NCBI GenBank assembly: GCA_018652955.1
Contig: JABIBA010000013.1
Span: forward strand, 164,253-228,252
Direction of reading: 5' to 3'
Length of the DNA stretch: 64,000 nt
Source of the DNA: Candidatus Peribacter sp.
GTDB lineage: Bacteria > Patescibacteriota > Gracilibacteria > Peribacterales > Peribacteraceae
The translations under genes were made by a program, and so were the position numbers. Below are positions 1 through 64,000 of this stretch, one piece after another (position 1 is the first letter of the stretch; each line of letters opens with the position of its first letter). The notes beneath the pieces are model-generated. The model saw nothing but the letters and a program-made list of their open reading frames with translations, had not been told where the DNA came from and searched no databases.

Positions 1-1175
1 TTGCAGGAGCTGGATCTCGCTACGAGCAAGAGCACGAGCGAGGAATCTCTCACTTCCTTGAGCACATGTTCTTTAAGGGAGGAGATCGTTATAAAAACAC
101 CAAAGAGGTGAGTGTGGCTATTGATGGAGTTGGTGGAGAATTTAATGCATTTACCGGAAAAGAATATGCAGGGTATTACGTTAAAGTTGCTGCGGAGAAT
201 ATCGATCTTGGATGTGATGTTATTGGTGACATGCTTTGCAACGCGTCTTTCCCTCAGGAGGAGATAGAAAAAGAACGTGGTGTGATTATTGAGGAAGATC
301 GTATGTACCAAGACACACCAATGTACCGAGCAGGTTGGGACTTTGAAGAATTGATCTTCGGAGATGTACCTCTAGGTTGGGATACGATTGGTACGCACAA
401 AGTTATTAACTCCGTACAGCAAGAAGATTTCCAGAAGCATAAAGATCGTCTCTACACTCCTGACAACCTCGTTATTACATTTGCAGGAAAGATTGACGAC
501 GGCCAAGCAATTGATCTTGGAGAGAAGTACTTTGGAACTATTGGTGGTAAAAAAGATGGTGACTTTGCACCACTCGAAAAATATGGATCTGACAAAGTAT
601 TCTTGCGTTCAAAAAAGACAGAGCAGTCTCACCTTGTGATTGGAGTTCCTGGAGTGAGCTCTCAAGACCCACGTCACTTTACCCACAAGTTGCTTGGAAT
701 TATCCTTGGTGGAAACATGAGCAGCCGAATGTTCTTAAACATTCGTGAGGCTAAGGGTATGTGTTATTACATCGATACGGATGCAGATTACTACCTCGAT
801 GCAGGTGCACTTAGCACTAGAGCTGGTATCGACCAGTCACGACTCAATGAAGCGATCAAACTTATTATTAATGAGTACGACAAAGTCGTAGAAGGAGGAG
901 TAGAAGAAGAAGAGGTAGCGCGTGCTAAGTCTTATATGAAGGGATCTATGATTCTTGGATTAGAAGACAGTGAAGAGCTCGCACACTTCTATGGAAAGCA
1001 GAAACTTCTCTATCCAAACATTCGTGATGTAGAGGATTACATCAAAGAGATCGAAAGTGTAAGCAAAGAAGGAATCGACCAGCTTGCCAAAGAACTCTTT
1101 GCCCACGAAAACCTTCGCCTTTCTGTTATCGGAAACACTGATGACAAGTCAGGACTTGAATCACTACTCGTATAA
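1..1175 (+). CDS. M16 (pitrilysin/insulinase-type) zinc peptidase, 5' end cut by window edge
   Basis: Frame is open from nt 3. Translation AGAGSRYEQEHERGISHFLEHMFFKGG carries the inverted zinc motif HxxEH (HFLEH). ORF 66..1175 is the in-window remainder. Confidence 0.85.
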   Translation, partial: AGAGSRYEQEHERGISHFLEHMFFKGGDRYKNTKEVSVAIDGVGGEFNAFTGKEYAGYYVKVAAENIDLGCDVIGDMLCNASFPQEEIEKERGVIIEEDRMYQDTPMYRAGWDFEELIFGDVPLGWDTIGTHKVINSVQQEDFQKHKDRLYTPDNLVITFAGKIDDGQAIDLGEKYFGTIGGKKDGDFAPLEKYGSDKVFLRSKKTEQSHLVIGVPGVSSQDPRHFTHKLLGIILGGNMSSRMFLNIREAKGMCYYIDTDADYYLDAGALSTRAGIDQSRLNEAIKLIINEYDKVVEGGVEEEEVARAKSYMKGSMILGLEDSEELAHFYGKQKLLYPNIRDVEDYIKEIESVSKEGIDQLAKELFAHENLRLSVIGNTDDKSGLESLLV

Positions 1176-1201
1176 TTTACCTTCTATTCACTCTTATTAT
1201 T

Positions 1202-1636
1202 ATGGAAAAAACTCTCATCCTCTTAAAACCAGACTGCGTACAGCAGAAGATCGTCGGAAAGGTTATCGCTCGCTTCGAAGAAGCAGGTTTTACTATTCGC
1301 GCGAACAAAATGATCCAGCTTACAGATGACGTACTCCGTGAGCACTACGCTCACATTGCTGAGTTCCCTTTTTACCCTTCTGTAGAAGAGTTCATGAAAG
1401 AGACTCCAGTAGTCGCTCTTGTACTTGAGGCTGACGGTATCATTGATACTATGCGTGAAATGCTTGGTGTTACTGACTGCCTAGAAGCAGATGCAGGAAC
1501 TATTCGTGCAGACTGGGGTAGCAAAGAAGACGGTAAGAACAAGATGTGCAACATCGCTCACGCTTCAGATTCTGCAGAGGCAGCTGAAGTAGAGATCAAG
1601 CGCTTCTTCTCAGAAGACGAGGTTTTCTCGTATTAG
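1202..1636 (+). CDS. ndk: nucleoside diphosphate kinase
   Basis: 144 aa. TLILLKPD N-terminus and catalytic His block NIAHASDS. Full-length NDK-like. Confidence 0.93.
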   Translation: MEKTLILLKPDCVQQKIVGKVIARFEEAGFTIRANKMIQLTDDVLREHYAHIAEFPFYPSVEEFMKETPVVALVLEADGIIDTMREMLGVTDCLEADAGTIRADWGSKEDGKNKMCNIAHASDSAEAAEVEIKRFFSEDEVFSY

Positions 1637-1926
1637 TCTTCTTGTACAACATTGAGTCGATAGACACTTCCATGATCACAAAGGACGTAGTACTGATTGT
1701 TTGATACTTCTACGATTCGTTTTATTGCTCGGAGGCGTCCTGTGACTGCTGACTCATCCTCCTCAAACAATGGTTGGTTATTCACTGAGACATAAAGGAT
1801 TTGCATTCTTATGTCTTCTCTTAGAACAGTATGAATATTTGCTGGGTCAACTTTTGCAAAATCAACATGTATCATTCCATCAATAACATGTTTCTCTTCG
1901 CCTTGTAGGGCTTCGAATGTTGTCAT
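1633..1926 (-). CDS. hypothetical protein (97 aa)
   Basis: Only long ORF in this interval. Its stop overlaps the ndk stop (TTAG). No recognisable motif. Confidence 0.4.
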   Translation of the reverse strand: MTTFEALQGEEKHVIDGMIHVDFAKVDPANIHTVLREDIRMQILYVSVNNQPLFEEDESAVTGRLRAIKRIVEVSNNQYYVLCDHGSVYRLNVVQED

Positions 1927-1938
1927 AGGAGATAAATA

Positions 1939-3180
1939 TTATTCCCCTTTTGTCAGAAGCTCAAGTGCAGTATCAAGCTGAGGATCTTCCTTTGCTTGGA
2001 TCTGTTCTCTTGTGCGTTCTACTTCGATATCTGGAGAGACTCCTTCTTTACCAAGATCCTTTCCAGATGGAGTAAGCCAGCGTGCTGTCGTAATGCGGAT
2101 ACTAGTTCCGCCTGGCAGGTCGAACACTTCTTGCACGGTTCCTTTACCGAAGGTTTGCTTACCGATGATTGTTGCTCTGCCGTTATCTTGCAGTGCTCCT
2201 GCAAGGATCTCTGAGGCAGATGCAGACCCCTCGTTTACCAAGACTACAAGCTCAACGTCTGGGGCAATAGGACGACCAGTAGCGTAGTGATGTGTAGGTT
2301 CACCTTCACGACGTGCAACAGATACTACTTTTCCTTTCTTCAGGAACATAGAAGAGAGGTCTATTGCTTTGTCTAGGTATCCTCCTCCATTAAAGCGCAC
2401 ATCAACGATGAGCCCATCTACTTCGTCTTCGAGGTGGCTCTTTACACCTTTTTCAAACTCTACTGTTGTCGTGTCTCCGAAGCGGTTAAGAGAGATGTAT
2501 CCGATTCTCTTTCCGTCGTATTCTTTTATTTCAGATTCAACACTCGGCACTTTAATGACGTCACGAGTAATAGTGATATCGAGTGAGCCCTCTCCTTTTC
2601 TTGTCACCGTAAGAGTGACATCAGTGCCCTTTGGTCCGCGGATGAGTTCTACAGCGTCTCCAAGGCTAAATCCTGTTACATCCTTTTCATCTACGCCAGT
2701 AATAACATCTTCTGGGAGGAGGCCTGCAGCTTCTGCTGGAGATCCTTTAAGAGGTGCCACTACGACAATTTGTTCATCACGCAGTGTAAGCTCTGCTCCA
2801 ATACCCTGAAGTCTTCCATTAAGAGACTGCTTAAATTCTTTGTTTTCCTGTGGAGGCATAAAGGTGGTGTATGGGTCACCAATTGCGCTGACAAGACCAG
2901 AGGTCGCTCCGTGCAACATCTTGGTGGTATCGAGTTTTTCAGGCGCTATGTAGTGCTTTGCCATGAGTCTCCATACACTCCATACCAAGCTAATATCGAC
3001 TTCTTCTTTAGGGTCACTAACGAGTACTCCACTTCCTACTCCTCCAGCGAAGCTTTCTTCGAGGGCAGAAAATTCTTTTTCAGTTTTTTGGCTTTCGCGT
3101 GTCATACCGATTTGCATGCCCAGAAATAGGGTAAGCACAGGAAGGATAACGAGGGTGAGGCTTTTGAGAAGTTTGATCAT
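1939..3180 (-). CDS. S41 carboxy-terminal processing peptidase with PDZ domain
   Basis: NEGSASASEI (catalytic Ser) and FGKGTVQ (Lys) blocks, plus PDZ-like GSPAEAAGLLPEDVITGVD. The ORF track starts at TTG 3231. The first ATG at 3180 (MIKLLKSL.., a TM anchor) is preferred because a -10 box lies 8 nt upstream. Confidence 0.85.
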   Translation of the reverse strand: MIKLLKSLTLVILPVLTLFLGMQIGMTRESQKTEKEFSALEESFAGGVGSGVLVSDPKEEVDISLVWSVWRLMAKHYIAPEKLDTTKMLHGATSGLVSAIGDPYTTFMPPQENKEFKQSLNGRLQGIGAELTLRDEQIVVVAPLKGSPAEAAGLLPEDVITGVDEKDVTGFSLGDAVELIRGPKGTDVTLTVTRKGEGSLDITITRDVIKVPSVESEIKEYDGKRIGYISLNRFGDTTTVEFEKGVKSHLEDEVDGLIVDVRFNGGGYLDKAIDLSSMFLKKGKVVSVARREGEPTHHYATGRPIAPDVELVVLVNEGSASASEILAGALQDNGRATIIGKQTFGKGTVQEVFDLPGGTSIRITTARWLTPSGKDLGKEGVSPDIEVERTREQIQAKEDPQLDTALELLTKGE

Positions 3181-3188
3181 ACCGGCAC

Positions 3189-3194
3189 ATAGTA
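3189..3194 (-). promoter_or_regulatory. -10 box TACTAT, 8 nt upstream of ATG 3180 (leaderless-type)
   Basis: Reverse complement of atagta at 3189-3194. Spacer gtgccggt, then ATG. No SD present. Confidence 0.4.
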
Positions 3195-3243
3195 CACTGC
3201 CTTTAAGAAAAAGTCGTAACTTGTCATACAAAAACGTATGACT

Positions 3244-3252
3244 TGCTAAAAT
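3244..3252 (+). promoter_or_regulatory. extended -10 TGcTAAAAT, 8 nt upstream of ATG 3261 (leaderless-type)
   Basis: tgctaaaat at 3244-3252, spacer atacctct, ATG 3261. Confidence 0.45.
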
Positions 3253-3260
3253 ATACCTCT

Positions 3261-3809
3261 ATGACTACTGCCACTATCAATAAAGAGATGACCGTGCGAG
3301 AGATAATGACTCTGGTACCTGCTGCTGCAGATATTATGATCGAGTATGGTCTGCATTGTTTTTCTTGCTCTGTTGGAGGCGTAGAAACTCTTGCAGAAGG
3401 TTGTCAGATGCACGGGTTTGACGAAGATACTGTTGAGGCGTTGGTAGAAGATATTAATAACGCACTTGGAGAAGCACCGAAACGTCCTCAAGAACTTATA
3501 ATCACTGCAGATGCAGCTCGCGGCATTCGTGATATTGCTCTTGCAGAAGAAAAGAAAGATCAGATCCTCGTAGTTACACTCGATGAGAACGGAGGGTTTT
3601 GTTTAGAGTTTCAAGAAAAGCCGTTACTTGGAGATATAGAATTCACGCACCCTGAGGTGTCTGATGTTCGCATCTTTGCATCAGTGCTTACGCTCAGTCG
3701 TATAGGAGGTTCTACTATTGATGTACGCGAAGGACGATTTAAATTGGATGTTCCGGAAGAAGAAGGGTGCTGTAAGGGTACGCAAGAGTCTTGTGGGTGT
3801 AGTGAATAA
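3261..3809 (+). CDS. fusion protein: DUF1858-like redox-disulfide domain + IscA/HesB-type Fe-S carrier domain
   Basis: N-terminal half YGLHCFSCSVGGVETLAEGCQMHG resembles the DUF1858 Cys pattern. C-terminal half (LIITADAARGIRD.., GGFCLEF.., terminal SCGCSE) fits the A-type carrier C...CGC signature. ATG 3261 is preferred over TTG 3243. Confidence 0.6.
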   Translation: MTTATINKEMTVREIMTLVPAAADIMIEYGLHCFSCSVGGVETLAEGCQMHGFDEDTVEALVEDINNALGEAPKRPQELIITADAARGIRDIALAEEKKDQILVVTLDENGGFCLEFQEKPLLGDIEFTHPEVSDVRIFASVLTLSRIGGSTIDVREGRFKLDVPEEEGCCKGTQESCGCSE

Positions 3810-3819
3810 GAGAATGAGG

Positions 3820-3825
3820 TATAAT
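3820..3825 (+). promoter_or_regulatory. -10 box TATAAT, 7 nt upstream of ATG 3833 (leaderless-type)
   Basis: Consensus tataat at 3820-3825, spacer ccaattg, ATG 3833. Confidence 0.45.
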
Positions 3826-3832
3826 CCAATTG

Positions 3833-4408
3833 ATGATTCGTCTGCCTGCTTCTCTCGAGCGCAAACTGAAGGAACTCTTTTCTCGGGCAGAGGACCGAAA
3901 TCGATTTGTCGCAGAAGTACTTACCGTCGCTTTGGAACAACAAGATCTACAATTTCAACGGGATGAACAACCAAGTGTCGGTGGCACGTTGCATTTATTT
4001 TCTGATGGAGGATCGCGTGGAAACCCAGGGCAAGCAGCAGTTGGGGCCATATTAGAAGATCCTGCTCGTGGAGAGATTATTCGAGAACACTACGAACGTA
4101 TTGGTATAGAGACGAATAATGTTGCTGAGTATAGGGCGCTTGTTGAGGGGATGAAGATGGCAAAGAGATATCACCCCAATCGTTTGGTGTGTCATTTAGA
4201 TAGTGAGCTCATTGTGAAGCAGCTCAACGGAGAGTACCGCGTAAAAATGCCAACACTCAAACCGTTTTTTGATGAAATCAATGAACTTGCAACACATTTT
4301 GAAGATATTAGTTATACCCATATCCCACGAAGTGATAATTACCGTGCAGATGCACTAGTGAATAAGGCGTTGGATGAACATCCCGCTCCACACTATGAAA
4401 GGCCTTAG
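3833..4408 (+). CDS. RNase HI-like ribonuclease with ~50-aa N-terminal extension (ribbon-helix-helix-like)
   Basis: Catalytic blocks SDGGSRGNPGQAAVGAIL, NNVAEYRALVEG, LDSELIVKQL, RSDNYRADALVNKA. The N-terminus MIRLPASLERKLKELFSRAEDRNRFVAEVLTVALEQ looks like a beta-strand plus two helices. Confidence 0.8.
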   Translation: MIRLPASLERKLKELFSRAEDRNRFVAEVLTVALEQQDLQFQRDEQPSVGGTLHLFSDGGSRGNPGQAAVGAILEDPARGEIIREHYERIGIETNNVAEYRALVEGMKMAKRYHPNRLVCHLDSELIVKQLNGEYRVKMPTLKPFFDEINELATHFEDISYTHIPRSDNYRADALVNKALDEHPAPHYERP

Positions 4409-5720
4409 TATTATTCTTGGTATTTTGTGTGCAAGCGTATCGCTTCCGAGTCTTGCAAACGCAGCTCCGTACTATCCTGAGCTTCTCTTCCGACATGATC
4501 ATCATCTATTTACCTTAAGACCAGGTGACTATCCTGCATGGCGCAAGACTACAGAGGTATGGGCGTATCGTGGGACAGAGATAACGCCACCACAAGCATT
4601 GCGTGTCGACGGAGATCACATTCCAAGTCTTCCAGAAGGAGTAACTAGATCTTTGCGCAACGTATGGAGTAGTGACGCAATAGAAGCAACCATCGCATCG
4701 CAGATTTCTAGTGTGATCGATAGGCCTCGCGGAGAAGTAACGATGCGCAGAGAGGACGGTGCTATTACGTTTGAAGGAGTAGGATTCTTAGGAAAAGAGG
4801 TGGATACAGCACGAACTGCACAGCTTGTAATAGATGCGCTTGAGCGTGGAGTTACCGATATTCATCTTAAGGTCACAGAGCAACAACCTATTATTCATGT
4901 GCTTGATCCAGACTTACAAGATAGTGGTATTCGCGAAGTGATTGCGATCGGCGAATCCATCTTTACGAGATCTGCACTTGCGAGACGTCATAATATTAAA
5001 GCAGGACTTGATAAATTTAACGGTCATCACATACCACAAGGCGAAACGTTTTCATTTAATGAAGTACTAGGCCCTGTAAATGCGCAGACAGGATACGTTA
5101 AAGAGTTAGTAATCTTGGGAGATAAAACATTACCAGACTTTGGTGGGGGTCTCTGTCAGGTGAGTACGACGGCCTATAGAGGTATCTGGGAGTATGGATA
5201 TCCTATTGCAGACCGTAGGAATCATAGCTTTGCCGTGCAGTACTACGCACCACAAGGAACAGATGCAACGATCTATCCCCCGTATACAGATATGAAGTTC
5301 GTAAACGATGGACCGAGTGACATCGTGATTCAAACACATGCAGAAGGAGACCGCGCGTTCTTTATTTACTACGGAATGCGTGACGAGCGTGAAGTAGAGA
5401 TTATCGGACCGTATGTCTGGGATAGGCGCGACCCTCCGCCAGATCGTATAGAGCACACTACAGATATTCCTCCGGGAACAGAGCGTATCGCAGGAAAGGC
5501 AGTTCCCGGTATGCAGTCTGCTTGGTTTCGCGTTACAAGAGATGAGAATGGCATAGAAGATATCGAACCGTTTTATTCGTATTACGAAGCGCGGCCGAAC
5601 TTTACACAGATTGGTTCGTATCCAGAACCGATTGCGCCTGTAACAGGACTCGACAAAGAAGACCTGCTCGATAGTAGGCAGAAGCGTCTTACAAAGCGGA
5701 GGCGCTCCTCACGTCGTTAA
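4395..5720 (+). CDS. VanW-domain protein, membrane-anchored/secreted
   Basis: Signal/anchor MKGLSIILGILCASVSLPSLANA. VanW blocks GETFSFNEVLGPV and GGGLCQVSTTAYRG. Start set to ATG 4395 (ORF opens at 4374). Confidence 0.8.
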   Translation: MKGLSIILGILCASVSLPSLANAAPYYPELLFRHDHHLFTLRPGDYPAWRKTTEVWAYRGTEITPPQALRVDGDHIPSLPEGVTRSLRNVWSSDAIEATIASQISSVIDRPRGEVTMRREDGAITFEGVGFLGKEVDTARTAQLVIDALERGVTDIHLKVTEQQPIIHVLDPDLQDSGIREVIAIGESIFTRSALARRHNIKAGLDKFNGHHIPQGETFSFNEVLGPVNAQTGYVKELVILGDKTLPDFGGGLCQVSTTAYRGIWEYGYPIADRRNHSFAVQYYAPQGTDATIYPPYTDMKFVNDGPSDIVIQTHAEGDRAFFIYYGMRDEREVEIIGPYVWDRRDPPPDRIEHTTDIPPGTERIAGKAVPGMQSAWFRVTRDENGIEDIEPFYSYYEARPNFTQIGSYPEPIAPVTGLDKEDLLDSRQKRLTKRRRSSRR

Positions 5721-6339
5721 TAACAGTTCCCGCCTTTAAAGGTCTTGAGCTTATTTCTGATAGCAAGGTTGCACAGAGGCCCGAAAATAACTTTCGTTCT
5801 TGATCTGAAAGTTCTGCAAGCTGATCCCATTTTTCAAGCGAGGATAGTGTGAGAAATGTTTTCTGTGCACTGGAACAGTTCGAAAAATATGCATTCTCTG
5901 CATCGGGTAGCATTCCTAAAATCTTAAGTAGTCGAATCGTAAATGGTAGGACGGCATGTTCTGGGTGGTCGCTGCATCGCTGTAGAAAATGGAGAGTAGC
6001 TTCAAATAAATCTTTCATTGGTTCCTCGTCGTGCAGTGTATTTAGCAGAAGCTCCATTCCTTGTTGTGCACTTAAAAATGCTGAGATGTCTCTGCAATCA
6101 AACGTTGATACTTTTTGCACATCAGAGACCATAAATCCTGCAGATCCTTCTCGTGCTTGGAGTTTTACGTGTTGCATTGGAAGTAGTGATCCACCCATTT
6201 TACTACCGAGCTTGCGCACACTGCGTGCTCTGGCGGCAATTTTCCCTCGCTCTTTTGTAAACAGAATACAAAAGCGATCTGCTTCACCAACATCATGCGT
6301 ATTGAGGATGATCGCTTCTAGGGAAATAGTATTTCCCAT
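5689..6339 (-). CDS. recO: DNA repair protein RecO
   Basis: N-terminal OB-fold block LEAIILNTHDVGEADRFCILFTKERGKIAARARSVRK. Start set at internal ATG 6339, directly after the ftsX stop (6342). Confidence 0.8.
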   Translation of the reverse strand: MGNTISLEAIILNTHDVGEADRFCILFTKERGKIAARARSVRKLGSKMGGSLLPMQHVKLQAREGSAGFMVSDVQKVSTFDCRDISAFLSAQQGMELLLNTLHDEEPMKDLFEATLHFLQRCSDHPEHAVLPFTIRLLKILGMLPDAENAYFSNCSSAQKTFLTLSSLEKWDQLAELSDQERKLFSGLCATLLSEISSRPLKAGTVINDVRSASAL

Positions 6340-6341
6340 TC

Positions 6342-7298
6342 TTATACGGCAAAGGAAATACGAGGGGACTCTACCTGTGGGCGTATGCCAAGCCACGCCC
6401 CACACACAGCAATGAGAGGAGCAATTGCCATCTCAGTTAGGATTAACATTGGAAGCATTGTGCGCAGCAATGGAGTGATCTCTGCTTGTAGAGGGCCGAG
6501 TGCACCTTGCGTCTGAAATGCTGGGATAATAAGAGGCAGTATTGCAATAAAAATAACCATCACAGCGCTGCTAAGAATAATAGAGATTAGCAGTAGTACA
6601 GCAGCCTCTGTAATAAAAGGGAGTGCAATAGAAAGGGGCTGTGCACCTGCAAGTCTCTCCACTAAGACTTCATCGGATCGAGCAATTGCCCTTCTACGCA
6701 CCAGTTCCGTTGTAATAAACACCAGTGCTACTACTGTTAGGGCTAAAATAATAATAGTAAGCAATCTCCCTGCTCTTGTAATAGCAAGAAGAGAAAATAC
6801 CTGCTGTTCTTGGTCTGTTATTTCTGAGAGATACGTAGGATTAATAACAGATTTCCATTCAGGCCTTTCTATAAAGGCAGCAAACGAAGAGTAGTCGTTT
6901 AACGTCGTTAGGGAGACACTAATAGTATCTCCAAATGGATTTTGCATTCTGTATTGCTCTAGAAATCCTATCAGTTTTGGATCAGTGCTTCTTGTTTGTT
7001 CGTATGCTTTTTCTTTTGTAATAAAATCCGCATCTTGGACGTACGGTAACCTCGTAAGAGCGCTGTAGAATAGTTGTACTTCACTATCAGTTGCTGATGC
7101 ATGTATTTCTAGTTGTAGATCCGTACGGTTTCTTAGCATTGCTTGCATTCCTTCTAATCCTGTTAAGACAAACACGAGTAGTTGCACCATTACAAATACT
7201 CCAAACAATGCACCAAGTGCTGTAAGCCATTGCTTTTCGCGCAGGAGTGTTAGCACCCCACGAGCAATACCTCTTTGAAATAACGTACGTGAAATCAT
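6342..7298 (-). CDS. ftsX: FtsX-like cell-division permease
   Basis: 318 aa. TM1, a ~110-aa external loop, then 3 TM helices. Conserved block VERLAGAQPLSIALPFITEA resembles the FtsX (vGAt..fI..PF) motif. Confidence 0.75.
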   Translation of the reverse strand: MISRTLFQRGIARGVLTLLREKQWLTALGALFGVFVMVQLLVFVLTGLEGMQAMLRNRTDLQLEIHASATDSEVQLFYSALTRLPYVQDADFITKEKAYEQTRSTDPKLIGFLEQYRMQNPFGDTISVSLTTLNDYSSFAAFIERPEWKSVINPTYLSEITDQEQQVFSLLAITRAGRLLTIIILALTVVALVFITTELVRRRAIARSDEVLVERLAGAQPLSIALPFITEAAVLLLISIILSSAVMVIFIAILPLIIPAFQTQGALGPLQAEITPLLRTMLPMLILTEMAIAPLIAVCGAWLGIRPQVESPRISFAV

Positions 7299-7897
7299 GA
7301 TTCTTTAAGCACTTGCTCCAGTTTCTGTACAGCCTTTATGCATTCCAATGCTTTTAGGCTTTCTGGCTCAAGTTCTAATGCGCGGTCGAAGAGTGATTTT
7401 GCTTTTATAATGTTTCGTGTTTGCAAGTATGCGACACCAAGGTCGCAGAGTGTGAGTGGGTTTTCGTTATCAAGATTAAGAGCGCGTTCTAGCGTCACGA
7501 TACCTTGTGCTTTTTGTCCTGAATTAAATAGAGCCCAACCAAGACATCGAAGGATCTCTGCATTATTTGGTCGAATAGAGTTTGATTTTTTAAGGTGCAC
7601 GATACCTTCTTCCCATTTTTGTTCTGAAGAACGTAAAAACCCAAGAATGTAATGTCCGGTATAACTTTCGTCGTCTAAAGCAGTGGCACGTGCAGCAGCA
7701 GCTTGTGCACGGTCGTAGTTTTCTAAACTCAATTCATTATCTGCTACTTCTTCAAGAGCGGAGATATTCTCCGGATCTTCTATAAGAAGTTGTTCCAGAA
7801 TTGTGAGCGCTTCAAGGTTTTGTCCCATCAGCTTGAGTTGCTCAGCTTCTTCTAGCCGTTCTAGTGTGTCACTAATTGGAGAAGAATCGTTATACAT
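7295..7897 (-). CDS. tetratricopeptide-repeat protein
   Basis: 200 aa with repeated TPR-like 34-aa units (e.g. ALELEPESLKA, ALNLDNENP). ATGA stop/start overlap with ftsX. Confidence 0.7.
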   Translation of the reverse strand: MYNDSSPISDTLERLEEAEQLKLMGQNLEALTILEQLLIEDPENISALEEVADNELSLENYDRAQAAAARATALDDESYTGHYILGFLRSSEQKWEEGIVHLKKSNSIRPNNAEILRCLGWALFNSGQKAQGIVTLERALNLDNENPLTLCDLGVAYLQTRNIIKAKSLFDRALELEPESLKALECIKAVQKLEQVLKES

Positions 7898-7965
7898 CGA
7901 TACCTAGTATTCTAGTTGATCTTTGTATTTCGCAAAGTATTACCCAAAGAAAATTTAACATGGTA

Positions 7966-8313
7966 TTAGTTCCCGTATACGAAGAAGTATGCGGTATTAA
8001 AGATAGCTTTCGCAGATAGTACGATTGCCATACCAAAGAGTGCACCAATCATAAGGTTCTTTCCTTTATTCTTATTTTCTTCACTGATAAAACCTGAGAT
8101 GTACATGAGTGAACCAATCATAAAGGCAGCAGCAGAGACAGCAAAGATCGTTACCGAAAGTGTACCAATAATATTAGCGATTACTTGGGTCCAAGATATT
8201 CCTCCTGCATAAAGCCCACTAACACTTAAGGTAGTGTCGACAGCATGTGCTTGCGAAATAGGCAGTAGGAGAAGAATAGCCGTTGTAGTCATATGAGACA
8301 GTGCAAGCTTCAT
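7966..8313 (-). CDS. small secreted two-helix membrane protein, VirB2/TrbC-pilin-like topology
   Basis: Start at ATG 8313 gives signal peptide MKLALSHMTTTAILLLLPISQAHA. This is followed by two long hydrophobic helices separated by a charged loop, SEENKNKGKN. Confidence 0.4.
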   Translation of the reverse strand: MKLALSHMTTTAILLLLPISQAHAVDTTLSVSGLYAGGISWTQVIANIIGTLSVTIFAVSAAAFMIGSLMYISGFISEENKNKGKNLMIGALFGMAIVLSAKAIFNTAYFFVYGN

Positions 8314-8319
8314 ATTCGT

Positions 8320-8325
8320 ATTATA
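8320..8325 (-). promoter_or_regulatory. -10 box TATAAT, 6 nt upstream of ATG 8313 (leaderless-type)
   Basis: Reverse complement of attata at 8320-8325, spacer acgaat, ATG. Confidence 0.45.
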
Positions 8326-8399
8326 TACACATTTTCGCATTTCGTTCACCATTTCTTTTTGAAGTGCGGTACAATAGCTGCCACCTTCTCTTTCTTTTT

Positions 8400-11300
8400 G
8401 TGACCCCATTCCGACGACGCAGTTTTCACTCTAGGACTCTCGGTGTTAAACGCACTGAGCGGCCTCGTATCTCTGTAGGATTCTCACGAATCTCGCAGGG
8501 TATTGCTCATGGAGCAAAGCGCGCCCTTCGGTTTCGTCCGAGGCGCAGTGAGAAAAAATCATTGTTTATAAAAGCAGGAATTGGTGTAGTCGTTGCAGGA
8601 ATTGCCTACAGCTTATTGATATGGTTTACACTTCCAGATATTTCGGATCCTAGTAGTTTACTTGCTTCACAGAGCACGGTTATTACGGATCGAAATGGTA
8701 TAGAGCTCTATCGACTCTTTAATGAAGAGGATCGTACGTTTATTCCTGGTGGCAGTATTCCTGTGCACATGAAGCGTGCAGCAATTGCGATTGAAGATGA
8801 ACGTTTTTACGATCGTGGCTGTCTAGATATGCGTGCGATTGCTCGTGCAGTTGTAAAGCTCGGTCGTGCTGGTGGAGGTTCTACTATTACAAGACAGCTT
8901 GCACGTAACGCACTTAACTTGCAGCAGGAAAATAGATATCAGCGAAAGATAAAAGAATTTATTTTAGGATGTCAGCTAGAAGGACAGTTTGAAAAAGAAG
9001 AGCTACTGGAACTGTATTTAAACTGGATTCCATTTGGTCGTAATGCCTACGGAGTGGAGCAGGCTGCTAAGCGGTATTTTAATTCCACTGCAGACAAGCT
9101 TACGCTTGCACAGTCTGTCATTCTTGCATCACTTCCGCAGAGACCTTCGTACTTTAGTCCGTATGGAGTACATGTCCATACAGAGGTAGATGATATTGTG
9201 CACGAAGGAGTTATTGATGGATCTATTACAAAGATTTCAGATATCAATCCAGAAAATATAACGATTGGTCTTCTTGGAGGACACGCTGGAACAGGTTCTG
9301 TCCTTCTCTATATAGGAGGTCGTACAGATCAGGTTCTTCGTAACATGCAAAACCAAGAGTTTATTACAGAGGCTGAGCGTCTTGAGGCATTAGAAGAATT
9401 AGAAGAAATGACATTCGAACCATCTCGTGAAGATATTCGTGCTCCACACTTTGTGTTGTGGGTACGAGAGCAAGTAGAGGAAATGTTTGAAGGGACTTCT
9501 GAGGAAGGATTGTTAGAGCAGGGAGGTTTGCGCATTGAGACATCTCTAGACTGGGACATGCAACAGCGTGCAGAGAGTAGTGTCGAGCGACACAGAGAAG
9601 ATCTTGTTGTGCGCTATGGAGGAGAGAACATGGCATTAGTTGCCATAGACCCTCAAACAAACGAGATCGTTTCCTATGTTGGAAACATGGACTATAACGA
9701 TACGGAAAATGGAGGAAAGATCGACATGGCGCGCTCACCGCGTCAGCCTGGATCTTCGTTTAAGCCATTTGTGTACGCGTCTGCATTCCAGAAAGGATAT
9801 AGTCCTGCTACTCCGATTTATGATGTAGAAACAAAGATAGGAGATGACGAGCCGCAAAACTTCGATGGTAGATTTATGGGACTTATGACCATGCGAAGTG
9901 CTCTTGGTGCTTCACGAAATGTTCCAGCTGCTAAGGCATATTTCTTAGGAGGTGAAGAGAATCAAATCTTAACGTTGGTGTCATCACTTGGAGCACCTAC
10001 TCCACTGGAAAGAAAAGAAGAGTTACAACTAGAGCGTGGAGAGTTTGATTACGGATGGCCACTTGCATTGGGTGCTGCAGAAACACCACTGCTTGAAATG
10101 GTAAATGCCTACGGTGCGATTGCACGTGGAGGTCGCGCTAAGCCTATTGTTAGTATTCGAAAAATTACTGATAGAAAAGGAAACATCTTGTTTGGTGCAG
10201 ACGATGATAGTGATGGAAAAGAAGTTCTCGACGAACGTATCGCGTATCAAATTACTTCTGTTCTAAGCGACGAGTCTGTAAGGCCAGAGGAATACTGGAA
10301 GACACAACTTACTATTCCGGGATTCAAGACTGCTGCAAAAACAGGAACCAGTAACAAGTGTCTCGAGTGGAAAGATGTACAGGTCTATGACACCGAAACT
10401 GGAGATCCAATCCCTGGAAAGAAGCGCAAAGCATGTATGCTTCGAAAGCCTGATAACGCATGGCTTATCGGGTACACACCAAACCTTGTCGCAGGAGTGT
10501 GGGTTGGTAATGCAAACTCTGCTTCGATGTATGACAGAGCTGGAGGCCTAAACACGGCAAGTCCAATCTGGAGAGACTTTATGGCTTCTGTACATAGAAC
10601 AATTGATAATCCAAAAACAGATTTTGATAAGCCTGATGGCATTATCACTCCACAGATCTCCACACTCTCTGGACAGTTTCCAACAGAGTGCACACCCGTT
10701 GCCTTCCGTCGTGCTGATGTGTTCCTTAAAGAGAATGCACCAAAGCTTAAAGATCCTGCATGTGCACATTTGACCATCGACAAAGTAACGCGTCTTCTTG
10801 CATCAGAAGAATGTCCTACAGACGCACAAGAAGAGGGGAGCTTTATTGTTGCCAAAAGCCTTCTTCCAGACCGTTGGCCTACGTGGGAAGACGGTGTGCG
10901 CAAGTGGGTTGGAGAGCAGATGGAGCTTTGGTATGCAGCACCAGATCATTCGGGAGCTATTATCCCAATGCCAGTTGCTCCTACGGAAACCTGCACGCTA
11001 GAGCTCACTCCTGGGCGTCTTGAAAAGCCAGAAGTACGTATAACCAGTCCTGCATCTAATGGACGCGTTTCCTACCCTGCGTTTGTTCCAAAAATCAAGG
11101 TTACTTCGAAATCTAAGATTCACTCTGTGATGTACACAGTAGATGGACGTACTGTGGCAAAACTTGAGGAGGAGCCTTTCTCTAGGCGCGTACGTGTTCC
11201 TCGAACAATTAAGGAAACAGGAATGCACACATTGAAAGTTACACTCACAGACGAGTACTTCAATACTGCAACGCACAGTATTAAATTTTCGTTTGGTGAT

Positions 11301-11636
11301 GCAGCAACCTCTCCACGTGGAGAGTCATCACGTGGAGAGTCATCGCAAGAGCAAATTAGTGAGAACCTGAGTGTCCTGTTTACACAGCCGGAAGAAAGTA
11401 TCAGCGTTCCTATTCGTGCACGAGTATCATTGAGTGCAGAAGTGTCTGGTGCAGAAAGTGATATCAAACACGTGCAGTTCTTTGTTGGTGATACGCTTCT
11501 TACTACGGAAGAAGAAGGCCCGTATGAAATGTCTTGGAATCACCGTCTAGACTCAGGGGAGTACACACTAAAAGTTGTGGTAACTGATGAGGAAGGAAAC
11601 ACTGCAGAAGATACTCAAACACTGACGGTGGAATAG
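8400..11636 (+). CDS. bifunctional class A penicillin-binding protein (GT51 transglycosylase + transpeptidase) with C-terminal Ig-like domains
   Basis: GT51 blocks EDERFYDRG, GGSTITRQLARN, RKIKEF. Transpeptidase SSFK (SxxK), SRN (SxN), KTGTSN (KTG). There is no in-frame ATG before the TM anchor, so GTG 8400 is proposed as the start. The ORF-track start at 8301 overlaps the divergent gene. Confidence 0.9.
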   Translation: MTPFRRRSFHSRTLGVKRTERPRISVGFSRISQGIAHGAKRALRFRPRRSEKKSLFIKAGIGVVVAGIAYSLLIWFTLPDISDPSSLLASQSTVITDRNGIELYRLFNEEDRTFIPGGSIPVHMKRAAIAIEDERFYDRGCLDMRAIARAVVKLGRAGGGSTITRQLARNALNLQQENRYQRKIKEFILGCQLEGQFEKEELLELYLNWIPFGRNAYGVEQAAKRYFNSTADKLTLAQSVILASLPQRPSYFSPYGVHVHTEVDDIVHEGVIDGSITKISDINPENITIGLLGGHAGTGSVLLYIGGRTDQVLRNMQNQEFITEAERLEALEELEEMTFEPSREDIRAPHFVLWVREQVEEMFEGTSEEGLLEQGGLRIETSLDWDMQQRAESSVERHREDLVVRYGGENMALVAIDPQTNEIVSYVGNMDYNDTENGGKIDMARSPRQPGSSFKPFVYASAFQKGYSPATPIYDVETKIGDDEPQNFDGRFMGLMTMRSALGASRNVPAAKAYFLGGEENQILTLVSSLGAPTPLERKEELQLERGEFDYGWPLALGAAETPLLEMVNAYGAIARGGRAKPIVSIRKITDRKGNILFGADDDSDGKEVLDERIAYQITSVLSDESVRPEEYWKTQLTIPGFKTAAKTGTSNKCLEWKDVQVYDTETGDPIPGKKRKACMLRKPDNAWLIGYTPNLVAGVWVGNANSASMYDRAGGLNTASPIWRDFMASVHRTIDNPKTDFDKPDGIITPQISTLSGQFPTECTPVAFRRADVFLKENAPKLKDPACAHLTIDKVTRLLASEECPTDAQEEGSFIVAKSLLPDRWPTWEDGVRKWVGEQMELWYAAPDHSGAIIPMPVAPTETCTLELTPGRLEKPEVRITSPASNGRVSYPAFVPKIKVTSKSKIHSVMYTVDGRTVAKLEEEPFSRRVRVPRTIKETGMHTLKVTLTDEYFNTATHSIKFSFGDAATSPRGESSRGESSQEQISENLSVLFTQPEESISVPIRARVSLSAEVSGAESDIKHVQFFVGDTLLTTEEEGPYEMSWNHRLDSGEYTLKVVVTDEEGNTAEDTQTLTVE
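11314..11343 (+). repeat. perfect 15-nt tandem duplication (cacgtggagagtcat x2) inside PBP1A linker
   Basis: Units at 11314-11328 and 11329-11343. In frame, encoding RGESS-RGESS between the two Ig-like domains. Confidence 0.9.
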
Positions 11637-11657
11637 GAGCCTCCCTCGTAATCTTTT

Positions 11658-12401
11658 TTATAGTTGACTAGCCACTTCGTCGGTGATGTCTGCGTTGGTA
11701 TGTACATCTGAAACATCTTCGTCTTCTTCGATAGCAGCTATCAAATCCATCAGCTTTTGTGCTGCTTCTACATTGTCGATATTTACTTCTTGCAAGGGTA
11801 CGAACTTCATTCCTGCTTCTTCTACTTCGAGTCCTGCTTCTTTAAATGTATCGCGTGCCTTTGTCCAAGAAGAGGTATCACCTGTCGTAGTAATCATGCC
11901 GTCTCCAGAATCGATGTCTTCAACATTTGCATCCATAAGCGCTAGTTCCAAGTCGTCGTTTAGTTCTCCTGCCGCAGTCACTACTCCTTTTTGTGTAAAC
12001 ATGAACATCACAGAACCAGACTCCGCCATTTTGCCTCCACGTTTTTCGATAATGGAACGAAGGTTTGGAAGTGTGCGGTTTTTGTTATCGGTTAGGCATT
12101 CAATAATCAGTGCAGTTCCACCTGGGGCGTATGCTTCGTAGGTGACCCCTACGGTTATTTCTCCTTTGAGTTCTCCTGATCCTTTCTTCACAGATCGATC
12201 AATATTGGCATTAGGAACGTTAGCGGCTTTTGCGTTATCGACAGCAGCCTTAAGAGCTGCGTTCATCGTAAGATCACCAGTACCTCCTTCGCGTGCAGCA
12301 ATCTCTATTAGTTTTGCATGCTTCGTAAAAATCTTTCCACGCTTTGCGTCAGCGGCGCCTTTTTTATGCTTGATGGATGACCATTTACTGTGTCCTGACA
12401 T
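11658..12401 (-). CDS. yebC: YebC/PmpR family DNA-binding transcriptional regulator
   Basis: MSGHSKWSSIKHKKGAADAKRGKIFTK N-terminus is diagnostic. 247 aa. Confidence 0.93.
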   Translation of the reverse strand: MSGHSKWSSIKHKKGAADAKRGKIFTKHAKLIEIAAREGGTGDLTMNAALKAAVDNAKAANVPNANIDRSVKKGSGELKGEITVGVTYEAYAPGGTALIIECLTDNKNRTLPNLRSIIEKRGGKMAESGSVMFMFTQKGVVTAAGELNDDLELALMDANVEDIDSGDGMITTTGDTSSWTKARDTFKEAGLEVEEAGMKFVPLQEVNIDNVEAAQKLMDLIAAIEEDEDVSDVHTNADITDEVASQL

Positions 12402-12407
12402 AATGTG

Positions 12408-12413
12408 ACTATA
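12408..12413 (-). promoter_or_regulatory. -10 box TATAGT, 6 nt upstream of ATG 12401 (leaderless-type)
   Basis: Reverse complement of actata at 12408-12413, spacer cacatt, ATG. Confidence 0.4.
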
Positions 12414-12461
12414 CGAAAAACGAGGCTACCAGACAAATGGTATACCCCGTTTTTTAGATTC

Positions 12462-12695
12462 TTATTTGCGGTAAGCCATCATTCCCATAAAGCGAGCGCG
12501 CTCTACAGAGTTCTTGAGCATCTTTTGGTGCTTAAGACAGACTCCAGAGTAGTAGCGAGCCATGATGTTACCGAAGTAATCAATGAATGGGCGCATGATT
12601 GGATAGTCTTTGTAGTCGATGTATACGACCTCCTTATCACAGAACTCACATTTCTTGTGACGAGGATCTGGCCGACGTTGTTGCTTTCTTGACAT
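12462..12695 (-). CDS. rpsR: 30S ribosomal protein S18
   Basis: 77 aa. KKCEFCDKEVVYIDYKD and ARYYSGVCLKHQKMLKNSVERARFMG blocks. Confidence 0.93.
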   Translation of the reverse strand: MSRKQQRRPDPRHKKCEFCDKEVVYIDYKDYPIMRPFIDYFGNIMARYYSGVCLKHQKMLKNSVERARFMGMMAYRK

Positions 12696-12713
12696 GAGTT
12701 TAAGGGGGTAGGA

Positions 12714-13286
12714 CTAGATATCGAGATCGTCATCAGAAATAAGTTTTTCAAGCTGCTCAGAGATCTGTTTCTTATCAGCTTTAGGTTTCTTTACTGTTGC
12801 TTCTTCATCTTTCTTTGCGGCAACACGCTTTACCTGCCTCTTAGCTTTCTCTGCTACGCGCTTTGCAAGCTGCTCTTCTTTTTCTTTCTCTTTACGCTCT
12901 CCTTCTCCTTCACGTTCTTTGAGCCATGTCTCGTATCCTTCTGAGTATTTCACAATCTTGTAGCCCTTTGGTGGCTTAACAATGATGTGACGTAGAAGGT
13001 TTGGCGTGATACGCAAAGCGACATCAATCTCCTTAAGACCCTTAGGATCCAATGCATAGTGGTATACAACAAAGTTTCCTTCGTCGTTTCCTTTTATACG
13101 GTAGGCAAGCCCTCGCTTTCCCCATAGGTCTTTGCTGACCTGCTTTCCTCCGTGCTCTTCGATGGTCTTTTCGACCTCAGCTAAAAGATCCTTCTCTTCC
13201 TTCTGAGAGAGGTTAGATGGGTAGAGAACGCAGAATTCGTAGGTACGTAGGTCCTCGTCTGTAGTGGTTTCATCAAGTGTAGGCAT
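12714..13286 (-). CDS. rpsF: 30S ribosomal protein S6 with ~80-aa K/E-rich C-terminal extension
   Basis: YEFCVLYPSNL.., WGKRGLAYRIKG.., LRHIIV core. Followed by a long charged tail (EREGEGERKEKEKEEQLAKR...). Confidence 0.9.
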   Translation of the reverse strand: MPTLDETTTDEDLRTYEFCVLYPSNLSQKEEKDLLAEVEKTIEEHGGKQVSKDLWGKRGLAYRIKGNDEGNFVVYHYALDPKGLKEIDVALRITPNLLRHIIVKPPKGYKIVKYSEGYETWLKEREGEGERKEKEKEEQLAKRVAEKAKRQVKRVAAKKDEEATVKKPKADKKQISEQLEKLISDDDLDI

Positions 13287-13343
13287 GAGATTCGTGGGTA
13301 AATCCTGCAGTCAAAAGCGGCAGGAGAATCAAATTGTAGGCAG

Positions 13344-13372
13344 AATTTACGGCTTAAAAGGGGGTTGGTCAA
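13344..13372 (-). promoter_or_regulatory. sigma70-type promoter TTGACC-17nt-TAAATT upstream of rpsF (leadered, ~50 nt)
   Basis: -35 is the reverse complement of ggtcaa 13367-13372. -10 is the reverse complement of aattta 13344-13349. Confidence 0.4.
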
Positions 13373-13392
13373 GGATTTTTGACGTAATTTAA

Positions 13393-13468
13393 TGGAGCCG
13401 CCCTCGGGATTTGAACCCGAGACCTCACCCTTACCATGGGTGCGCTCTACCAACTGAGCTAGGGCGGC
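13393..13468 (-). tRNA. tRNA-Thr (anticodon GGU), CCA encoded
   Basis: 76-nt cloverleaf on the minus strand. Acceptor GCCGCCC/GGGCGGC. D-arm GCTC-AGTTGGTA-GAGC. Anticodon stem CACCC/GGGTG with loop ATGGTAA. T-arm TCGGG-TTCAAAT-CCCGA. Discriminator T + CCA. Confidence 0.9.
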
Positions 13469-13492
13469 CTGATTGCGATGAGAGTCTACAAG

Positions 13493-13906
13493 CTAATCCT
13501 CATCAATCTCAACAGTTTCTAGCCACATTTGTGGCTCTAGCCCCTCGTGCTTTCGAATTGCATTTTTTACAGTATGCAAGCAGAGGAGGGCACATTTGAA
13601 TCTACGAGGGCCTATCGGTACTCCAAGGAGTTCATAGACAGTCTCTTTCTTCATCGAGAGCAGCTCAGTTGTAGTCTTGCCTTCTAGCTCTTCTGCAAAG
13701 ATCGACATACCCGCCTGGGAAATAGCACACCCTGTTCCTTCCCATTCAATCTTTGTGATACTGCCATCTTCTATCCATAAATGTGCAGTGAGGCGGTCAC
13801 CACAACTTGGATTATCTTCTTCCTTAGAAACGCTCGCACCTGATCCCTCTCCTTTGCAGCGAGGGTCACGGTAGTGATCGAGAATGTTTTCTGCGTAGAG
13901 GTCCAT
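13493..13906 (-). CDS. sufU: SufU/IscU-type Fe-S cluster scaffold
   Basis: NPSCGD, GTGCAISQA and CALLCLHTVKNAI Cys blocks. 137 aa. Abuts sufS. Confidence 0.85.
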   Translation of the reverse strand: MDLYAENILDHYRDPRCKGEGSGASVSKEEDNPSCGDRLTAHLWIEDGSITKIEWEGTGCAISQAGMSIFAEELEGKTTTELLSMKKETVYELLGVPIGPRRFKCALLCLHTVKNAIRKHEGLEPQMWLETVEIDED

Positions 13907-15094
13907 TTAAGCAGGGCGAAGAATAGCTATCGCTTTTTGTATTTCTTCTGTGGCACGTTCAATATCCTCTTTAGTGTTGTAGATACCGAATGACATTCTT
14001 GTAGTTGCCACTACGCCAAGTCGTTCGTGTAGCGGCTGTGCACAGTGATGTCCTGCACGCAGGCTTACACCATTTCGGCCGACAATTTCTGTAAGGTCAT
14101 GGGGGTGAATGTCATCGATTGTAAAACTGATGCAGCTGCTTTCTGGTGTACCGAGAATAGTAAGACCTTCGATAGTGTTGAGTGCGTCGGTTGCAGTGCT
14201 TATGAGTTCTTGTTCGTGTGTAGCAATATCGTTCCAGTCATATTGTGATAACCAATTTATGGCTGCCTTAAGCCCAATAACTTGTGCAATGGGTGGAGTA
14301 CCTGCCTCAAACTTTTGTGGAATTTCTGCAGCCGTGAATCCTTCTTTTGTTACAGAACCAATCATCATTCCACCTCCCATAAAGGGTGGCATGCTTTCGA
14401 GTAGTTCTCTCTTGGCATATAAGACACCTACTCCTGTTGGGCCGTAGAGTTTGTGTCCGGAGAATGCAAGGAAGTCACAATCAAGTTCAGTAACATCAAT
14501 CTTTTCGTGCACGACAAGTTGTGCGGCATCGACTAAAACTTTTGCGCCTGCTGCGTGCGCTTTTTCTATAATTAATTTTAGATCAGGTTTTGTGCCAAGA
14601 ACGTTGCTGCATCCTGTAACTGCAACAAGTTTTACATCATCAAGGTTATCAATGATAAGTGATCCGTCATCATCAATATCTATCCACTTGATTGTGATAC
14701 CTATTTCTTCTTGTAGCTGCTGCCATGGAACAATATTGCTGTGGTGCTCCAGAATAGAGAGGGCGATTGTATCTCCTTTTTTAAGGTTCGCTTTGCCCCA
14801 GCTCTTGGCGACAAGATTGATAGATTCCGTACATCCATGCGTAAAGACAATTTCATGTGCTGCTGCCCCAATAAACTTCGCTACGGTCTTTCTGGCATCT
14901 TCGTATGCCACAGTCGCTTTTTCTGCCAAGGCATGCATACCTCTATGAACGTTGGCATTCTCCTCTGAATAGAACTTTTCGACCTCCTCAAGGACTATTT
15001 GAGGCTTTTGAGCTGTAGCTGCTGAATCTAGGTAAATACTGCCTTGAGCTGCTATCAGGGGGAATTGCCGTCGAATTTCATCAATAGTAAGCAT
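13907..15094 (-). CDS. sufS: cysteine desulfurase (class V aminotransferase, SufS-type)
   Basis: PLP-Lys block FSGHKLYGPTGVGVLY and active-site Cys block RAGHHCAQP. Confidence 0.9.
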   Translation of the reverse strand: MLTIDEIRRQFPLIAAQGSIYLDSAATAQKPQIVLEEVEKFYSEENANVHRGMHALAEKATVAYEDARKTVAKFIGAAAHEIVFTHGCTESINLVAKSWGKANLKKGDTIALSILEHHSNIVPWQQLQEEIGITIKWIDIDDDGSLIIDNLDDVKLVAVTGCSNVLGTKPDLKLIIEKAHAAGAKVLVDAAQLVVHEKIDVTELDCDFLAFSGHKLYGPTGVGVLYAKRELLESMPPFMGGGMMIGSVTKEGFTAAEIPQKFEAGTPPIAQVIGLKAAINWLSQYDWNDIATHEQELISTATDALNTIEGLTILGTPESSCISFTIDDIHPHDLTEIVGRNGVSLRAGHHCAQPLHERLGVVATTRMSFGIYNTKEDIERATEEIQKAIAILRPA

Positions 15095-15105
15095 TCTGAG
15101 ACATC

Positions 15106-15114
15106 AGATTAGCA
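15106..15114 (-). promoter_or_regulatory. extended -10 TGcTAATCT, 11 nt upstream of sufS ATG 15094
   Basis: Reverse complement of agattagca at 15106-15114. Confidence 0.35.
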
Positions 15115-15169
15115 GATCTGCATCATATTTCCCTCGCTTAGGCTTAGATTCTTGTATAGGCTACATCTG

Positions 15170-17959
15170 ATGCAAAGACGCACAATTCAATTGCTTTCGA
15201 TCGGCCTGTTTCTGGGACTTCTCTTCTGGGGAGTCTGGACGCTCTTCATCTATTTAGGTGTTGGAGTCCATGGAGCAGTGCTGCTATCTAAAGAGGCACA
15301 AGAACATGTCGGCACTCTTTGTGACCCTAATGCGTTTGTCTGCAGAGGGTTCTATACACTGTTTCCCTTTATCTCAAATACATTAACGCGTGTACCGCAC
15401 TTTATTTGGTATACCGGATTGAGTGCTGCTATTTACGGAGTGATGGTACTAATTGGATATGTACGCAATCGTGATTGGAACCTGCAATGGTCTATGACTC
15501 CATGGAAGTTGCTTTTGATCTTTGTGGGAATGATATGGTTAATCTTTTCGTGTATTAGCGTTACACAAAACGGCGCAGTACCGATGAATACCATCGTGGA
15601 GCCAAAGATAGAAGTATATAAAGGTGCAGGAGATGAAGCGCTTGCTGCGTTAGAGAAAAACTATTCGAATCTAAAAGATAGCGGATGCCTCACACGCATC
15701 GGAGTATTTGGAGGTGTGGCAGAAGCTAGTAGACTTAATCAGTGGTGTATACAAAGTTCATTTGTAACAAGAGTACTGCCACCACTACTGTTCTTATTAC
15801 TCCTTGCACTCGAGTTCCTTATTGCGGGGCGCATTGCTCTTCGGAATATACTTCGCATACGGCCTACAGAAAAATTAACAGAGTTTGTCCTTTCTCTTGG
15901 AGCTGGTGCAGGAGTGTTTATCGTACTTCTGTGGATAGGTGCAGTTGCACATATCTATACAGCACTCTTTGGATGGTTACTCTTCCTTGCTGTTCCAGCC
16001 CTCGGCTTTAAGACTGCACAGTATTGGATAGAAAGTTTCTTGCATACTCGATGGAGTTTTACCGTACGGTGGCGCAGCATTTCGGTGTTACTGATGTGGT
16101 TTTTACTGAGCTACTTAGCCTTTAACTACCTTAATGTTATTCGTCCATTTCCTATTGGATGGGATGACTTGGGAAGTTACTTAAACAGACCAAGGCTACT
16201 AGTGAGTTACGGAAAGTTTGTGCACTCTATGCAAACATTCCAGTGGGAGTACATCACCTCACTTGGATTTTTACTCTTTGGATACGAAAGTATTTTTGGT
16301 GCAACAACCGCACTGATCATCAACTGGTTCCAAGGCTTTCTCGCTGTTCTTACCGTGTACATGCTTGGAAGAACATTCATGGGACCTGGTAGAGGAGTAC
16401 TAGCAGCGACGCTCTACTACACACTTCCTATGGTTGGACACTTCTCGTTTGCAGATATGAAGATTGATAACGCGGTGTTTGTTATGTCTGCCCTATCGAT
16501 GTTCTGTGTCTTTGAGGCACTTCTTAAACACAGTGAAGATCGCACTGTGCAGCGCAGGTGGATCTTGCTTGGAGGGCTCTTTGTTGGACTTGCTTTCTCT
16601 ATGAAGATCACTTCCATCATGGTATTTATGGCAATGGGTACGATGATCTTTGGTGTAGCATTACACTGGATAGCCTATCCAGCTGCACTACTGTTTGCGT
16701 GTGCTGTATTTATTCAACAAGATCTTATTAGCATAGAGAGAATCTCAGAGAGGGTGTTATCTATTAACCAAGAGATCGTAACGCCATTCGCTCTTATGAT
16801 GGTATGTATAACTGTTGGAGTTATTATCTTTGGAGTTGCTGCAAAGCTTCGACCGCAAAACGTTAAATGTTCTATCGCGAGTGCATTATTTCTCGTAGCT
16901 GGATTTGCAATTGCAGTATTCCCTTGGGTTGAGCACAACAACATTTTGCACGGGAATGTTATTCCAAAGTTTGCTCTTAAAGCTCCAAATACATTAACAC
17001 CTATTATTGATCAATTTGGACACAATCCAGATCTTACAAAATATTCTTTACCACCAGAACTTGCTACAGACGGAACAGATATTCATTGTAAGTCCACCGC
17101 AGGAAAAGAGGAGCTTGATCGATACTGGGGAGCGAATCATAAAGGGTGGGGTCATTACTTAGGTTTGCCTTGGAGGCAAGTTATGAACTTAGATCATGCT
17201 GGGTATTATGTATCGACAGCACCAGCATTACTCCTGTTCCCTCTCTTGCTCCTCTTGCCATTCTTTTGGAAAAAAGAAGGAAGGTGGCTGCGTTGGATGT
17301 GGGTGAGTACGGTGTTCTTAATATTGCAGTGGGCGTTCTTTGCTAACGGAGTTCCGTGGTATGGCATCGGTGTGTTTGTAGGGCTTGTACTCTCTCTTGA
17401 GGCATTGATTGTAAAAGCCCCAGATGCATTAAGCCGAACACTCGCAGGTATTTTAATAGCACTGTCTCTTCTTGTATGTCTCGGCATGCGCTTTTGGCAG
17501 TTTGATACTCAGAGAAATATGTTTGAGTATCCAATTGGAAAGATATCCGCAGAGACTATTCGCGAGCGGACTATTCCGTATTACGATGACATCACGGATA
17601 TTGTATTAGAGCGAAGTGAGCGATTCCCAGATAGGCCACTGCTTTATCGTATTGGAACGTTCATGCCGTACTTTGTTCCAAAGAACTTAGAAATTATTGG
17701 AGTGACAGATCATCAGCTCGATACATTTAGCTGTCTATATCAAGAAGGAGATAATGCTCTTACTCTCCAAAGACTCAAGGCTCTTGGATTTAACAGTATT
17801 GTCTTTGATACCAACACCGCTACTATCGAAAAAGATGTGAATGGTACATTGCACAAAAAGGTGCAGAGACTAACGGATTTTCTTAATAGCGAAGAGGCAG
17901 GTCTTGATGTTGTAATCTACGATCCAGGCGCAGGTATTGCTTACCTTCTTATTCCATAA
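15170..17959 (+). CDS. large polytopic membrane protein, GT-C-type (ArnT/PMT/YfhO-like) glycosyltransferase candidate
   Basis: ~930 aa with many (>10) hydrophobic helices and a soluble C-terminal domain. 1-nt stop/start overlap (TAATG) with the downstream GT2. Family assignment comes from architecture and context only. ATG 15170 is preferred over TTG 15152. Confidence 0.5.
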   Translation: MQRRTIQLLSIGLFLGLLFWGVWTLFIYLGVGVHGAVLLSKEAQEHVGTLCDPNAFVCRGFYTLFPFISNTLTRVPHFIWYTGLSAAIYGVMVLIGYVRNRDWNLQWSMTPWKLLLIFVGMIWLIFSCISVTQNGAVPMNTIVEPKIEVYKGAGDEALAALEKNYSNLKDSGCLTRIGVFGGVAEASRLNQWCIQSSFVTRVLPPLLFLLLLALEFLIAGRIALRNILRIRPTEKLTEFVLSLGAGAGVFIVLLWIGAVAHIYTALFGWLLFLAVPALGFKTAQYWIESFLHTRWSFTVRWRSISVLLMWFLLSYLAFNYLNVIRPFPIGWDDLGSYLNRPRLLVSYGKFVHSMQTFQWEYITSLGFLLFGYESIFGATTALIINWFQGFLAVLTVYMLGRTFMGPGRGVLAATLYYTLPMVGHFSFADMKIDNAVFVMSALSMFCVFEALLKHSEDRTVQRRWILLGGLFVGLAFSMKITSIMVFMAMGTMIFGVALHWIAYPAALLFACAVFIQQDLISIERISERVLSINQEIVTPFALMMVCITVGVIIFGVAAKLRPQNVKCSIASALFLVAGFAIAVFPWVEHNNILHGNVIPKFALKAPNTLTPIIDQFGHNPDLTKYSLPPELATDGTDIHCKSTAGKEELDRYWGANHKGWGHYLGLPWRQVMNLDHAGYYVSTAPALLLFPLLLLLPFFWKKEGRWLRWMWVSTVFLILQWAFFANGVPWYGIGVFVGLVLSLEALIVKAPDALSRTLAGILIALSLLVCLGMRFWQFDTQRNMFEYPIGKISAETIRERTIPYYDDITDIVLERSERFPDRPLLYRIGTFMPYFVPKNLEIIGVTDHQLDTFSCLYQEGDNALTLQRLKALGFNSIVFDTNTATIEKDVNGTLHKKVQRLTDFLNSEEAGLDVVIYDPGAGIAYLLIP

Positions 17960-18627
17960 TGAAAATTGCTGCAGTCATACCGGCATACAATGAAGGCAAG
18001 CGTGTCGGAAACGTTGTTGCTGATGCAAAGAAGTTTGTGGATTACGTCATCGTTGTTGATGATGGTTCTACTGACAATACAAAAGAGTTCGCAAGTCAGG
18101 CAGGTGCTATTACGTTGCGCCACATCGAGAACTGTGGAGCAGGGGCTGCAACCATGACAGGGATTGATGCAGCGAGGGAGTTAGGTGTCGATATTATTGT
18201 TACGCTTGATGCAGATGAGCAGCACAGCCCAGATGATATCCCAGCACTGCTAGAACCTATTAAGAGTGGTAAGGCAGACATCGCTTTTGCCAACAGATTT
18301 GGTCAGCGCAATAACATTCCGTTTATTCGCCGGCTCTTCAATGGACTTGGAAACGTCATTACATTTGCAGCTACAGGAAAGTGGGTGAAAGACAGTCAGT
18401 GTGGCTTTAAGGCATTTGGACCTAAGGCAGTTGCGCAAGTAGACCTGCGCATGAGTGGGTATGAGTTTTGCACTGAGATTGTGCGAGAAGCTGCTCAGCA
18501 TAAGTGGCGTACAGCAGAAGTTCCTGCGAAGGTGCTGTATTCTGAGTACACACTTGCCAAAGGCCAATCATTTGCTAACGGCATTAAGACTGCGCTTAAA
18601 ATTCTTCTTCGTTCCTTTCTCCGATAA
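17959..18627 (+). CDS. GT2 glycosyltransferase, polyprenol-phosphate sugar synthase-like
   Basis: AAVIPAYNEGKRV, VVDDGSTDNT and LDADEQH (DxD) blocks. Confidence 0.85.
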   Translation: MKIAAVIPAYNEGKRVGNVVADAKKFVDYVIVVDDGSTDNTKEFASQAGAITLRHIENCGAGAATMTGIDAARELGVDIIVTLDADEQHSPDDIPALLEPIKSGKADIAFANRFGQRNNIPFIRRLFNGLGNVITFAATGKWVKDSQCGFKAFGPKAVAQVDLRMSGYEFCTEIVREAAQHKWRTAEVPAKVLYSEYTLAKGQSFANGIKTALKILLRSFLR

Positions 18628-18630
18628 CCT

Positions 18631-18969
18631 ATGGAATTTACTGCCTATCAAATCATTACACCACTGGCAGGCTTTGTTGCCGTTGCGTATGCATGGAATC
18701 TTGTATTTCGTCAGAAGAAGACATTGTGGGAAGCAATATTATGGACGGTGTTCTGGGGAAGCATTATTGCTATTTCTATCTATCCAGATTCTCTCGACTA
18801 TCTCTCAAAGTTTACTGGTATTAAAGACCGAGAGAACGCAGTACTTGTCACAACGATTGCTGTCTTACTCTTTATTGTTTTCTACCTTATTGTTCGCATA
18901 GAAGCTTTGGAGCAGAGGCAGACGAGAGTTATTCGTAAGCTTGCTCTTAAGGACCTCGACAAGAAGTAA
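18631..18969 (+). CDS. small 3-4 TM membrane protein (DUF2304-like), candidate lipid-linked sugar flippase
   Basis: 112 aa. Hydrophobic helices plus C-terminal amphipathic RIEALEQRQTRVIRKLALKD. Always-adjacent position to the GT2. Flippase role is inference. Confidence 0.5.
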   Translation: MEFTAYQIITPLAGFVAVAYAWNLVFRQKKTLWEAILWTVFWGSIIAISIYPDSLDYLSKFTGIKDRENAVLVTTIAVLLFIVFYLIVRIEALEQRQTRVIRKLALKDLDKK

Positions 18970-18971
18970 TT

Positions 18972-20072
18972 ATGAAAACCATTTTACTCATCAGTCCGTA
19001 TTGGAAAGAGGAGCACCGCTGGATGGTGAGCTCTGTAAAACTTGCAGATCTTTGGCAGCGTATTGGTTTTAAAGTGATTGCGGTATGCATGGGGAGTGAA
19101 TCCAGAATTGATCACGTCAGCGACACCTTAACAGTGCATTATCGCAAAGATATTTTTCTGCCAGATCCGTGGAACTATGGAATTGCTTTTGGGTTTACGG
19201 GTTACGTTCGCAAGCTTATTAAAAAAGAGAAGCCAGATCACATCGTCGTTAATAAGTTGCTTTTTTGGACATCATTCTCTGCAATAGCTTTGCGTTTAAC
19301 GGGTCACAAGGTCTTAGTATTGACTGATGCCTTTGTCGGAATCAACTGGTGGCCACGAGGATTTATTCCAAAGGTCTGTGGTGCGATTTACGCTTGGACT
19401 GGCGGTTGGTTGATACTGCTTTGCGCAAACCGCGTTGTGACTTTTCATCCGCAGCCTACGTGTTTACTTCGTCGACTCTTGATTCATAAGAAGACACAAG
19501 TTATCCCTACAGGGATCGACCCTACTGGGTACAAAAAATCAGATGCAGTGCCTTCTGATATAACGGTGTCGTATGTTGGTCGATTGGAATCTATAAAAGG
19601 TGTTGATGATTTCTTAGCTGCTTTGGTTCCGCTTAAGAGTGAGTACAAAAATATGAAGTTGCAGGTAGTAGGATGGTACAAAGATAATCACCCTCTTGTA
19701 GAGCAGTACCAAAGAGAGGTGAAATTTACAGGACTTCGCAAAGATATTCCCGATGTACTCGGTGCTACAGACATCTTTGTTATGCCAAGTCACAGTGAAG
19801 GTTTAAGTAATGCAATTATGGAAGCAATGAGCAGTAGTTGTGCGTGCGTTGTTTCTGAAGTTGGTGGTAATACGTTCCTTGTACAAAACGGGGTCTCTGG
19901 TTTGTGCTTTCCTGCAGGAGATAGAGAAGCACTTGCATCACATGTGAGGCGTTTGTTGGAAGATCCTGCTAAGCGCAGAATGATGGGAGATGCTGCGCGC
20001 AAAAGAATTGATGAACACTTCAGTTGGGAGAAAGTAGGAAAGATGTATACAGAGTTTTTTGAGTCTTCATGA
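18972..20072 (+). CDS. GT4 (GT-B fold) glycosyltransferase
   Basis: C-terminal EGLSNAIMEAMSSSCACVVSEVGGN (E-x7-E) block. Confidence 0.8.
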   Translation: MKTILLISPYWKEEHRWMVSSVKLADLWQRIGFKVIAVCMGSESRIDHVSDTLTVHYRKDIFLPDPWNYGIAFGFTGYVRKLIKKEKPDHIVVNKLLFWTSFSAIALRLTGHKVLVLTDAFVGINWWPRGFIPKVCGAIYAWTGGWLILLCANRVVTFHPQPTCLLRRLLIHKKTQVIPTGIDPTGYKKSDAVPSDITVSYVGRLESIKGVDDFLAALVPLKSEYKNMKLQVVGWYKDNHPLVEQYQREVKFTGLRKDIPDVLGATDIFVMPSHSEGLSNAIMEAMSSSCACVVSEVGGNTFLVQNGVSGLCFPAGDREALASHVRRLLEDPAKRRMMGDAARKRIDEHFSWEKVGKMYTEFFESS

Positions 20073-21097
20073 AAAAAATAGTGATATTGTCGGCATTTTT
20101 GTCACCACTACGCAGTGGTGCAGAAGCCTGTGCAGAAGAAGTGCCTCTCGCACTTGCAGATCAATATAATTTCACCATTGTGACTGCGAGAATGCGCAAG
20201 AACTTGCCAAAGAAGGACCTTCTTCAGGATAAGATCCCTGTTGTACGCATCGGTCTTGGATGTACGTTTGATAAGTGGCTGTTTCCGTTTTTGGCACCAT
20301 TTGTTGTACGTAAGCTGAAGCCCGACGTTGTTCACGCTGTCCTCGAAACATTTGCAGGGCTTGCTTTGGTCTTTTGTAAAGCGCCGAAGAAAATTCTGAC
20401 GTGTCAGACAACTAACAGGAGTTTTCTTAAAGGATTTATCGTACGTTCTCCAGATACAGTGACCTGTATTAGTCGAGTGCTTGCAGAGACGATTCAGAAC
20501 TTAGGTCGCAAGAGTGTACATCTTATTTCTAATGGTATTCATGCTCAGCAACTTGCAGATGCGCGGCTAGAATATAGTCGGATTCCAGGATCAATTCTGT
20601 ATGTAGGGAGGTTGGAGCAAATGAAAGGAATTGATACTTTGCTACAAGCAGTATCTAAAATACCTAGCGCCACTTTAGATGTTGTAGGAGATGGTTCCCA
20701 AAAAAATGCACTCATGAAGCTGACTACAGATTTAGGAATAACAGATCGTGTTCGCTTTCTTGGATACCTCACATCAGACACGCTTGCATCACACTATGCT
20801 CAAGCGCAGGTGTTTTGTGGCTTAAGTAGATCTGAAGCTTTGGGGAATGTGTTCCTCGAAGCACAAGCTGCAGGGTGCGCAGTTATTGGTACGACTGTCG
20901 GTGGTATCCCCGATATTATTGAGCACGAAAAGACAGGTCTACTAGTCACTCCTGATAATATTGATGTTGCAGCACATGCCATTAAGCGTGCACTCGAAGA
21001 TGAAGATTTACGAAATAGAATAACAGAAGCAGGCGCAGCCCGAGCACAAAACTTTGATTGGCAGGTGATAGCTGCTGAGTATGCGAAGTTGTATTAA
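20069..21097 (+). CDS. GT4 glycosyltransferase
   Basis: EALGNVFLEAQAAGCAVIGTTVGGIPDII block. ATGA overlap with the upstream GT4. Confidence 0.85.
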   Translation: MKKIVILSAFLSPLRSGAEACAEEVPLALADQYNFTIVTARMRKNLPKKDLLQDKIPVVRIGLGCTFDKWLFPFLAPFVVRKLKPDVVHAVLETFAGLALVFCKAPKKILTCQTTNRSFLKGFIVRSPDTVTCISRVLAETIQNLGRKSVHLISNGIHAQQLADARLEYSRIPGSILYVGRLEQMKGIDTLLQAVSKIPSATLDVVGDGSQKNALMKLTTDLGITDRVRFLGYLTSDTLASHYAQAQVFCGLSRSEALGNVFLEAQAAGCAVIGTTVGGIPDIIEHEKTGLLVTPDNIDVAAHAIKRALEDEDLRNRITEAGAARAQNFDWQVIAAEYAKLY

Positions 21098-21315
21098 TTA
21101 CTTTCTAATTGGTCTCTTTTTTCTTGTTTCCCCTTTTCAATATAATCCCTTTTTTCATCAGGACTCATTCCTTCGTCTAAAGCTTTAAACAGTCGCTCTA
21201 CAAGGTCATCCGGTAAAGCATTAATAGCTCTTTGATGACCTGGGGGTAGTGGCTCCAGTTCAGGTTCATCAGGAATCTCATCATTTGGAAATTGATCATC
21301 TAAACGTTTATTCAT
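21094..21315 (-). CDS. small acidic hypothetical protein (73 aa)
   Basis: ATGA start/stop overlap with the upstream nucleotidyltransferase suggests translational coupling. No motif. Confidence 0.4.
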   Translation of the reverse strand: MNKRLDDQFPNDEIPDEPELEPLPPGHQRAINALPDDLVERLFKALDEGMSPDEKRDYIEKGKQEKRDQLESN

Positions 21316-22061
21316 ACTGAGGCGGTAATTTTGTCAACAGCAGGCTTTACTGCTGCAAGTTTTCGTTCGCGTACAAGAATGGCTGCTTTGTGGAGACTCT
21401 CGAATGTTCCTGCGTCGATCCATTCATCTTTTAGTAGAGAGTATCCAAGCTTTCCATTTTGGTGGTACCACTTGGTGACATCGGTAATCTCTAATTCTCC
21501 ACGTGCAGAAGGCTGCATCGTACGGATGAATTCAAAACAACTATTGTCGTAGAGGTAGCATCCTGTTTGCGCGAGATCACTGCGAGGAGCTTCTGGTTTC
21601 TCTTCTATAGAAACCACGCGGTCGGCATCCACTTCTACAACTCCAAATCTCTTTGGGTCTGGCACCTGCTTTACAAAGATGTGCCCTCCTCCTGTAAATG
21701 CGCGAATATGTTGTGAGATATTGTCGAAGTAGATGTTATCTCCAAGAAGTGCACAGATACTATCTCCTGCTGCAAACTCTTCTGCCATGCCAAGAGCTTG
21801 GGCGATTCCCTTTGGCTCGTCTTGTACACGGTAAGTGAACTTACAATTGAATTTACTTCCACTTCCAAGGAATCCTGTCATCTGGTCGATATTCTCTGGT
21901 CCTGTAATCACCATGATTTCTGTAATCCCTCCACTAAGTAGTGTTTGTAGGGGATAGAAAATAAGGGGCTGATCGTACACAGGCAGTAGCGACTTATTCG
22001 TCACTTCTGTTAGTGGGCGCAGCCTTGTGCCCAGTCCGCCGCAGATCAAGACTCCTTTCAT
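21312..22061 (-). CDS. sugar-1-phosphate nucleotidylyltransferase (short RfbA/RmlA-like)
   Basis: GGLGTRLRPLT (GxGTRLxPxT) and EKPE blocks. 249 aa. Confidence 0.85.
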   Translation of the reverse strand: MKGVLICGGLGTRLRPLTEVTNKSLLPVYDQPLIFYPLQTLLSGGITEIMVITGPENIDQMTGFLGSGSKFNCKFTYRVQDEPKGIAQALGMAEEFAAGDSICALLGDNIYFDNISQHIRAFTGGGHIFVKQVPDPKRFGVVEVDADRVVSIEEKPEAPRSDLAQTGCYLYDNSCFEFIRTMQPSARGELEITDVTKWYHQNGKLGYSLLKDEWIDAGTFESLHKAAILVRERKLAAVKPAVDKITASV

Positions 22062-22067
22062 AGGTGC

Positions 22068-22076
22068 AGTATCGCA
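22068..22076 (-). promoter_or_regulatory. extended -10 TGcGATACT, 6 nt upstream of ATG 22061 (leaderless-type)
   Basis: Reverse complement of agtatcgca at 22068-22076, spacer gcacct. Confidence 0.4.
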
Positions 22077-22118
22077 GAAAGTATCAAATATGTGAATGGA
22101 TGGGTTATTTAACAGTAA

Positions 22119-22138
22119 ATATTGTATATTGTCAATAT
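22119..22138. repeat. ATATTGT direct repeat x2 followed by inverted CAATAT (candidate operator) in rfb divergent region
   Basis: atattgt 22119-22125 and 22126-22132. atattg/caatat form a 6-bp palindrome around t22132. Confidence 0.3.
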
Positions 22139-22168
22139 CAGGATTTATGATGTAATTATCCAGATAAC

Positions 22169-22177
22169 TGCTAGAAT
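22169..22177 (+). promoter_or_regulatory. extended -10 TGcTAGAAT, 8 nt upstream of ATG 22186 (leaderless-type)
   Basis: tgctagaat at 22169-22177, spacer atgcctct. Confidence 0.45.
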
Positions 22178-22185
22178 ATGCCTCT

Positions 22186-23136
22186 ATGAACCTTCTCGTT
22201 ACAGGAGCTGCCGGCTTTATCGGGTCACATTTCGTACTGCGACATGTGGCGAATCACCCAGAGGACACTATCGTGGTGCTCGATAAGCTTACGTATGCAG
22301 CGGACAAAAGCTTCCTTGATCCTGTCGAAGATGCGATTACTTTTGTCGAAGGAGACATTGCTGATCAGGCTTTAGTGACAAAGCTCATCGAAGATCACAG
22401 TATTGATACTGTGGTGAACTTCGCGGCTGAATCGCACGTAGATAATTCTATTTCTGATGCTACACCGTTTTTGCACACTAATGTCATTGGGACACAGGCG
22501 ATTATCGAAGTAATAAAAGAACATCCACATGTAAGACTAGTGCACATCTCAACAGACGAAGTGTATGGCGATGTTGGAGACGATGATCCTTCGTGCACCG
22601 TAGGCGACAAACTAAACCCTAGTAGTCCATACTCAGCTTCAAAAGCTGCTGCGGAGATGCTAGTACTGGCAGCTAGGCGTACGTTTGATGTGCAGGCAGT
22701 GATCACTCGGTGTACCAACAACTACGGACCACATCAGGCGGATGAGAAGTTTATTCCTACAGTTATTCGCAAAGCACTCGCAGATGAACCTATTCCTATT
22801 TACGGAACTGGAAAGAACAAGCGTGACTGGATTCATGTAGGGGATCACTGTGATGCAATAGAGACGATCTTAACAGTTGACTGGAAATCTGATCAGCGAC
22901 CTATTTTTAATGTTGGTATCGATAGAGAGTTTGAAAATATTGAAGTGGCAAAGATGATTTTACGCATTTTAGAAAAACCTGAAGACAGTATTGAATTTGT
23001 CGAAGATCGCAAAGGGCACGACTGGAGGTACGCAGTAGATTCATCTGAGACACGCACACTTGGTTGGGCTCCGAAGATGGAATTTGAAGAAGGTTTGCGT
23101 CAGACAATTGATTGGTACAAAGAGAAGTATAGTTAA
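22186..23136 (+). CDS. rfbB: dTDP-glucose 4,6-dehydratase
   Basis: GAAGFIGSHF Rossmann motif, YSASKAAAE (YxxxK), full-length SDR-extended similarity. Confidence 0.92.
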   Translation: MNLLVTGAAGFIGSHFVLRHVANHPEDTIVVLDKLTYAADKSFLDPVEDAITFVEGDIADQALVTKLIEDHSIDTVVNFAAESHVDNSISDATPFLHTNVIGTQAIIEVIKEHPHVRLVHISTDEVYGDVGDDDPSCTVGDKLNPSSPYSASKAAAEMLVLAARRTFDVQAVITRCTNNYGPHQADEKFIPTVIRKALADEPIPIYGTGKNKRDWIHVGDHCDAIETILTVDWKSDQRPIFNVGIDREFENIEVAKMILRILEKPEDSIEFVEDRKGHDWRYAVDSSETRTLGWAPKMEFEEGLRQTIDWYKEKYS

Positions 23137-23139
23137 TAC

Positions 23140-24756
23140 TTACTCTGTTTCCATTTTATCAATGATGATGCGTAATTCTTCGATACGATCGAATTGGTAA
23201 TCAATATATTCCTTATCTGTTCCATCAATATTTGCACTATCTTTTGCGATGTACTCTCTAAGTTCTACTTCTTCATTGTCTAAAATTTCTCGCATACCCC
23301 AGTCTGGATAGAGTTTTTCAAATTTTTCTGCACTCAAGCCCGCATCCTCGTAAGGACTTTCAGCATCTGGAAAGTTTATCCGTTCTTGCTCAAGGTTATA
23401 ACCAATAATGCGTCTCTCAATATTTTTGAGAGTGTAAAAAATTTCATCCAATTCATCATCAATCTTATAGGAATCCAAATGCACCTGAGAATCTGTGGTT
23501 TGGTTAACGACAGATAGATATCCTTTTCGTGCTGCTACTACAGGAGAATATGCGGCAACAGATGATGGTGCATAGATTGTATCGTTGAAGTGGTGCTCTA
23601 TTTCCCTATCGCTAAAGTATTCGAGCGTCTGTGGCTCTTCGATCCATGTCGTACTAATCTTGTCCACGCCTTTGAATGCCGCTCTGTAGAGTTGGGATAC
23701 TATTCCTTGACCTCCTATTCCTGCCTTATCTGTACTTGCTTTATCGATATGTAGGTCGGCTCCTTTGTTACTTTTAGAAAAAGAAAATATTACGTTGCCA
23801 TCATGCTTCACTAAAAATTTAACACTCCCTGGCATCGGAACGGTTTGTGGTGTCATCACAGTAGTACTACTTCTACTAAGCCTTCTTCTTATGTTTGCTA
23901 TAAAACCTACTGGTTCAACTTCTCTTTGCAAAGCTGTTTGAGTTGCAGGCTCTGCGGTAATCGTCAGAGGAATTTGTGTAGGCATTTCCCCCTCTGCGCT
24001 ACGAGGTTTGATCAGTACAGTTTCTCTATTCACTTGTCCGTTTTCCTGTCTTACTGCTGCATGCGCATCTTCAAAATCAAATGCCAATTCCATTTTTTGA
24101 CGTTCTTCTTTATTAAGTACACGCAGTATCTTATTCTCTGCTTTTGAAACAGATTTAATTTGCTGCTTAAGACGTTTCCTTGCGAGGTCTTCTATCTCTT
24201 CTTTGAGATCAGGATGTTGCTCGAGTACTGCGCCAAGTTTTTCAATTGGTATCTCAATAACTTTGACTGGCTCAGATGTCACCACTGAAGCTGTACGTTC
24301 CCCGCTAGCAATAGGACTTATTTCTCCTACAACGCATGGTGGCGTGAGGTTTGCTAGAGGCACAGTGATTGTTTTCTCTGGATGAAAAACAGTTTTGCGA
24401 ACTTTTACACTTCCTTCTTCTTGCTCCTCTTGCTCAAGAGGAAGTATGAGGTAGCAACTTGTGCCTGTGGCACCCTCTTTAATTAATTGAAAACCAGCAT
24501 CTACTGGTATCGCATCTCCATTAGAGAATTCTCTTAGAAGGATATCAGTTAGCGTTTCTTGTTTGTTGAGATGTATAGGTATGTCATCAGAAGAATCATC
24601 ATCAGCTTCTAGTAATAGCTGTAATGCATCTCTGCTTACTTGGCTTGTGCTTTGATAGGATTCTCGTTGTTGATCATCAAAATCAAACGTATCCGATTCA
24701 GCCTCAGATGAATCATCCTCTCCAGTATTACCTGTTAGTGTGTCTTCTGCTGCCAT
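23140..24756 (-). CDS. acidic cytoplasmic protein with a cyclic-nucleotide-binding (CAP-family) domain; remainder unknown
   Basis: FQLIKEGATGTSCYLIL and VVGEISPIASGERTASVVT nearly match the two classical cNMP-binding signatures (..G-E-x-[GAS]...R-[ST]-A-x-V-x-T). ~330 C-terminal residues have no recognised domain. Confidence 0.55.
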   Translation of the reverse strand: MAAEDTLTGNTGEDDSSEAESDTFDFDDQQRESYQSTSQVSRDALQLLLEADDDSSDDIPIHLNKQETLTDILLREFSNGDAIPVDAGFQLIKEGATGTSCYLILPLEQEEQEEGSVKVRKTVFHPEKTITVPLANLTPPCVVGEISPIASGERTASVVTSEPVKVIEIPIEKLGAVLEQHPDLKEEIEDLARKRLKQQIKSVSKAENKILRVLNKEERQKMELAFDFEDAHAAVRQENGQVNRETVLIKPRSAEGEMPTQIPLTITAEPATQTALQREVEPVGFIANIRRRLSRSSTTVMTPQTVPMPGSVKFLVKHDGNVIFSFSKSNKGADLHIDKASTDKAGIGGQGIVSQLYRAAFKGVDKISTTWIEEPQTLEYFSDREIEHHFNDTIYAPSSVAAYSPVVAARKGYLSVVNQTTDSQVHLDSYKIDDELDEIFYTLKNIERRIIGYNLEQERINFPDAESPYEDAGLSAEKFEKLYPDWGMREILDNEEVELREYIAKDSANIDGTDKEYIDYQFDRIEELRIIIDKMETE

Positions 24757-24762
24757 TATGTT

Positions 24763-24771
24763 ATTATAGCA
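24763..24771 (-). promoter_or_regulatory. consensus extended -10 TGcTATAAT, 6 nt upstream of ATG 24756 (leaderless-type)
   Basis: Reverse complement of attatagca at 24763-24771, spacer aacata. Confidence 0.5.
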
Positions 24772-24844
24772 TAAATTGATAATTCTGTGAATATCTGATT
24801 ATTTGAACACATTTGCCAATTCTATCGCTATACTGACCGTACCA

Positions 24845-25942
24845 ATGAAAATAATCCTTGCCACAGGCATTTATCCTCCAAAAATAGGCGGTCCTGCAAC
24901 ATATTGTCGTCAGTTAGCTGAGAGACTTTCTAAGCAGGGGCATGAGGTAATTGTTGTCACTTACGGTGACAAAGTGGAAAGTGGAAAGTGGAAAGTGGAA
25001 ACAGTGCCTCTTGGCCTGCCAGTACTTCGCTGGTTTTCTTATGCGAAGAAACTTAAAGAGGCAGGTTCAGAAGCAGATGTTACATATGCATTCTCTTCTA
25101 TTAGCTGTGGAATTCCTCTTATGCTTTCAGGGCTTAAGAGTAAGAAGGTGCTACGCCTTGGAGGAGATTTCTTTTGGGAACGCTACACCGATGGTAGTGG
25201 ATACCGTGGACTTCGTGCTTGGTATGCATCGAAGTGTCCGTTGGCCTTTATCGGTCGCAGAGTAATGGGATGGATACTCAGGAGATTTGATCACATTGTA
25301 TTTTCAACAGACTTCCAGAAAGATATTTACGCGGGTGTATTTTCTCGGCTGCCAAGCAGTAGCGTTATAGAGAATGCATTAGAGCTGGAGATGGTAGTTC
25401 CAATGGAACATCATATAATGCAAAAGCCGTTTAAGCTCCTATTTATGGGACGGTTTGTAAACTTTAAACAGATCCCTCTACTCATCGATGCAGCGGCGCA
25501 AATTCCTGAAGCTGTACTTACCCTTGTAGGACAGGGGCCTCGAGACGTCGCACTGCGCAAGCAAGTAGAGCGATTGGGCCTTGATAGTAAGATTCGTTTT
25601 GTCGCTCCTCTAAGCGGAAAAGAGAAGTACGAAGTATTCGGTTCACATGACCTTCTTGTTCTTCCTTCGCTTACAGATATCAGTCCAAACACTGCATTAG
25701 AAGCGCGGTCGGTTGGTCTTCCAGTTCTTCTTACAGATCAAAATGGATTGAGTCCGTCTTTACATAGTGGCATGAGTATTGCGGATGTCTCTACAGTTAA
25801 AAAGCTTGTAGAAGAGATCAAACGTATTCAACAGGGCTATAGCGTCATTGCTGAGTCTGCTTCTCAGAAAATTTCCGGGAGAAGCTGGGAAGAAGTTGCA
25901 CTAGAAACTCAGAATCTTTTTGCTACACTTTGCGCCCAATGA
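24845..25942 (+). CDS. GT4 glycosyltransferase (contains heptanucleotide repeat)
   Basis: MKIILATGIYPPKIGGPATY N-terminus typical of GT4. C-terminal SPNTALEARSVGLPVLL block. ATG 24845 is preferred over the ORF-track start 24803. Confidence 0.8.
   Translation: MKIILATGIYPPKIGGPATYCRQLAERLSKQGHEVIVVTYGDKVESGKWKVETVPLGLPVLRWFSYAKKLKEAGSEADVTYAFSSISCGIPLMLSGLKSKKVLRLGGDFFWERYTDGSGYRGLRAWYASKCPLAFIGRRVMGWILRRFDHIVFSTDFQKDIYAGVFSRLPSSSVIENALELEMVVPMEHHIMQKPFKLLFMGRFVNFKQIPLLIDAAAQIPEAVLTLVGQGPRDVALRKQVERLGLDSKIRFVAPLSGKEKYEVFGSHDLLVLPSLTDISPNTALEARSVGLPVLLTDQNGLSPSLHSGMSIADVSTVKKLVEEIKRIQQGYSVIAESASQKISGRSWEEVALETQNLFATLCAQ
24971..25001 (+). repeat. tandem heptanucleotide repeat (GTGGAAA)x4 plus 3-nt partial unit, inside the GT4 coding region
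   Basis: Perfect units at 24974-80, 24981-87, 24988-94 and 24995-25001, preceded by aaa. Unit length is not a multiple of 3. Confidence 0.95.
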
Positions 25943-27072
25943 AACTTCTAATGATTAGCGGCGACCGATCAATCTTACAAGGCAAGATGGGGGCGTTTTG
26001 GTATACGTTGCAGGAGATGCGCAAGCATTGGGATCGTATTGATGTTATTTGTCCGTATGTTTCAGAAAAGTCTGTTGATGTATCTGAGTCAGGTCACAGG
26101 CTTGCTTCAGATGTAAAAGAGGGAGGAGAAGTATTCTTTCATCCTTGTCCGAAGTCACTATTGTTTCAGGTGCCGTGGATTGTAAATCGCGGACAGCATC
26201 TTATAGAGCAATATGCTCATGATGTGATGACCGTGCATGACTACCCACCGTTTTACAACGGTATTGGTGCTCGTAAGCTAAACAAACGAACAAAGGTTCC
26301 TTATGTCGTAGAGGTTCATCACATAGTGGGATGGCCAAAGGCTTCATCTCTTACTGAGCTTATTGGAAGACACATGTCTCGTTGGTACCTACGTACAGAT
26401 GCAAAGAACGCTTCTGCAGTACGTGTTGTAAATGATACGGTAGAGAAGCAATTGCGACGGTGGGGTGTGCCAATACAGAAGATAGAGAACATTTCATCGT
26501 TTTATCTTGATCGTGAAGTTCTCAATAATGAGCACAAGCCTCCTGTTGCCTATGATGTTTCTTTTTGTGGAAGACTTGTTGCTAATAAGGGTCTTTCAGA
26601 ACTGATTGATGCTATAGCTACGTTACAAAACGCACGTTTGCTTGTGATAGGTGATGGACCAGAGCGCACAAAAATGGAGAAGAAAGCTAAGAGTTTGGGT
26701 ATTGCTAATCGTGTAACGTTTTTGGGTTGGCTCCCTACTCAAGAAGCTGTGAGTGGTGCTATCCAAACTGCTCGTATTTTTGTTATGAATAGCAAAAGTG
26801 AAGGAGGACCGAGAGTTGCTTTAGAATCTATGGCGTGTGGTATGCCAATTATTGCTACGCGTGTAGGTGTAATGCCAGAAGTGATTACCGACGGAAGAAA
26901 CGGTATTTTTACTACTGGAAAAGCAGATGATCTTGCTAAAAAAATAGGCCTACTTCTCAGTAACGAAACCCAGAGAGAATCTTTGGGTAACGAGGCAACA
27001 AAAGTATTAGATATATACGAACGTAAGAAACTTATTTTGCAGTATGCAGACTTTCTTAAGAAACAATCATGA
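25939..27072 (+). CDS. GT4 glycosyltransferase
   Basis: EGGPRVALESMACGMPIIATRVGVMPEVI block. ATGA overlap with the upstream gene (ATG 25939). Confidence 0.85.
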   Translation: MKLLMISGDRSILQGKMGAFWYTLQEMRKHWDRIDVICPYVSEKSVDVSESGHRLASDVKEGGEVFFHPCPKSLLFQVPWIVNRGQHLIEQYAHDVMTVHDYPPFYNGIGARKLNKRTKVPYVVEVHHIVGWPKASSLTELIGRHMSRWYLRTDAKNASAVRVVNDTVEKQLRRWGVPIQKIENISSFYLDREVLNNEHKPPVAYDVSFCGRLVANKGLSELIDAIATLQNARLLVIGDGPERTKMEKKAKSLGIANRVTFLGWLPTQEAVSGAIQTARIFVMNSKSEGGPRVALESMACGMPIIATRVGVMPEVITDGRNGIFTTGKADDLAKKIGLLLSNETQRESLGNEATKVLDIYERKKLILQYADFLKKQS

Positions 27073-28079
27073 AGCTTCTTATCATCACACAAAAGGTAGA
27101 TAAGACAGATCCTATCTTGGGATTCTTTCATAAATGGATCGACGAATTTGCATCACACTGCGACAGTGTCACTGTGGTAGGTCAGCAAGTTGGATCGCAT
27201 CAGTTAGCGGAAAACGTTGAGGTGATCAGTTTAGAAAAAGAGCGTGGTCGAAAAAACATCTCTCAGATTATTCGTTTCTGGAAGATAATATGGAGTAATC
27301 GTAAAGAGTACGACAGTGTGCTTGTGCACATGACTCCTGTGTGGATTTTGATCGGCGCTCCACTTTGGATAGTGCTGCGCAAACCTATGTATCTTTGGTA
27401 CGAAATTAAACGTGGAAGTTGGAAGCTTACTGCGTCGTTATTCTTTGTAAAAAAAGTATTTGCAGCCTCCGAACACGGGTTGCCAACGATTGCAAAAAAA
27501 CAGAAGATCGTAGGTCACGGAATAGACATAGATACATTTGTTCCTCAGAAAGATTTACGGGAGCCAAAACACTTAGTGGCTATTGGCAGGTTAACAAAGG
27601 TTAAACACTACGAAGTAATTCTCAAAGCACTGAGCACTTTAGATGACTGCAGGCTCACTATCGCTGGAGGAACGATTACGAGTTCGGATAAAGAAGAAGA
27701 GAAGCGTTTACGAGACCTAATGCATCGACTCAATATTGCAGATCGCGTTGAGATAGGCTGGGTAAGCCCAGAAGATATTCCTCAACTCCTGCAACGTGCT
27801 GATGTCATGTTGCATGCATCACAAGGAGGTCTTGATAAAGTGGTACTGCAAGCAATGTCTTGCGGTTGTCCTGTTGTTTCTACAAGTGAAGCTGCTATTG
27901 ATGAATTGCCAGAGTCTTGCTGTGCGAATGAAAGAACAATGAGTGCAAAGGTTGATGCTATTACTCGCTTGGGTAATCACGATCGTGATATATTATCTGA
28001 AGAGCTTCGAAAGATAGTTTCTAATGAACATAGCTTGAAACAGTGTATATCTGAAATTGTTACTCACATGAATTCATGA
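27069..28079 (+). CDS. GT-B fold glycosyltransferase (GT4-like)
   Basis: MKLLIITQK.. N-terminus. GGLDKVVLQAMSCGCPVVSTSEAA C-terminal block. ATGA overlaps on both sides. Confidence 0.65.
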   Translation: MKLLIITQKVDKTDPILGFFHKWIDEFASHCDSVTVVGQQVGSHQLAENVEVISLEKERGRKNISQIIRFWKIIWSNRKEYDSVLVHMTPVWILIGAPLWIVLRKPMYLWYEIKRGSWKLTASLFFVKKVFAASEHGLPTIAKKQKIVGHGIDIDTFVPQKDLREPKHLVAIGRLTKVKHYEVILKALSTLDDCRLTIAGGTITSSDKEEEKRLRDLMHRLNIADRVEIGWVSPEDIPQLLQRADVMLHASQGGLDKVVLQAMSCGCPVVSTSEAAIDELPESCCANERTMSAKVDAITRLGNHDRDILSEELRKIVSNEHSLKQCISEIVTHMNS

Positions 28080-28789
28080 GCAAACCAAGACTTTCTATTG
28101 TCGTGCCAGTCTATAACGAAGAGCCAACTATTCGAGAGATAGCTAAGCGCGTCTTTGATGCATGTGGAGAATTCTCTGAAGTAATTTTTGTTGATGATGG
28201 ATCTAAAGATGACTCCCTGTCCATCTTGCAAGAGATTGCTCGTGACCAAGACACCGTAATGACAAAGAAGAACGGAGGTAAAGGATCTGCAGTACGCAAA
28301 GGATATAAAGTGGCTAGTGGAACGTATGTCATCGTGCAGGATGCAGATTTGGAATATGACCCAGAAGAAATCCCTGGGCTACTTGAGTATGCTGAGAAAA
28401 ATAACCTCAAAGCTCTGTGGGGATCTCGTCGTTTAAAAAAGCAAAAGCAATTTGTGCACTTCGGCCATTTTATTGGTGGTACATCGCTTACGTATGTATG
28501 CAACATTCTCTTTGGTTCACATCTTACCGACCAGCCAACGTGCTACAAGATGGTACGTAACGATCTACTTCAAACATTCCCTCTTAAGGAAGACGACTTC
28601 CGGTTCGATCCAGAGCTTACCGTTATGGTTCTGCGTAATGGAGTAGACATTAAAGAGCAGCCTATTAGCTATCACCCTCGTAGCATGGAAGAGGGGAAGA
28701 AGATTAATTGGACAGACTGGTTTAAGTGGGTGTGGGTGTTTGTGACGCTGAGATTCAGAAAAAAGGCTTATTTTAACGCAAATCAGTAA
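28076..28789 (+). CDS. GT2 glycosyltransferase, polyprenol-phosphate sugar synthase-like
   Basis: LSIVVPVYNEEPTI, FVDDGSKDDS and VQDADLEYDP blocks. Confidence 0.85.
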   Translation: MSKPRLSIVVPVYNEEPTIREIAKRVFDACGEFSEVIFVDDGSKDDSLSILQEIARDQDTVMTKKNGGKGSAVRKGYKVASGTYVIVQDADLEYDPEEIPGLLEYAEKNNLKALWGSRRLKKQKQFVHFGHFIGGTSLTYVCNILFGSHLTDQPTCYKMVRNDLLQTFPLKEDDFRFDPELTVMVLRNGVDIKEQPISYHPRSMEEGKKINWTDWFKWVWVFVTLRFRKKAYFNANQ

Positions 28790-28808
28790 ATAGCACTGGT
28801 TTAGATAA

Positions 28809-28836
28809 TTGACACAATACAAAAATATTGTAGAAT
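28809..28836 (+). promoter_or_regulatory. near-consensus sigma70 promoter TTGACA-16nt-TAGAAT, 9 nt upstream of ATG 28846 (leaderless-type)
   Basis: ttgaca 28809-28814, tagaat 28831-28836, spacer actttaact, then ATG. Confidence 0.55.
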
Positions 28837-28845
28837 ACTTTAACT

Positions 28846-31272
28846 ATGAGTGCAGATATCCCACTAGGCGATCTTCCTGATGATGAGCTTGAACGCAGAG
28901 CTGAGAGGCTTCGTAGAGAAGCTGGAAGGGGATCTAAAAAAAAGGCGCCTGGAAGACGTGCTCAAAAAAAGCAGGAGCAGGCTTCTGCTGCTCAAGGGGA
29001 GCTGGATGCAATTGAAACTGTTATTGCGCAACGCTTAGAGATGGAGGCATCTAGAGTTCGCGGTGAAGCTCAGCAGACATTAATTGCTTATGGAGTTTCT
29101 GCAATGCGCATCTACGATTACAAGATGCAATATCGTATTAGAACAGAATTAGCTGATGCCTTGGGGATAGATGAATCTGCAGCATGGGATATGATTTCGG
29201 ATGCATTTTATAATGCAGAACGTAAGGATGCTCTGACACATGACGAGACAGTATTGATGTACACAGACGTAGCGAATGATGCGTATGCAACTTCACCATA
29301 TGCAATGGGTGCACTCGATCAACATCAGCGTGATACTATGCAATTTATTACATATCCATGGACTGAGTGCAAAAAGAAAAGTGATGTAGGGGCTGCAAGA
29401 AGCTCCACGGACTTTTCTGTTCTTACCATCCCTCCGGAGAGAGAGGAAGAAGTGAATATGCCTCAAGAGAATTTGTTTGTACCATTAGAAAACGTGGTGA
29501 CTATTAAACAGAAGCCCGTCTCTCGTATGTGGACTTCTATTGTTGCTGGAAAGATAGAGACATATTTAAATAATGTAGAATCTACAAATATCGATACGAC
29601 AGTTCCATCTTCTCAGTTAGATGAAGCCCTCTTTACTGCAGATACTATTGCACGGCAGGAGGCTTCTCTGATTGCATCTGCATTAAGCATTGAGAACGCA
29701 GATGATGGAGAGTTGTATCTTAAAGCTGCTGCAAAACTTGTTGCTAGGCATCCTAAACTTAGTCAACCAGATTTTATAATGCAAATTGCGAATTCAAACC
29801 CAGCTAATTTCATACATTTGATGGATGGTTTAGAGCATCACGTAAGCACGATCCATACTGGTAATGGACCTGATCATGTCGTTCACCCCCTATGCTTGGA
29901 GGAGGCATACTTACGTCTTGAAACACATATCTTTACATTGTTAAATGCAGCGGAATTATGCAGTGCGCAACATGCAGTAGATCCACTTCGACGTAAATGG
30001 CTTAGTCCACAACAGCAACAAGACCTTGTTCCTTTTGCTCAGAGAGTAATGGATAGTATCCCAGAAACTATTGCTCCTGGAGATGCAGAACTTAATGATC
30101 TATTAGAAATTCTTTGCCCTGAGTTATTGGAGAGTGAGCTGATTCAAAATGTTCACTTTACTCGAGCAGGAGGGCGCATTCATGTTGTTATCCCTGGTAA
30201 TTTCTCTGAAGAATTTACTCCATTCCAAGAGCGTTTGGAAAAAGGAAATAGGCATATTCTAAATTTACGAGATATTGTGCATGTTGATATGAGAACTATA
30301 AGAGGTACATTGAAAGATATACATAAATGGGATGAAGGTGAAATTACCTCTTTTCCTCTGTGTACTTTAGAAGAGCTAGAAGCACACTTCTTTGCGGTTG
30401 AGGATGTAGAAGGTCGGTTTCTCCCAGCTATAGATAGGGATAAAAAAGCTGATGACGATGAAGACTCTAGTGATGCGGTAGAACCATCAGACAATCCAGA
30501 TCTCGATGATAATTGGCATGCTCTTCCTCGTATGAGAGCGCTTCGTAGTGCACTATTACGAGAACAGGTACATGCTACGTATAGTTACGACGAGACAGAA
30601 TCTGCAAATGACCATGATTTTGGAAAGCTTGAACGTGGGCACTACGCTGTTGTAACTATTACTGATTTGAACTTACAGATTATTGTTAGTGATGATCCAC
30701 AACTTGGTTGCTACCAAGTATTTAACAATAATGCCCCTATTGATTACACGAATGTACAACTTCCAGAAATTTCTCAAATGGGAGCTACCCCTATTCGATG
30801 GGATAGTGCAGAGCAACTGATTCGTTCTATTCGCACATCTATCAAGCAGCAAAAAGAACACCCTATAACTGTATATCCAGTTCATCCAAGTGTTGAGAAC
30901 ACGCCTATCGATGATTTATTGGACAATCGTCAAGAGTCGGAATCTATTGAACATCTTCGTTATGATATTACGCGTGCTGCTGCCGCGTGCGGCAAAGCAG
31001 ATGCACCTTGGACAATGACTACTGGAGACTTCTCTCAGATTGAATCGGGAAATATTTTATGGTCATTTGGAGGAAACGCTCATGGTATTACATACCTTAG
31101 TCGCGTCGGTCGTCGCATGGGACTTGATAATCGTGATGCAGCCTCTGAAGAATTAACACAGAGAAATCTAGCTCCATTTACATTGAAATGGATATTGCGT
31201 GCTGTGTATCCAGAACAGATGCCGCCAATTGTTGCTCGCCCAGAAGTAGGCGAGACTACAGAGCAGCTCTAA
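28846..31272 (+). CDS. large cytoplasmic hypothetical protein (808 aa), no recognisable domain
   Basis: Uninterrupted 2.4-kb ORF with a strong promoter. Basic N-terminus (RRAERLRREAGRGSKKKAPGRRAQKK) and an acidic linker (DDDEDSSDAVEPSD). No TM helices or known motifs seen. Confidence 0.6.
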   Translation: MSADIPLGDLPDDELERRAERLRREAGRGSKKKAPGRRAQKKQEQASAAQGELDAIETVIAQRLEMEASRVRGEAQQTLIAYGVSAMRIYDYKMQYRIRTELADALGIDESAAWDMISDAFYNAERKDALTHDETVLMYTDVANDAYATSPYAMGALDQHQRDTMQFITYPWTECKKKSDVGAARSSTDFSVLTIPPEREEEVNMPQENLFVPLENVVTIKQKPVSRMWTSIVAGKIETYLNNVESTNIDTTVPSSQLDEALFTADTIARQEASLIASALSIENADDGELYLKAAAKLVARHPKLSQPDFIMQIANSNPANFIHLMDGLEHHVSTIHTGNGPDHVVHPLCLEEAYLRLETHIFTLLNAAELCSAQHAVDPLRRKWLSPQQQQDLVPFAQRVMDSIPETIAPGDAELNDLLEILCPELLESELIQNVHFTRAGGRIHVVIPGNFSEEFTPFQERLEKGNRHILNLRDIVHVDMRTIRGTLKDIHKWDEGEITSFPLCTLEELEAHFFAVEDVEGRFLPAIDRDKKADDDEDSSDAVEPSDNPDLDDNWHALPRMRALRSALLREQVHATYSYDETESANDHDFGKLERGHYAVVTITDLNLQIIVSDDPQLGCYQVFNNNAPIDYTNVQLPEISQMGATPIRWDSAEQLIRSIRTSIKQQKEHPITVYPVHPSVENTPIDDLLDNRQESESIEHLRYDITRAAAACGKADAPWTMTTGDFSQIESGNILWSFGGNAHGITYLSRVGRRMGLDNRDAASEELTQRNLAPFTLKWILRAVYPEQMPPIVARPEVGETTEQL

Positions 31273-32287
31273 GTATTGCTGCCACCTCATCTACTCTTTC
31301 GAAAGACTGCTTTGCTCTTATGAGTGGAGTCTTTTGCTCACGTAATTTTTCTAACTGATCCCAACTAGGCATTGCACGGAGCTTATACGGCTTGCCTGTA
31401 ATCTCTTCGTGCATCTGTTGCATGTAGTTAATAGCACGTAGGCCAGATAGAACAGTGAAGAGTGTATTCCCTCTCCATGCAATGTCCTCTGGACCTTCTA
31501 GGTAGTCCATCATCTTTTGAGAGGAACGAAAGTACCAGAGCAGCATTACTGCACTGCTGACACCAGAAAATCCTGTAACAAGTTCACTGCGGTTTTCTTC
31601 TGGGACAATTGCACAGTTATAGCCTTTGCGAATCAGTTGCTCGTTTGCGTGGTCGAATGTGTCATAGCGCTTTACTTCTTTTCCTATGTGAGAGACTGCG
31701 TTGCTGTTTCCGTTACATGGTGAGAGACAGAGTTTTTCTTTGTCGCAGTAAATCTCTCTGTTAATGACTATGCTGTAGCTACTACTTGGCTCGTATTGCT
31801 TTCCGTCAAAATCAAAGTGCCACCAATCGCGTGGGCGGAAACTGAGTGATGCAGTATTAGGATCTGCGAATGCATCGTTAATGGTATCGATACATTTATC
31901 ACTAAGAATAAACATATCGTCATCACATACCCATCCAATCTTTCTTGTCTTTGCAATGTGGTATAGGAATTCATCTGACTTTGTTGCTGCATAAACATTG
32001 ATATATTTCTGAACACGCGCATTTGGGAAATCAGACTTCTTCAGTGTTCCAGAACAATCAAAAATAGTGAGGTCTACCTTGTCTCCCAGATTCTTTTGTA
32101 CGAGGTGATACCACACGGTCATCATGGGTGGCATGATATTCATTGTAAAGAGAGCAGGTTTGTCACTCGTAGGAAGTGGCTTCCTGGTTGCCCAGTGAGT
32201 CATTGTCGGAACACCGGTACGCAAAGTCCTGAGGAGAGAAAATCTCTTGAAAACGTACGGTAGGAGCTCGTAATAGGTTTTTGCCAT
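31256..32287 (-). CDS. hypothetical protein with DxD-like motif (candidate GT-A-type glycosyltransferase)
   Basis: 343 aa. IGWVCDDDMFILSD acidic triad after a beta-strand-like segment. Context is the glycan island. Assignment is weak. Confidence 0.45.
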   Translation of the reverse strand: MAKTYYELLPYVFKRFSLLRTLRTGVPTMTHWATRKPLPTSDKPALFTMNIMPPMMTVWYHLVQKNLGDKVDLTIFDCSGTLKKSDFPNARVQKYINVYAATKSDEFLYHIAKTRKIGWVCDDDMFILSDKCIDTINDAFADPNTASLSFRPRDWWHFDFDGKQYEPSSSYSIVINREIYCDKEKLCLSPCNGNSNAVSHIGKEVKRYDTFDHANEQLIRKGYNCAIVPEENRSELVTGFSGVSSAVMLLWYFRSSQKMMDYLEGPEDIAWRGNTLFTVLSGLRAINYMQQMHEEITGKPYKLRAMPSWDQLEKLREQKTPLIRAKQSFERVDEVAAILRAAL

Positions 32288-32294
32288 ATGGCGA

Positions 32295-32301
32295 TATGAT
32301 A
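32295..32301. promoter_or_regulatory. overlapping divergent -10 boxes: TATGAT (+, 11 nt to ATG 32312) and TATCAT (-, 8 nt to ATG 32287)
   Basis: tatgata at 32295-32301 read on both strands. The whole intergenic spacer is 24 nt. Confidence 0.4.
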
Positions 32302-32311
32302 CACTTGTTTC

Positions 32312-34009
32312 ATGTCTGATCGACTGAAATGGTGGCTATCTCTAGGAGGATGCTCTCTTGTGTTGGCTGCGCTTATGGTTATGCCGCAAATGCGCCATAG
32401 GAGCTCTGAGCTTTATCAGGGAATCAATATTCAATTGAATTCAGATGAGCCAATATATTTGGCGCGTGTACAAGAGTCTCTTTCTGGGAGGCCAGAGCTA
32501 GCAGCAGAAGCCTTTACGGGACACCCAGGACTTAAAGGTACACAGGCTGCATTTATAGAATCGTGGTATGGACGACTCTTTGGTTGGACAGAATGGAAGG
32601 CGGGCGATGTGTTGTATCTGATGGATGCCGTTGCACCTGTACTTATTTTTCTTTCACTTGTTCTCTTTTTTCAGCTCTGTGGATTCACACGCTTTCAAGC
32701 CTTGGGAGGTGCAGCAGTTTTTTGTTTGATAGAGCTCTACAATCTTGGTCGTCCTATTCATATGCGAGCGAGCTTCTTTATTATGCTGTGGTCTCTTATT
32801 GGTGTGATCTATGCAGTACGAGGTAGATGGTGGGGGGCAGTACTTGGTTCGTGGTTACTCGGACTTCTTATCGGTATTTATGTATGGAGTTTTACTTTTG
32901 CATGGGCCTTTTGGGGAATCTTCTTTGCGTGGGAGTTTTTGGAATGGATATATCGTACACGCGTAAAAAAACGAGGAATATTGCAGACAGCCTGGAAGGT
33001 ATTTTGGCATTTTCGCCCACGGCGACCAGTGTGGAAACCAGAGCGTTGGCATCTACTTGGTATCGTTGGATTCGTAGGAATTTTGTGTGGATTACCTGCA
33101 ATTGCACACCTTGTGAATCTGACACTACATCCACTGTATGAATACGGATCATTCCGTAGTGGAATGCATCATGGAAGATTTCCTGAGTCTTGGGCATATG
33201 CAGCTGTGTTCCTAGGAATGATTGGGGCGGTACTCCTTAGCTTACGAGAGAATTATGAAGAGCTTCGCCCCTATCGCCCTGCATGTGTATTAATTTTTAC
33301 TGCATTCGTGTACATGAACCAGCAGGTGGTGCATGGTATAACGTTTAACTTTGTCTCTCATGGCATCTTCTCTCTCGCAATCGCTGCAGTAGCTATGGTA
33401 CTTCTCTTTCTCGCTGTGCGCAGTCGTATTCTTGCTGTAGGAGCTGTAGCTGCTTGTGTGTACTTGGCAGCCATAGGATACGATGGAAGGTTTGTACTTG
33501 GTCAGTGGGAGGTCCCAGAAGGACGATTTGCAAATCAACATTTATCAGAAGCGATAACGGTATTAGATGCACTTCCTCGTGGACGCATTCTTTCTGATCC
33601 TGCTACACAGGCATTAATAGCATCAAATACGCATCATGATATTGTCTATTCTATCTACTTGAAGAATGTCCTGATGACACATCACGAAATTGCTATGCGT
33701 TTTTGTCTGACGCAGCTTCCTTTAAGACCTGATAAGAGATTGATCTCGGAGAGAGGACATCTTGTATACCCTGATGCTGTCTCTGCTTTTGGTGGAGACT
33801 TACGAGCACAAGAGGAGGCAATGGTATTTGCTGCATGTAAAGAGTTAGATCTCGATCCTAATATTTCTATTCAAACTTATGAAATTAGTCACATCTTCTG
33901 GAACAAGAAACAAGTACCCGATTGGAATATCGACAGGCTCCATATGGATCTTGATGAGATAGCGTCTGGAGAGCAGTGGGTTCTCTACAAAATTAACGAG
34001 GCTTTATAG
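32312..34009 (+). CDS. polytopic membrane protein (565 aa), candidate glycan polymerase/GT-C-like
   Basis: ~10+ hydrophobic helices in the first ~400 aa plus a soluble C-terminal domain. No motif recognised. Context only. Confidence 0.5.
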   Translation: MSDRLKWWLSLGGCSLVLAALMVMPQMRHRSSELYQGINIQLNSDEPIYLARVQESLSGRPELAAEAFTGHPGLKGTQAAFIESWYGRLFGWTEWKAGDVLYLMDAVAPVLIFLSLVLFFQLCGFTRFQALGGAAVFCLIELYNLGRPIHMRASFFIMLWSLIGVIYAVRGRWWGAVLGSWLLGLLIGIYVWSFTFAWAFWGIFFAWEFLEWIYRTRVKKRGILQTAWKVFWHFRPRRPVWKPERWHLLGIVGFVGILCGLPAIAHLVNLTLHPLYEYGSFRSGMHHGRFPESWAYAAVFLGMIGAVLLSLRENYEELRPYRPACVLIFTAFVYMNQQVVHGITFNFVSHGIFSLAIAAVAMVLLFLAVRSRILAVGAVAACVYLAAIGYDGRFVLGQWEVPEGRFANQHLSEAITVLDALPRGRILSDPATQALIASNTHHDIVYSIYLKNVLMTHHEIAMRFCLTQLPLRPDKRLISERGHLVYPDAVSAFGGDLRAQEEAMVFAACKELDLDPNISIQTYEISHIFWNKKQVPDWNIDRLHMDLDEIASGEQWVLYKINEAL

Positions 34010-34634
34010 CGCTCACTAAGAAGTTGTATTTAGGATCATGCAATCCGACTTCTTCCAGTGGAATTCTTTTTGTGTCTGTAAAACCAATCTCACGCAGTAC
34101 TTCCATCAGTTTATCTGCAGGGTACATCCATTTGTGTAGATCGTAGTCTTCTGTCTGGTTTGATTTATATTTTCCAAACAGATGCTGGTTTATGTATGGC
34201 AAATCTTCTCCGTCGAGGATTCCCTTAGCTATTGCTTCGATGTCTGGTGTGCAGATGCGCACGCGAGCCCCTGGCTGCATGATACGGAAGAACTCTTTAA
34301 GAACATGGACGTTATGAATCTCTCGCAGGTGCTCAAGCGTTGCTGCAGAGAATACTTCCGCGATTATACCGTCATCCATGGGGAACTTCTCTGTGATATC
34401 AAAGACGAGATCTACTTGAGGAAGAGCTACAGCATCGACATTTAAAAACTCTTTTGGGTTGAAAGGATTTCTTCCTCCACAGACATCGAGTTTGGCACCG
34501 ACAAATTTTTTAGCCTCCCATTCGGCAGCTCTCTGTGAGCATTTTGCTCTAGAGTGACTATCTTTTGCCCATCCATATAGCCCTCGGAAGGGACGAATAA
34601 GTCGATAATGCCGATCAATAAAGCTTTTGAGCAT
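33993..34634 (-). CDS. class I SAM-dependent methyltransferase
   Basis: LDVCGGRNPF (motif I-like), acidic VDAV/ DLVFD and FSAATLEHL (motif III-like). 213 aa. Confidence 0.7.
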   Translation of the reverse strand: MLKSFIDRHYRLIRPFRGLYGWAKDSHSRAKCSQRAAEWEAKKFVGAKLDVCGGRNPFNPKEFLNVDAVALPQVDLVFDITEKFPMDDGIIAEVFSAATLEHLREIHNVHVLKEFFRIMQPGARVRICTPDIEAIAKGILDGEDLPYINQHLFGKYKSNQTEDYDLHKWMYPADKLMEVLREIGFTDTKRIPLEEVGLHDPKYNFLVSAIKPR

Positions 34635-34641
34635 GGCTGCT

Positions 34642-34651
34642 AGTGTACACT
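34642..34651. promoter_or_regulatory. 10-bp perfect palindrome AGTGTACACT giving TACACT -10 boxes on both strands (7 nt to ATG 34634 on -, 8 nt to ATG 34660 on +)
   Basis: agtgtacact at 34642-34651. Flanking start codons are symmetric. Confidence 0.45.
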
Positions 34652-34659
34652 ATCTCTTG

Positions 34660-35694
34660 ATGATTTCTGTCTATATCGATCTATTACCGGATGTTTCCTA
34701 TATCCCTTTGCTCTATCCAAATTTAGGAGTGCAGAAGAGCGATACGATCATGTTTTTAAACAGGGCATTTGGAGGTCTTACGCAACCACTAATACAGATC
34801 GTAGAGCGCCCTGAAGATGCAGACTATATTCTATTGCCACACAACTACTCATCGCTTAAATCACAAAATTCTTATCTAATAAAACAAGGAGAGTTAGCCA
34901 AAAAGTTAGGTAAGAAGCTGATTATATTTTGGCATGGAGATAGTGATGCTCCTATTGCAGATAGTAATGCGATCGTCATAAGAACGAGTCAGTATCGAAG
35001 TACCATACAGAAGAATGAAATCATGATGCCAGCGTATGCAGAGGACTTACTTGAGGGTGAGCTTCAGCTCAGAACGAAGCACTCAGGAAACCCTGTTATA
35101 GGATTTTGTGGATGGGCAGGATATAAGAATCTTAAAAATCACATTGGTACTGTTGTTAAAAATAGTCTGATAGAAGCTTCTAGCATTCTTGGTATTCGAA
35201 GAGAGGCACGCGTAAAAGGAATCACGTATCGCATGAAAGCAATTAAGCATTTGCAAAAGTCTACCGTGACAGAGCCGAACTTTATTATTCGCAATAGTTA
35301 TAGTGGTCACACCTCTACGATCAAGACAGATCCTGAGCAAGCGCGCAGAGAGTATATCGATAACTTACTCGGTAGTGATTACGCACTAATCATCAAAGGA
35401 GATGGAAACTATAGCTACAGGTTTTATGAAGCACTTAGTCTTGGCCGCATTCCAGTACTTCTAGATACGGAGTGTGTACTTCCTCTAGAAGACGTGATTC
35501 ATTACGATGAGTTTATCCTGCGTGTTCCGTTTTGGGATATTTTTCATCTCGATCATATAGTCGCAGATCACTACAGCAAAATCTCCAATGCAGACTTTAT
35601 TGCTATGCAAAAGAAAGCACGAGAAGCGTTTGAGAAGTACTTGAGAGTGGATAAGTATTTAGAGTACGTCACTAGCCATTCTTTACGCGCATAA
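34660..35694 (+). CDS. exostosin (GT47)-like glycosyltransferase candidate
   Basis: YALIIKGDGNYSYRFYEALSLGRIPVLLDTECVLPLEDVIHYDEFILRV resembles the exostosin-family C-terminal block. Start moved to ATG 34660 on promoter geometry (ORF opens at 34627). Confidence 0.55.
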   Translation: MISVYIDLLPDVSYIPLLYPNLGVQKSDTIMFLNRAFGGLTQPLIQIVERPEDADYILLPHNYSSLKSQNSYLIKQGELAKKLGKKLIIFWHGDSDAPIADSNAIVIRTSQYRSTIQKNEIMMPAYAEDLLEGELQLRTKHSGNPVIGFCGWAGYKNLKNHIGTVVKNSLIEASSILGIRREARVKGITYRMKAIKHLQKSTVTEPNFIIRNSYSGHTSTIKTDPEQARREYIDNLLGSDYALIIKGDGNYSYRFYEALSLGRIPVLLDTECVLPLEDVIHYDEFILRVPFWDIFHLDHIVADHYSKISNADFIAMQKKAREAFEKYLRVDKYLEYVTSHSLRA

Positions 35695-36643
35695 TTGCAT
35701 CAGCCAAAGACTGTGCATCGCCTGTGTTACACAAAAACACTTCGTTGCCGTCGGTAAACATTTCGCCGATTGCATTGTTGCTTGCGGTGATTACAGGGAC
35801 TCCACATCCAACTGCATCGTAGACTTTGTGGGGGATCACACGGTTGGCTTTGTCTGATGTTCCAAAGATTCCAAGAGCGACGTCACAAGACCGTAGATAG
35901 TGTGGCAGATCTGTGAGAGGCATGAAGTCGAGGAACGTAACGTTCTTCAGATCTAACTCTTTTGCAAGTGCAGTCATATCGTTATACGTCTGTCCGTTAC
36001 CAATCAGTGTGAAGTGAATATCTGACTTGTCACTAAGTATTTTTGCTGCACGTAGAATGTATTCGATTCCCTGTAGAGGAATATAACTCCCAATAAACAG
36101 TGCATTGAATTTGTCTGCAGGCAATTTGTCTTCTTTAGGTCCGGGGCAGAAAAGATCTTTTAATGTCCCAACATACACAACACGAATGCGTTTGGCCTTT
36201 AAGAAGAATCTTTTTGAGAAGAATTGCTTGTGCGCTTCTGTATCGATCAATACTTCATCGGCAAGATGCGTAGAGATAACATCAGCGCCGTAGTAAAACC
36301 ATGCGAGTGGATTTATCCAACTAATTTTCTTTCTATCTGATACGAGCGTGTCACTGATAGAGATAAATGCGTCGAAGATCAGCTGCTTACGAGGGAACCG
36401 CGTGAGCCACCAAGCAATAGGCATGAGATAGTAGCCAGGAAAGTTTACCAGTAGGGCGTTGTACTCTTTTCGATGCTCTTTAAACTGCCGTAGAAGGTCT
36501 TTGTGCTTTCCGAAGAAGCCTTTAGAGGCTGTGAGGCACTCTCGTATCTCCCATCCCTCAGACTCATATAATTCCACCAAATTCCTGTATCTAGGCGATT
36601 TTGGGTCTGGGAAGCCGAAAGTGAGGAGAACGGGTTTATTCAT
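35672..36643 (-). CDS. GT4-like glycosyltransferase
   Basis: GT-B C-terminal block HKVYDAVGCGVPVITASNNAIGEMF. 323 aa. Confidence 0.75.
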   Translation of the reverse strand: MNKPVLLTFGFPDPKSPRYRNLVELYESEGWEIRECLTASKGFFGKHKDLLRQFKEHRKEYNALLVNFPGYYLMPIAWWLTRFPRKQLIFDAFISISDTLVSDRKKISWINPLAWFYYGADVISTHLADEVLIDTEAHKQFFSKRFFLKAKRIRVVYVGTLKDLFCPGPKEDKLPADKFNALFIGSYIPLQGIEYILRAAKILSDKSDIHFTLIGNGQTYNDMTALAKELDLKNVTFLDFMPLTDLPHYLRSCDVALGIFGTSDKANRVIPHKVYDAVGCGVPVITASNNAIGEMFTDGNEVFLCNTGDAQSLADAIMRVKNG

Positions 36644-36655
36644 GATACTATGCTA
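36643..36655. promoter_or_regulatory. overlapping divergent -10 boxes: TGaTACTAT (+, 7 nt to GTG 36659) and TAGCAT (-, 6 nt to ATG 36643)
   Basis: tgatactatgcta at 36643-36655. The junction between the two start codons is only 15 nt. Confidence 0.35.
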
Positions 36656-36658
36656 TGT

Positions 36659-37819
36659 GTGAAGATAGCCTACGTCACCCATACACGGTTTCCAACCGAG
36701 AAAGCCCACGGACATCAGATTGCCCGTGTCGCTGAGGCGATGGTAAAGCTGGGACATGATGTCACTTTGGCCTCTCCAGATATTCTGAATAAAATTACAC
36801 ATGATCATGTTCAGTATTATCATCTAGAAAAAGATTTTACTGCAAAGAAGATCGAAACATTTGATGCGTTTCAATCCAAGATTATTCCAGGACGCTTCGC
36901 TTTTCTCTTTACCATGTCCGGATATAGAAGGTCTCTTAAAAAGTATTTTGCAGATAATAAGTTCGACTTGTTGTATGCGCGTTCTCCTCAGGTTCTTCCG
37001 GCCCTTCTTTCTACAAAGATGCCTGTAGTGCTAGAGCTCCATACTCTGCCAAAGCGAGGAAAGAGTAAGTTTACTGCACTCTGCAAAAAATGTAAGCGCG
37101 TTGTATGCCTAACGAGTCCGATGCGCGATGAGCTTGTCTCTTGGGGAGTTCCAAAAAATAAAATTATTGTCGAAGGAGATGCGGTGGATTTAGAACGGTT
37201 TGAAAAACTTCCAACTATTAATAAGGCAAAGCATCATTTTGGCGTTCCGGATGATCGATTTATTATTGGATACATTGGGTCGTTGGTCACAATGGATAAA
37301 GTGCAGAAGGGGGTAGAGATTCTTATTAAGGCGATGCCTTCATTAAAGCAGCACTATCCAAATGTATTTTTATTTGTTGTAGGAGGTCCAGATCTTTGGA
37401 TAGAACGCTACAGAAAGCTTGCGCTTCATTCGGGACTTACCGATCATGATTTCTTATTCCACGGCCCTGTGCGTCCAAAGCTTGTCCCTGATGCGATGAC
37501 CGCATGTGATGTTTGTGTGTATCCATCTCCGGTGCCAAAGCATCAGTACTTTAAGCGAGATACATCACCGCTAAAACTCTTTGAGTATTTAGCAGCAGGC
37601 AAGCCTGTGATTTGTGCAGACATTCCTCCTGTACGAGACGTCGCTGATAAGACTATCGTACGGTTTGTGCAACCCGGAAGCGTGTCTTCTCTTGCTGGAG
37701 GACTTCGCGATGTAATCGACCATCCAGCAGAGGCAAAGCAGCGTTCTACTAAAGGACTTACCATGATTAAGAATCACAGTTGGAAAAAGAGAATGAAGCG
37801 CGTTCTTGATTCTCTCTAA
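36659..37819 (+). CDS. GT4 glycosyltransferase
   Basis: VKIAYVTHTRFPTEKAHG N-terminus and SPLKLFEYLAAGKPVICADIPP block. GTG 36659 is preferred over ATG 36650, which lies inside the -10 box. Start uncertain. Confidence 0.8.
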   Translation: MKIAYVTHTRFPTEKAHGHQIARVAEAMVKLGHDVTLASPDILNKITHDHVQYYHLEKDFTAKKIETFDAFQSKIIPGRFAFLFTMSGYRRSLKKYFADNKFDLLYARSPQVLPALLSTKMPVVLELHTLPKRGKSKFTALCKKCKRVVCLTSPMRDELVSWGVPKNKIIVEGDAVDLERFEKLPTINKAKHHFGVPDDRFIIGYIGSLVTMDKVQKGVEILIKAMPSLKQHYPNVFLFVVGGPDLWIERYRKLALHSGLTDHDFLFHGPVRPKLVPDAMTACDVCVYPSPVPKHQYFKRDTSPLKLFEYLAAGKPVICADIPPVRDVADKTIVRFVQPGSVSSLAGGLRDVIDHPAEAKQRSTKGLTMIKNHSWKKRMKRVLDSL

Positions 37820-38885
37820 TACGCAGTATGGCTTTTTGCGCATCTTATCCTTCTCTTGCAAAAAAACCGTCCAGTGCACTCTGGGCCTTTTCTGGGCAAT
37901 GATATTTTTCTGCGCGATCAACATCGCAGTGCAGACCTTAGTAAGTTTAGATAACTTCGAACGCATGCTAAATCAGCCCAGTGAAAATGAGTTACTTGGA
38001 ATGATGCATTTACTAGGCAGTGATGACAATGAGCATCTCGTAATGGTGGGGGATAGTACGGTGTGGGGTGTGAGTGCAGATTTTGATGAATCATTCGCAG
38101 GATTACTTTCTACTAGATTAGGAGAAGACAGTGCTGAGGTTGTAAATCTAGCTGTCCCTGGGATGTCATTCCTTGATGAGTATGCTGTTATAGAGAATCT
38201 TTGGAACCCTCACGACACCTATATAGTTTTTATAAATCCTATATGGTTTCATGATAGATATAACGACAAAACCCCAGAGGACTACATCAGATTTCCTCAG
38301 CTAGTATCACGCTATTTATCTGAAAGTGCAGGTGCATTAGAAGAGTGTTGTAACTTCTCTCTTTTAGCAGGCAAGCCTCCATTGCAGCGTGCTATTACAG
38401 ATGTCGTGATGCGCTACGTTCCTTTGTTTCGCAATAGAGATCTAGTCAATAAGCAGATGCTTGGAATGCAGCCTAGCATTGCAGAAAACACGATATTACA
38501 TCGTATAGCTGCGATGAATTTTGCAGGAGCTATTCAGCGTGAAGAGTTAGCTCCAGATGAGGGCGATACTGAAGAGAAAGAGACTGCTCTTGCACTTGAT
38601 ATAGAGAAATCCAGATCATTTGGATTGCTGAAGCATGTACTAAGTCTCTCAGAGAAGAGAGACAACGTGCATTACGTTATTTTAGATGATAACTGGTACG
38701 AACGAACCGCCTTGCACAAAGAGAGTATGAACAAACTTGAGCAGCTCTTTGAGGGGAGACATGTTTTGAATGTGCATAATGCATTTGAGCAAAAGCATTA
38801 TTTTGGAAATGGTTATACACACTTAAATAGTGCCGGTCATATATTAATGACAGACCTTCTCTACGACTTTCTTTATGCCAACTAA
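37806..38885 (+). CDS. membrane-anchored SGNH/DltD-like protein (putative O-acyltransferase partner)
   Basis: TM anchor followed by VMVGDSTVWGV (block I GDS). Immediately upstream of and overlapping the MBOAT gene. Start uncertain (TTG 37806 or ATG 37899). Confidence 0.5.
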   Translation: MILSNTQYGFLRILSFSCKKTVQCTLGLFWAMIFFCAINIAVQTLVSLDNFERMLNQPSENELLGMMHLLGSDDNEHLVMVGDSTVWGVSADFDESFAGLLSTRLGEDSAEVVNLAVPGMSFLDEYAVIENLWNPHDTYIVFINPIWFHDRYNDKTPEDYIRFPQLVSRYLSESAGALEECCNFSLLAGKPPLQRAITDVVMRYVPLFRNRDLVNKQMLGMQPSIAENTILHRIAAMNFAGAIQREELAPDEGDTEEKETALALDIEKSRSFGLLKHVLSLSEKRDNVHYVILDDNWYERTALHKESMNKLEQLFEGRHVLNVHNAFEQKHYFGNGYTHLNSAGHILMTDLLYDFLYAN

Positions 38886-39993
38886 TTCAGCACTGTACAT
38901 CGCATTCCTCCTCTTTGGTGTTGGAATATACTGGGTAGCCCCTGTGCGTTTTCGTAAAAGCATACTGCTGCTACTTAGTGTGTTGTTTTATGCCTATTAC
39001 AGCGTAGGCAATCTCGTGTTACTACTGTTGATTACTGCATTTACGTATGCAGCTGCACAATTACTTCTAAAACTTAAGAGGCTACGTACGTTGTTATTTT
39101 CTGTAGCAGTACTTGTGCTTGGACTGTGTGCGTTTAAGTATCTGTCACAGATACCTCTCGCATCTTTGCGAGCATTTGATTTGGTGATGCCTCTGGGAAT
39201 GTCTTATTTCACGTTTGAATTTATTTCATTGCTGACAGATATTTATAGAGGATCTATAAAAAGTTGTTCGTTTAGTAACATCTGTACCTATGGACTCTTT
39301 TTTCCAGCACGGAGTGCAGGACCTATAAAACGGTTTGATCATTTTGTAGCCCAACTCAGTACGCCAAAGATGGAACCGAAATATCTGTACTACGGCTTAC
39401 TGTTTTTGCTGATGGGGTATGCACAGAAAATAATTATTGCAGATCCGTTGGTTCCATTTACCAATGCTTTGCAAGATCCTGCGAATTTTACGAGTGCATT
39501 TGATGGACTGGTGCATTTATATGCGTACTCGATTCGTATTTACGCAGACTTTGCGGGACTTAGTAATATTGCGATTGGAAGTGCATTACTCTTTGGAATT
39601 GTGATACCTAAGAACTTTGAATACCCTTATCTACAAGCCAATATCGCGATGTTCTGGCGCAAGTGGCATATGAGTCTTAGCGACTGGGCACGAGACTATA
39701 TTTACATTCCTCTAGGAGGAAATCGAGCATCACTTATGCGATCACTTTTCAATCTCGTCGCTGTCATGTTTATCATTGGTATTTGGCATGGCTCTACAAG
39801 CAACTTCGCAGTCTGGGGACTGTGGCATGGTGCAGGACTTGTTGTTCATCGTCTGTGGACACTCAGCGGCCTTAGAATGAATAAGCTTCTTGGTATTTTC
39901 ATTACATTTCACTTCGTCACTCTTGGTTGGGCATTCTTTGTCACCAGTTCGTTTGCGACTTCTATAGATATATTACGTACACTTCTTCTCTAA
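38875..39993 (+). CDS. MBOAT-family membrane O-acyltransferase (AlgI/PatA/DltB-like)
   Basis: FWRKWHMSLSDWARDYIYIPLGGNR and IWHGS (catalytic His) blocks. Polytopic. Confidence 0.88.
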   Translation: MPTNSALYIAFLLFGVGIYWVAPVRFRKSILLLLSVLFYAYYSVGNLVLLLLITAFTYAAAQLLLKLKRLRTLLFSVAVLVLGLCAFKYLSQIPLASLRAFDLVMPLGMSYFTFEFISLLTDIYRGSIKSCSFSNICTYGLFFPARSAGPIKRFDHFVAQLSTPKMEPKYLYYGLLFLLMGYAQKIIIADPLVPFTNALQDPANFTSAFDGLVHLYAYSIRIYADFAGLSNIAIGSALLFGIVIPKNFEYPYLQANIAMFWRKWHMSLSDWARDYIYIPLGGNRASLMRSLFNLVAVMFIIGIWHGSTSNFAVWGLWHGAGLVVHRLWTLSGLRMNKLLGIFITFHFVTLGWAFFVTSSFATSIDILRTLLL

Positions 39994-40083
39994 TGTTTTC
40001 ATTACGAAATATTGTAACCGGCTTACTCATTGCACTCGTACTTAGTGCAGTGGTGCTTTGGAGTCAGGAGTCTGTGGAAGTAT

Positions 40084-41079
40084 TTATTTATAGTACGTTT
40101 TAAGAATGTATTTAGCTGCATCCTCAATAGCTTGAGGACTTGGATGTACGGTGTCCCACGAGAGAGTTTCTACTTGATTACTAAAGAGTTCGTAGAGGTC
40201 GATTACTATAAATCCGTGACGTTCAGCTATCACGGTTAGTTTTACTCGTTCTTCTGTATGTAAAAAGTTATCAGGCCAGATAACAAAGGTTCGATTGTCA
40301 GGAAGGTCTTGTGCAAGAGTTTCTAGATCCTGTTCGTATTCTTCAAGATGCTCAAGAAGAGATATTGCCTCTACTTCTTCTGTTGCGCGTTCTTCTTCTC
40401 GGTTTGCTTTGCTTGCCTTCAGGTTCATGAGTTTTTTGAATGCTTTATAAAATGCACTGTGAGTATCCAGCCAACACTTACCAGGAATAAATCCAAGCAC
40501 TCCAGTTTCTATAGGCTGACACACCCTGTCTGCTGGTACCCAGTTGTGTCCGCGTAAGATTCCTTGGCTATCTAGTATTCCTGGAAGGCCTGCATTGAGA
40601 TCATTCCAGTAAAAGACGAGCACAACACTTTCGGGTTCTAGTGGTTCAACCTTTTGCCTATACGTAGCGGTTTGTTGTCCAAGCTGATATCCCGGTACTG
40701 CGGCGTTTAGATAGTGTGCATTGATATTATGTTTGCTGAGTTGAGCAGCGAGCGTCTCTGTATTTTCTACACCGTGACCAAATGCAATGGAGTCACCGAG
40801 AACAGCAACCAGTTTTCGCCCAGATGGCTCAGGACTTGCAGAGTTAAGACGAAGTCCTCGTTGGTCTGTACTGACGGTTGCTTTGTATGCAGGTTCACTA
40901 CGCAAGTTTGGAATTAGCTCATAGCTAATCTCAGAGATTTCAGATTGCTGATATATTTTAGGTGGATTAGGTTTAACGGTTTGCAATCCCGTTATGCGCA
41001 GTCCAAACTCAGCAACAAGAAAGAATCCGATAATAGATCCTGTAACGAGGCCTGTGTTAATGAGAAGATCTTTGCGCAT
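40084..41079 (-). CDS. membrane-anchored SGNH/GDSL hydrolase-acyltransferase
   Basis: VAVLGDSIAFGHGV (block I) and WDTVHPSPQA (block V DxxH). N-terminal TM. ATG 41079 overlaps the carbamoyltransferase stop. Confidence 0.65.
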   Translation of the reverse strand: MRKDLLINTGLVTGSIIGFFLVAEFGLRITGLQTVKPNPPKIYQQSEISEISYELIPNLRSEPAYKATVSTDQRGLRLNSASPEPSGRKLVAVLGDSIAFGHGVENTETLAAQLSKHNINAHYLNAAVPGYQLGQQTATYRQKVEPLEPESVVLVFYWNDLNAGLPGILDSQGILRGHNWVPADRVCQPIETGVLGFIPGKCWLDTHSAFYKAFKKLMNLKASKANREEERATEEVEAISLLEHLEEYEQDLETLAQDLPDNRTFVIWPDNFLHTEERVKLTVIAERHGFIVIDLYELFSNQVETLSWDTVHPSPQAIEDAAKYILKTYYK

Positions 41080-42839
41080 CAATCAAGTTCAAATTTATCG
41101 AGATAGTCTGCACTTTGCAACACACGGTTTGTAGGCATATCACTCTTCTTCATTAAAATATTACCCATTACTAGGTAATCCATGTGCGTGTTTAAGAAGC
41201 AATTCAAAGCGTCTTTAGGACTCTCTACGATCGGTTCTCCTCGGACATTAAATGAAGTGTTAATAATTACCGCACAACCAGTCTTCTCGCGGAAGGCTTT
41301 GATCAGATTATAATATTTAGAGTTCTGCTTTTCGGAGGTTGTTTGAATACGCGCGCTGCCATCGACGTGTGTTACCGCAGGAATCATGTCGCGCTTATCA
41401 GGTTGCACATCTGCGACGAGCAACATGTAGGGGCTCTCTCTATCAAGATCGAAATACTCAGAAACATTTTCTTCAAGAACTGTTGGTGCAAATGGGCGGA
41501 AGCTTTCGCGGAACTTAATTTTCAAATTTACTTTCTGCCAGTTTTCTTTATTTCGCGCATCGGCAATGATCGATCTGTTTCCCAAAGCCCTTGGTCCAAA
41601 CTCCATGCGTCCTTGGAACCACCCGATAACGTTTTCACCTTCTAGGAGCGAAGAAACAGTATCAATTAACTGAGATTCATCGAGCTTCTCGTACGGGAGA
41701 TTTTCATTCTTTAGGAACGTCTCTACGTCATCATCTGAATATTCAGTACCCCAGTAGACATCATTCATCTTTGGAAGTCTCTCTCCTCCAAACTTCTTAT
41801 GCCAAATAGATAGAGCAACACCTAGGGCTCCTCCTGCATCACCAGCAGCAGGCTGAATAAAGATATCTTTGAAGAGTCCAGATCGTAATATTTCTCCGTT
41901 GGCTACACAGTTGAGTGCGACACCACCTGCAAGACAGAGGTTTTCTGACGGGCAGATCTCTTTTGCGTGTTTACAGATTTTGAGCATCGCTTCTTCGGTA
42001 ACTTTTTGTACGGATGCTGCGATGTCTTTATGAAACTGTGTTAATTCAGATTCTGGTTTTCTTGTTGGCTCTCCAAAGAGCTTCTCTATCTTCTTTCCTG
42101 TCATTCTTAGTCCGTGTTCATACGAGAAGTACTTCATGTTGAGTGCAAACGACCCGTCATCTTTTATTTCTATAAGTTCTTTAAACTGGTTAACGTACTT
42201 TGGCTCTCCATAAGGAGCGAGTCCCATTACTTTATATTCTGCACTGTTTACTTTAAATCCGATGTAATAGGTGACTGCGCTATAGAGCAGCCCAAGTGAG
42301 TGCGGGAAGTGGATCTCTTGTTTGAGGTCTAATGCTTTATCATTCCCGTATCCGATAGTGGTCGTTGCCCATTCTCCAACACCGTCGACAGTCACTACAG
42401 CAGAATCGTTAAACCCACTACAGTAAAAACTGGAAGCTGCGTGGGACTCATGATGTGGAACGTAGAAGACTTTTCCTTTGTATCCTAAGTCCTTTTCGAT
42501 GTGCTGTGGGATCCAAAGTTTTGTGTGCATCCATTCTTGCATTGCCATTTGATACTGACGAAGCCCAAGTGGCCACGTCTTAAAGTATGTTGAAAGAATA
42601 CGGTCAAAGAACTTGAGCATTGGCTTTTCGTAAAACCCAATGGCATCTACTTCATCAATAGTTATTTGCGCATGATCTAGCGCTTTAGCGATAGCGTCTG
42701 TTGGTAGGCGGTCATCTTGTTTCTTGCGTGTGTAGCGTTCTTCTTGGGCCGCAAACACCACCTTTCCATCTTTAAGAAGCACAGCACCTGCATCGTGGTA
42801 GTAGCAAGAGAGGCCGAGGATGTAGGTAGGTTTGCTCAT
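41079..42839 (-). CDS. carbamoyltransferase (NodU/CmcH family)
   Basis: ILGLSCYYHDAGAVLLKDGKVVFAAQEERYTRKK N-terminus and C-terminal NTSFN block. 586 aa. Confidence 0.9.
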   Translation of the reverse strand: MSKPTYILGLSCYYHDAGAVLLKDGKVVFAAQEERYTRKKQDDRLPTDAIAKALDHAQITIDEVDAIGFYEKPMLKFFDRILSTYFKTWPLGLRQYQMAMQEWMHTKLWIPQHIEKDLGYKGKVFYVPHHESHAASSFYCSGFNDSAVVTVDGVGEWATTTIGYGNDKALDLKQEIHFPHSLGLLYSAVTYYIGFKVNSAEYKVMGLAPYGEPKYVNQFKELIEIKDDGSFALNMKYFSYEHGLRMTGKKIEKLFGEPTRKPESELTQFHKDIAASVQKVTEEAMLKICKHAKEICPSENLCLAGGVALNCVANGEILRSGLFKDIFIQPAAGDAGGALGVALSIWHKKFGGERLPKMNDVYWGTEYSDDDVETFLKNENLPYEKLDESQLIDTVSSLLEGENVIGWFQGRMEFGPRALGNRSIIADARNKENWQKVNLKIKFRESFRPFAPTVLEENVSEYFDLDRESPYMLLVADVQPDKRDMIPAVTHVDGSARIQTTSEKQNSKYYNLIKAFREKTGCAVIINTSFNVRGEPIVESPKDALNCFLNTHMDYLVMGNILMKKSDMPTNRVLQSADYLDKFELD

Positions 42840-43135
42840 TAAAATTGGTGGTTCATAGATTCAACAGTCGTTGGTTCGACGTCGATCCAGTACGTGTTTG
42901 GCTTAGTTTTAAATCGCTTAGGGAATGTGATTATTTTTATAACAATTGCATAGATACCGAATCCAACGATCCACAAAACAGTAAGAATCAAAAAGCTCAT
43001 TACTGTTCCTAGGACATGTGAAAACTTTTTCCAAAGTGCATAGATCCAACTAATCGGAGGAGGGAGCCTCTCTTCATATTTGTCACAGAGAAGAACCGTT
43101 ACAACCAACAAGGCTAGGATAATCAGGAGCTTCAT
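42839..43135 (-). CDS. small membrane protein (SxtJ-like, carbamoyltransferase-associated)
   Basis: 98 aa, 3 hydrophobic helices. 1-nt overlap with the carbamoyltransferase start. Family recalled from similar gene neighbourhoods, not verified. Confidence 0.4.
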   Translation of the reverse strand: MKLLIILALLVVTVLLCDKYEERLPPPISWIYALWKKFSHVLGTVMSFLILTVLWIVGFGIYAIVIKIITFPKRFKTKPNTYWIDVEPTTVESMNHQF

Positions 43136-43294
43136 TTAGAAAACGGTATAGATGAAGGGTGCCAAAGCAGACCCTTGAGCGAAGACTAAGATCAGTCCTA
43201 AGAGAACGATCATAATAAGCATAGGTAGTAGCCACCACTTCTTGCGGACTTTAAGAAATTTCCAGAGCTCGGAAAATATTGCGAGTTTGCTCAT
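43136..43294 (-). CDS. DUF5989-like small membrane protein
   Basis: From ATG 43294: MSKLAIFSELWKFLKVRKKWWLLPMLIMIVLLGLILVFAQGSALAPFIYTVF, which matches the remembered DUF5989 pattern (..LWxFLKxRKKWWLxP...PFIYTxF). ATGA overlap with the upstream M50 gene. Confidence 0.6.
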   Translation of the reverse strand: MSKLAIFSELWKFLKVRKKWWLLPMLIMIVLLGLILVFAQGSALAPFIYTVF

Positions 43295-43959
43295 ATAAGT
43301 GCGTACATAAGACCTAAAAACGGAGCCATGATAATCGAAATCCACATGCTTAGTACCGGAAGTCCAAAGGCACGACCTGCAACGATCAGTCCCAACAAAA
43401 TAAACGGTCCTTTCTGCATAAATTGCTGATACTGATATTCGTATTCATACGGCAAGAAGATACGAATGATCTTACTTCCATCGAGAGGGGCTATTGGCAG
43501 GAGGTTAAATGCCATCAATACAAGATTGATATGAATGATGTCACCAAGAAGCTCTGCAATAAAGCTGATAATTACGGGTTGGTTGTTTGGAGCGATCAAG
43601 GCTCCTGTGACTGCGAGTACCTCTGCTTTCATTCCAAAGAGAAGCGCAAGCGCGAATGCTCCGAATGCAAGGATGATATTGCTGAGAGGTCCTGCAAAGG
43701 CCACGATCGCACTGTCGCGTATGGCGTGCTTAAAGTAGCGAGGGTCTACTGGAACTGGCTTTCCCCATCCAAATCCTACTAGGACAAAGAGAACTGTTCC
43801 AACAGGGTCTAGGTGTGCGAGGGGGTTGAGAGTCAGCCTTCCATCGTACTTGGCTGTAGGGTCTCCTAATTTAAAGGCTGCATATCCGTGTGCCCATTCG
43901 TGTACGGCTACTGCTATTAAGATAGCAATAATAAAGGTAGGGGAGAGGAATGGGACCAT
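43291..43959 (-). CDS. M50 site-2 protease family zinc metalloprotease
   Basis: HEWAHG (HExxH) in a TM helix and NLLPIAPLDGSKI (NxxPxxxLDG). ATG 43959 is preferred over TTG 43980. Confidence 0.8.
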   Translation of the reverse strand: MVPFLSPTFIIAILIAVAVHEWAHGYAAFKLGDPTAKYDGRLTLNPLAHLDPVGTVLFVLVGFGWGKPVPVDPRYFKHAIRDSAIVAFAGPLSNIILAFGAFALALLFGMKAEVLAVTGALIAPNNQPVIISFIAELLGDIIHINLVLMAFNLLPIAPLDGSKIIRIFLPYEYEYQYQQFMQKGPFILLGLIVAGRAFGLPVLSMWISIIMAPFLGLMYALI

Positions 43960-44066
43960 GTACAGGGCAGGATAGGGCAAAGCTCCTTTAAGGGGAACAA
44001 AGGATTGTCGTAAATCCTCATAATCTATTTGACCTAAATCACTCTAATCCGTAGGATTTCCCCGAA

Positions 44067-44276
44067 ATGGCACGCAAATGCAGCAAAACAGGCAAGAGAA
44101 CTTCTTCAGGTCAAACCCGAAGTAAGTCTATGCGTTCTACTAAAAGGACGTATAAGCCAAATATTCAAAAGAAGAGAGTATTTGACCCTGCAACTGGTGA
44201 ATACAAGACTATCAAGGTAGCAGCGTCTTACTTGCGCACCTTGGCTAAGAGAATGCAGGAAGGAAAGAAGATCTAG
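44067..44276 (+). CDS. rpmB: 50S ribosomal protein L28
   Basis: MARKCSKTGKRTSSGQTRSKSMRSTKRTYKPNIQKKR is diagnostic. Confidence 0.9.
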   Translation: MARKCSKTGKRTSSGQTRSKSMRSTKRTYKPNIQKKRVFDPATGEYKTIKVAASYLRTLAKRMQEGKKI

Positions 44277-44962
44277 TATCCCTGATATTCATTCTGGATA
44301 TTCTTGATACAGACTCTTTTGTCGTTACCGTCCACAATATCACCACATTTCTCTTTAATAAGATCTCGAGATCTGCTGAGGTTTCTTCGCAAACCCTGAG
44401 GAGAAATGAAGTCCACAGGAGTGTTTTCTGATAGACGGTTTCTGCGAGCAGGTTGAGTAACCTGTTGTGTTCTTCGTGTGCTGCTGGAACCCCTTAGGCA
44501 CTGGAGCCTCTCATTCGTTGTTTCTTTTCCACGGCATTCATCACGCCTATTTTTAGCTGCCCTAGATCGAGTGCGCTTGTTGTATACTCGCTGGTTTCCC
44601 TGAGGAATGTTTGCTTGAGCATCTCGAATACACGCTCTTCGCTCTTGAGTGGTAGGTAATATTCCACAGCGCTCTCCTCGTTGCTCTGTGTTGTGTTCTA
44701 CGTAGTTTCGTTTAATAGGTGATGCTAATCCTCGAATAGATTTGCGGTACTCCTGCATGCATGTACGCCTGTCGTTAGCATTTTTTTCATGAATACAGGT
44801 TGTCTTTAATACATCACGTGCACGAGAAATACTTCGCTTGAATCCTCTCGGTGAGCTATTGCCAACAGAACCAAAATGAATTGCAGCTTGTGCAGGTGGA
44901 ACTGCGCTGACGAAGAGTGCAAATACGGCAGTTAGAGCAATGATCGATCGAAAGAATTTCAT
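44273..44962 (-). CDS. secreted basic protein with four C-x11-C repeat modules
   Basis: Signal peptide MKFFRSIIALTAVFALFVSAVPPAQA. Modules CIHEKNANDRRTC, CGILPTTQERRAC, CRGKETTNERLQC, CGDIVDGNDKRVC. Confidence 0.55.
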   Translation of the reverse strand: MKFFRSIIALTAVFALFVSAVPPAQAAIHFGSVGNSSPRGFKRSISRARDVLKTTCIHEKNANDRRTCMQEYRKSIRGLASPIKRNYVEHNTEQRGERCGILPTTQERRACIRDAQANIPQGNQRVYNKRTRSRAAKNRRDECRGKETTNERLQCLRGSSSTRRTQQVTQPARRNRLSENTPVDFISPQGLRRNLSRSRDLIKEKCGDIVDGNDKRVCIKNIQNEYQGY

Positions 44963-45044
44963 GAAAGAAGGAGGAAGGTCAGATGTAGTATACGCTTCTT
45001 ATATGTAAAAAGTATTTGACGTAGTGAGATGTTTCACAGTTTGC

Positions 45045-45446
45045 CTAATTATCAATCGCTCTCCTGAATTCTTTAATCTCAGATCTTTTCTTTTTTTCCT
45101 CGAGCATTTTCTCTTTTGACTTGCGCGATCTTCGCTGTTTTTGTTTTTGGATCTTGTGTCGCTTTTGTCCTATTTCTGACTGCTTCCCTTTTTTGTGTTC
45201 TTCTACTTTTACTACGAGTAATTCCCACGCTTCTTTACGGTTACGCAGAAGTCCTTTGTGGTGATGGTATCGAACATCAATATCAGTAGGCTCATGATGT
45301 AGCTCCACGCAGTTGGTGGACTTGTTAACGCTCTGTCCTCCGTGCCCACTACCACGCGTAAAGCGTTCTTCGACATCTTCGGGATTAAATTTGATCTCTT
45401 TGGCAATTACTTGGAACTTGTGGCCGATTTCTATGGGGAAGTTCAT
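45045..45446 (-). CDS. arfB: ArfB-type peptidyl-tRNA hydrolase (GGQ domain + basic C-terminal tail)
   Basis: RGSGHGGQSVNKSTNCVELHH GGQ block plus a K/R-rich tail. ATG 45446 is supported by an extended -10 box 6 nt upstream. Confidence 0.8.
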   Translation of the reverse strand: MNFPIEIGHKFQVIAKEIKFNPEDVEERFTRGSGHGGQSVNKSTNCVELHHEPTDIDVRYHHHKGLLRNRKEAWELLVVKVEEHKKGKQSEIGQKRHKIQKQKQRRSRKSKEKMLEEKKKRSEIKEFRRAIDN

Positions 45447-45452
45447 GTGTGC

Positions 45453-45461
45453 ATAGTAGCA
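45453..45461 (-). promoter_or_regulatory. extended -10 TGcTACTAT, 6 nt upstream of ATG 45446 (leaderless-type)
   Basis: Reverse complement of atagtagca at 45453-45461, spacer gcacac. Confidence 0.45.
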
Positions 45462-45532
45462 GATCAGAAAAAGACGGGTAGCTCGTGCCAACCCGTCTCT
45501 AACTGTTTCCCCAATAGTCTTTTCTGTATCAA

Positions 45533-46243
45533 TTAGTTTTGTGACTGCTCACGTGCTGCCTCTCGTACACCAAAGACGCATTCACGTAGCTCTTCATTGT
45601 CATCAATCTCTAAGCAAGTTCTCAATTCTGCTCGAAGGTCTGCACTGGTATGGATACCACCACGACGCCTTCGATTTTGGAATCTGTTAAATGCTTTTGG
45701 GTGCTCTTCTTGGAATTCACCACGAATAGTTCCACGTGCTTCCTTAGTACATGCGCGCCACTCGTCAGTGTTTTCACGTTCGCCACATGTTTCTACAATA
45801 TTTGAACGAAACTTGTGACCAATCTTTTGTCCACGACCTCGATGCTCTGGCATCTCAAGACCGTTTTCATTAAATACTTCTTCGGCACATGTCTTGGCGG
45901 CCTCGTGGTCACCAGCGTTATCTTCACGACATGCCTTGAGGTCTTCACGTACATCCTCTGGGATGTCCTGCTTCTGTCCGTCGTGTTGTCCACGACGTTG
46001 TCCACGGCGACCGTGGCCTTCTGGCTTCTCAATACCGTACTGTGCAAAGACTGCATCAGCACATGCTTTGCGGTCTTCTCGTTCTTCATTGTTATCACGA
46101 CACGCCTCAAGAGCAGTTCGTACTGCTTGGCGGTCTGTATCATCGAGGTCTCCAAATGGACCTTGAGCTCCAGCTAGAGGAGCGACTGCGAGGGTGAGTC
46201 CACCCATAAGGGAAAGGGATAATAGTCGTTGTGCGGTAGTCAT
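45533..46243 (-). CDS. secreted charged protein with four C-x11-13-C repeat modules (paralog-like of 44273..44962)
   Basis: Signal peptide MTTAQRLLSLSLMGGLTLAVAPLAGAQG (start ATG 46243). Modules CRDNNEEREDRKAC, CREDNAGDHEAAKTC, CGERENTDEWRAC, CLEIDDNEELREC. The first two units are followed by ..VF..G.E.PE.(H)RG(R)GQ. Confidence 0.55.
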   Translation of the reverse strand: MTTAQRLLSLSLMGGLTLAVAPLAGAQGPFGDLDDTDRQAVRTALEACRDNNEEREDRKACADAVFAQYGIEKPEGHGRRGQRRGQHDGQKQDIPEDVREDLKACREDNAGDHEAAKTCAEEVFNENGLEMPEHRGRGQKIGHKFRSNIVETCGERENTDEWRACTKEARGTIRGEFQEEHPKAFNRFQNRRRRGGIHTSADLRAELRTCLEIDDNEELRECVFGVREAAREQSQN

Positions 46244-46413
46244 ATATAAAGGGGTAAGAAGTAGAAATGACATTTGCACTGTCGGGGTATATGACGGACG
46301 AACTTCGGAACTCTTACAAAAATTACAAATTATAGCTCTAAACAGGTATTTAGAAGGAAATCACTTTCTTCTCAGAGTTTCTATGTAAGAATAGGTAGGT
46401 CTATACGTCATAT

Positions 46414-46944
46414 ATGCCGATGACTATCAAAAGCCACCCTGGGGCCGATGCCGATTTTGCCACTGCGTACGATGAGTTCGCTGATGCAATTTTTCGTCAT
46501 TGTTGTTACAGATGCTTTGATAGAGAACGAGCAAAGGAATTGATGCAGGAGGTATTTATGAAAGCGTGGGATTATCTCGTTGCTGGGAAAGATATCGATA
46601 ACGTTCAAGCGTTCTTATATAGAACTGCCAATAATATTTTGGTTGATGAAGCACGCAGAGCAAAAAAGAGAACAGTAGTTTCGTATGAAGATATGGAAGA
46701 GAGCGGTTTTGAAATTGAAGGAGAGGACGGAAGAGATCAGGGGCGTGTCTTTGATGCGAAAGCTATTGCACAAGTGCTTCATGAATTAGAAGAGCCTTAC
46801 AGAGCTGCCATTATCATGCGGTACATAGATGAGTTATCTCCTAAAGAGATAGCAGAGCTCTTAAATGAAACTGCCAATGTTGTTTCTGTTCGCCTTAATA
46901 GAGGCATGAAAATGTTACGTACGATTCTTGCGACCTATGGATAA
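46414..46944 (+). CDS. ECF-type RNA polymerase sigma-70 family factor
   Basis: Region 2 (AKELMQEVFMKAWDYL) and region 4 HTH (LSPKEIAELLNETANVVSVRLNRGMKML). Confidence 0.88.
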   Translation: MPMTIKSHPGADADFATAYDEFADAIFRHCCYRCFDRERAKELMQEVFMKAWDYLVAGKDIDNVQAFLYRTANNILVDEARRAKKRTVVSYEDMEESGFEIEGEDGRDQGRVFDAKAIAQVLHELEEPYRAAIIMRYIDELSPKEIAELLNETANVVSVRLNRGMKMLRTILATYG

Positions 46945-47875
46945 ACTTACCAAGCAATTCTTCGGCGATGCAAAGCGTATGCAACTCTCCTCTCAGGAGA
47001 AGGCACTGCTATGGCAGGGGATCTCTACCTTCGCAAGTGCAAAGCAGATCAGTTTAAACTCGCTCGAAAAAGCAGAAGGCTTTGAGGCGATTGCCGCACA
47101 CATGCGTAAGAATCCACTAGAAGAGACTGCGACTGTAGCACTGTTTAGCTGGATGCATTTCCATAAGCTAACAGCCAGTGTTCTTATTGCTCTTATTATT
47201 GTTGGAGGAGGTGGAGGTGGTGTGGCATATGCTTCACAGGCAGCAGTTCCTGGGGATACGCTTTATTCTATAAAGGTTGATGTTACTGAGCCGCTAATAG
47301 ATGCAGCACTTTCTTTTGATCCTGAGCGAAGGGCAGAGTGGGGAAGGCGTAGAATTAAGCGTCGCTTAAAAGAAGTCGAACATCTTTCTTCTACAGAAGA
47401 GTTCACTCCCGATAGACGTGCACGTTTGGAGGAGCGCATAGAATATCGTATGGCAAAACTGCAGGAGCATCTGGATCGTGTCCCAGAGGATCACCGTGTT
47501 GTCATGCAAGATCGTGTGGATGATGTGATGATGCGGCATCAAGAATTTCTTATAAAGATAGAGGATGGAGCGGTGAGCATAGAAGAAGTACGGGCATTTA
47601 ATGATCATGTTGGGGGAGTACGCAATCGTGCACGTGAGAAGTGGGAGAGGAAAGCTCCACCACCTATGATAAATCGTGAGCATGTACCAGAAGAGATTCG
47701 CAAAAAAAGAGAAGAATTGGGGCGTCCAATAGACCGAATGCCACCTCCTCACGAGAGGAAACTGGACCGACTCGATAGTAAATTGCCCCTAAAACACCCA
47801 TTGCGCAAGGGCAGAGATGCACAGGGTGAACGTGAAAAAGCACCTCGACCACCTCGTCAGGGGCAGCATCGATAA
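46937..47875 (+). CDS. single-pass membrane protein, putative anti-sigma factor
   Basis: Overlaps the sigma gene stop. Cytoplasmic N-terminus, TM LIALIIVGGGGGGVAYA, then an extracytoplasmic helical/charged domain starting PGDTLYSIKVDV. Role inferred from position. Confidence 0.5.
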   Translation: MDKLTKQFFGDAKRMQLSSQEKALLWQGISTFASAKQISLNSLEKAEGFEAIAAHMRKNPLEETATVALFSWMHFHKLTASVLIALIIVGGGGGGVAYASQAAVPGDTLYSIKVDVTEPLIDAALSFDPERRAEWGRRRIKRRLKEVEHLSSTEEFTPDRRARLEERIEYRMAKLQEHLDRVPEDHRVVMQDRVDDVMMRHQEFLIKIEDGAVSIEEVRAFNDHVGGVRNRAREKWERKAPPPMINREHVPEEIRKKREELGRPIDRMPPPHERKLDRLDSKLPLKHPLRKGRDAQGEREKAPRPPRQGQHR

Positions 47876-48010
47876 AATAGGAGATATCCGCTATGCAAAG
47901 GGCAAAAGTCTTTGTTAAATCTTCTGTATTTTTAGGCCCCTTGCTGAAACACTTAATTCTGTCAATTGGCTTTCTGCATAAAAAAACTGTACTAATTTGC
48001 CAATTTAGAC

Positions 48011-48040
48011 TTGCGGGGTTGACTGAATTATCCGTAGAAT
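48011..48040 (+). promoter_or_regulatory. candidate promoter TTGCGG-18nt-TAGAAT upstream of the histone-fold ORF
   Basis: ttgcgg 48011-48016, tagaat 48035-48040. ATG is 33 nt downstream. Confidence 0.3.
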
Positions 48041-48073
48041 TCGGTTCGTTATTACTTCCTACCACTCCTACTT

Positions 48074-48244
48074 ATGAGTTACGTAGTAGCTTCCAAGCTC
48101 AAAGAGCTAGTTAAGAAGCACGGTATGATGTCTTCTGGTGACCTCTCAGACGCAGTTTCTGCAAGTCTTGAGGCATCTGTTGCTAAGGCATGTGACCGCG
48201 CAAAGGCTAACGGTCGTAAGACTGTTCGCTCTGAGGACCTCTAG
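48074..48244 (+). CDS. 56-aa histone-fold-like protein (bacterial histone / DUF1931-like candidate); absent from ORF track (<60 aa)
   Basis: ATG 48074 to TAG 48242-48244 encodes MSYVVASKLKELVKKHGMMSSGDLSDAVSASLEASVAKACDRAKANGRKTVRSEDL. Helix-loop-long helix-RKT loop pattern. The C-terminus aligns with archaeal HMfB ..KLARHAGRKTIKAEDI. Flanked by a promoter-like element and a terminator. Confidence 0.6.
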   Translation: MSYVVASKLKELVKKHGMMSSGDLSDAVSASLEASVAKACDRAKANGRKTVRSEDL

Positions 48245-48263
48245 TCCACTTACACAGCGAATC

Positions 48264-48290
48264 AAAAGGACTCCTTTGGGAGTCTTTTTT
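48264..48290. terminator. bidirectional rho-independent terminator between histone-fold ORF and prfB
   Basis: AAAA-GACTCC-tttg-GGAGTC-TTTTTT. 6-bp GC-rich stem (48269-74 / 48279-84) with A-run and T-run flanks. Confidence 0.5.
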
Positions 48291-48295
48291 GATTC

Positions 48296-49376
48296 CTATT
48301 TACTTCTCTTGAGTTCCGCATCAATGAATTGTTGAATGTCTCCGTCGAGTACGGCGTCTGTGTTTCCAGTCTCGATGTTTGTGCGTAAGTCTTTCACCAT
48401 CTGGTACGGGTGTAATACGTACGACCTAATCTGCTGACCGAAGTCTGCACTTTTGCTTGCACCTTTTAATCCTTCTTTTTGCTCAGCATCCTCTGAGCGC
48501 TTTTTTTCTAGCAGCATTGCTCGTAACATATTCATTGCACGTATTCTGTTTTGTTGTTGGCTGCGTTCACTTTGGCAGGCAACAGCAAGACCTGTTGGCT
48601 CATGGGTAATACGTACGGCACTGTCGGTCTTATTTACGTGCTGCCCTCCAGCTCCGGAAGCTCGGAAGGTATCGATGCGTAGGTCTTTCTCTTCTAGTTC
48701 TATTTCGGTTGTCTCGGTTATCTCGGGTAGAACTTCTACCAAGGCAAAGCTTGTCTGTCGGAGGTTCTTTGCATTAAATGGGGAGAGGCGAACGAGCCGA
48801 TGTGTACCACGCTCACACTGCAAAAATCCGAAGGCGAATTCTCCTTGGATATGAATCGTTGCTGACTTGATACCAACTTCCTGCCCGTCTGTTTTTTCGA
48901 CAAGCGTTGCTTCCCAGCCTTGGCGTTCGCAGTACCGCAAATACATTCGCATGAGCATTGCAGCCCAGTCTTGTGCATCTGTTCCTCCTGCACCTCCACT
49001 GAGAGTGATGTAGGCATTGTTCATATCGAACTCACCACTTAAGTAGAGGCCGATCTCCACTTCTTTCCATGTGTTTTCTAGTGCTACGAATTCTTCTTCG
49101 AGAGCAGGTAAATCCTCTGCAGTTGATGCCTCTATCATTTCCAAGAGACCATCAGTCTCTGAGAGAAGGGTACTTACAGGTTCCCACTGCTTTTTTAGAC
49201 TTTTCAGTTTTGCAAAAAGCGCATTAGCAGAAGATTGATCGTCCCAGAGGTTTGGGTCTTGGGACTGCTTTTCTAATTCTTCTATGAGTTTTGGTATACC
49301 TCTTTCCTCAAAGACTGTCCTTCCCTGTGTTCAGCGCAGCTTGTAGTGCTGTGATTTTATTGAGTAGTTCTTCCAC
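48296..49376 (-). CDS. prfB: peptide chain release factor 2, requires programmed +1 frameshift
   Basis: ORF 48296..49144 carries SPF (RLSPFNA) and GGQ (SGAGGQHVNKTDSA). The N-terminal 22 codons (GTG 49376: MEELLNKITALQAALNTGKDSL) end at CTT TGA (49313-49308). Shifting +1 continues ..EERGIPKLIEELEKQSQDPNLWDDQ.. in frame with the long ORF. Exact start codon is uncertain. Confidence 0.88.
49307..49326 (-). other. prfB +1 frameshift site: AGGGAAGGA-cagt-CUU-UGA-G
   Basis: Minus-strand sequence agggaaggacagtctttgag. Slippery CUU followed by an in-frame UGA. A purine-rich SD-like element lies 4 nt upstream, as in the E. coli AGGGGG-uau-CUU-UGA-C site. Confidence 0.8.
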
Positions 49377-49440
49377 AGTGGAAGGGGGGAGGTAAGTAAT
49401 TGCTTCTATTATAGCTGCTGCTAGCGGATTTCCCTATAGC

Positions 49441-49460
49441 TGTTGTAATTTTTTACAACA
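49441..49460. repeat. perfect 8-bp inverted repeat TGTTGTAA-tttt-TTACAACA in prfB divergent intergenic region
   Basis: 49441-49448 pairs with 49453-49460. Confidence 0.9.
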
Positions 49461-49541
49461 CATTTCTTGATATATGCAAATCATCTCCATGGAAAAAGAC
49501 TCTCTTTTGCGCTATAATAAGAGGAAACCAATATAAAAACC

Positions 49542-50126
49542 TTGAATACCCAACGTCACAGTTTCGGCGACATTGCAAGACGCACAGCGTTCTCGTTCTT
49601 TCTGTTTTCACTCGTGCTTACTGCACTCCTTGCACTCTCTTGGTATTTGCTTGTTCCTGAGCTTACGAGAGTGGAAATTGGCGGTACCGTGCGCGGTTTG
49701 CAAGAGCTTAAAGCGTACAAGACAGATCTCGAAGGTCAGATTCTTACTATGGAAGATCAGAGAGGATCTTTTCTTCTTCCGGTAAATCACGATCTTTATG
49801 AGAGACTAAAAGGACTCAAGGATGAACGACTCGTGTTCCAGAAGCTTCGGAAAGAAATCCGTCAGGTGATTGTCGATCTTATTCCAGGACGAACAGACAT
49901 CGTTGTGATTTCTGGATTCTACTTTGATGCCACAACAAACATAGGAGAGATTCGTGGAGAGGTTACTAATGTTGGACCTCGTTCTATGACAGTACTGGCA
50001 CAGTTTGTAGAGGACATCGGTGCTATTGATATGGTAACGAATGTAGAAACATCAAGGTACACAAGACAAGAAGGTGAGAACGGATCGTTCTATTCACCAT
50101 TTACTTTACGTATTTCAGTCCGATGA
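49542..50126 (+). CDS. bitopic membrane protein, hypothetical (194 aa)
   Basis: N-terminal TM FSFFLFSLVLTALLALSWYLLV, then a coiled-coil-like segment. TTG start, with no in-frame ATG before the TM. TATAAT at 49514-49519 upstream. Confidence 0.4.
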   Translation: MNTQRHSFGDIARRTAFSFFLFSLVLTALLALSWYLLVPELTRVEIGGTVRGLQELKAYKTDLEGQILTMEDQRGSFLLPVNHDLYERLKGLKDERLVFQKLRKEIRQVIVDLIPGRTDIVVISGFYFDATTNIGEIRGEVTNVGPRSMTVLAQFVEDIGAIDMVTNVETSRYTRQEGENGSFYSPFTLRISVR

Positions 50127-50998
50127 TAAGTTCTGCATTCAAACGTTTGGCTGCACTTCATCCTATCCTTCTTTTTGGAACAGGATCTGGACTCATGGTG
50201 ATTGCTGGCATGTTGATGTACGCACATATCCAGACAATTATTCAGGTGAGAGATGTCTCTGTTCCGATTGTTGGACAGCTTCCACAAATGGAACGCAGGC
50301 TTGCAGCACTCACACAGCAGATTGAACTTACTGAGCTACACTCCGCAACGCGCATTGGTTCTCAGCAAGAAAAAGTAGAAGTGTATGCACTGCCAGAAGA
50401 GACAAATGTAAGTCGCGTCGTTGCGACATTCGAAGTGATTCGTGATGTACTTACACGTGATGGCTTACTTGCTGAGATGTCTAATCTTGATATTTCTGAA
50501 CCTGTAAAAAGAGATGATGGATCTACTTCTCGAACTGTATCTGTAGAGTTTGCCGCTCACGAAGATGGTTTAAAAACCATTATGCTTCTCGTACAACTCT
50601 CTGGTCTTTTGACTGTCGGTGATGTGTTGACTGAAGAAGAGGTAGAATTACTAGTGGATCGTATTGAACAAGAGAACCCATCTGGAATCGTAGCGCTCGA
50701 GCAGTTTTTGACTGCAGATCTATTGCGATATGCAGAGAACTCGAAGACGTATGAAGAGCAACTAAAGAGGTCATTTAGTTCGATGACTTTCTTAAACTTG
50801 TTTGAAAATGTTCTACGTACTTCTCTTTTGCGTGATGTAAAATCACTCCTTCGCAGTGACTTAGGAGAGATTCTTAGTGGATATAAATTGTGGCCATTAC
50901 AGCTTATGGCTATCGAAGAAGTTTCTATGAAGCCTGGGGATGCCCCAAAGTGGCAGAGGTTGGGACTGACATTATTAGTGTTTAGCGAGGAATCTTAA
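50123..50998 (+). CDS. bitopic membrane protein, hypothetical (291 aa)
   Basis: ATGA overlap with the upstream ORF. N-terminal TM ILLFGTGSGLMVIAGMLMYA, then a coiled-coil-like segment and a globular domain. Confidence 0.45.
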   Translation: MISSAFKRLAALHPILLFGTGSGLMVIAGMLMYAHIQTIIQVRDVSVPIVGQLPQMERRLAALTQQIELTELHSATRIGSQQEKVEVYALPEETNVSRVVATFEVIRDVLTRDGLLAEMSNLDISEPVKRDDGSTSRTVSVEFAAHEDGLKTIMLLVQLSGLLTVGDVLTEEEVELLVDRIEQENPSGIVALEQFLTADLLRYAENSKTYEEQLKRSFSSMTFLNLFENVLRTSLLRDVKSLLRSDLGEILSGYKLWPLQLMAIEEVSMKPGDAPKWQRLGLTLLVFSEES

Positions 50999-51008
50999 AG
51001 CCTATTTC

Positions 51009-51038
51009 TTGACAGAGCACTGCTTCAGAGCATAAATT
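51009..51038 (+). promoter_or_regulatory. near-consensus promoter TTGACA-17/18nt-(A)TAAATT upstream of infC
   Basis: ttgaca 51009-51014, ataaatt 51032-51038. Confidence 0.5.
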
Positions 51039-51043
51039 CCTCT

Positions 51044-51622
51044 TTGTTAATACACTACCCCAAGCCCACCCTGCAGAAACGTCGTAAACACATCCCGGTA
51101 AAGAAGAAGGAAAAGAGACCACGAATCAACGAGGAAATCCGTGCCCCAGAGGTTCGACTTATTGATGGTGAGGAATCTGTGACTATGACAGTAGCAGCAG
51201 CACTAGAACGTGCCCAAGAAGAAGAATCTGACCTTATTGAGATCTCTCCTAAGGCAACTCCTCCAGTGGTAAAGATCACGGACTTTGGACGCTATATGTA
51301 TCAGTTACAGAAGAAGGAGCAGAAACAGAAGGCACATAATAAGCAGACAGAGGTAAAGATGCTTCGATTCTCTTTTCGTACAGAGAAGCATGACCTCGAT
51401 CGTATCCTCGATAGAGCGAGGGAGTTTCTCTCAGAGCGTCACTTAGTGAAGCTTGTAGTACGTCTAAGGGGTCGAGAGATGACTAACAAAGACTATGCTC
51501 GTCAGAAGCTCGCAGGGCTTGTAGAAGAGCTCATGGACGTCTCTGAGGTAGAACAGGAGGTGAAGCCACAAGGAAACCAGTTTACGGCTATTGTTCGCCC
51601 AAAGAGAGGAGAGAAAGGATAG
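51044..51622 (+). CDS. infC: translation initiation factor IF-3 (non-AUG start)
   Basis: INEEIRAPEVRLIDGEE, PPVVKITDFGRYMYQ and LVKLVVRLRGREM blocks. There is no in-frame ATG upstream of the conserved N-domain. Candidate starts are TTG 51044 or ATA 51050. Confidence 0.88.
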   Translation: MLIHYPKPTLQKRRKHIPVKKKEKRPRINEEIRAPEVRLIDGEESVTMTVAAALERAQEEESDLIEISPKATPPVVKITDFGRYMYQLQKKEQKQKAHNKQTEVKMLRFSFRTEKHDLDRILDRAREFLSERHLVKLVVRLRGREMTNKDYARQKLAGLVEELMDVSEVEQEVKPQGNQFTAIVRPKRGEKG

Positions 51623-51692
51623 CCCACAGAAAACCAGCTAAAATAGTACTATATTGCTTGAAAAAGGCGATTTTACCTATAAACTGCTCCCG

Positions 51693-51887
51693 ATGCCTAA
51701 ACAGAAGAGTCACAGCGGCGCTAAAAAACGGGTCAAAAAGACCGGTTCAGGCAAAGTTGCAGTAAAACGCAACAGCCGAAACCACCTCTTGCTCCAAAAG
51801 AGCACCCGCCAAAAGAGCCTAAACCGCACTCTTATTACTGAAAAAGGCGATACTAAGAAGCTTAAATCCCTCCTTCCCTACCTCTAG
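51693..51887 (+). CDS. rpmI: 50S ribosomal protein L35
   Basis: MPKQKSHSGAKKRVKKTGSGKV N-terminus is diagnostic. ATG 51693 lies inside the longer ORF 51654..51887. Confidence 0.9.
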   Translation: MPKQKSHSGAKKRVKKTGSGKVAVKRNSRNHLLLQKSTRQKSLNRTLITEKGDTKKLKSLLPYL

Positions 51888-52229
51888 ATGCGAGTAAAGA
51901 CTGGTTACATACGAAGTCGGCGTCACAAGAAAATTCGCAACCTTGCGAAAGGATACCGTGGGATGCGTAACTCTACATTCAAGAAGGCGAACGAAGCGGT
52001 GATGAAGGCAGGACAGCACGCTTACATCGACCGTAAAAAGAAGAAGCGCACATTCCGCGCACTCTGGATTACGCGTATTAACGCAGCTGTTGCAGAGCAT
52101 GGTATGAACTACTCACGCTTTATCAAGGCTCTTAAGGATAAGAACGTAGAGCTCGACCGTAAGGCACTCTCAGAACTTGCAGTAAATGACCCTAAGGTCT
52201 TTGCAGCAGTAGTAAAGGCGGTTGCGTAG
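51888..52229 (+). CDS. rplT: 50S ribosomal protein L20
   Basis: [25 protein letters not shown] and [19 protein letters not shown] blocks. Confidence 0.93.
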
Positions 52230-52268
52230 TCTTGATAAATCATACCGAAGAGGTATACCGTATTTGTA

Positions 52269-52895
52269 ATGTCTAACCCTGCATCCAAATCCTCTGAACG
52301 TTTTGTCATCGCTTTTACAAGTTTGTATGTGTTAGCCGCTTCTGTTTTTTATGTTCAGAATAGAAACTGGGAGTTTATATTGTATGTCTTTGTGGTGATA
52401 GTTGCAGGTCTACTGATAAAAAATATTCATAGTAAGGTACATTTTTCTACAGGTATTTTGTGGTGCCTTTCTATCTGGGGGCTTATGCACATGTTAGGAG
52501 GATTGATTCAGATTCCTATCTCTTGGCCACACAATGGGGACAGCACAGTGCTGTATAGCCTGTGGTTGATACCAGACTACTTTAAATATGATCACTTAGT
52601 GCACGGATATGGGTTCGGTGTGTGTACGTGGGTGTGTTGGCAGGTGCTACGTCCTATTGTTACTGGAACACATGAATATGTATCAGAAATTGTTCTCGCA
52701 GTCCTCGCAGCCAATGGACTCGGGGCATTTAACGAGCTGATAGAATTCTTTGCGGTACTGATTATCCCGAGTACGAATGTTGGTGGGTACATCAATACAG
52801 GATGGGATCTTGTATTTAATCTCATCGGATCACTAATAGCCGCATGTATTATTTGGTTCGGTAAACCAATTGATATCGATCTCCAGAAGAATTAG
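52269..52895 (+). CDS. polytopic membrane protein (possibly DUF2238/YjdF-like)
   Basis: 208 aa, ~6 hydrophobic helices. YDHLVHGYGFG and NELIEF blocks weakly recall DUF2238. Not verified. Confidence 0.45.
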   Translation: MSNPASKSSERFVIAFTSLYVLAASVFYVQNRNWEFILYVFVVIVAGLLIKNIHSKVHFSTGILWCLSIWGLMHMLGGLIQIPISWPHNGDSTVLYSLWLIPDYFKYDHLVHGYGFGVCTWVCWQVLRPIVTGTHEYVSEIVLAVLAANGLGAFNELIEFFAVLIIPSTNVGGYINTGWDLVFNLIGSLIAACIIWFGKPIDIDLQKN

Positions 52896-53542
52896 CTCTG
52901 CTTCTCTTTCTTTTGCAGCTCTTGCTCTTCGAGTGATGCTTTAATACGCATGGTCGCAATGATTCCTGCACGCTCAGATTCATCAAGTTTCATCTTGATG
53001 TATTTAACAGTCTCTTCGAGGTCTGGGATCATCTTGTGTTCCAAAGCATTTACACGACGACGTGTTGTCTCAAGCTCGATTGCCATAGCTTCTGCTTGCT
53101 TCTCTATTTGTGCGAGATTGATGAGTACTTCGAATACTTGTTCAAGTGCTTCTACAGCTTCATCAAACATTGCGTTGGTTCCTGCATATCCGTAAGACTT
53201 AATGGTTCCTTCTTTAGAAATCGTAAAGTTTGGGATCTTCACACTCATGACGCTCTTGGTTTCTACTTCCAGTTCGATCTTTGCTTGTGGGCTGCTGAGC
53301 GCGTTCTGGAGCTGTGCATCTGTCATCCATGCAGAAGCTGCAAGGAACTTCTTAAACACGTTTCCAAGCTCTTCCTCGACCTCTTCACGGAGTGTCTTTG
53401 CCTGTCTGACAATACCCATAAACTGTTGCATCAGTCCGTCTTGTTTGTCCTTCAGGAGCTTGTGACCTCGCTTAGAAGACTTATGTCTCCTCTTGAGTTC
53501 CATGAGGGCCATGCGTGTTGGGTTGACGTTTAAGAGAGCCAT
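52892..53542 (-). CDS. ntpD: V/A-type ATPase subunit D
   Basis: MALLNVNPTRMALMELKRRHKSSKRGHKLLKDKQD N-terminus is diagnostic. Confidence 0.9.
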   Translation of the reverse strand: MALLNVNPTRMALMELKRRHKSSKRGHKLLKDKQDGLMQQFMGIVRQAKTLREEVEEELGNVFKKFLAASAWMTDAQLQNALSSPQAKIELEVETKSVMSVKIPNFTISKEGTIKSYGYAGTNAMFDEAVEALEQVFEVLINLAQIEKQAEAMAIELETTRRRVNALEHKMIPDLEETVKYIKMKLDESERAGIIATMRIKASLEEQELQKKEKQS

Positions 53543-53544
53543 AA

Positions 53545-54318
53545 TTAGCCTTTGGAAGGGGTAGGATTCTTTTTAAGTTCTGCGTAGAGCGCTACGGTAC
53601 ACACCATAAAGAAGACACCAGCGAAGGCATCGACAAAGTCTGTGAGTACTGCAGCGAGCGTAACAAGACGCTCATCAATTGTTGTTGTAATTGCGACGAT
53701 AATGCCATCGATAATTCCTACAGGAATAAAGATGCAGATTGCGATGAGCATAAGAGGCCAAAATACCTCCCACGTTCTTCCTTTTACAAAGTCTTTACTC
53801 TTATCGAGCACTGGGCGCCCGTAGGCAACTTTTCCTTCTTCAATGAGCATGATGTCGTAGAAGATTGTGCGTACGGAGTAGATGATTCCAGGAACGATGA
53901 GAAGCACACACCAAAGCAGTGTGATGATTCCTCGTAAGATTTCTAGTAGTGCTAGTGGTCCAATAAATTTGTATCCTTCTTTGCGTACCGCTTTAAACGA
54001 AGTGCGGTTGCGTCCAGCAGGGCTACTTACCAATCGCTTCGCAACAGTAAGTACACATGCCTGCCCCCAGAAGAGGAAGAAGAACAGTGCAACGAGCAGA
54101 GGAACAAAGAGTGCAATTTCCATCGCAGTAAATGATGCGAGTTTCACGCCGTCTACATCCAATCCTTGTGCACCTGCCTCTGCAACACCGATCATTCCGC
54201 TTAGTGCATCCATGAATGCAATCGGAAGGAAGAACATCCAGAAAGCGATTTCATTGAGCACAGGTTGCTTCTTGTAGAAGCTCCAAGATGTGCCGATGAT
54301 AGAAAGTGGAGAGATCAT
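53545..54318 (-). CDS. polytopic membrane protein of unknown function embedded between V-ATPase B and D genes
   Basis: 257 aa, ~6 TM helices. An 8-nt gap after the B stop and a 2-nt gap before the D start. Not a canonical V/A-ATPase subunit. Confidence 0.55.
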   Translation of the reverse strand: MISPLSIIGTSWSFYKKQPVLNEIAFWMFFLPIAFMDALSGMIGVAEAGAQGLDVDGVKLASFTAMEIALFVPLLVALFFFLFWGQACVLTVAKRLVSSPAGRNRTSFKAVRKEGYKFIGPLALLEILRGIITLLWCVLLIVPGIIYSVRTIFYDIMLIEEGKVAYGRPVLDKSKDFVKGRTWEVFWPLMLIAICIFIPVGIIDGIIVAITTTIDERLVTLAAVLTDFVDAFAGVFFMVCTVALYAELKKNPTPSKG

Positions 54319-54326
54319 ATAGAGAT

Positions 54327-55769
54327 TTATGCAGTTACTGCTTCAGCAGCTTCTTTCTTTTTCTTCATGTAGGTTTCAATCTGTGCAGGCTTAACACGCT
54401 TGAGCTCTGACCGTGGAATCTCTGTAAGGAGGTCCCAACCAATGTTGAGTGAATCAAAGATAGAACGGTTCTCGTTTTCTCCTTGTGTGATAAATTCTTT
54501 CTCGAATCGATCTGCAAACTTAAGGTACGCCTTGTCAGTATCTGAGAGAGAGGACTCTCCAAGGATAACTGCAAGTTCACGTACTTCTACACCACGAGCG
54601 TAACATGCTGTAAGTTGCGCATCCATTCCACTGTGATCTTCACGTGTAACACCTTCTCCTTGAGCCTTACCTTTAAGACGTGAGAGAGATCCCATAGGGA
54701 TAACAGGTGGGAAGATGGTTTTCTGGTGGAGTCCACGGTCGAGACGAATCTGTCCCTCCGTAATATATCCTGTAAGGTCAGGAATTGGGTGAGTAACATC
54801 ATCTTCTGGCATAGTAAGGATCGGAATCTGAGTGATAGATCCTTTCTTTCCTTTAATACGTCCAGCTCGCTCGTACAAAGTTGCAAGGTCCGTATAGAGA
54901 TAACCTGGGTAACCACGTCGACCTGGAACTTCTTTTCGCGCAGCAGAGATTTCTCGAAGCGCTTCACAGTAGTTGGTCATATCTGTAATGATCACTGTTA
55001 CGTGATAGTCCTTTTCGTATGCAAGGTATTCAGCTGCAGTAAGTGCAAGACGTGGAGTAGCGATACGTTCTGCTACTGGGTTGTCTGCAGTGTTAAGGAA
55101 GAGAACCGCACGGCTAAGAGCACCTGTTTTTTCGAACTCGTTTTTAAAGAACTGTGCTTCTTCAAAGGTTACTCCCATCGCTGCGAATACCACTGCGAAC
55201 TTGTCATCCTTCTCTACAGTCTCTGCTCCTTTTCCTTCTGCAACTTCTCCTTCTGTAAGCACACGAGCCTGACGAGCGATTTGTGCTGCAAGCTGAGCGT
55301 GCGGTAGTCCTGCTCCAGAGAAGATCGGAAGCTTCTGTCCTCGTACAAGTGTGTTGAGTACATCAATGGTAGAGATACCTGTTTGGATAAAGTCATCTGG
55401 GAAGTCACGAGATGCAGGGTTGATCGGTGCACCGTTAATATCGAGCTTCTTTTCTGGAACGATCTCAGGACCGTTATCCATTGGCTTACCAGATCCGTTA
55501 AAGATGCGTCCGAGCATATCTTCGGAGACACCAAGTTCGAATGTGCGGCCAAGGAAGCGAACCTTTGTTCCTTCTGTGGTTGCCCCCTGAGCGGACTCAA
55601 AGAGCTGTACGACTGCAAGTCCCTCTCGAGACTCCAGTACTTTACCAAGACGCTTAGAGCCGTCGGTAAGTTCAATTTCGCAGAGTTCATCGTATGCAAC
55701 GCCTTCTACATCCTTAACCATAAGGAGTGGACCGGCGATGTCGTGAACTGTTTTGTAAGCGGTAGACAT
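54327..55769 (-). CDS. ntpB: V/A-type ATPase subunit B
   Basis: 480 aa. Full-length similarity to V-type B (e.g. [51 protein letters not shown]). Confidence 0.95.
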
Positions 55770-55792
55770 AATAAGAGTTGGAAAGTTGGAGA

Positions 55793-57553
55793 TTAGAGGG
55801 AGGAAATTTGGGAACGGATAGTTTCATCAAGTTTGTTAAAGCTCTCTTCGACTTCTTCTTCTGGGAAGAAGCTGGCTTGAGCAATCTCTTCTTTTACAGG
55901 AAGTTCCTGTAGCTTTTTAAATTCGAAGTCTTCTTGAACAATTACTGGCTCTGCCATATCGGCAAATGTAAGGATCGACTTAAGAAGACGGTACTGCTTT
56001 TGAAGAGAGCTGTAGGCATCTACTGGGTCGAATCCGTTTTGGAACAAGAAGTCTTCACGAATCATTCGTGCAGTCTCCATAGTAAGTTGTTCTTTTGGTG
56101 AGAGTGCATCCATACCAACGAGACGTACGATTTCTTCGAGCTTGCTTTCATCCTGCAAGATCTCTTGAGCACGTCGGCGGTTACTTGCGAAGTCTTCTGC
56201 AATTTCTTTTCCGTACCAACCTTCGAGGTTGTCTGCATACAGTGTGTAGCTCTGGAGCCAGTTGATAGCAGGGAAGTGACGCTTGTAAGCAAGCTTCGCA
56301 TCCAATGCCCAGAACACTTTAGTCACACGAAGTGTGTTCTGTGTAACAGGCTCGGAGAAGTCTCCTCCAGGAGGGGACACCGCACCAATAACAGAGAGAG
56401 ATCCTTTTCGGCTGTCGCTACCTGCACACTCCACAATACCTGCACGCTCGTAGAATCCTGCTGTGCGAGATCCTAAGTACGCTGGGTATCCTTCTTCACC
56501 TGGCATTTCTTCGAGACGTCCACTCATCTCACGCATAGCTTCTGCCCAACGTGATGTGGAGTCGGCCATGAGCGCTACATCGTATCCCATATCACGGTAG
56601 TACTCTGCAATAGTGATACCGGTGTATACAGATGCTTCACGAGCAGCCACTGGCATGTTCGAAGTGTTGGCGATCATGATTGTTCTCTTCATCAGAGGCT
56701 CTCCTGAGTTTGGATCTTTAAGGTGAGGGAACTCTGTAAGTACTTCAGTCATCTCGTTACCACGCTCTCCACAACCGATGTACACAATCACCTGCGCGTT
56801 ACAGTACTTCGCAAGAGATTGCTGTGTCACAGTTTTTCCAGCTCCGAAAGGTCCTGGAATCGCACCAGATCCTCCACGAGCAATAGGGAAGAGCATATCA
56901 AGTACGCGCATTCCAGTGATCAGTGGTTCGCTCGGAATAAGCTTTCCCTGCACAGGGCGAGGAATACGAATCGGCCACTTCTGGAGCATCGCTACTTCGT
57001 GCTTCTTTCCATCTGCGTCTTTAATAACAGCGATAACTTCTTCGATCGTAAAGTTTCCCGACTTCACTTCTTCAACTGTTCCACTTAGGTTTGGTGGAAC
57101 CATTACCTTGTGTTCGATTAGCGTTGTTTCTGGAACAGTTCCGAGAATGTCACCACCTGACACTTCGTCACCAACAGAAGCTGTAGCAGTAAAGTCCCAC
57201 TTAGCGCTGCGGCTAAGACCAGGTACTTCGATACCACGAGTAATAAATGGGCTCTGTGCTTCTTTTTCGATGAGCTCTAGCGGACGCTGGATTCCATCGT
57301 AGATAGAAGTAAGAAGACCAGGAGCAAGCTCTACAGAGAGCGTGTTTCCAGTAAGCTCTACAGGCTCACCTGGTCCAATACCAGATGTTTCCTCGTAGAC
57401 CTGAATAGAGGCTTCTTCACCGTGAAGTTCGATAACTTCACCGATGAGTTTCTCTTTCGAGACTTTTACAACCTCGTACATTTTTGCATCGCTCATCCCG
57501 TTGGCAACAACGAGCGGTCCTGCGACTTTGGTAATGGTGGCTGTCTTAGACAT
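55793..57553 (-). CDS. ntpA: V/A-type ATPase catalytic subunit A
   Basis: Walker [20 protein letters not shown] and [31 protein letters not shown] blocks. 586 aa. Confidence 0.95.
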
Positions 57554-57571
57554 TATAAGAAGTGGGAAAAA

Positions 57572-57823
57572 TTATTGATTACAATTTATAGAATTGACTG
57601 CTCTGCTTCTTCGGGATCTTTCGATAATCTCAGTGACTACTCCATCAACAAAACCTTCTTGCACAGCATCCTTTCGTTGCTCTGATGCCTTACCAAAGAA
57701 TCCGAGCATTCCTGGTGCACTGACTAATGGAGATTGCGTAGGCCTATCTGCTTCTGCTCTGCGTAGCGTTGCTTCAGCAATTGTGTCTAATGCCGACTGT
57801 TCCATAGAGAGAGATTTGCTCAT
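57572..57823 (-). CDS. small hypothetical protein (83 aa) between V-ATPase F and A genes
   Basis: Tightly packed: 2 nt after the F stop and 18 nt before the A start. No motif. Coding status inferred from spacing only. Confidence 0.4.
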   Translation of the reverse strand: MSKSLSMEQSALDTIAEATLRRAEADRPTQSPLVSAPGMLGFFGKASEQRKDAVQEGFVDGVVTEIIERSRRSRAVNSINCNQ

Positions 57824-57825
57824 AG

Positions 57826-58176
57826 TTATTGGAGAATATCGGAACCGACTGCGCGTTCGACAATGCGCTTGAGGCGTTGCAAACCGTAGCCGGTTGCTCC
57901 TTCGTGTGAAGGAAGCGGGATAATAGCGGGCAAGGCCCCCTTGGCGAGCTTCTTCTCATCATCTGGAGAAATACCGCCAGCGAGGTCTTCGGTAATAAAT
58001 ATAATTGCGTAGGTGTTTACTTCGATACCACGTTCGTCTTCACGTCGTTCCCTCTTTAGCTTCAGAAGTTGTTCTACAGCTTCTACTGGAGACTCAACAG
58101 GGATTACATCCACACCAAGCAGAGAGAACCCTGCAACTGCATCACGGGAGCCGACGATAGCGGTCTTGTATTTCAT
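57826..58176 (-). CDS. V/A-type ATPase subunit F
   Basis: KTAIVGSRDAVAGFSLLGVDV N-terminus is typical of subunit F. 116 aa. Confidence 0.8.
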   Translation of the reverse strand: MKYKTAIVGSRDAVAGFSLLGVDVIPVESPVEAVEQLLKLKRERREDERGIEVNTYAIIFITEDLAGGISPDDEKKLAKGALPAIIPLPSHEGATGYGLQRLKRIVERAVGSDILQ

Positions 58177-59165
58177 TAGAGTACGTAGTGAGAGGCAGAC
58201 AAAAATGGTGGAAGCATGAGCTTAATTTCTTGAGGGCTCATGTTTGCACGCTTACCAATGAGTAACACTCTCAGGAGTCTCATCTGACTTTGAGCAAGTG
58301 CTGCAAAGGCGAACACCGGTTCGATGCTGAGTGGAACATTCCACATGTGTGCAATGTCATCGGCTGTTACTTTGCTGAGTGCGTGTTCTACTGCGTTAGA
58401 ATCTCCCACTGCCTTGCGTACATTCTCTGCAAGTTCGTAAGGAAGAGTAGATCGATTTATTGCACTGACGATGCCAGGTACACCTTTGGTAAGTGCTGCA
58501 GGAGGAATACTTCCTCCTTCTATAAGATCATCAGCATTTCTTAGTGCTGTGCGAATATTACTGAGGTCGATCTTGTGTTCGACATAAGTTTTTAACGCTT
58601 TAGATCCGCTCGCACGAGCAAGGGAAAGTTGAACAGTTGCAATGTACTGCGCTACTGCACTGTCGATGGACTTTGGAGTTACCTCCTTCATAGCTTTTAC
58701 AGTCTTCACAAATTCTGTGAGGTGAGATGGAAGCGTTCCGATTTCACCTTCATTAACGAGTGCTTCTAGAGCATCTGCTCCGTAGGCAGTCATGGCACCT
58801 GTAGGCTTTGTGCTTACTGCAGATGTTAGTCCGTGATGTGCTTTAAGTAGATACGAAAGCATAGGGGAGTCTTCTTCGAGCCAGAGAATATGGAAGGCAG
58901 GTTTCTTACTTTCTGGGGCCATAATTTCTACCTCTTCTCGTACCCATGCTCCTATCGCAAGAAGGATTTCGTCACTCTTCTTGAGTCCCTGTTCTATAGG
59001 GTTCGTAAGTTTGAGTTCTGTCAAAATAGACTCTGCTTCTGGGAGGTTCGCAGCACCTAGTAAGCGATCTCTATCGCTAGCCGTGAGCAGCAACTGCTGC
59101 AATACACCGGTGCGCCCAGAGGCGTACGCGAAGTGTTGGCCGATAACAGACTGCAATGCGCTCAT
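58176..59165 (-). CDS. ntpC: V/A-type ATPase subunit C (eukaryotic d-like)
   Basis: 329 aa, all-helical. Position between E and F as in ntp/atp V-type operons. Confidence 0.75.
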   Translation of the reverse strand: MSALQSVIGQHFAYASGRTGVLQQLLLTASDRDRLLGAANLPEAESILTELKLTNPIEQGLKKSDEILLAIGAWVREEVEIMAPESKKPAFHILWLEEDSPMLSYLLKAHHGLTSAVSTKPTGAMTAYGADALEALVNEGEIGTLPSHLTEFVKTVKAMKEVTPKSIDSAVAQYIATVQLSLARASGSKALKTYVEHKIDLSNIRTALRNADDLIEGGSIPPAALTKGVPGIVSAINRSTLPYELAENVRKAVGDSNAVEHALSKVTADDIAHMWNVPLSIEPVFAFAALAQSQMRLLRVLLIGKRANMSPQEIKLMLPPFLSASHYVL

Positions 59166-59716
59166 TAGAAGAGAATTTTGGAAGTAGCTAATTCATGTGA
59201 AGGACGTACAACGTGCTCCATGAGATGCTCAAAGGTAAAGTCTTGCTCTTCTTTGTCAGAGACAAAGAGGAAACCTCCTTTAGCATTGGTTGGCTTTTCG
59301 ATACGGAACTGTTCTGACGGACAAATCTTTTTTAGGAGATCTGCGTGCTTGCTACTTGGGTGGATAACACCCTTGTTTTTAATACGCTTGAGACAAGAAC
59401 GGAGCAGTGGCTCTATTTCTTTGTCATCAACTGCACTGAGTTCTTTTGATGCAGTTGCAAACACGTTATCAAGGAGTTCCTTTTTCTTAGCAAGTACCGC
59501 ATTGCGCTTTTGTGCATGTGCATGCGTGTGAGCCTTTGCGGATAGCTGATCCATCTTTTGCTGTTTGCTGACGGCAATTTCTTGCTTCTTCTTTGAGAGA
59601 TTGCGTTCGCTTTCCTCACGCATTTGTGTGAGTGCGCGTTGGTGCTCTGTACGAGCAGAGGCAATCTGCTTGTCAGCTTCGGCGGTGATGGCAGCGAGAA
59701 TATCTTGTAAAGCCAT
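59165..59716 (-). CDS. ntpE: V/A-type ATPase subunit E (peripheral stalk)
   Basis: 183 aa. Long N-terminal coiled coil plus a globular C-terminus (GGFLFVSDKEEQDFTFEHLM). Operon position fits. Confidence 0.8.
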   Translation of the reverse strand: MALQDILAAITAEADKQIASARTEHQRALTQMREESERNLSKKKQEIAVSKQQKMDQLSAKAHTHAHAQKRNAVLAKKKELLDNVFATASKELSAVDDKEIEPLLRSCLKRIKNKGVIHPSSKHADLLKKICPSEQFRIEKPTNAKGGFLFVSDKEEQDFTFEHLMEHVVRPSHELATSKILF

Positions 59717-59748
59717 GACGTAAGGTTGGGAGTTAAATGAGAGAAGAC

Positions 59749-60333
59749 TTACACAACTGGGATGATTCCTACCTTGAAGCTGTTAAGCATGAAGAAAGAA
59801 ATCAAGAATCCAAGAAGAGCGTATGTCTCAACAAGAGCGGCCATAGTAATAACACGACCTGTAAGCTTGTCGTCTTTAGCAAGCATGTGCATACCAGCAG
59901 CACATACCTTCGCCTGGTAAGGAGAAGATGTGAGGCAAGTAATAGCAACAGGCAATGCAGCTGCAAAAAGAATAACACCCTGTGAAAGAGAGATAGCAAC
60001 TGAGCCATCAATTACAGGACCGTAGTTAAAGATGAATAGTAGTGAGATAACCATTCCGTAGAGCCCCTGAGAACCAGGAAGCACCATAAGAGTGATAACC
60101 TTACCAGCGAGTTCAGGCTTCTCTGTAAGAAGACCTGCACCTGCTTGACCAGTCATAGAAACACCAAGGATAGAACCAAGGCAAGAAAGGAAGGTAGCCA
60201 TTGCAGCACCAATGAAGGCAAGTGCAAGACCCCATTGCACAGCACCAGCAACAGAAGATGTTGGGTCTTGTGCGAGTACAGCTACTGGAGCGAAAGCAAC
60301 AGCTGCTGTGATAAGTTTGTAAGATGTTTTCAT
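59749..60333 (-). CDS. ntpK: V/A-type ATPase proteolipid subunit K (duplicated 4-TM c subunit) with N-terminal signal-like extension
   Basis: Aligns with Enterococcus hirae NtpK: VLPGSQGLYG, SPYQAKVCAAG, AALVETYALLGF. Extra N-terminus MKTSYKLITAAVAFAPVAVLAQD. Confidence 0.88.
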   Translation of the reverse strand: MKTSYKLITAAVAFAPVAVLAQDPTSSVAGAVQWGLALAFIGAAMATFLSCLGSILGVSMTGQAGAGLLTEKPELAGKVITLMVLPGSQGLYGMVISLLFIFNYGPVIDGSVAISLSQGVILFAAALPVAITCLTSSPYQAKVCAAGMHMLAKDDKLTGRVITMAALVETYALLGFLISFFMLNSFKVGIIPVV

Positions 60334-60368
60334 GGGAAAACGTGGGAAAGTAAGAAAAAAATATTTGA

Positions 60369-62297
60369 CTAAATTGATCGGCGGAATGGAGAAAACTCCT
60401 TTCCACCACCTTCAAAGAACTGAGAAAAGAACTCAATGAATTGAAGACGACCTGAGTGAATGAAACTTCCAAGCGTATTAAGAGCAATGGATACCATGTG
60501 CCCAGCAAGGAAGATCACAATAATAACAGGGACACCCAACCACACAGGGAAGAGGTTTCCGAGTTCGACTGCTACCTGATTGATAGCTGCAGCAATCGCA
60601 CCAGTTACCAGCCCGAGGGCTAGAATACGTAAGTAACTGAGGCCATTGCTGATCATACCGATAATAAAGTTAACAGATCCTAGTAGTCCTGAGATTGGAC
60701 GCAAGAACCACTTCGCACCGTGTCCTTTACCCCATATCATTAGTCCGATAGCACCGTAGAGAATGTACTTTGCGATCTCGGCCATCTCTGCAGGGGCAAA
60801 TGCCAAGAACAAAATAGATCCCAAGAGAATGTGCGAGGTAAAGTCGACCCAGAATGCTTCTACTTTTTTGCCATGGATCCATTTGTGCATTCCTGCGAGG
60901 AACATCCCAAAGAAGAGGTGTGTTACACCGAGTGCAAGTGAGAGGTTTTGCAGGAAGTCGATACCAGACTGCTTACCGAGGTTCCAGATTTGTCCTTTAA
61001 AGAGTAATCCTTCTGCTCCTTGCTTTGTAAGGAAGGCAGGAACCTGCTCTGGAGTTAACCCAAGCCATCCTCCGAATGGAATTGAAACAAAGAATGTCAT
61101 TACTCCACCAAAGAATAAGAGCCATGGGAGCTTTGCTTCCTCAATAGATTTACGACTCTTTAGAAGATAAATACCAAAGATCAATGCAATGATTGCTCCG
61201 TATCCTGCGTCTGTAAGACAGAGTGAGAAGTACAGGATAAAGAATGGAGATAGAGCTGCTGTAGGGTCCATCTCATTACTAAGAGGAAGACCATACAGGC
61301 CGGTAACACTTTCGAATGGTGCCACAATCTTTTTATTCTTTAGGAGTACTGGTACCTCTTCTCCTTCGTCTGCTTTTACTTTAATAAGAGCGATTGCAGG
61401 GTTGAGTTTTTCAAGTTTCTTCTCTACTTCTTCCATGCGACTTGCAGCCATCCACCCGAGAAGGGTCACGGTAGAGTCTGTTGCAGCCATTGATTCACGT
61501 ACTTCTTGCTTTTGGTCTAGCCAGTGCATGAAGAGTTGTACCTTTAGAAGGTTTGGGAGTTCTACGGCGAGCTTCTTTCTTGCGAGAGCGTTCTTTTCGA
61601 TTGCTTCTTCTAGTGTGCGCTCTGCCATTGTTGCCTCTTCGTAACTTTGGCTAGGGGTAGACTCGAATCTTGGTAGTGTTACGTGTGTCCAACCAAGGCT
61701 CGTAGCTATCTCTTCGAATGTACGGAGATCTTCTTTCCAGATAATGGCTACGAATGCGATTTCACCTTCTTCTTTGTCTGATACTTTCTCTAGAACACTA
61801 CGCTTTATACTTTGTGTCATAGAGTCTTGTAGTTTGTGCTGCGCTGCGGCTGGGAGTGTTCCAAAGATTCGTAATGTATTCTCTGATTCGTTTTGATCTT
61901 GAAGGTTTGCGTTTAGGTTTTTCCATGGAGCAAGGTCTGCACGAAGATCTTTGAGTTCTTGAATCTTGCGCGCTGCCTCTGTGTCTTCTTTTTCTAGAGT
62001 GTGTAGCTGAGACACAATGCCCTGCACATCTGTGTGCTTTGCAGCGTGAATAGTATCTTCTACTGATACTTTCTTATTACAGACTGCGAGTGTCTGCTTA
62101 TCAGCAAAGTCTTTGAGTGTCGTTACAGCAAACGCTACTTCTGCTTCCTTATACTCTACTTCTGTGTGATCCAGTACCTGCTTCTCGGCTGCTGCTCGCA
62201 CATCTATTACTCCTTCGTCGTGGAGCATAGAAATAAGGTCTTCTCGGAGAGAAGAGTGAGCAATTATGCCGACTTTTTGCATTTGTACGAGAACCAT
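60369..62297 (-). CDS. ntpI: V/A-type ATPase subunit I (a-subunit, stator/ion channel)
   Basis: 642 aa. Cytoplasmic coiled-coil N-half and polytopic C-half with the essential Arg block GLSYLRILALGL. Confidence 0.88.
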   Translation of the reverse strand: MVLVQMQKVGIIAHSSLREDLISMLHDEGVIDVRAAAEKQVLDHTEVEYKEAEVAFAVTTLKDFADKQTLAVCNKKVSVEDTIHAAKHTDVQGIVSQLHTLEKEDTEAARKIQELKDLRADLAPWKNLNANLQDQNESENTLRIFGTLPAAAQHKLQDSMTQSIKRSVLEKVSDKEEGEIAFVAIIWKEDLRTFEEIATSLGWTHVTLPRFESTPSQSYEEATMAERTLEEAIEKNALARKKLAVELPNLLKVQLFMHWLDQKQEVRESMAATDSTVTLLGWMAASRMEEVEKKLEKLNPAIALIKVKADEGEEVPVLLKNKKIVAPFESVTGLYGLPLSNEMDPTAALSPFFILYFSLCLTDAGYGAIIALIFGIYLLKSRKSIEEAKLPWLLFFGGVMTFFVSIPFGGWLGLTPEQVPAFLTKQGAEGLLFKGQIWNLGKQSGIDFLQNLSLALGVTHLFFGMFLAGMHKWIHGKKVEAFWVDFTSHILLGSILFLAFAPAEMAEIAKYILYGAIGLMIWGKGHGAKWFLRPISGLLGSVNFIIGMISNGLSYLRILALGLVTGAIAAAINQVAVELGNLFPVWLGVPVIIVIFLAGHMVSIALNTLGSFIHSGRLQFIEFFSQFFEGGGKEFSPFRRSI

Positions 62298-62674
62298 TAC
62301 GCTTTAAAGAGAGAATCTGGATCTTTTGCGATAGTTACGAGCTCTTTTGCTGCGGTAGCTTCGTTTCCTTTTGACTGAGATTCGATGTCTTTTACATCGG
62401 ATTCAGCCTCGTTTTCTGCCGCACTCAAAATTTGAGTGAGCTCTGTTTCACTGTATTTCTTTAAATCAGCCTTGGCAGCGGTTTTCATTTCCTCTGTTGC
62501 CTGTGCCTCTTTTTTGGCTACAGCTTGCGAAACTTCTTCTTTCTCCTTTTGCATACCAACGAGCTCTTTTTCGACGCGAGCCTTCTCACGTTTTTCGAGT
62601 TCTTGGATCTGAGTAAATGGAGAGGTCCCTGTTGAAGAATTTTGGGAGCCTTGGGTGGTTTGAGTAGGGTTCAT
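62297..62674 (-). CDS. coiled-coil protein, probable V/A-type ATPase peripheral-stalk subunit G/H
   Basis: 125 aa, highly charged helical (EKREKARVEKELVGMQKEKEE..). First gene of the operon, with a 1-nt overlap with subunit I. Confidence 0.5.
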   Translation of the reverse strand: MNPTQTTQGSQNSSTGTSPFTQIQELEKREKARVEKELVGMQKEKEEVSQAVAKKEAQATEEMKTAAKADLKKYSETELTQILSAAENEAESDVKDIESQSKGNEATAAKELVTIAKDPDSLFKA

Positions 62675-62697
62675 AAGAGTTCTGGTAAATCTTGCGG

Positions 62698-62726
62698 ACT
62701 CTACTCACAGTACGCAGAAAAATCAA
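62698..62726 (-). promoter_or_regulatory. candidate V-ATPase operon promoter TTGATT-17nt-TAGAGT
   Basis: -35 is the reverse complement of aatcaa 62721-62726. -10 is the reverse complement of actcta 62698-62703. 23 nt to ATG 62674. Confidence 0.3.
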
Positions 62727-62740
62727 GGCTCTAAGAGCCG
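62715..62740 (-). terminator. weak rho-independent terminator after NIF3-like gene
   Basis: Minus strand reads GGCTC-tta-GAGCC followed by TTGATTTTTCT. The stem is only 5 bp. Confidence 0.3.
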
Positions 62741-62746
62741 TAATTG

Positions 62747-63709
62747 CTACTTCCTCTTCACCCTGATAAACCCAGAGGTATCTATGGTTTTAATACCTTT
62801 ATCTTCCTTTTGGAGCTTATCGATAAGAAGATTGATACCAATGGCATCAGAGGCCATGTGAGAACACTGGATCATATTTACATGATGCTCTTTTGCGGCA
62901 TCGAGGGTTTTCTCGGTAACGTGCATCGAAAGAATGGTTCCTACTCCTGCTTTGCTTTGGGCTACTAGCTGCTGTTCTGGACCATTGGTACCTCCAGTAA
63001 ACTCTGTAGCGACAATCTTTCCTGGGCGACTTGTTGGGCTACCGTTTACGATAAGCGGTGGATTTCCCTTTTTGGCGTAATATTCGTATTCAGGGATTTT
63101 CATCAGTGCATCAATGATTTCACTGAGGTCTTCGAAGTTCTTAGAACAGATGTGCTTTTCCATAAATGCCCACACGAGGTTATCTGTGATGGTGTGGCAG
63201 CAAAATGCTGGAATATCCATAAGTTCTGCAGCACGCTCTGTTCTAAAGAGGTTATCTGCGTGAATAGATCTCCAGATTTTATCCATGCGAGGCTTTAGGT
63301 GTCCTTCGCTGTGGTTAACCGGAACTCCAGCCTTCGCAAGAACATCAACTTGGAGTGGCATAGACTTTTCGAGGTCTGCAAGTGCACGTCCCTCTGGGTG
63401 GTGAATAAAGAGGCAGTCGATCTTTTGTCCTTTTTCACGAAGACGATCTGCGAGCAACACTTCTGGTGTTTCGATATCGATACCCACCATGAGTACTTTT
63501 ACTTCTTCTTTTCCACTGCCGTTAATAATGCGACTGTCTGAGTACGGGTTCCATGTTCGTTCTTCATCAAAAATATCTTTCCTCCAACCTTTTGCGTTCT
63601 TCATCGCCTCTTTTTGTTTTTTAAAGTAGCGATCAAAGTATTTTTTATCACGCACGTCGGCTTGCATACCAAGTTCTACAGCACGCTTAAACATTTTTTC
63701 GAGTTTCAT
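62747..63709 (-). CDS. NIF3 (DUF34)-like dinuclear-metal-centre protein
   Basis: CLFIHHPEG (HHP), FTGGTNG and CSHMASDAIG blocks fit the NIF3-family layout. 320 aa. Not verified. Confidence 0.5.
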   Translation of the reverse strand: MKLEKMFKRAVELGMQADVRDKKYFDRYFKKQKEAMKNAKGWRKDIFDEERTWNPYSDSRIINGSGKEEVKVLMVGIDIETPEVLLADRLREKGQKIDCLFIHHPEGRALADLEKSMPLQVDVLAKAGVPVNHSEGHLKPRMDKIWRSIHADNLFRTERAAELMDIPAFCCHTITDNLVWAFMEKHICSKNFEDLSEIIDALMKIPEYEYYAKKGNPPLIVNGSPTSRPGKIVATEFTGGTNGPEQQLVAQSKAGVGTILSMHVTEKTLDAAKEHHVNMIQCSHMASDAIGINLLIDKLQKEDKGIKTIDTSGFIRVKRK

Positions 63710-63750
63710 AAAATTAGTGAGAATGAGTTGAGCTGATGATACAGAACCTA

Positions 63751-64000
63751 CTACCCAATCACCACCTTTGCATCGGCAACAATCACATGTGTTTCGTGAA
63801 CGAAGACAGGGTTTAAGTCGATGTCTTTAATTTGTGGGCACTCAGTAACCAACTGCGAAACAGTTTCGAGAAGAGTAGCTACGTGTTCTATATCTAGCTG
63901 CTTTCCGCCACGCATACCAAGAAGGAGATCCCAAGAAATAAGATCTTGTAGGAGGCGATAGGATTCTTCTTTGTCGATTGGCGCTATGCGAAAGGCAGTG
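63751..64000 (-). CDS. C-terminal fragment of ADP-forming acetyl/acyl-CoA synthetase-like protein (ATP-grasp domain), 5' part outside window
   Basis: Open frame from the window edge to TAG 63751-63753: ..LLGMRGGKQLDIEHVATLLETVSQLVTECPQIKDIDLNPVFVHETHVIVADAKVVIG. This resembles the C-terminal ..G.RG....D......L..........I.E.DLNP.......DA.I pattern. Confidence 0.5.
   Translation of the reverse strand, partial: TAFRIAPIDKEESYRLLQDLISWDLLLGMRGGKQLDIEHVATLLETVSQLVTECPQIKDIDLNPVFVHETHVIVADAKVVIG

Follow-up and report, generated by a model that had tools for sequence, protein, structure and literature searches.

CpxP, a feedback inhibitor of CpxA, Spy, an ATP-independent chaperone, and ZraP are periplasmic helical-hairpin proteins that fall under the Pfam model LTXXQ (PF07813) (PMC6737893). 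ECF sigma/anti-sigma pairs can also have a Spy-like gene as their main target, as in the cirYZ-spy system of Phocaeicola vulgatus (PMC13114119), and PF13801 proteins neighbor the sigma factors of ECF281, ECF290 and ECF291, CnrYXH included (PMC7826278). In these ECF systems the partner gene occupies operon position +2, and the anti-sigma factors are of the zf-HC2, RskA or CnrY types. Hairpins stapled by disulfides are known from mitochondrial CHCH proteins (twin CX9C), plant alpha-hairpinins (CX3C pairs) and fungal Cin1 repeats (Cin1_N, PF20738), which carry two disulfides per hairpin with the Cys pairs within each helix.

Here we analyzed a locus in a window of 64,000 nucleotides that encodes two predicted secreted proteins, A and B, next to an ECF sigma/anti-sigma pair. 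The host is an uncultivated small-genome bacterium (Peregrinibacteria; CPR) with a genome of 1.2 Mb. Like Spy, CpxP and ZraP, A and B appear to be exported, all-helical hairpin proteins of high charge, and B would likewise be induced by an adjoining envelope-stress system, as suggested by a common promoter motif. In contrast to the single long, hooked, dimerizing hairpin of Spy and CpxP, the A/B type consists of 3-4 short separate hairpins on flexible linkers. Each hairpin has one Cys pair, and the regulator of B would be an ECF sigma factor instead of a two-component system. The B locus shares with cirYZ-spy and ECF281/290/291 an ECF sigma factor with a membrane anti-sigma and, apparently, self-regulation and a minimal regulon with a small exported helical-hairpin protein as principal target. 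It differs in that B is divergent with its own promoter copy, the anti-sigma ectodomain is of the DUF5667 type, the host is a small-genome CPR bacterium, and the partner is a tandem-repeat protein that probably bears disulfides.

Organization of the locus

A and B flank an arfB-like gene, as originally predicted, and all three genes are on the same strand (Table 1). The true start of arfB is probably the ATG near 45446. No terminator-like site was predicted in the B-arfB or arfB-A intervals; in genus g24, arfB is not co-oriented with B. Both secreted proteins had been described as divergent from the sigma gene. This holds for B, whereas A is 1.3 kb more distant, on the far side of arfB. The genome has four genes of the sigma-70 family, among them this ECF sigma gene, which overlaps the anti-sigma gene by 17 nt. 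As read from the sequence, the candidate anti-sigma has its transmembrane segment at residues ~82-103; its extracytoplasmic domain is helical and without Cys. PF18915 is carried by its orthologues, and a comparison with B revealed no similarity.

Table 1. Features of the A/B locus (positions in the window).
Feature	Position	Strand	Description
Protein A	44273..44962	-	229 aa ORF; predicted secreted; four C-x11-C helical-hairpin modules
Conserved block in arfB-A spacer	44985..45043	-	ACTGTGAAAC-N8-ACGTCAAATACTTTTTACA-N10-GTATACT
arfB-like peptidyl-tRNA hydrolase	45045..45491	-	RF-1 domain (PF00472, 2.1e-19); GGQ; basic tail
Protein B	45533..46243	-	236 aa ORF; predicted secreted; acidic, highly charged; four helix-loop-helix modules
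ECF-type motif before B	46291..46318	-	TGTAAGAGTTCCGAAGTTCGTCCGTCAT; exact match; predicted 5' leader roughly 40 nt
ECF-type motif before sigma gene	46384..46411	+	TGTAAGAATAGGTAGGTCTATACGTCAT
ECF sigma factor	46414..46944	+	Sigma70_r2 (7.5e-7) and Sigma70_r4_2 (1.3e-12); regions 2 and 4 only
Membrane anti-sigma candidate	46928..47875	+	Single TM; weak DUF5667 match (6.3e-5, below cut-off)

Conserved two-Cys modules in A and B

Both ORFs, as read from the sequence, begin with a putative signal peptide, MKFFRSIIALTAVFALFVSAVPPAQA before A in protein A and MTTAQRLLSLSLMGGLTLAVAPLAGA before QG in protein B. Each contains four Cys pairs and no further Cys, in agreement with the original prediction: 56/68, 99/111, 143/155 and 206/218 in A (x11 four times), and 48/61, 105/119, 153/165 and 210/222 in B (x12, x13, x11 and x11). 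The opposite charge of the two proteins was likewise confirmed, A being very basic (pI 10.75; 47 K+R versus 21 D+E in 229 aa) and B acidic (pI 5.43; 38 K+R versus 47 D+E). AF2 modeled the helical hairpins that had been proposed for the modules. In B (pLDDT 74.8) every Cys pair spans both helices of one hairpin (helices 35-51/55-69, 96-108/113-126, 141-153/160-180 and 201-211/216-235), and modules 1, 3 and 4 of A (pLDDT 60) are also helix-loop-helix. A fold search of the PDB with the B model gave no match.

The proposed paralogy of A and B, though remote, is supported by BLASTP matches over single modules (E=0.001) and by hhalign comparison of the two families (95% probability, E=2.7e-8). The eight Cys columns, expected to be conserved in homologues, are invariant or nearly so across 15 B-type and 10 A-type clusters, beyond what chance would give. 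"Exactly four modules" is correct for A and B and fails as a family rule: relatives have 1 to 4, and several B orthologues are without module 2. Module 1 of the B orthologues opens with an LTDEQR motif.

Relation to Cys-free repeats and other hairpins

A profile search with B detected 232 related protein clusters, some of them Cys-free proteins with "LTxEQ...WGIExPE" repeats. Across 561 modules in 170 proteins, the two Cys columns were both Cys in 203, both non-Cys in 356 and mixed in 2. In the Cys-free modules L/M and A occupy these columns, and hmmsearch alignments of the two types kept register from LTxEQ to GIExPE. The most frequent Cys-Cys spacing was x11 (117 modules), followed by x12 (49) and x13 (31). 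The Cys count was even in 67/74 Cys-type proteins. Judged by these alignments, the two-Cys module is a Cys-bearing derivative of the widespread Cys-free repeat. The Cys-free proteins come from T9SS-bearing bacteria of double-membrane lineages (e.g. OQX87242.1 from candidate division KSB1, unannotated) and are homologous to A/B module for module. They share the tandem modules, the Gly/Arg-rich linkers and often an adjoining ECF sigma factor, but are longer (median 346 aa, 3-6 modules), and 52/96 have a Por_Secre_tail.

The module, not recognized originally, does have relatives among known families. Among 96 Cys-free relatives, Metal_resist was detected in 65, DUF3106 in 33 and LTXXQ in 27, Metal_resist and LTXXQ being the models for proteins like CpxP, Spy, ZraP and CnrX. 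This link is partly compositional, because many spurious matches to helical Pfam models (e.g. NPA, WHEP-TRS) were also obtained with the repeat proteins. A and B themselves matched no Pfam model at E<=1, LTXXQ and Metal_resist included, and no PDB sequence. Against E. coli CpxP/Spy, the Cys-free profile aligned with the LTXXQ helix only (~8 bits) and the Cys-type profile showed no similarity.

CHCH proteins, alpha-hairpinins and Cin1 resemble A/B in having a helix-loop-helix held by disulfides (presumed in A/B), and Cin1 is, like B, a secreted tandem-repeat protein. In contrast to these proteins, A and B have one Cys per helix and would form one bond near the loop (C-x11-13-C). Cin1_N gave weak matches in 10/66 Cys-type relatives and none in A and B. 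The best Foldseek match of the B model to disulfide-hairpin peptides was VBP-8 (6o3q; E=7, not significant). The likeness is probably convergent.

Disulfide bonds in the modules are probable. Among the exported proteins of the genome are three Thioredoxin_4 (DsbA-like) CxxC proteins; no DsbB or VKOR that could reoxidize them was found. Cys counts are even in 72 and odd in 42 predicted exported proteins, versus 280 even and 293 odd in cytoplasmic proteins.

A promoter motif common to B and the sigma gene

The motif TGTAAGA-N15-CGTCAT is present identically on both strands of the B/sigma spacer. A search for an ECF-type promoter before both A and B had originally been proposed; the motif was found before B, whereas A has a different conserved block. 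The spacer motif is kept in 9 divergent orthologous loci. Its distance to the B ATG is constant in the loci examined, including those with inverted B; in the five inverted loci of genus g24 both genes retain the motif at unchanged distances. On the sigma side only 2 nt separate the -10 element from the first of two ATGs (46414; the second is at 46420), and the sigma mRNA is therefore probably leaderless. Start codons of sigma orthologues are 2-12 nt past the -10 element.

The motif occurs 3 times in the 1.2-Mb genome and 0 times in 5 shuffles. Four sigma-bearing genus-mates have exactly two copies, one on the sigma side and one on the B side, and G424 (genus g234) has one exact copy on the sigma side and a B-side copy with one mismatch. 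Two near-complete genus-mates have lost sigma, anti-sigma and B together, and their motif count is 0. The adjacent sigma factor presumably reads the motif, and the transcription start sites are predicted.

Genomic linkage of B and A

B, sigma and anti-sigma adjoin in 15/15 loci with enough flank. However, most B/sigma adjacency sits in one block, prfB-histone-sigma-B-arfB-L28-M50, that is syntenic throughout the family, and adjacency by itself is therefore weak evidence. Two non-syntenic loci (L046, L050) likewise have a Cys-pair protein behind a paralogous sigma/anti-sigma pair, and 2/3 Cys-free relatives examined adjoin an ECF sigma factor. Of 200 family genomes, 184 have sigma homologues and only 19 have B; most such sigma factors thus work without B.

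The linkage to the ECF pair proposed for both proteins stands for B, by virtue of the common motif, and falls for A, which persists in genus-mates without sigma, anti-sigma and B. Strong matches to the A profile are confined to genus g1 (5/8 genomes), with 2 weak ones in other genera, and A is thus a genus-restricted, very basic paralogue of B. In genome G410 its slot is held by a different Lys-rich two-pair protein. The block in the arfB-A spacer, recognized by comparing 7 orthologous spacers by eye rather than by machine alignment, is distinct from the ECF motif. Among the sigma-less genomes examined, it is present in L005 and L040 and degraded in L036 and L039. The block could serve A as a promoter or operator of its own.

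Discussion

On balance, we favor the view that A and B are exported strings of disulfide-pinned hairpins and that B is the main target of the ECF sigma factor encoded beside it, with a Spy/CpxP-like role. Alternatively, B (and A) could be CnrX/ZraP-type extracytoplasmic metal sensors or buffers, with the Cys as thiolate ligands for Cu(I), Zn or Cd and the ECF sigma factor as a metal-stress switch. Metal_resist is the top Pfam match of the Cys-free relatives, one of which sits behind a MacAB-TolC pump, and ECF281/290/291 neighborhoods with PF13801 have been read as heavy-metal stress systems (PMC7826278). The B linkers also contain His (EGHGRRGQRRGQHDGQ, PEHRGRGQKIGHKF), but these are not conserved among homologues. 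A metal function appears unlikely given that core-packing L/M and A, which are not ligands, replace the Cys in 356 related modules, and that the two Cys are gained or lost strictly together. Moreover, an isolated hairpin offers just two thiols and lacks conserved His, Met or Glu near them, which makes for a poor metal site, and the exported DsbA-like proteins and even-Cys bias favor oxidized pairs.

That A and B are structural or adhesive surface proteins (e.g. for host or wall binding by an episymbiont), with inherited synteny and a motif that is another regulator's operator, we regard as quite improbable. The motif is built like an ECF promoter (two blocks a fixed distance apart, CGTC-type -10) and faces each gene at a constant distance, also where B is inverted. 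The number of motif copies per genome follows the presence of the adjacent sigma factor, and at unrelated loci, too, Cys-pair proteins lie beside paralogous sigma/anti-sigma pairs. These observations outweigh the family-wide synteny, the cationic A and acidic B, the T9SS surface-sorting tails on 52/96 Cys-free relatives and the sigma-independent persistence of A. For A alone, a role as a secreted polycationic effector is conceivable though doubtful: it would bind polyanions such as wall polymers, membranes and extracellular DNA, or hit neighboring cells, with no part in stress signaling. Its charge, the Arg-rich stretch ISPQGLRRNLSRSRDL (the best conserved in A), its own conserved upstream block, its independence of the sigma factor and the Lys-rich protein in the same slot of G410 are consistent with this. 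However, the charge argument is generic, no A homologue has a known function, and AF2 confidence is low.

In the favored Spy/CpxP-like reading, the module would have descended from the LTxEQ...WGIExPE repeat of secreted proteins in other phyla, with short helix-loop-helix units on flexible, charged linkers. Within a module, a disulfide most likely links the Cys close to the end of helix 1 with the one in the early part of helix 2; this bond would take the place of the hydrophobic L/M-A contact of the Cys-free relatives and be made by the exported DsbA-like oxidoreductases. A would be a later, very basic duplicate independent of the adjacent sigma factor. The original suggestion of an envelope-stress regulon is reasonable; nothing points to the FecI-type surface signaling proposed alongside it. 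An envelope insult would inactivate the DUF5667 anti-sigma, and the freed sigma factor would transcribe its own operon and B from the two TGTAAGA-N15-CGTCAT copies, B being its main non-self target and, in most relatives, probably the sole one. Once exported and oxidized, B may, by analogy with Spy and CpxP, act as a chaperone that holds or shields damaged envelope proteins, or feed back on the anti-sigma ectodomain, or both. Because B has the same promoter motif as the sigma gene, B and its sigma factor look like a variant of a known circuit, in which a stress sigma factor is coupled to a Spy/CpxP-like envelope protein.

Gene order and candidate promoters at the sigma factor locus

The source genome of the window (1.2 Mb, 99% complete) has Candidatus Peregrinibacteria as its closest named relatives. 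The two secreted cysteine-pair repeat proteins, A and B, start with Sec-like signal peptides and AxA-type cleavage sites, as read from the sequence, and have pI values of 10.75 and 5.43, respectively. The neighboring sigma factor comprises regions 2 and 4 only, and its gene is overlapped by 17 nt by that of the anti-sigma candidate, which had no zf-HC2, RskA or CnrY match. No terminator-like sites were found between B, arfB and A, so that read-through of these spacers is possible. In all syntenic loci, 2.4 kb separate the M50 gene from the anti-sigma gene; the M50 product may process the anti-sigma, with the reservation that its gene belongs to a separate operon and that this nearness is possibly mere synteny.

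Features of the window and of comparison loci (G, genome, G000 being the window's own; L, locus)
Feature	Location	Strand	Remark
M50 (site-2 protease family) gene	43291-43980	-	
A	44273-44962	-	229 aa
Pyrimidine-rich tract 5' of A	44971-44980	-	CCTTCCTCC
ArfB-type RF-1 domain gene (arfB)	45045-45491	-	
B	45533-46243	-	236 aa
Pyrimidine-rich tract 5' of B	46250-46262	-	CTTCTTACCCC
ECF motif facing B	46291-46318	-	exact match
ECF motif facing sigma	46384-46411	+	exact match
Sigma-side -10 element and start codons	46406-46422	+	CGTCAT; ATG at 46414, second ATG at 46420
ECF-type sigma factor	46414-46944	+	176 aa; Sigma70_r2 and r4_2; divergent from B
Anti-sigma candidate	46928-47875	+	one TM segment; weak DUF5667 match
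Third ECF motif copy, outside the window	G000:C8:85439-85466	-	exact match; 32-codon single-TM ORF downstream (MSRDTRNVGYAFVTSLVLIVIAAYVPVYMLSL)
B remnant in G239	L036:5401-5775		last module only (LRAELRACLEIDDNEELRECVF)
Secreted protein in A's slot in G410	L037:5857-6381	-	two Cys pairs (x10, x12)
Secreted protein with other Cys-rich repeat in G429	L059:1991-2446	-	CGNxxxExGEECD...
DUF5659 gene	L064:3749-3985		
DUF5659 gene	L065:3739-3984		

The 170-bp spacer between B and the sigma gene contains TGTAAGA-N15-CGTCAT (the ECF motif) twice, with one copy facing each gene. Both copies are kept in nine divergent orthologous spacers, while the remaining spacer sequence has diverged or is split by a 560-bp insertion. 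At five loci of genus g24 (L027, L029, L030, L031 and L034) B is inverted and lies upstream of sigma and anti-sigma, co-directional with both. Here, B and sigma each retain TGTAAGA-N15-CGTCT, at unchanged distances of ~70 nt before the B ATG and ~30 nt before the sigma ATG. The window's genome has three exact copies of the motif in 1.2 Mb, compared to none in five shuffles. Four sigma-bearing genus-mates have exactly two copies each, sigma-side and B-side, and none are present in two near-complete genus-mates that lack this factor. In G424, a genome of genus g234, one exact site is present on the sigma side and the B-side copy has one mismatch. We disregarded one-mismatch matches genome-wide, which are noise (6 observed vs 7.2 expected), and a single exact site in genome G534 that is followed by no ORF and looks like chance.

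The ECF promoters of B. subtilis read TGTAAC-N17-CGAC (sigma-X) and TGAAAC-N16-CGTA (sigma-W), and TGTAAGA-N15-CGTCAT resembles such classical ECF promoters in its sequence. We infer that the sigma factor autoregulates, with B as its principal target and transcription presumably starting at the motif copies. The sigma-side -10 element and the ATG are 2 nt apart, and in nine orthologous sigma loci the start codon follows 2-12 nt after this element. At such a short distance the sigma mRNA is probably leaderless. The third exact copy in the genome lies 8 nt upstream of a 32-codon ORF with a single transmembrane segment, which may be a third regulon member; genus-mates have no exact site corresponding to this copy.

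The ECF motif is absent upstream of A, which has a conserved upstream block of its own that is distinct from the motif. The suggested search for an ECF-type promoter upstream of both genes thus gave a candidate for B but not for A. Just 5' of their ATGs, A and B have conserved pyrimidine-rich tracts at the position normally taken by a purine-rich Shine-Dalgarno sequence; these tracts resemble the anti-SD and not its complement.

Linkage of B to the sigma/anti-sigma pair

Within the same GTDB family, 19 of 200 genomes (in 7 of 84 genera) had a match to the B profile, as did 4 of 401 genomes in a sample of the class. Strong A matches were restricted to the window's own genus (5 of 8 genomes), with two weak ones in other genera. 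B adjoins the sigma/anti-sigma pair in every locus with enough flank. We discounted this synteny as evidence of linkage, because the entire block (prfB, a 56-aa histone-like ORF, anti-sigma, sigma, B, arfB, L28 and M50 protease) is conserved. Sigma, anti-sigma and B are jointly missing from three genus-mates and from metagenome contigs that keep A; among these genomes, G239 retains a degenerate remnant of B, with sigma and anti-sigma deleted and A and arfB intact. The joint loss may reflect one deletion event, and is therefore by itself weak evidence of linkage. At two unrelated loci of other genera (L046 and L050), secreted Cys-pair proteins are encoded directly 3' of paralogous sigma/anti-sigma pairs. 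The original suggestion that both proteins are linked to the ECF pair holds for B, which has the promoter motif in common with the sigma gene, but not for A, which persists without the sigma factor.

In G410, from another genus, the position of A between L28 and arfB is taken by a different Ser/Thr- and Lys-rich secreted protein. In G429, the gene downstream of a paralogous sigma/anti-sigma pair encodes a secreted protein whose Cys-rich repeat is of quite another kind.

Paired cysteines in predicted helical hairpins

The cysteine counts made from the sequence alone were exact, with C-x11-C four times in A, spacings of x12, x13, x11 and x11 in B, and no further cysteine. Searching a database of 5.8 billion proteins yielded 15 homologue clusters for B and 10 for A, in which every Cys column is invariant or close to it. 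Several B orthologues are missing module 2, indicating that module number varies. The A and B profiles aligned with an hhalign probability of 95% (E=2.7e-8), their modules pairing one to one, and an HMM search of the genome detected no further A/B paralogues. ORFs, Cys positions, homologues and profile alignment thus confirm A and B as remotely paralogous, secreted Cys-repeat proteins.

To compare the two Cys columns, 561 modules from 170 proteins were placed on a single module profile. Both were Cys in 203 modules and both non-Cys in 356; two modules had Cys in column 2 only and none had Cys in column 1 only. Where Cys was absent, column 1 contained L (188) or M (169), and column 2 mostly A (268). 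With one exception, proteins were all-Cys or all-non-Cys throughout their modules, and 67 of 74 Cys-type proteins had an even Cys count. The Cys-Cys spacing was x11 in 117, x12 in 49 and x13 in 31 modules. For related, and hence not independent, sequences, this pairing is the pattern expected from a structural disulfide that replaces a hydrophobic helix-helix contact, suggesting disulfides in the modules of A and B. The cysteines might instead bind metal, but joint gain and loss of both is difficult to reconcile with independent metal ligands.

Three exported DsbA-like CxxC proteins are encoded in the genome, of which two are lipoproteins and one is membrane-anchored; a search of the genome for DsbB and VKOR found neither. 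Even Cys counts outnumbered odd ones among predicted exported proteins (72 vs 42) compared to cytoplasmic proteins (280 vs 293; Fisher p=0.006). This rough parity test, the logic of which is reportedly that of Dutton et al. in 2008, supports oxidative folding outside the cell.

AlphaFold2, using the B alignment, predicted B as four short, separate helix-loop-helix units (pLDDT 74.8; pTM 0.32) with low-confidence, disordered linkers between them. In each unit the first Cys is located in the last turn of helix 1 (e.g. C48, helix 35-51) and the second 5-7 residues into helix 2 (e.g. C61, helix 55-69). Structure prediction therefore agrees with the suggested helical hairpin, in that the modelled Cys pairs of B lie across the two helices of each hairpin. 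The A model has lower confidence (pLDDT 60), with modules 1, 3 and 4 shaped as in B. Foldseek with the full-length B model, a weak test for a string of beads, found nothing significant in the PDB (best E 0.74) and no match to Spy, CpxP or CnrX, as expected if B is a chain of independent small units. The B profile likewise had no match to PDB sequences at E<=10.

Relationship of the module to Cys-free LTxEQ repeats

The module had been described as unrecognized. However, an exhaustive search of 1.84 billion representative proteins with the B-family profile revealed recognizable relatives (232 proteins at E<=1e-3; 95 at E<=1e-10). Approximately half of the 232 are short Cys-type proteins resembling B. 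The remainder are secreted and longer (median 346 aa), with 3-6 Cys-free repeats each of the consensus LTxEQRxxLxxxxxELRxxGAxREEIxxAVxxxLxxWGIExPE. HMMER aligned these in register with B modules 1 and 2, from the LTxEQ start through the GIExPE end. Of 96 Cys-free proteins, 65 matched Metal_resist PF13801 (best E 1.7e-17) and 27 LTXXQ PF07813 (both at E<=0.001), 33 matched DUF3106, and 52 carry a Por_Secre_tail (T9SS) sorting domain. One Cys-free repeat protein is from candidate division KSB1. An ECF sigma gene lies within ~1.5 kb in two of three Cys-free relatives with contigs examined. On two unrelated contigs a small DUF5659 gene is found directly 5' of a Cys-free T9SS-tailed repeat protein, a pairing that may be conserved.

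Metal_resist matches were found in 4 of 66 Cys-type relatives at E<=0.1, and A and B had no Pfam match at E<=1. The window's B reads DLDDTDRQ at the LTXXQ position of module 1, where orthologues P0004, P0008, P0009, P0011 and P0012 have LT(D/E)(D/E)QR; the motif is missing from B modules 2-4 and from all of A. We regard the Cys module as derived from an LTXXQ-type repeat. When E. coli CpxP, Spy and ZraP were compared directly with the module profiles, the LTXXQ helix alone aligned, and with the Cys-free profile only (~8 bits for CpxP and Spy, both motifs); the Cys-type profile gave no alignment with CpxP or Spy. Because the Cys-free repeats also yield spurious helical Pfam matches (e.g. NPA, WHEP-TRS) and the CpxP/Spy alignment reaches just ~8 bits, we do not count A and B as members of the CpxP/Spy family.

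Comparison with known systems and possible function

CpxP and Spy, both exported hairpin proteins of the LTXXQ type, are induced by the envelope-stress systems for which they act, and CpxP also inhibits its sensor (PMC6737893). B has a predicted signal peptide and a putative promoter motif in common with the adjacent sigma gene. CpxP, Spy, ZraP and CnrX adopt a single long hooked-hairpin (four-helix) dimer fold and are recognized by the LTXXQ or Metal_resist profile, whereas B is predicted as four separate short hairpins and neither A nor B matches. Among ECF groups, a PF13801 protein lies at +2 in ECF281 and ECF290, and CnrH belongs to ECF291 (PMC7826278). The window's locus resembles these groups and CnrYXH in its sigma factor of regions 2 and 4 and its overlapping membrane anti-sigma gene. 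It differs in that B lacks a PF13801 match and is divergent (co-directional upstream in g24), and in that the anti-sigma ectodomain is DUF5667-type, as opposed to zf-HC2, RskA or CnrY. CHCH, alpha-hairpinin and Cin1 proteins have two disulfides per hairpin, with CX9C or CX3C pairs within each helix, whereas A and B have one Cys per helix, C-x11-13-C across the loop; A and B had no Cin1_N match. Literature searches on DUF5667, and on LTXXQ with ECF and anti-sigma, found nothing relevant.

In Phocaeicola vulgatus, the main genes induced by deletion of cirZ, which encodes the anti-sigma, were the cognate sigma gene, a co-transcribed spy-like gene and two neighbors (PMC13114119). The window's locus differs from known ECF plus Spy-like modules in its CPR host, in a separate, divergent promoter copy for B, in a regulon that appears near-minimal and in a partner formed by a series of tandem, predicted one-disulfide hairpins that no database model recognizes.

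By analogy with Spy and CpxP, B may act as a chaperone or in feedback. Relatedness of B to the anti-sigma ectodomain, as a decoy, was rejected (hhalign probability 0.5%). Another scheme, to which we give little credence, is that the circuit is dedicated to sensing the thiol-redox state outside the cytoplasm. B would fold only once its four disulfides form, and B that is reduced, unfolded or titrated away by damaged proteins would act on the DUF5667 anti-sigma ectodomain and alter its state. Through a regulon of essentially one gene, the sigma factor would in this way signal and repair failed oxidative folding at a periplasm-less cell surface, with the stapled LTXXQ-derived hairpin as a Peregrinibacteria-specific, unannotated domain family.

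As a kind of system already known, the locus is a CPR example among the growing number of modules that combine an ECF sigma with a Spy-like protein. It puts a name to an unannotated domain, the predicted one-disulfide helical hairpin from an LTXXQ-type repeat, in which a covalent bond would have taken the place of a hydrophobic helix-helix contact in a lineage that exposes its exported proteins to the outside medium. Regulators are few in small-genome CPR bacteria, and hardly any regulatory circuit of these bacteria is understood. The circuit proposed here would be near minimal size, with one ECF sigma, one anti-sigma and essentially one target gene, and a comparison of sequences suffices to read its promoter.

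Follow-up and report, generated by a model that had tools for sequence, protein, structure and literature searches.

Does the short open reading frame on the forward strand of this Candidatus Peribacter contig encode a bacterial histone, and if so, which of the known structural types does its product belong to? It was not until 2023-2025 that bacterial histones came to be accepted as genuine chromatin proteins, and to our knowledge only two of them have been studied in detail, namely the bending dimer HBb and the wrapping tetramer HLp. The host belongs to the bacteria of the Candidate Phyla Radiation (CPR), which are ultra-small, probably symbiotic and uncultivated.

The analysis covered a stretch of 64 kb (here called the window), in which the gene is present as a single copy; the coordinates of all features are given in Table 1. 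The reading frame runs from an ATG start to a TAG stop exactly as reported in the first-pass annotation, and its translation is exactly MSYVVASKLKELVKKHGMMSSGDLSDAVSASLEASVAKACDRAKANGRKTVRSEDL, corresponding to a basic 56-aa protein of 5.9 kDa with a pI of 9.3. The same annotation had called the gene unannotated, which holds only under the 60-aa cut-off of its own ORF list, since the gene is called in public assemblies carrying this contig. One of these is the Peregrinibacteria MAG GCA_018660645.1, to which the window is 100% identical. Database names of some homologues are “histone H3/H4” (JGI) or “DUF1931 family protein” (NCBI).

Table 1. Features of the histone locus and their positions in the 64-kb window.
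Feature	Position	Strand	Evidence or remark
Octamer GTCAATTG	47961..47968	+	about 48 nt 5' of the -35 hexamer and about 83 nt 5' of the inferred start of transcription
-35-like hexamer TTGCGG	48011..48016	+	TTGC[AG]N in 36/39 distinct orthologous upstream regions
-10 hexamer TAGAAT	48035..48040	+	TAGAAT in 26/39; others TAAAAT, TACAAT or similar
Inferred 5' leader, about 27 nt, pyrimidine-rich, without Shine-Dalgarno sequence	48047..48073	+	start inferred from the -10 position
CDS, 56-aa alpha3-truncated histone, probably of the face-to-face type	48074..48244, including TAG 48242-48244	+	sequence, matches to solved histones, AF2 model, orthologues
Bidirectional intrinsic terminator: A-run, GGACTCC-TTTG-GGAGTC hairpin, T-run	48262..48292	both	terminator scan and folding; common to the convergent prfB

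An ORF of this length could be a chance open frame, with the real gene being one of the two overlapping ORFs at 47893..48114 and 48138..48335; the frame is indeed short, lies under usual gene-calling cut-offs and lacks an upstream Shine-Dalgarno sequence. We found, however, 89 homologous protein clusters, of which almost every one is exactly 56 aa long, and 41 intact 56-codon orthologues. The dN/dS ratio was 0.10-0.21 when the closest relatives were compared, the median across 344 pairs was 0.23 and values overall were about 0.1-0.25. In the orthologous loci the histone frame showed coding periodicity, the column entropy being 33/24/74 at codon positions 1/2/3, so that variation falls mostly on the third positions. 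The frame of the two overlapping ORFs, which had already been judged spurious, is interrupted by stops in 40/40 orthologous loci, and the missing Shine-Dalgarno sequence is a genome-wide trait (54/58 genes). Because of the homologous clusters, the low dN/dS, the stops in the competing frame and this genome-wide lack, we regard a chance origin as refuted. The histone gene is under purifying selection, and conservation of the intact ORF, proposed earlier as a check, extends across about 40 related genomes.

The gene had also been suggested to form its own transcription unit, bracketed by a promoter-like element and a hairpin/T-run terminator. A generic sigma-70 scan did not report a promoter at 48011-48040, because the -35 hexamer matches only 3/6 consensus positions, and phylogenetic footprinting of orthologous upstream regions was used in its place. 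Based on this analysis, an architecture of the type TTGC[AG]N-16/18-TA[GAC]AAT is conserved in 38/39 distinct upstream regions, TTGC[AG]N itself being found in 36/39. The spacer between the hexamers, 18 nt here, measures 16 or 18 nt in 37/39, and the -10 hexamer ends 30-35 nt 5' of the ATG in 38/39. Within the window, the pattern TTGNNN-16..18-TA[ACG]AAT occurs at 3 sites only. Positions -30 to -1 of the orthologous leaders consist of 82% pyrimidines and 6% G, and the folding of the leader at 48047..48073 is ordinary (z -0.5). The absence of a Shine-Dalgarno sequence from the leader was considered as a peculiarity of the histone gene and rejected, as an SD-like core precedes just 4/58 of the window genes. 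Downstream, the terminator scan called the hairpin on both strands. Its free energy is -16.7 kcal/mol with a z of -4.7 when the + strand is folded, compared to -13.6 kcal/mol with a z of -5.3 for the - strand, and a GC hairpin followed by a T-run was also seen by eye 3' of the stop in the listed orthologous loci. The gene is thus framed by a conserved promoter-to-terminator unit, as had been proposed.

A further conserved element was found upstream of the promoter. The octamer GTCAATTG is identical in 31/39 distinct Peribacteria histone upstream regions, while the flanking sequence is otherwise unconserved. In these loci, 32 copies were located at the histone-upstream position vs 7 in the remaining sequence (392 kb), where base composition predicts 12.4, and the copy at 47961 is the only one in the window. 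This distribution suggests that the octamer is a candidate binding site for a regulator. An assignment as an IHF site was discarded, since the spacing does not fit the IHF consensus.

Next, we turned to the identity of the protein. Profile searches against the histone-fold and DUF1931 families had been put forward in the first-pass annotation as a check on its proposal, with a missing significant hit counting against it. Used as a single sequence, the protein stayed below the gathering threshold of both: CBFD_NFYB_HMF (PF00808) reached 14.9 vs a cut-off of 21.4 bits (E 0.033, residues 27-56 only) and DUF1931 (PF09123) 13.7 vs 21.8 bits (model positions 20-53 of 138), an outcome that comes close to speaking against the proposal. 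The single-sequence scans likewise gave only sub-threshold matches to NCBIfam archaea_histone (16.5 bits vs a cut-off of 50) and DUF5805. Therefore, the assignment rests on the comparison with solved histones and on the family profile. A phmmer search of the PDB with the single sequence yielded full-length matches to HBb/Bd0055 (8fvx, 3.7e-7), HLp (9qt0, 8.2e-7) and HTkC (9f2c, 4.3e-5), and with the family profile these became 5.7e-15 for HLp, 1.4e-12 for HBb and 3.4e-12 for HTkC, followed by HMk (4.5e-4) and HMfA (3e-3). The histone-fold identification is consequently borne out by significant similarity, over the full length, to the solved histones of Bdellovibrio (8FVX/8CMP) and Leptospira (9QT0). 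The C-terminal half also aligns with archaeal histones, including the RKT motif to which attention had been drawn.

These matches are in line with the predicted structure. The AF2 monomer model (pLDDT 94.6) contains helices at residues 6-15 (alpha1), 24-45 (alpha2) and 53-55 (alpha3), which is the helix-loop-long helix-loop-third helix order read from the sequence beforehand, the third helix amounting to a single turn. In a Foldseek search, 50/50 of the matches listed were histone folds, and the best 9 of them had TM scores of 0.87-0.95. As a single chain, the model is nearly superposable on HLp (TM 0.95, rmsd 0.7 A, 56 residues), followed by HBb (TM 0.90) and HTkC (TM 0.89), with lower values of 0.66-0.70 for the archaeal nucleosomal histones HMfA/HMfB. 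According to Schwab et al. 2024, alpha3-truncated histones are distinguished by an alpha3 of just 3-4 residues, and their alpha2 does not reach the length found in nucleosomal histones; in HLp it lacks one turn in comparison to HMfB (Hu et al. 2025, PMC12701072). The model shows these traits, with alpha3 at 53-55, the chain end at 56 and alpha2 confined to 24-45. The motif RxTxxxxD is represented by R48, T50 and D55, which are invariant in 72 aligned homologues and align with R55/T57/D62 of HLp and R51/T53/D58 of HBb; by homology, R48 and D55 would form the “RD clamp” salt bridge. Altogether, the evidence supports a short alpha3-truncated histone-fold protein of the bacterial/archaeal type.

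Alpha3-truncated histones include proteins of different architecture, and the main question is therefore which of them the Peribacteria protein resembles. The face-to-face (FtF) class is defined by a homotetramer of two dimers joined face to face, and its sequence logo comprises K16, R48, N52, R54, T56 and D61 (Schwab 2024). These residues correspond at a constant offset to K10, R42, N46, R48, T50 and D55, all of which are invariant in the 72-homologue alignment. The pair Arg42 and Asn46 is found in 90/90 Peribacteria sequences, 83/83 members of the HLp family and 20/20 DPANN archaeal relatives, vs 0/120 sequences of the HBb family, which all (120/120) carry S/A/N plus D at these positions and a 6-residue tail after the clamp Asp. 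In 89/90 Peribacteria homologues the chain ends one residue past this Asp, here as D55-L56, which places the C-terminus as in the FtF class, where, as seen in D4GZE0 and HLp, the terminal carboxylate of one dimer is paired with the interface Arg of the other.

The alternative that the protein is an HBb/Bd0055-like dimer, which would not assemble into a wrapping tetramer and would compact DNA by bending it sharply or by binding end-on, draws on the single-sequence search, in which HBb is the top PDB match at 33.4 bits, with HLp nearly equal at 32.4 bits. Moreover, L2 reads G-R-K-T as in HBb and nucleosomal histones, whereas HLp has N-K-R-T-T, and the HBb DNA-contact residues K12, K52, T53 and R57 are matched. 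The order of HBb and HLp is reversed, however, by the family profile (58.9 bits for HLp vs 51.3 for HBb) and by the structural comparison given above, and the Arg/Asn pair and the early chain end both separate the protein from the HBb family. The dimer class is further described as lacking the FtF Arg and Asn and as exclusive to bacteria (Schwab et al. 2024), yet close relatives of the Peribacteria protein are present in archaea. When the Peribacteria sequences were scored with family HMMs, the HLp-family model outscored the HBb-family model for 87/90 sequences, and the median was 87 bits for the DPANN-relative HMM, 52.4 for the HLp-family and 35.2 for the HBb-family HMM; these cross-scores are biased by the composition of the sets, the HBb-family HMM having been made from very similar sequences and the archaeal set having been retrieved with patterns from the Peribacteria family. 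A dimer of the HBb type is, in our view, unlikely.

A DUF1931 pseudodimer does not fit either, as the protein is a single fold of 56 aa with the sub-threshold DUF1931 score given above. Two observations qualify the comparison with FtF histones. HTkC is a tetramer although it carries Glu at the Asn46 position, and the Arg/Asn signature is therefore not strictly diagnostic for this class; in addition, some HLp interface or contact residues are altered here (S52 to A45, T61 to E54, K54 to G47). Natural fused doublets were inspected to see whether the half without a free C-terminus is the one that loses the interface Arg. Arg42 is retained in 24/34 first halves and 27/34 second halves, which amounts to no clear asymmetry, and half-specific loss was confined to Peribacteria-type doublets, which form one clade.

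Overall, the locus holds a real single-copy gene of Peregrinibacteria (class Peribacteria, CPR), and we consider it probable that its product is an FtF-type alpha3-truncated histone, for which tetramer formation and DNA wrapping are suggested by homology. Of the relatives named in the first-pass annotation, this reading retains the Leptospira FtF type and drops the Bdellovibrio dimer type.

Comparison with the closest known systems places HLp of Leptospira perolatii (9QT0/9QT1/9QT2; Hu et al. 2025, PMC12701072) first, with the same alpha3-truncated fold and the best profile match at a sequence identity of about 39%. Its R49, N53 and R55 are the equivalents of R42, N46 and R48, and both proteins share the RD clamp and end one residue past the Asp. 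The two differ in L2, which is N-G-R-K-T here vs N-K-R-T-T in HLp, so that HLp K54 has no counterpart while K49 is an extra basic residue of the Peribacteria protein. The seven N-terminal residues of HLp, disordered in the crystal, are absent here, and the setting differs as well (a CPR bacterium with prfB as neighbour vs Leptospira with SMC and MAP). When expressed in E. coli, HLp has been shown to compact the nucleoid of this host. HBb/Bd0055 of Bdellovibrio bacteriovorus (8FVX, 8FW7, 8CMP, 9EZZ, 9F0E), a dimer that bends DNA, is an alpha3-truncated singlet of about 40% identity which shares the G-R-K-T of L2, the RD clamp and the alpha1 lysines, but has Ser and Asp in place of Arg42 and Asn46 and the 6-residue C-terminal extension.

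Among the archaeal FtF histones (HTkC of Thermococcus kodakarensis, 9F2C; Haloferax D4GZE0; DPANN), signature residues and length are the same, apart from the Glu of HTkC. The DPANN homologues (Micrarchaeota, Iainarchaeota, Undinarchaeota, Aenigmarchaeota, Woesearchaeota) are 50-64% identical and, among those recovered, the most similar outside Peribacteria; their HMM gave the top cross-family score for Peribacteria sequences (87-91 bits). They differ in the domain of the host and in having GGAGG ribosome-binding sites vs the pyrimidine-rich Peribacteria leader. With the nucleosomal histones (HMfA/HMfB, CBFD_NFYB_HMF), the protein has the histone fold and RxTxxxxD in common, whereas their alpha3 measures about 10 residues vs a single turn here and their alpha2 is longer. 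The protein has no four-helix-bundle tetramer interface and a hypernucleosome is therefore not expected. The DUF1931 pseudodimers (Aquifex Aq_328; PF09123) share the truncated histone-fold superfamily with the Peribacteria protein, but the model describes a 138-residue double fold as opposed to a singlet, and they form a separate cluster in the cluster map of the HLp paper (PMC12701072).

By analogy to HLp and HTkC, a mechanism can be proposed. Monomers would pair head-to-tail via alpha2 to form a dimer, and two dimers would join via the C-terminus of alpha2, L2 and alpha3 into a ring-like tetramer, in which Arg42 may contact Leu56' at its C-terminal carboxylate, and Arg48' may be contacted by Asn46. 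Binding to DNA is expected to be sequence-nonspecific and directed at the phosphate backbone, with predicted contacts from the N-terminus of alpha1 (A6-S7-K8, K10, K14), L1 (S20, G22) and L2 (K49, T50, R52). In HLp, R59, K21, K15, S14 and K17 give 52% of the binding energy (Hu et al. 2025, PMC12701072). The corresponding residues R52, K14, K8, S7 and K10 are identical here, and each is invariant or at least 90% conserved. Wrapped around the tetramer, the DNA may span about 60 bp, and the protein might also act by bridging. The further steps have less support than tetramer formation and DNA binding: the gene would be expressed as a monocistronic mRNA, a factor that recognises the octamer may adjust its transcription, and the product could be a nucleoid-associated protein of high abundance in these bacteria with small genomes.

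A histone fold does not in itself imply a general chromatin protein. The product could instead be a specific regulator present in low amounts, or a module for protein-protein interaction comparable to TAFs and NF-Y, and Schwab et al. caution that prokaryotic “histones” need not all organise the genome globally. The putative conserved operator upstream would also suit regulated rather than purely constitutive expression. Nevertheless, the backbone-contact residues of HLp and HBb are kept in a basic protein without any additional domain, and its characterised kin, HBb and the histones of Leptospira, occur in the nucleoid in large amounts. Promoter and terminator are conserved and serve this gene by itself, which is retained across the recovered Peribacteria loci and is under purifying selection. 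We therefore give little credence to a specialised regulator or interaction module and favour an FtF-type histone with a predicted role in DNA organisation.

The gene neighbourhood offers a further point of comparison. In most recovered Peribacteria loci, the histone gene adjoins or lies near prfB. An upstream ECF sigma factor and a DUF5667 protein were considered as partners of the histone and discarded, as their adjacency is limited to the closest relatives.

Peribacter/Peregrinibacteria orthologues have been listed before as histone-fold proteins, namely by Hocher et al. 2023 (Supplementary Table 1). The entry of Ca. Peribacter sp. UBA6535 is identical to the present protein at 53/56 positions and that of Ca. 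P. riflensis (ALM10226.1) at 35/56. This listing qualifies the first-pass proposal; the Peribacter orthologues are catalogued there without being characterised. A term search of the main text of Hocher et al. 2023 did not find them, and term searches within individual papers found no discussion, sub-type, structure or function of Peribacter histones. Likewise, no treatment of the regulation of bacterial histone genes was found in the literature examined. As this kind of protein is known and its orthologues are already catalogued, the advance is incremental.

What the locus adds is a conserved, syntenic histone, probably of the FtF type and under purifying selection, across a class of CPR bacteria. 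It would extend histone-based DNA organisation to a radiation of reduced genomes and provides a compact 56-aa member for biochemistry, and its conserved promoter, together with the octamer, gives access to the regulation of a bacterial histone gene. The likeness to DPANN proteins bears on the origin of bacterial FtF histones, which may be ancient or may have come from archaea. As a tentative and still doubtful scenario, Peribacteria may organise their chromosome mainly with an archaeal-type FtF tetramer, whose gene could have been exchanged with co-occurring DPANN, fixed beside prfB and fused to a doublet in one sub-clade, and which a lineage-specific regulator might control through GTCAATTG. 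If true, the Candidate Phyla Radiation would have its first example of a nucleoid that is based on a histone and has a control element dedicated to it.

Translation of the 56-codon ORF from ATG 48074 to TAG 48244 on the forward strand yielded MSYVVASKLKELVKKHGMMSSGDLSDAVSASLEASVAKACDRAKANGRKTVRSEDL, exactly as proposed in the first-pass annotation, and the gene occurs as a single copy within the 64-kb window. Over 20 kb, the window is 100% identical to contig JABJJY010000004.1 (Peregrinibacteria MAG GCA_018660645.1) and likewise to one ENA assembly. Both assemblies call the 56-aa gene; its description as unannotated therefore holds for the first-stage ORF list and reflects only the 60-aa cut-off of that list.

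A search of 5.8 billion proteins retrieved 89 homologous clusters, nearly all exactly 56 aa long and 55-96% identical, whose named hosts are Candidatus Peribacteraceae or Peregrinibacteria; some homologues are labelled “histone H3/H4” (JGI) or “DUF1931 family protein” (NCBI). A scan of one genome per GTDB species gave 522 or more loci encoding such a protein; the top ~45 belong to Peribacteria/Peregrinibacteria MAGs. Conservation and purifying selection, suggested earlier as checks on the ORF, were both observed. An intact 56-codon ATG-to-stop ORF starting with MSYVVAS is present in 41 loci (including two holding the window’s own contig), and Nei-Gojobori dN/dS of the window gene against its three closest informative relatives was 0.21, 0.10 and 0.13, with a median of 0.23 and a maximum of 0.57 over 344 unsaturated pairs. 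Column entropy at codon positions 1/2/3 of the histone frame was 33/24/74. The 56-codon ORF is a real gene encoding a histone. The overlapping ORFs 47893..48114 and 48138..48335, already suspected to be spurious, are ruled out as genes: their common frame contains stop codons in 40/40 orthologous loci.

Single-sequence scans against the profile libraries stayed below threshold for Pfam CBFD_NFYB_HMF (14.9 bits, cut-off 21.4), Pfam DUF1931 (13.7 bits, cut-off 21.8) and NCBIfam archaea_histone (16.5 bits, cut-off 50). The first two are the families on which the first-pass annotation had staked its proposal, and, read literally, this outcome comes close to speaking against it. Despite these scores, the histone fold was borne out by alignment to solved structures and by structure prediction. 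The single sequence aligned over its full length to HBb/Bd0055 of Bdellovibrio bacteriovorus (8FVX, 8CMP; E 3.7e-7) and HLp of Leptospira perolatii (9QT0; E 8.2e-7), the two genera to which it had been likened, and to the archaeal HTkC of Thermococcus kodakarensis (9F2C; E 4.3e-5). Searching with the family profile instead improved these values to 1.4e-12 for HBb, 5.7e-15 for HLp and 3.4e-12 for HTkC, and also reached classical archaeal histones (HMk 4.5e-4, HMfA 3e-3). The AlphaFold2 model (72-sequence alignment; mean pLDDT 94.6) contains helices at 6-15 and 24-45, and at 53-55 a helix of only one turn. Foldseek against the PDB returned HLp as top match (TM 0.95, rmsd 0.7 A, all 56 residues), followed by HBb (TM 0.90) and HTkC (TM 0.89), and all further matches listed were histone-fold proteins. 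Based on these alignments and the structural match, the protein is therefore a member of the alpha3-truncated histone family as defined by Schwab et al. 2024. This superfamily is large, the family profile matching 1,688 clusters at 50% identity (E <=1e-3).

Of the two alpha3-truncated sub-types characterised so far, “bacterial dimers” (HBb among them) remain dimeric and bend DNA (Schwab et al. 2024), and face-to-face (FtF) histones, represented by HLp and HTkC, assemble into a ring-like tetramer, with ~60 bp wrapped by HLp (Hu et al. 2025, PMC12701072). FtF interface residues, of which an Arg and an Asn are described as missing in bacterial dimers, make the dimer-dimer contacts, the partner of the Arg being the opposing dimer’s C-terminal carboxylate (Schwab et al. 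2024); their HLp counterparts are R49, N53 and R55 (PMC12701072). With a constant offset of 6, the FtF logo residues K16, R48, N52, R54, T56 and D61 correspond to K10, R42, N46, R48, T50 and D55 here, all six invariant in the homologue alignment. Comparing families (those of HLp and HBb each collected by a further search of its own), positions 42/46 are R/N in 90/90 Peribacteria, 83/83 HLp-family and 20/20 DPANN archaeal sequences, the last a biased sample recovered with Peribacteria-derived patterns. A single residue follows the clamp Asp (D55, predicted to form a salt bridge with R48) in 89/90, 82/83 and 20/20 of them, respectively. The HBb family has S, A or N at position 42 and D at position 46, with six residues after the clamp Asp, in 120/120 sequences. 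In HMM cross-scoring, the Peribacteria sequences reached a median of 87 bits with the archaeal relatives, 52 with the HLp family and 35 with the narrowly sampled HBb HMM; 87/90 preferred the HLp HMM to that of HBb. Some of the HLp interface residues are replaced (S52 by A45, T61 by E54, K54 by G47), and HTkC is a tetramer although Glu occupies the Asn (46) position.

R59, K21, K15, S14 and K17, which provide 52% of the DNA-binding energy of HLp (PMC12701072), are all identical here (R52, K14, K8, S7, K10), each of them either invariant or conserved to at least 90% in the family alignment. The HLp crystal contacts A13, G29 and T57 are likewise identical (A6, G22, T50), whereas HLp T27 is replaced by S20. 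Taken together, the FtF signature, the cross-scores and the conserved DNA-binding residues make an HLp-like, DNA-wrapping FtF tetramer the best explanation, and by homology this is most probably what the window histone forms. Fold, FtF signature, conservation and selection are supported by the present analysis itself; as in HLp, the tetramer would bind the DNA backbone non-specifically and wrap DNA, and the protein may act in chromatin.

Features of the histone gene and its surroundings (window coordinates)
Feature	Position	Strand	Remark
ECF-type sigma factor (Sigma70_r2, r4_2 domains) and 315-aa protein	46414-47875	+	17-nt overlap
Octamer GTCAATTG	47961-47968	+	~48 nt upstream of histone -35 element
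Histone promoter TTGCGG-18-TAGAAT	48011-48040	+	
prfB (RF2)	48296-49376	-	shift site 49313-49308
Two genes, 194 aa and 291 aa	49542-50998	+	no Pfam match; after prfB

The order histone, convergent prfB and two conserved unknown genes is kept in most Peribacteria loci recovered, the two unknown genes holding a constant place beside prfB and the histone gene. Since this order persists even at only 46-60% histone identity, it indicates vertical inheritance within the class Peribacteria. The ECF sigma factor and the 315-aa protein, a probable anti-sigma partner with a weak DUF5667 match, adjoin the histone gene in the closest relatives only. prfB itself is subject to the classic programmed +1 frameshift. 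A short frame starts at GTG 49376 and ends in CTT TGA G (49313-49307), preceded by the internal SD-like GGGAAGGA (49325-49318), and the +1 frame runs on into a 282-aa ORF. Public gene calls (280 or 333 aa) leave this frameshift unmodelled.

Flanks of 39 distinct orthologous loci were aligned at the ATG, and the promoter proposed earlier matches an element conserved across them, with a -35 TTGC[AG]N in 36/39, a spacer of 16 or 18 nt in 37/39, a -10 TAGAAT in 26/39 and the hexamer ending 30-35 nt 5' of the ATG in 38/39. A generic promoter scan of the window did not call this site; the 64 kb contain only three sites of the histone type, a smaller number than shuffled sequence yields. The inferred ~27-nt leader is 82% pyrimidine across orthologues, unstructured and devoid of a Shine-Dalgarno motif in the orthologue alignment, a trait that is genome-wide since SD-like cores precede only 4/58 genes (long ORFs of the whole window). 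Pyrimidine-rich leaders also occur at other window genes, including V/A-ATPase genes. At several genes (e.g. starts 22186, 28846, 7897) only 7-12 nt separate a TAGAAT or TATAAT box from the ATG, so that their mRNAs may be leaderless or have a very short leader. Farther upstream, GTCAATTG is identical in 31/39 distinct Peribacteria upstream regions within unconserved surroundings; 32 copies lie at the histone-upstream position, the rest of the 392 kb of these loci has 7 where 12.4 are expected, and the window holds a sole copy. The octamer is a candidate operator for some regulator; as its minus strand reads TTGAC(A), a divergent -35 element is an alternative reading. Downstream, the hairpin/T-run terminator was recovered as described before: the hairpin lies between an A-run and a T-run, folds at -16.7 kcal/mol (z -4.7; other strand -13.6, z -5.3) and forms a bidirectional terminator common to the histone gene and prfB. 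In the orthologous loci listed, a GC hairpin with a T-run behind it can likewise be seen 3' of the stop codon.

The most similar non-Peribacteria homologues recovered come from DPANN archaea and are 50-64% identical, compared to ~40% for HLp and HBb. Their hosts are Micrarchaeota, Iainarchaeota, Undinarchaeota, Aenigmarchaeota and Woesearchaeota (scan loci L035, L042, L044, L045, L050, L052, L065, L068, L071, L072, L081), and, unlike the window gene, these archaeal genes have canonical GGAGG ribosome-binding sites. The similarity seen in this Peribacteria-pattern scan, with its biased sampling, suggests that CPR bacteria and DPANN archaea have exchanged histones. Locus L011 (NYYK01000002.1, “Methanobacteriota archaeon ARS80”) encodes the same histone sequence as Ca. 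Peribacter sp. UBA2144 (L010), with prfB and the two unknown genes in Peribacteria layout; this contig is probably Peribacteria sequence wrongly binned into an archaeal MAG. In one Peribacteria sub-clade, a fused ~119-aa doublet replaces the singlet (L070 5442-5801; also L046, L048, L049, L051, L055, L061, L062, L078), with the layout MSYVVASK...ANDRKTVRGSD, a ~10-residue linker and ...ANDRKTVRxxDL. The interface Arg is changed to Ala in the first half only, and the gene lies on the opposite side of prfB in most sub-clade loci. Across natural fused doublets, the Arg is retained in 24/34 first halves and 27/34 second halves, with no clear asymmetry bearing on the Arg-carboxylate pairing; its loss is seen in the Peribacteria-type doublets, which form one clade. 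The representative library, too, has many doublets among its best matches.

Ca. Peribacter riflensis ALM10226.1, Ca. Peribacter sp. UBA6535 (53/56 identical to the window protein) and two CG sequences of Peregrinibacteria already stand among the histone-fold proteins in Supplementary Table 1 of Hocher et al. 2023. Our result thus correctly re-discovers a protein of a known family that had been catalogued but not characterised. These entries are absent from the main text of that study. Peribacter/Peregrinibacteria histones are also unmentioned in the main text and consulted supplements of Schwab et al. 2024 and in the main texts of the HLp paper (PMC12701072), the Bacteriovorax chromatin paper, the 2026 archaeal histone survey and the original Peribacteria genome paper; they may be mentioned elsewhere. 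What is added here comprises the FtF sub-type assignment, the strong resemblance to histones of DPANN archaea, the synteny across the class, the conserved promoter with its upstream octamer and the fused doublets of a Peribacteria sub-clade. As a tentative and rather doubtful extension, Peribacteria might have a histone-based nucleoid that they acquired by exchange with DPANN archaea, with GTCAATTG as its control element.

Follow-up and report, generated by a model that had tools for sequence, protein, structure and literature searches.

A six-TM membrane protein gene between subunits B and D of a Candidatus Peribacteraceae V/A-type ATPase operon: a probable resident passenger

The V/A-type ATPase operon on the minus strand of the DNA analysed here (the window, 64,000 nt of Candidatus Peribacter sp. 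contig JABIBA010000013.1) holds two open reading frames among its core subunit genes, and the question is whether either encodes a new part of the enzyme. The preliminary description of the locus suggested that the larger one, a 257-aa membrane protein here called y257, might be an accessory, assembly or regulatory subunit or, alternatively, a transporter coupled to the ion gradient. Neither y257 nor the smaller ORF, x83 (83 aa), looks like a new enzyme subunit. The reading we prefer, at a probability of about 0.7, is that y257 is an older gene resident in this chromosomal slot which V genes have enclosed and which is now a co-transcribed passenger, that the operon encodes a V/A-ATPase which probably translocates Na+, and that x83 is a young, species-specific orphan.

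From the ORF listing, the minus-strand gene order is G-like, I, K, E, C, F, x83, A, B, y257, D, with subunits assigned using Pfam and NCBIfam profile searches. Catalytic subunit A (586 aa, 55793-57553) matches PF00006, PF16886, PF22919 and PF02874 and carries the ATP-synt_ab_Xtn and ATP-synt_VA_C domains; subunit B (480 aa, 54327-55769) matches PF00006, PF22919 and PF02874. The V/A-type domains among these are PF16886 and PF22919 on A and PF22919 on B. Also present, all in the canonical order and above profile cut-offs, are subunit I (a) (642 aa, 60369-62297; PF01496 V_ATPase_I, E = 3.4e-23), the c-ring proteolipid K (194 aa, 59749-60333; ATP-synt_C), subunit E (183 aa, 59165-59716; PF01991, vATP-synt_E, E = 3.2e-6), subunit C (d/AC39) (329 aa, 58176-59165; PF01992, vATP-synt_AC39, E = 2.4e-19), subunit F (116 aa, 57826-58176; PF01990, ATP-synt_F, E = 9.2e-15) and the central-stalk subunit D (216 aa, 52892-53542; PF01813, ATP-synt_D, E = 2.1e-56). 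The first gene of the operon (62297-62674) encodes a 125-aa coiled-coil protein, presumed to be the G/H-like peripheral-stalk subunit from its position, which is kept in relatives, and its coiled-coil composition. It has no significant Pfam, NCBIfam or PDB match; in PDB searches with the single sequence and with a profile, identification as subunit G failed, the coiled-coil matches being at chance level (yeast subunit G, E of ~5-8).

As read off the sequence, x83 (57572-57823) fills the junction between F and A, with gaps of 2 nt after F and 18 nt before A, while y257 (53545-54318) starts 8 nt after B and ends 2 nt before D. The gene order and the 2-18 nt spacing given in the preliminary description are thus borne out, by the listing, the profiles and the sequence itself, and its proposal that both ORFs are co-transcribed with the enzyme genes is, to judge from this spacing, very probably correct; y257 is probably translationally coupled as well. 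No strong promoter or terminator consensus was seen within the operon.

No gene for F-type gamma or for F1 alpha or beta was found in this 99% complete genome, and the locus is the sole rotary ATPase of a ~1.2-Mb Candidatus Peribacteraceae (Peregrinibacteria, CPR) genome. Its K subunit belongs with the NtpK equivalog PRK06558 (151.6 bits, cut-off 127) and aligns with Enterococcus hirae NtpK (2bl2) over ~150 residues at E = 5e-29. In NtpK the reference Na+ ligands are L61, T64, Q65, Q110 and E139; their equivalents, in L-P-G-S-Q, the Q of SPYQAKV and the E of ALVETYA, are kept except for T64, which is S here. The enzyme is therefore probably an Enterococcus NtpK-like, Na+-translocating V/A-type ATPase, as far as the ligand residues indicate. 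The E. hirae Na+-translocating V-type ATPase operon is ntpFIKECGABDHJ and that of the Thermus thermophilus V/A-ATPase is atpGIKECFABD, and the present operon shares with both the core order stalk gene, I, K, E, C, F, A, B, D. It differs from both in the signal-peptide-like N-terminal extension of K (~30 residues) and in a first gene that lacks a G/H profile match. Non-enzyme passengers, ntpH and ntpJ, are also present in the E. hirae operon, the latter being a K+ transporter gene; there, however, they lie at the end of the operon, whereas the extra genes here are internal, at the F-A and B-D junctions.

Upstream of the operon lies a Nif3/DUF34-like gene (62747-63709, minus strand; PF01784 at E = 1.6e-4, below the cut-off), separated from the G-like gene by a terminator-like hairpin (62727-62739, minus strand), GGCTCTTAGAGCC and then a T-rich tail, which is a consensus match only. 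The downstream flank is convergent, with rplT at 51888-52229 and a DUF2238 membrane gene at 52269-52895 on the plus strand, as placed by the ORF listing and synteny (51888-52895 together). The Nif3-like gene is present in 58 of 60 genomes of the family, adjoining either y257 or the operon, and, where there are no V genes at the locus, is conserved as the gene next upstream of y257; rplT is the conserved right border. Together they define a conserved chromosomal slot, in which the Nif3-like gene is followed by y257 and both converge on rplT-rpmI-infC. This slot is the home of y257, which as a rule is transcribed downstream of the Nif3-like gene.

The y257 protein was described beforehand as having about six membrane-spanning segments, and the AF2 model agrees with high confidence, predicting a six-TM helical bundle (pLDDT 90.2, pTM 0.88) with a topology that is probably N-in/C-in. 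Its alignment has 12 invariant and ~30 near-invariant positions, and the family shares a basic loop, K-R-x4-S-x-A-G-R-x-R-T-S-F-x-A-V-R. Because dN/dS is ~0.08, similar to that of subunits C, E and F, and because of the invariant positions, the confident fold and the conserved tight spacing, y257 is a real, working gene under purifying selection. An apparent pseudogene split in one locus (L138) was traced to a run of Ns at a scaffold gap. As detected, the family is found in Peribacteria MAGs only, and y257, taken with its predicted model, is a conserved, well-folded, lineage-specific membrane protein. Nothing was found in the literature on the gene or on the B-y257-D arrangement.

Searches for relatives of y257 gave faint but recurrent likenesses. 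The protein itself weakly matches LiaF-TM (19.3 bits, cut-off 27), DUF975 (14.1 bits, cut-off 34.8) and YciC, below every gathering threshold; among 33 homologues, GPDPase_memb matches seven (best E = 1.3e-6) and DUF975 three (best E = 5e-7). With the recurrence of weak profile matches to DUF975 (PF06161), GPDPase_memb (PF10110), UPF0259/YciC and DUF7847, and a similar size and multi-TM helical architecture, y257 appears distantly DUF975/GPDPase_memb-like. We know of no function for any of these four families, so the likeness yields no mechanism. The best fold neighbours of the model in the PDB are hCTL1 (9qu3; E = 0.029, TMq 0.46), CysZ (3tx3; TMq 0.45) and yeast Pns1 (9f63; TMq 0.47), at an rmsd of 7-9 A and 8-15% identity. 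A CysZ/CTL-like transporter fold is not supported for y257, the TM-scores (0.45-0.47) being below 0.5 and no structure reaching E <= 0.001. The y257 profile matched no PDB sequence up to E = 10, and profile, fold and PDB searches showed no similarity to known V-ATPase subunits or assembly factors.

The distribution of y257 was followed in 60 Peribacteraceae genera, 24 with and 36 without V-ATPase. It is found in 16/24 of the former and 25/36 of the latter, and is about as common in genomes that have an F-type ATPase alone. The preliminary description had asked for recurrence at the same operon position in relatives, and for y257 this was seen: the B-y257-D junction occurs in 10 of the 60 genera and at 15 of 26 species-level loci. 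The position is not a fixed one, however, since 14 V-ATPase genera have the canonical direct B-D junction, with y257 elsewhere in six of them and undetected in the other eight. In the six canonical-operon genomes that have it, y257 lies in the slot that the Nif3-like gene and rplT delimit, and GIKECFABD lies elsewhere; it directly follows the Nif3-like gene in five of these, no Nif3-like gene being found in the sixth (G022). Those genomes that carry y257 but lack V genes likewise have it in the slot, directly downstream of the gene that here precedes the operon.

Where y257 is inside the operon, most junctions have gaps of -14 to +44 nt, a few between y257 and D reaching up to 117 nt, and this tight spacing is kept in at least 20 loci. 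The in-operon orthologues have diverged to 30-40% identity, with the position kept across at least 10 genera. Such retention despite the divergence would also be expected from an acquired role in the enzyme.

The polarity of the rearrangements rests on a midpoint-rooted locus tree built from genes at this one locus. On it, V-ATPase changes state at least 11 times and y257 three times; at least 11 switches between F-type and V-type are counted among 57 genomes, and of 10 independent sister pairs contrasting in V-ATPase, ~9.8 show no change in y257. In-operon y257 is restricted to one clade of 10 genera (97% support), which is interleaved with V-less sisters that retain the orthologous y257, e.g. 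(G045, G064) versus (G046, G050), and the y257 tree itself mixes in- and out-of-operon copies, with no separate in-operon subfamily. A root for the V-gene tree on the second, divergent V-ATPase of G069 was discarded (branch of 9.5 substitutions per site). The V-gene tree disagrees with that of the locus, which argues that the V genes moved around a stationary y257.

The independence of y257 from the V-ATPase in both distribution and state changes, together with the placing of V genes on both its sides in a single clade, is why we read it as a resident passenger. It would not be a V-ATPase component by origin, and would belong to an older membrane family confined to Peribacteria. In one clade, V genes would have come to flank it in its slot, GIKECFAB upstream and D downstream, the most economical route being that the operon inserted there and that D and y257 then changed places locally; from then on it would have been transcribed, and probably translated, as part of the operon, being kept by purifying selection for a membrane function of its own that does not depend on the V-ATPase. 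Where members of the clade lost the V-ATPase, y257 would have been left in place. A different history would start from an operon ancestral at the slot; y257 would have entered between B and D, and deletions would later have removed the V genes to its left and right. At 34 loci where the slot is free of V genes, no V-gene remnants were found at E < 0.05, bar one 28-bit match at chance level, which counts weakly against that history.

It is quite unlikely, in our judgement, that y257, with an older function elsewhere, was recruited in the B-y257-D clade as a lineage-specific V-ATPase accessory, such as a chaperone that helps to assemble the I/K membrane sector, or a membrane partner that anchors the stator or regulates the enzyme. 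The stable arrangement in at least 20 loci and at least 10 genera, with near-zero gaps, would fit such a role, as would purifying selection as strong as that on core subunits, and the in-operon place would give expression similar to that of the structural genes; yet y257 and V-ATPase do not co-occur across the family, V-ATPase genera with a direct B-D junction include eight in which y257 is undetected, in- and out-of-operon copies interleave on the tree, and the protein resembles no known assembly factor or subunit. These observations and the independent sister pairs speak against the accessory subunit first proposed, for which a lack of co-occurrence with V-ATPases had been named as refuting. 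An extended form of the idea, in which this clade co-opted y257 as a new partner, embedded in the membrane, that helps to assemble, anchor or regulate the enzyme, and micro-ORFs at the hypervariable junctions, such as x83, are fast-evolving modulators, strikes us as distinctly improbable. That y257 should be a small solute or ion transporter, or a channel, exploiting or modulating the Na+ gradient built by the ATPase, with its place in the operon reflecting functional coupling, is very unlikely: the placement of ntpJ in E. hirae offers an analogy, the modelled protein is polytopic with six predicted TM helices, and its nearest PDB folds are transporter-like, but these matches fall under the usual same-fold threshold (best E = 0.03), no sequence match was found to solved structures or transporter families, and y257 is equally frequent in F-type-only genomes. 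Of the coupled-transporter suggestion, then, the weak likeness to CysZ and CTL1 is what stands.

As a case for a new V-ATPase subunit the locus has little importance, since the evidence points the opposite way. As a resident passenger, y257 offers a clean, well-sampled case of an unrelated gene lodged deep inside a highly conserved enzyme operon, where it persists for long and outlasts the surrounding enzyme genes, which have been lost repeatedly. It warns that in reduced CPR genomes close linkage within an operon is an unsafe guide to function. The same data indicate that rotary ATPases have been exchanged often within Peribacteraceae, and that the V-operon junctions in this family tolerate passenger genes as well as short orphan ORFs.

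The smaller ORF, x83, is a young or fast-turning-over, species-specific orphan gene in a hypervariable F-A junction. In protein libraries of 5.8 billion and 1.84 billion (representative) entries it matches only itself, and no homologue was found in 40 relatives, so that the recurrence seen for y257 does not extend to it; absence from all relatives is what the preliminary description had named as refuting. Its site is empty in the two closest relatives (G005, L070), in which F and A are 15-20 nt apart, and no further copies of the spacer were found in the genome. Judged by this pattern it does not belong to the conserved make-up of the enzyme, relatives having no homologue of it at the junction.

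That x83 is not a gene at all, the spacer being a non-coding insert left open in one frame by chance, we regard as unlikely. Its want of homologues and its absence from the two closest relatives would agree with this, as would the low-confidence, single-sequence AF2 model (two helices and a linker, pLDDT 67) and the failure to read any Shine-Dalgarno-like sequence in the upstream stretch shown. Its codon score of 0.216, however, falls inside the spread seen for real genes (0.30 +/- 0.125) and far over that of off-frame windows (-0.20, 95th percentile -0.014), giving it the coding signature that the preliminary description had called for, and an ORF of its length arose in 2 of 2000 shuffles; x83 is thus probably translated, on codon usage and length. 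At the F-A junction, other species have unrelated small hydrophilic ORFs, to which x83 proved not to be homologous (none by BLASTP; 4.3 bits against the HMM of the sole weak family found), and the F-A spacers do not align as DNA between species. In each of the five other long F-A spacers that were examined, an ORF on the same strand, its codon score positive, covers 79-92% of the length.

Using the ORF list and profile searches, a full V/A-type ATPase operon has been identified on the minus strand of the window, in the order G-like (62674-62297, 125 aa), I (62297-60369, 642 aa), K (60333-59749, 194 aa), E (59716-59165, 183 aa), C/d (59165-58176, 329 aa), F (58176-57826, 116 aa), x83 (an 83-aa ORF, 57823-57572), A (57553-55793, 586 aa), B (55769-54327, 480 aa), y257 (encoding a 257-aa membrane protein, 54318-53545) and D (53542-52892, 216 aa). 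The gene order of the preliminary description, with x83 at F-A and y257 at B-D, is thereby confirmed; the spacings flanking the two ORFs are 2, 18, 8 and 2 nt. The first gene has no significant match among profiles or in PDB and is called G/H-like by its position and composition. A terminator-like hairpin (62739-62727) separates the operon from the Nif3-like gene upstream, here called up320. The K subunit aligns with Enterococcus hirae NtpK (2bl2) at E = 5e-29 and shares its Na+-binding signature, differing in the ligands only by S for T64; its N terminus is extended by about 30 residues that resemble a signal peptide (MKTSYKLITAAVAFAPVAVLAQ). V-type ATPases with Na+ motifs have already been reported from CPR MAGs, and this enzyme is an ordinary NtpK-type V/A-ATPase. 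Judging by the names carried by homologues and by related contigs, the organism belongs to Candidatus Peribacteraceae / Peribacter (Peregrinibacteria, CPR). Neither F-type gamma nor F1 alpha/beta was found in its 1.2-Mb, 99% complete genome, so the operon encodes the sole rotary ATPase.

The y257 gene is real and well behaved. Its dN/dS against L070, the closest available relative, is 0.08, matching subunits C, E and F, with dS near saturation. When 33 homologues are aligned, 12 positions are invariant and about 30 nearly so; these cluster in an amphipathic helix at the N terminus, a basic loop after TM2 (KR..S.AGR.RTSF.AVR) and a PG..Y..RT motif. AlphaFold2 predicts a six-TM helical bundle (pLDDT 90.2, pTM 0.88), whose nearest PDB folds, hCTL1, CysZ and Pns1, are sub-threshold (TM-scores 0.45-0.47); no sequence relatives were found in PDB. 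A family assignment would be weak: the LiaF-TM, DUF975 and YciC matches of the window's protein all fall under Pfam/NCBIfam thresholds, and some homologues match GPDPase_memb or DUF975 at 1e-6 to 1e-7. A search of 185,579 species genomes gave 26 y257 loci, all from Peribacteria MAGs (one labelled merely "bacterium" and one evidently mislabelled). One V-ATPase-less subclade (G010, G018, G047, G053, G055, G067, G073, G077 and G078) carries longer orthologues of about 305-348 aa, with an insert of some 60-90 residues between two conserved halves. In G056 (locus L051, about 12353) no ATG, GTG or TTG occurs close to where the orthologue should start; the aligned position reads ATC, and the open frame extends back to 8 nt upstream of the B stop. 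Either a start codon of non-canonical type or a faulty assembly could explain this.

Seven species of the window's genus have the identical arrangement. The family shares a universal backbone, in which q316 or up688 is followed by up320 and, where present, y257 in the same direction, facing rplT, rpmI and infC on the other strand. In a survey of 60 genera, one genome each, y257 was detected in 16 of the 24 with a V-ATPase (undetectable in 8) and in 25 of the 36 without (undetectable in 11), a distribution that does not bear out its proposed role as a V-ATPase accessory subunit. The expected recurrence at the same operon site held in part: GIKECFAB-y257-D lies within the backbone slot in 10 of the 16 genera having both (in two of these the junction spans contig breaks), but in the remaining six the operon is a canonical GIKECFABD at another site and y257 keeps to the backbone slot, directly behind up320 in five; up320 was not found in the sixth, G022. 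Of the species-level loci, 15 carry y257 inside the operon and 11 carry it behind up320. The literature yielded no account of the embedded gene.

IQ-TREE (quick search) was used on up to nine backbone proteins of 57 genomes, 2849 columns in all, to build a locus tree, which was rooted at its midpoint. It splits into a 13-genome clade without y257 and a 44-genome clade with it. Within the latter, two subclades hold up320-y257-rplT alone, and all in-operon cases fall inside a third (SH-aLRT 97), interleaved with V-less and canonical-operon genomes. This tree requires at least 11 changes of V-ATPase state, 3 of y257 presence and 5 of the in-operon state; across 10 phylogenetically independent pairs differing in V-ATPase presence, y257 presence is constant in about 9.8. 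The gene tree of y257 has low resolution; where nodes are supported they echo the locus tree, and in-operon copies mingle with those behind up320, as where G044 is the sister of a group formed by G056 and the window's genus, or (G045, G064) groups with (G046, G050). The eight-protein V-ATPase tree is incongruent with the locus tree and puts in-operon operons in at least three separate places; this, with the many state changes, indicates that V genes have been frequently exchanged within the family while y257 was inherited with the backbone.

We therefore regard y257 as a resident gene whose slot became a V-ATPase gene site in one clade, not as a V-ATPase-specific component; the arrangement is a real operon-architecture variant whose most likely explanation is mundane. 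By the simplest route, the whole operon would have inserted beside y257, followed by a local D/y257 swap, for example via tandem duplication and loss. The opposite history, in which the operon was ancestral in the slot, y257 inserted at B|D and the flanking V genes were later deleted, may also apply and stays viable because root and tree both derive from one locus; loci lacking V genes showed no V-gene remnants in the slot. Under either history y257 persists, under selection, without the V-ATPase. To judge from the sequence, the resident gene is now almost certainly co-transcribed with the V-ATPase genes. That the enzyme has secondarily recruited it in the in-operon clade seems improbable; the sole measured support is positional stability, the gaps staying tight at mostly -11 to +44 nt for B to y257 and -14 to +30 nt for y257 to D.

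Rotary ATPase type is patchy across the Peribacteraceae, with V-type in about 24 of 60 genera and F-type in most others (F1 alpha/beta was found in most of the 36 V-ATPase-less genera). Both types occur in G015 and G081, and two V-types in G069. In G049 (locus L089), I-K-E-C-F is found about 2.2 kb downstream from the Nif3-like gene and follows two further genes for membrane proteins; the subunit D match (G049:C25:4894-5535) has three in-frame TGA codons, and subunit A was not found in the genome. Operon decay or recoding could account for this.

The anticipated coding signature of x83 was seen: its codon score is 0.216 (real-gene windows 0.30 +/- 0.125; off-frame -0.20, 95th percentile -0.014), and an ORF as long arose in just 2 of 2000 spacer shuffles, so that it looks coding. 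Its recurrence in relatives was not seen. No homologue was found in 40 relatives, in a 5.8-billion-cluster library or, without a word filter, among 1.84 billion representative proteins, and the F|A site is empty in the two closest relatives, G005 and L070. There the gap is 15-20 nt, and the pyrimidine-rich leader preceding A (TTTCCCAC...ATG) comes right after the F stop (CAATAA). A single-sequence model gives two helices at low confidence. Our reading is that x83 is an orphan gene, either young or evolving fast, in an insertion-tolerant junction, and is not a conserved subunit. The leader (TTTCCCAC(T)TC..TATA-ATG), which is not a Shine-Dalgarno sequence, is conserved before subunit A in the window (57554-57571), L014, L016 and L070, and the same type lies upstream of the inserted small ORFs of G001.

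Elsewhere, small ORFs, codon-positive and on the same strand, occupy F|A in G001 (79 and 58 aa), G007 (96 aa), G004 (55 aa), G082 (72 aa), L121, L123 and L131. One weak family, with the motif F-x-P-R-N-F-x-E-Q-Q-x-V-D and spanning at least three genera, joins G001_s2, G004, L121, L123 and L131; x83 does not group with them (4.3 bits). Some operons have fillers at I|K, at A|B and at C|F as well. Several Peribacteraceae V operons thus carry junction ORFs that are small, hydrophilic, same-strand and mostly mutually unrelated; they lie at 5919-6254, 8753-8971 and 11083-11415 of L062 (G082), and at junctions of L123, L129, L131 and L138. At C|F of L131, a marine Peribacteraceae V operon, lies a 155-aa four-helix-bundle gene, 23S_rRNA_IVP (PF05635, E = 1.8e-33), which is another in-operon passenger.
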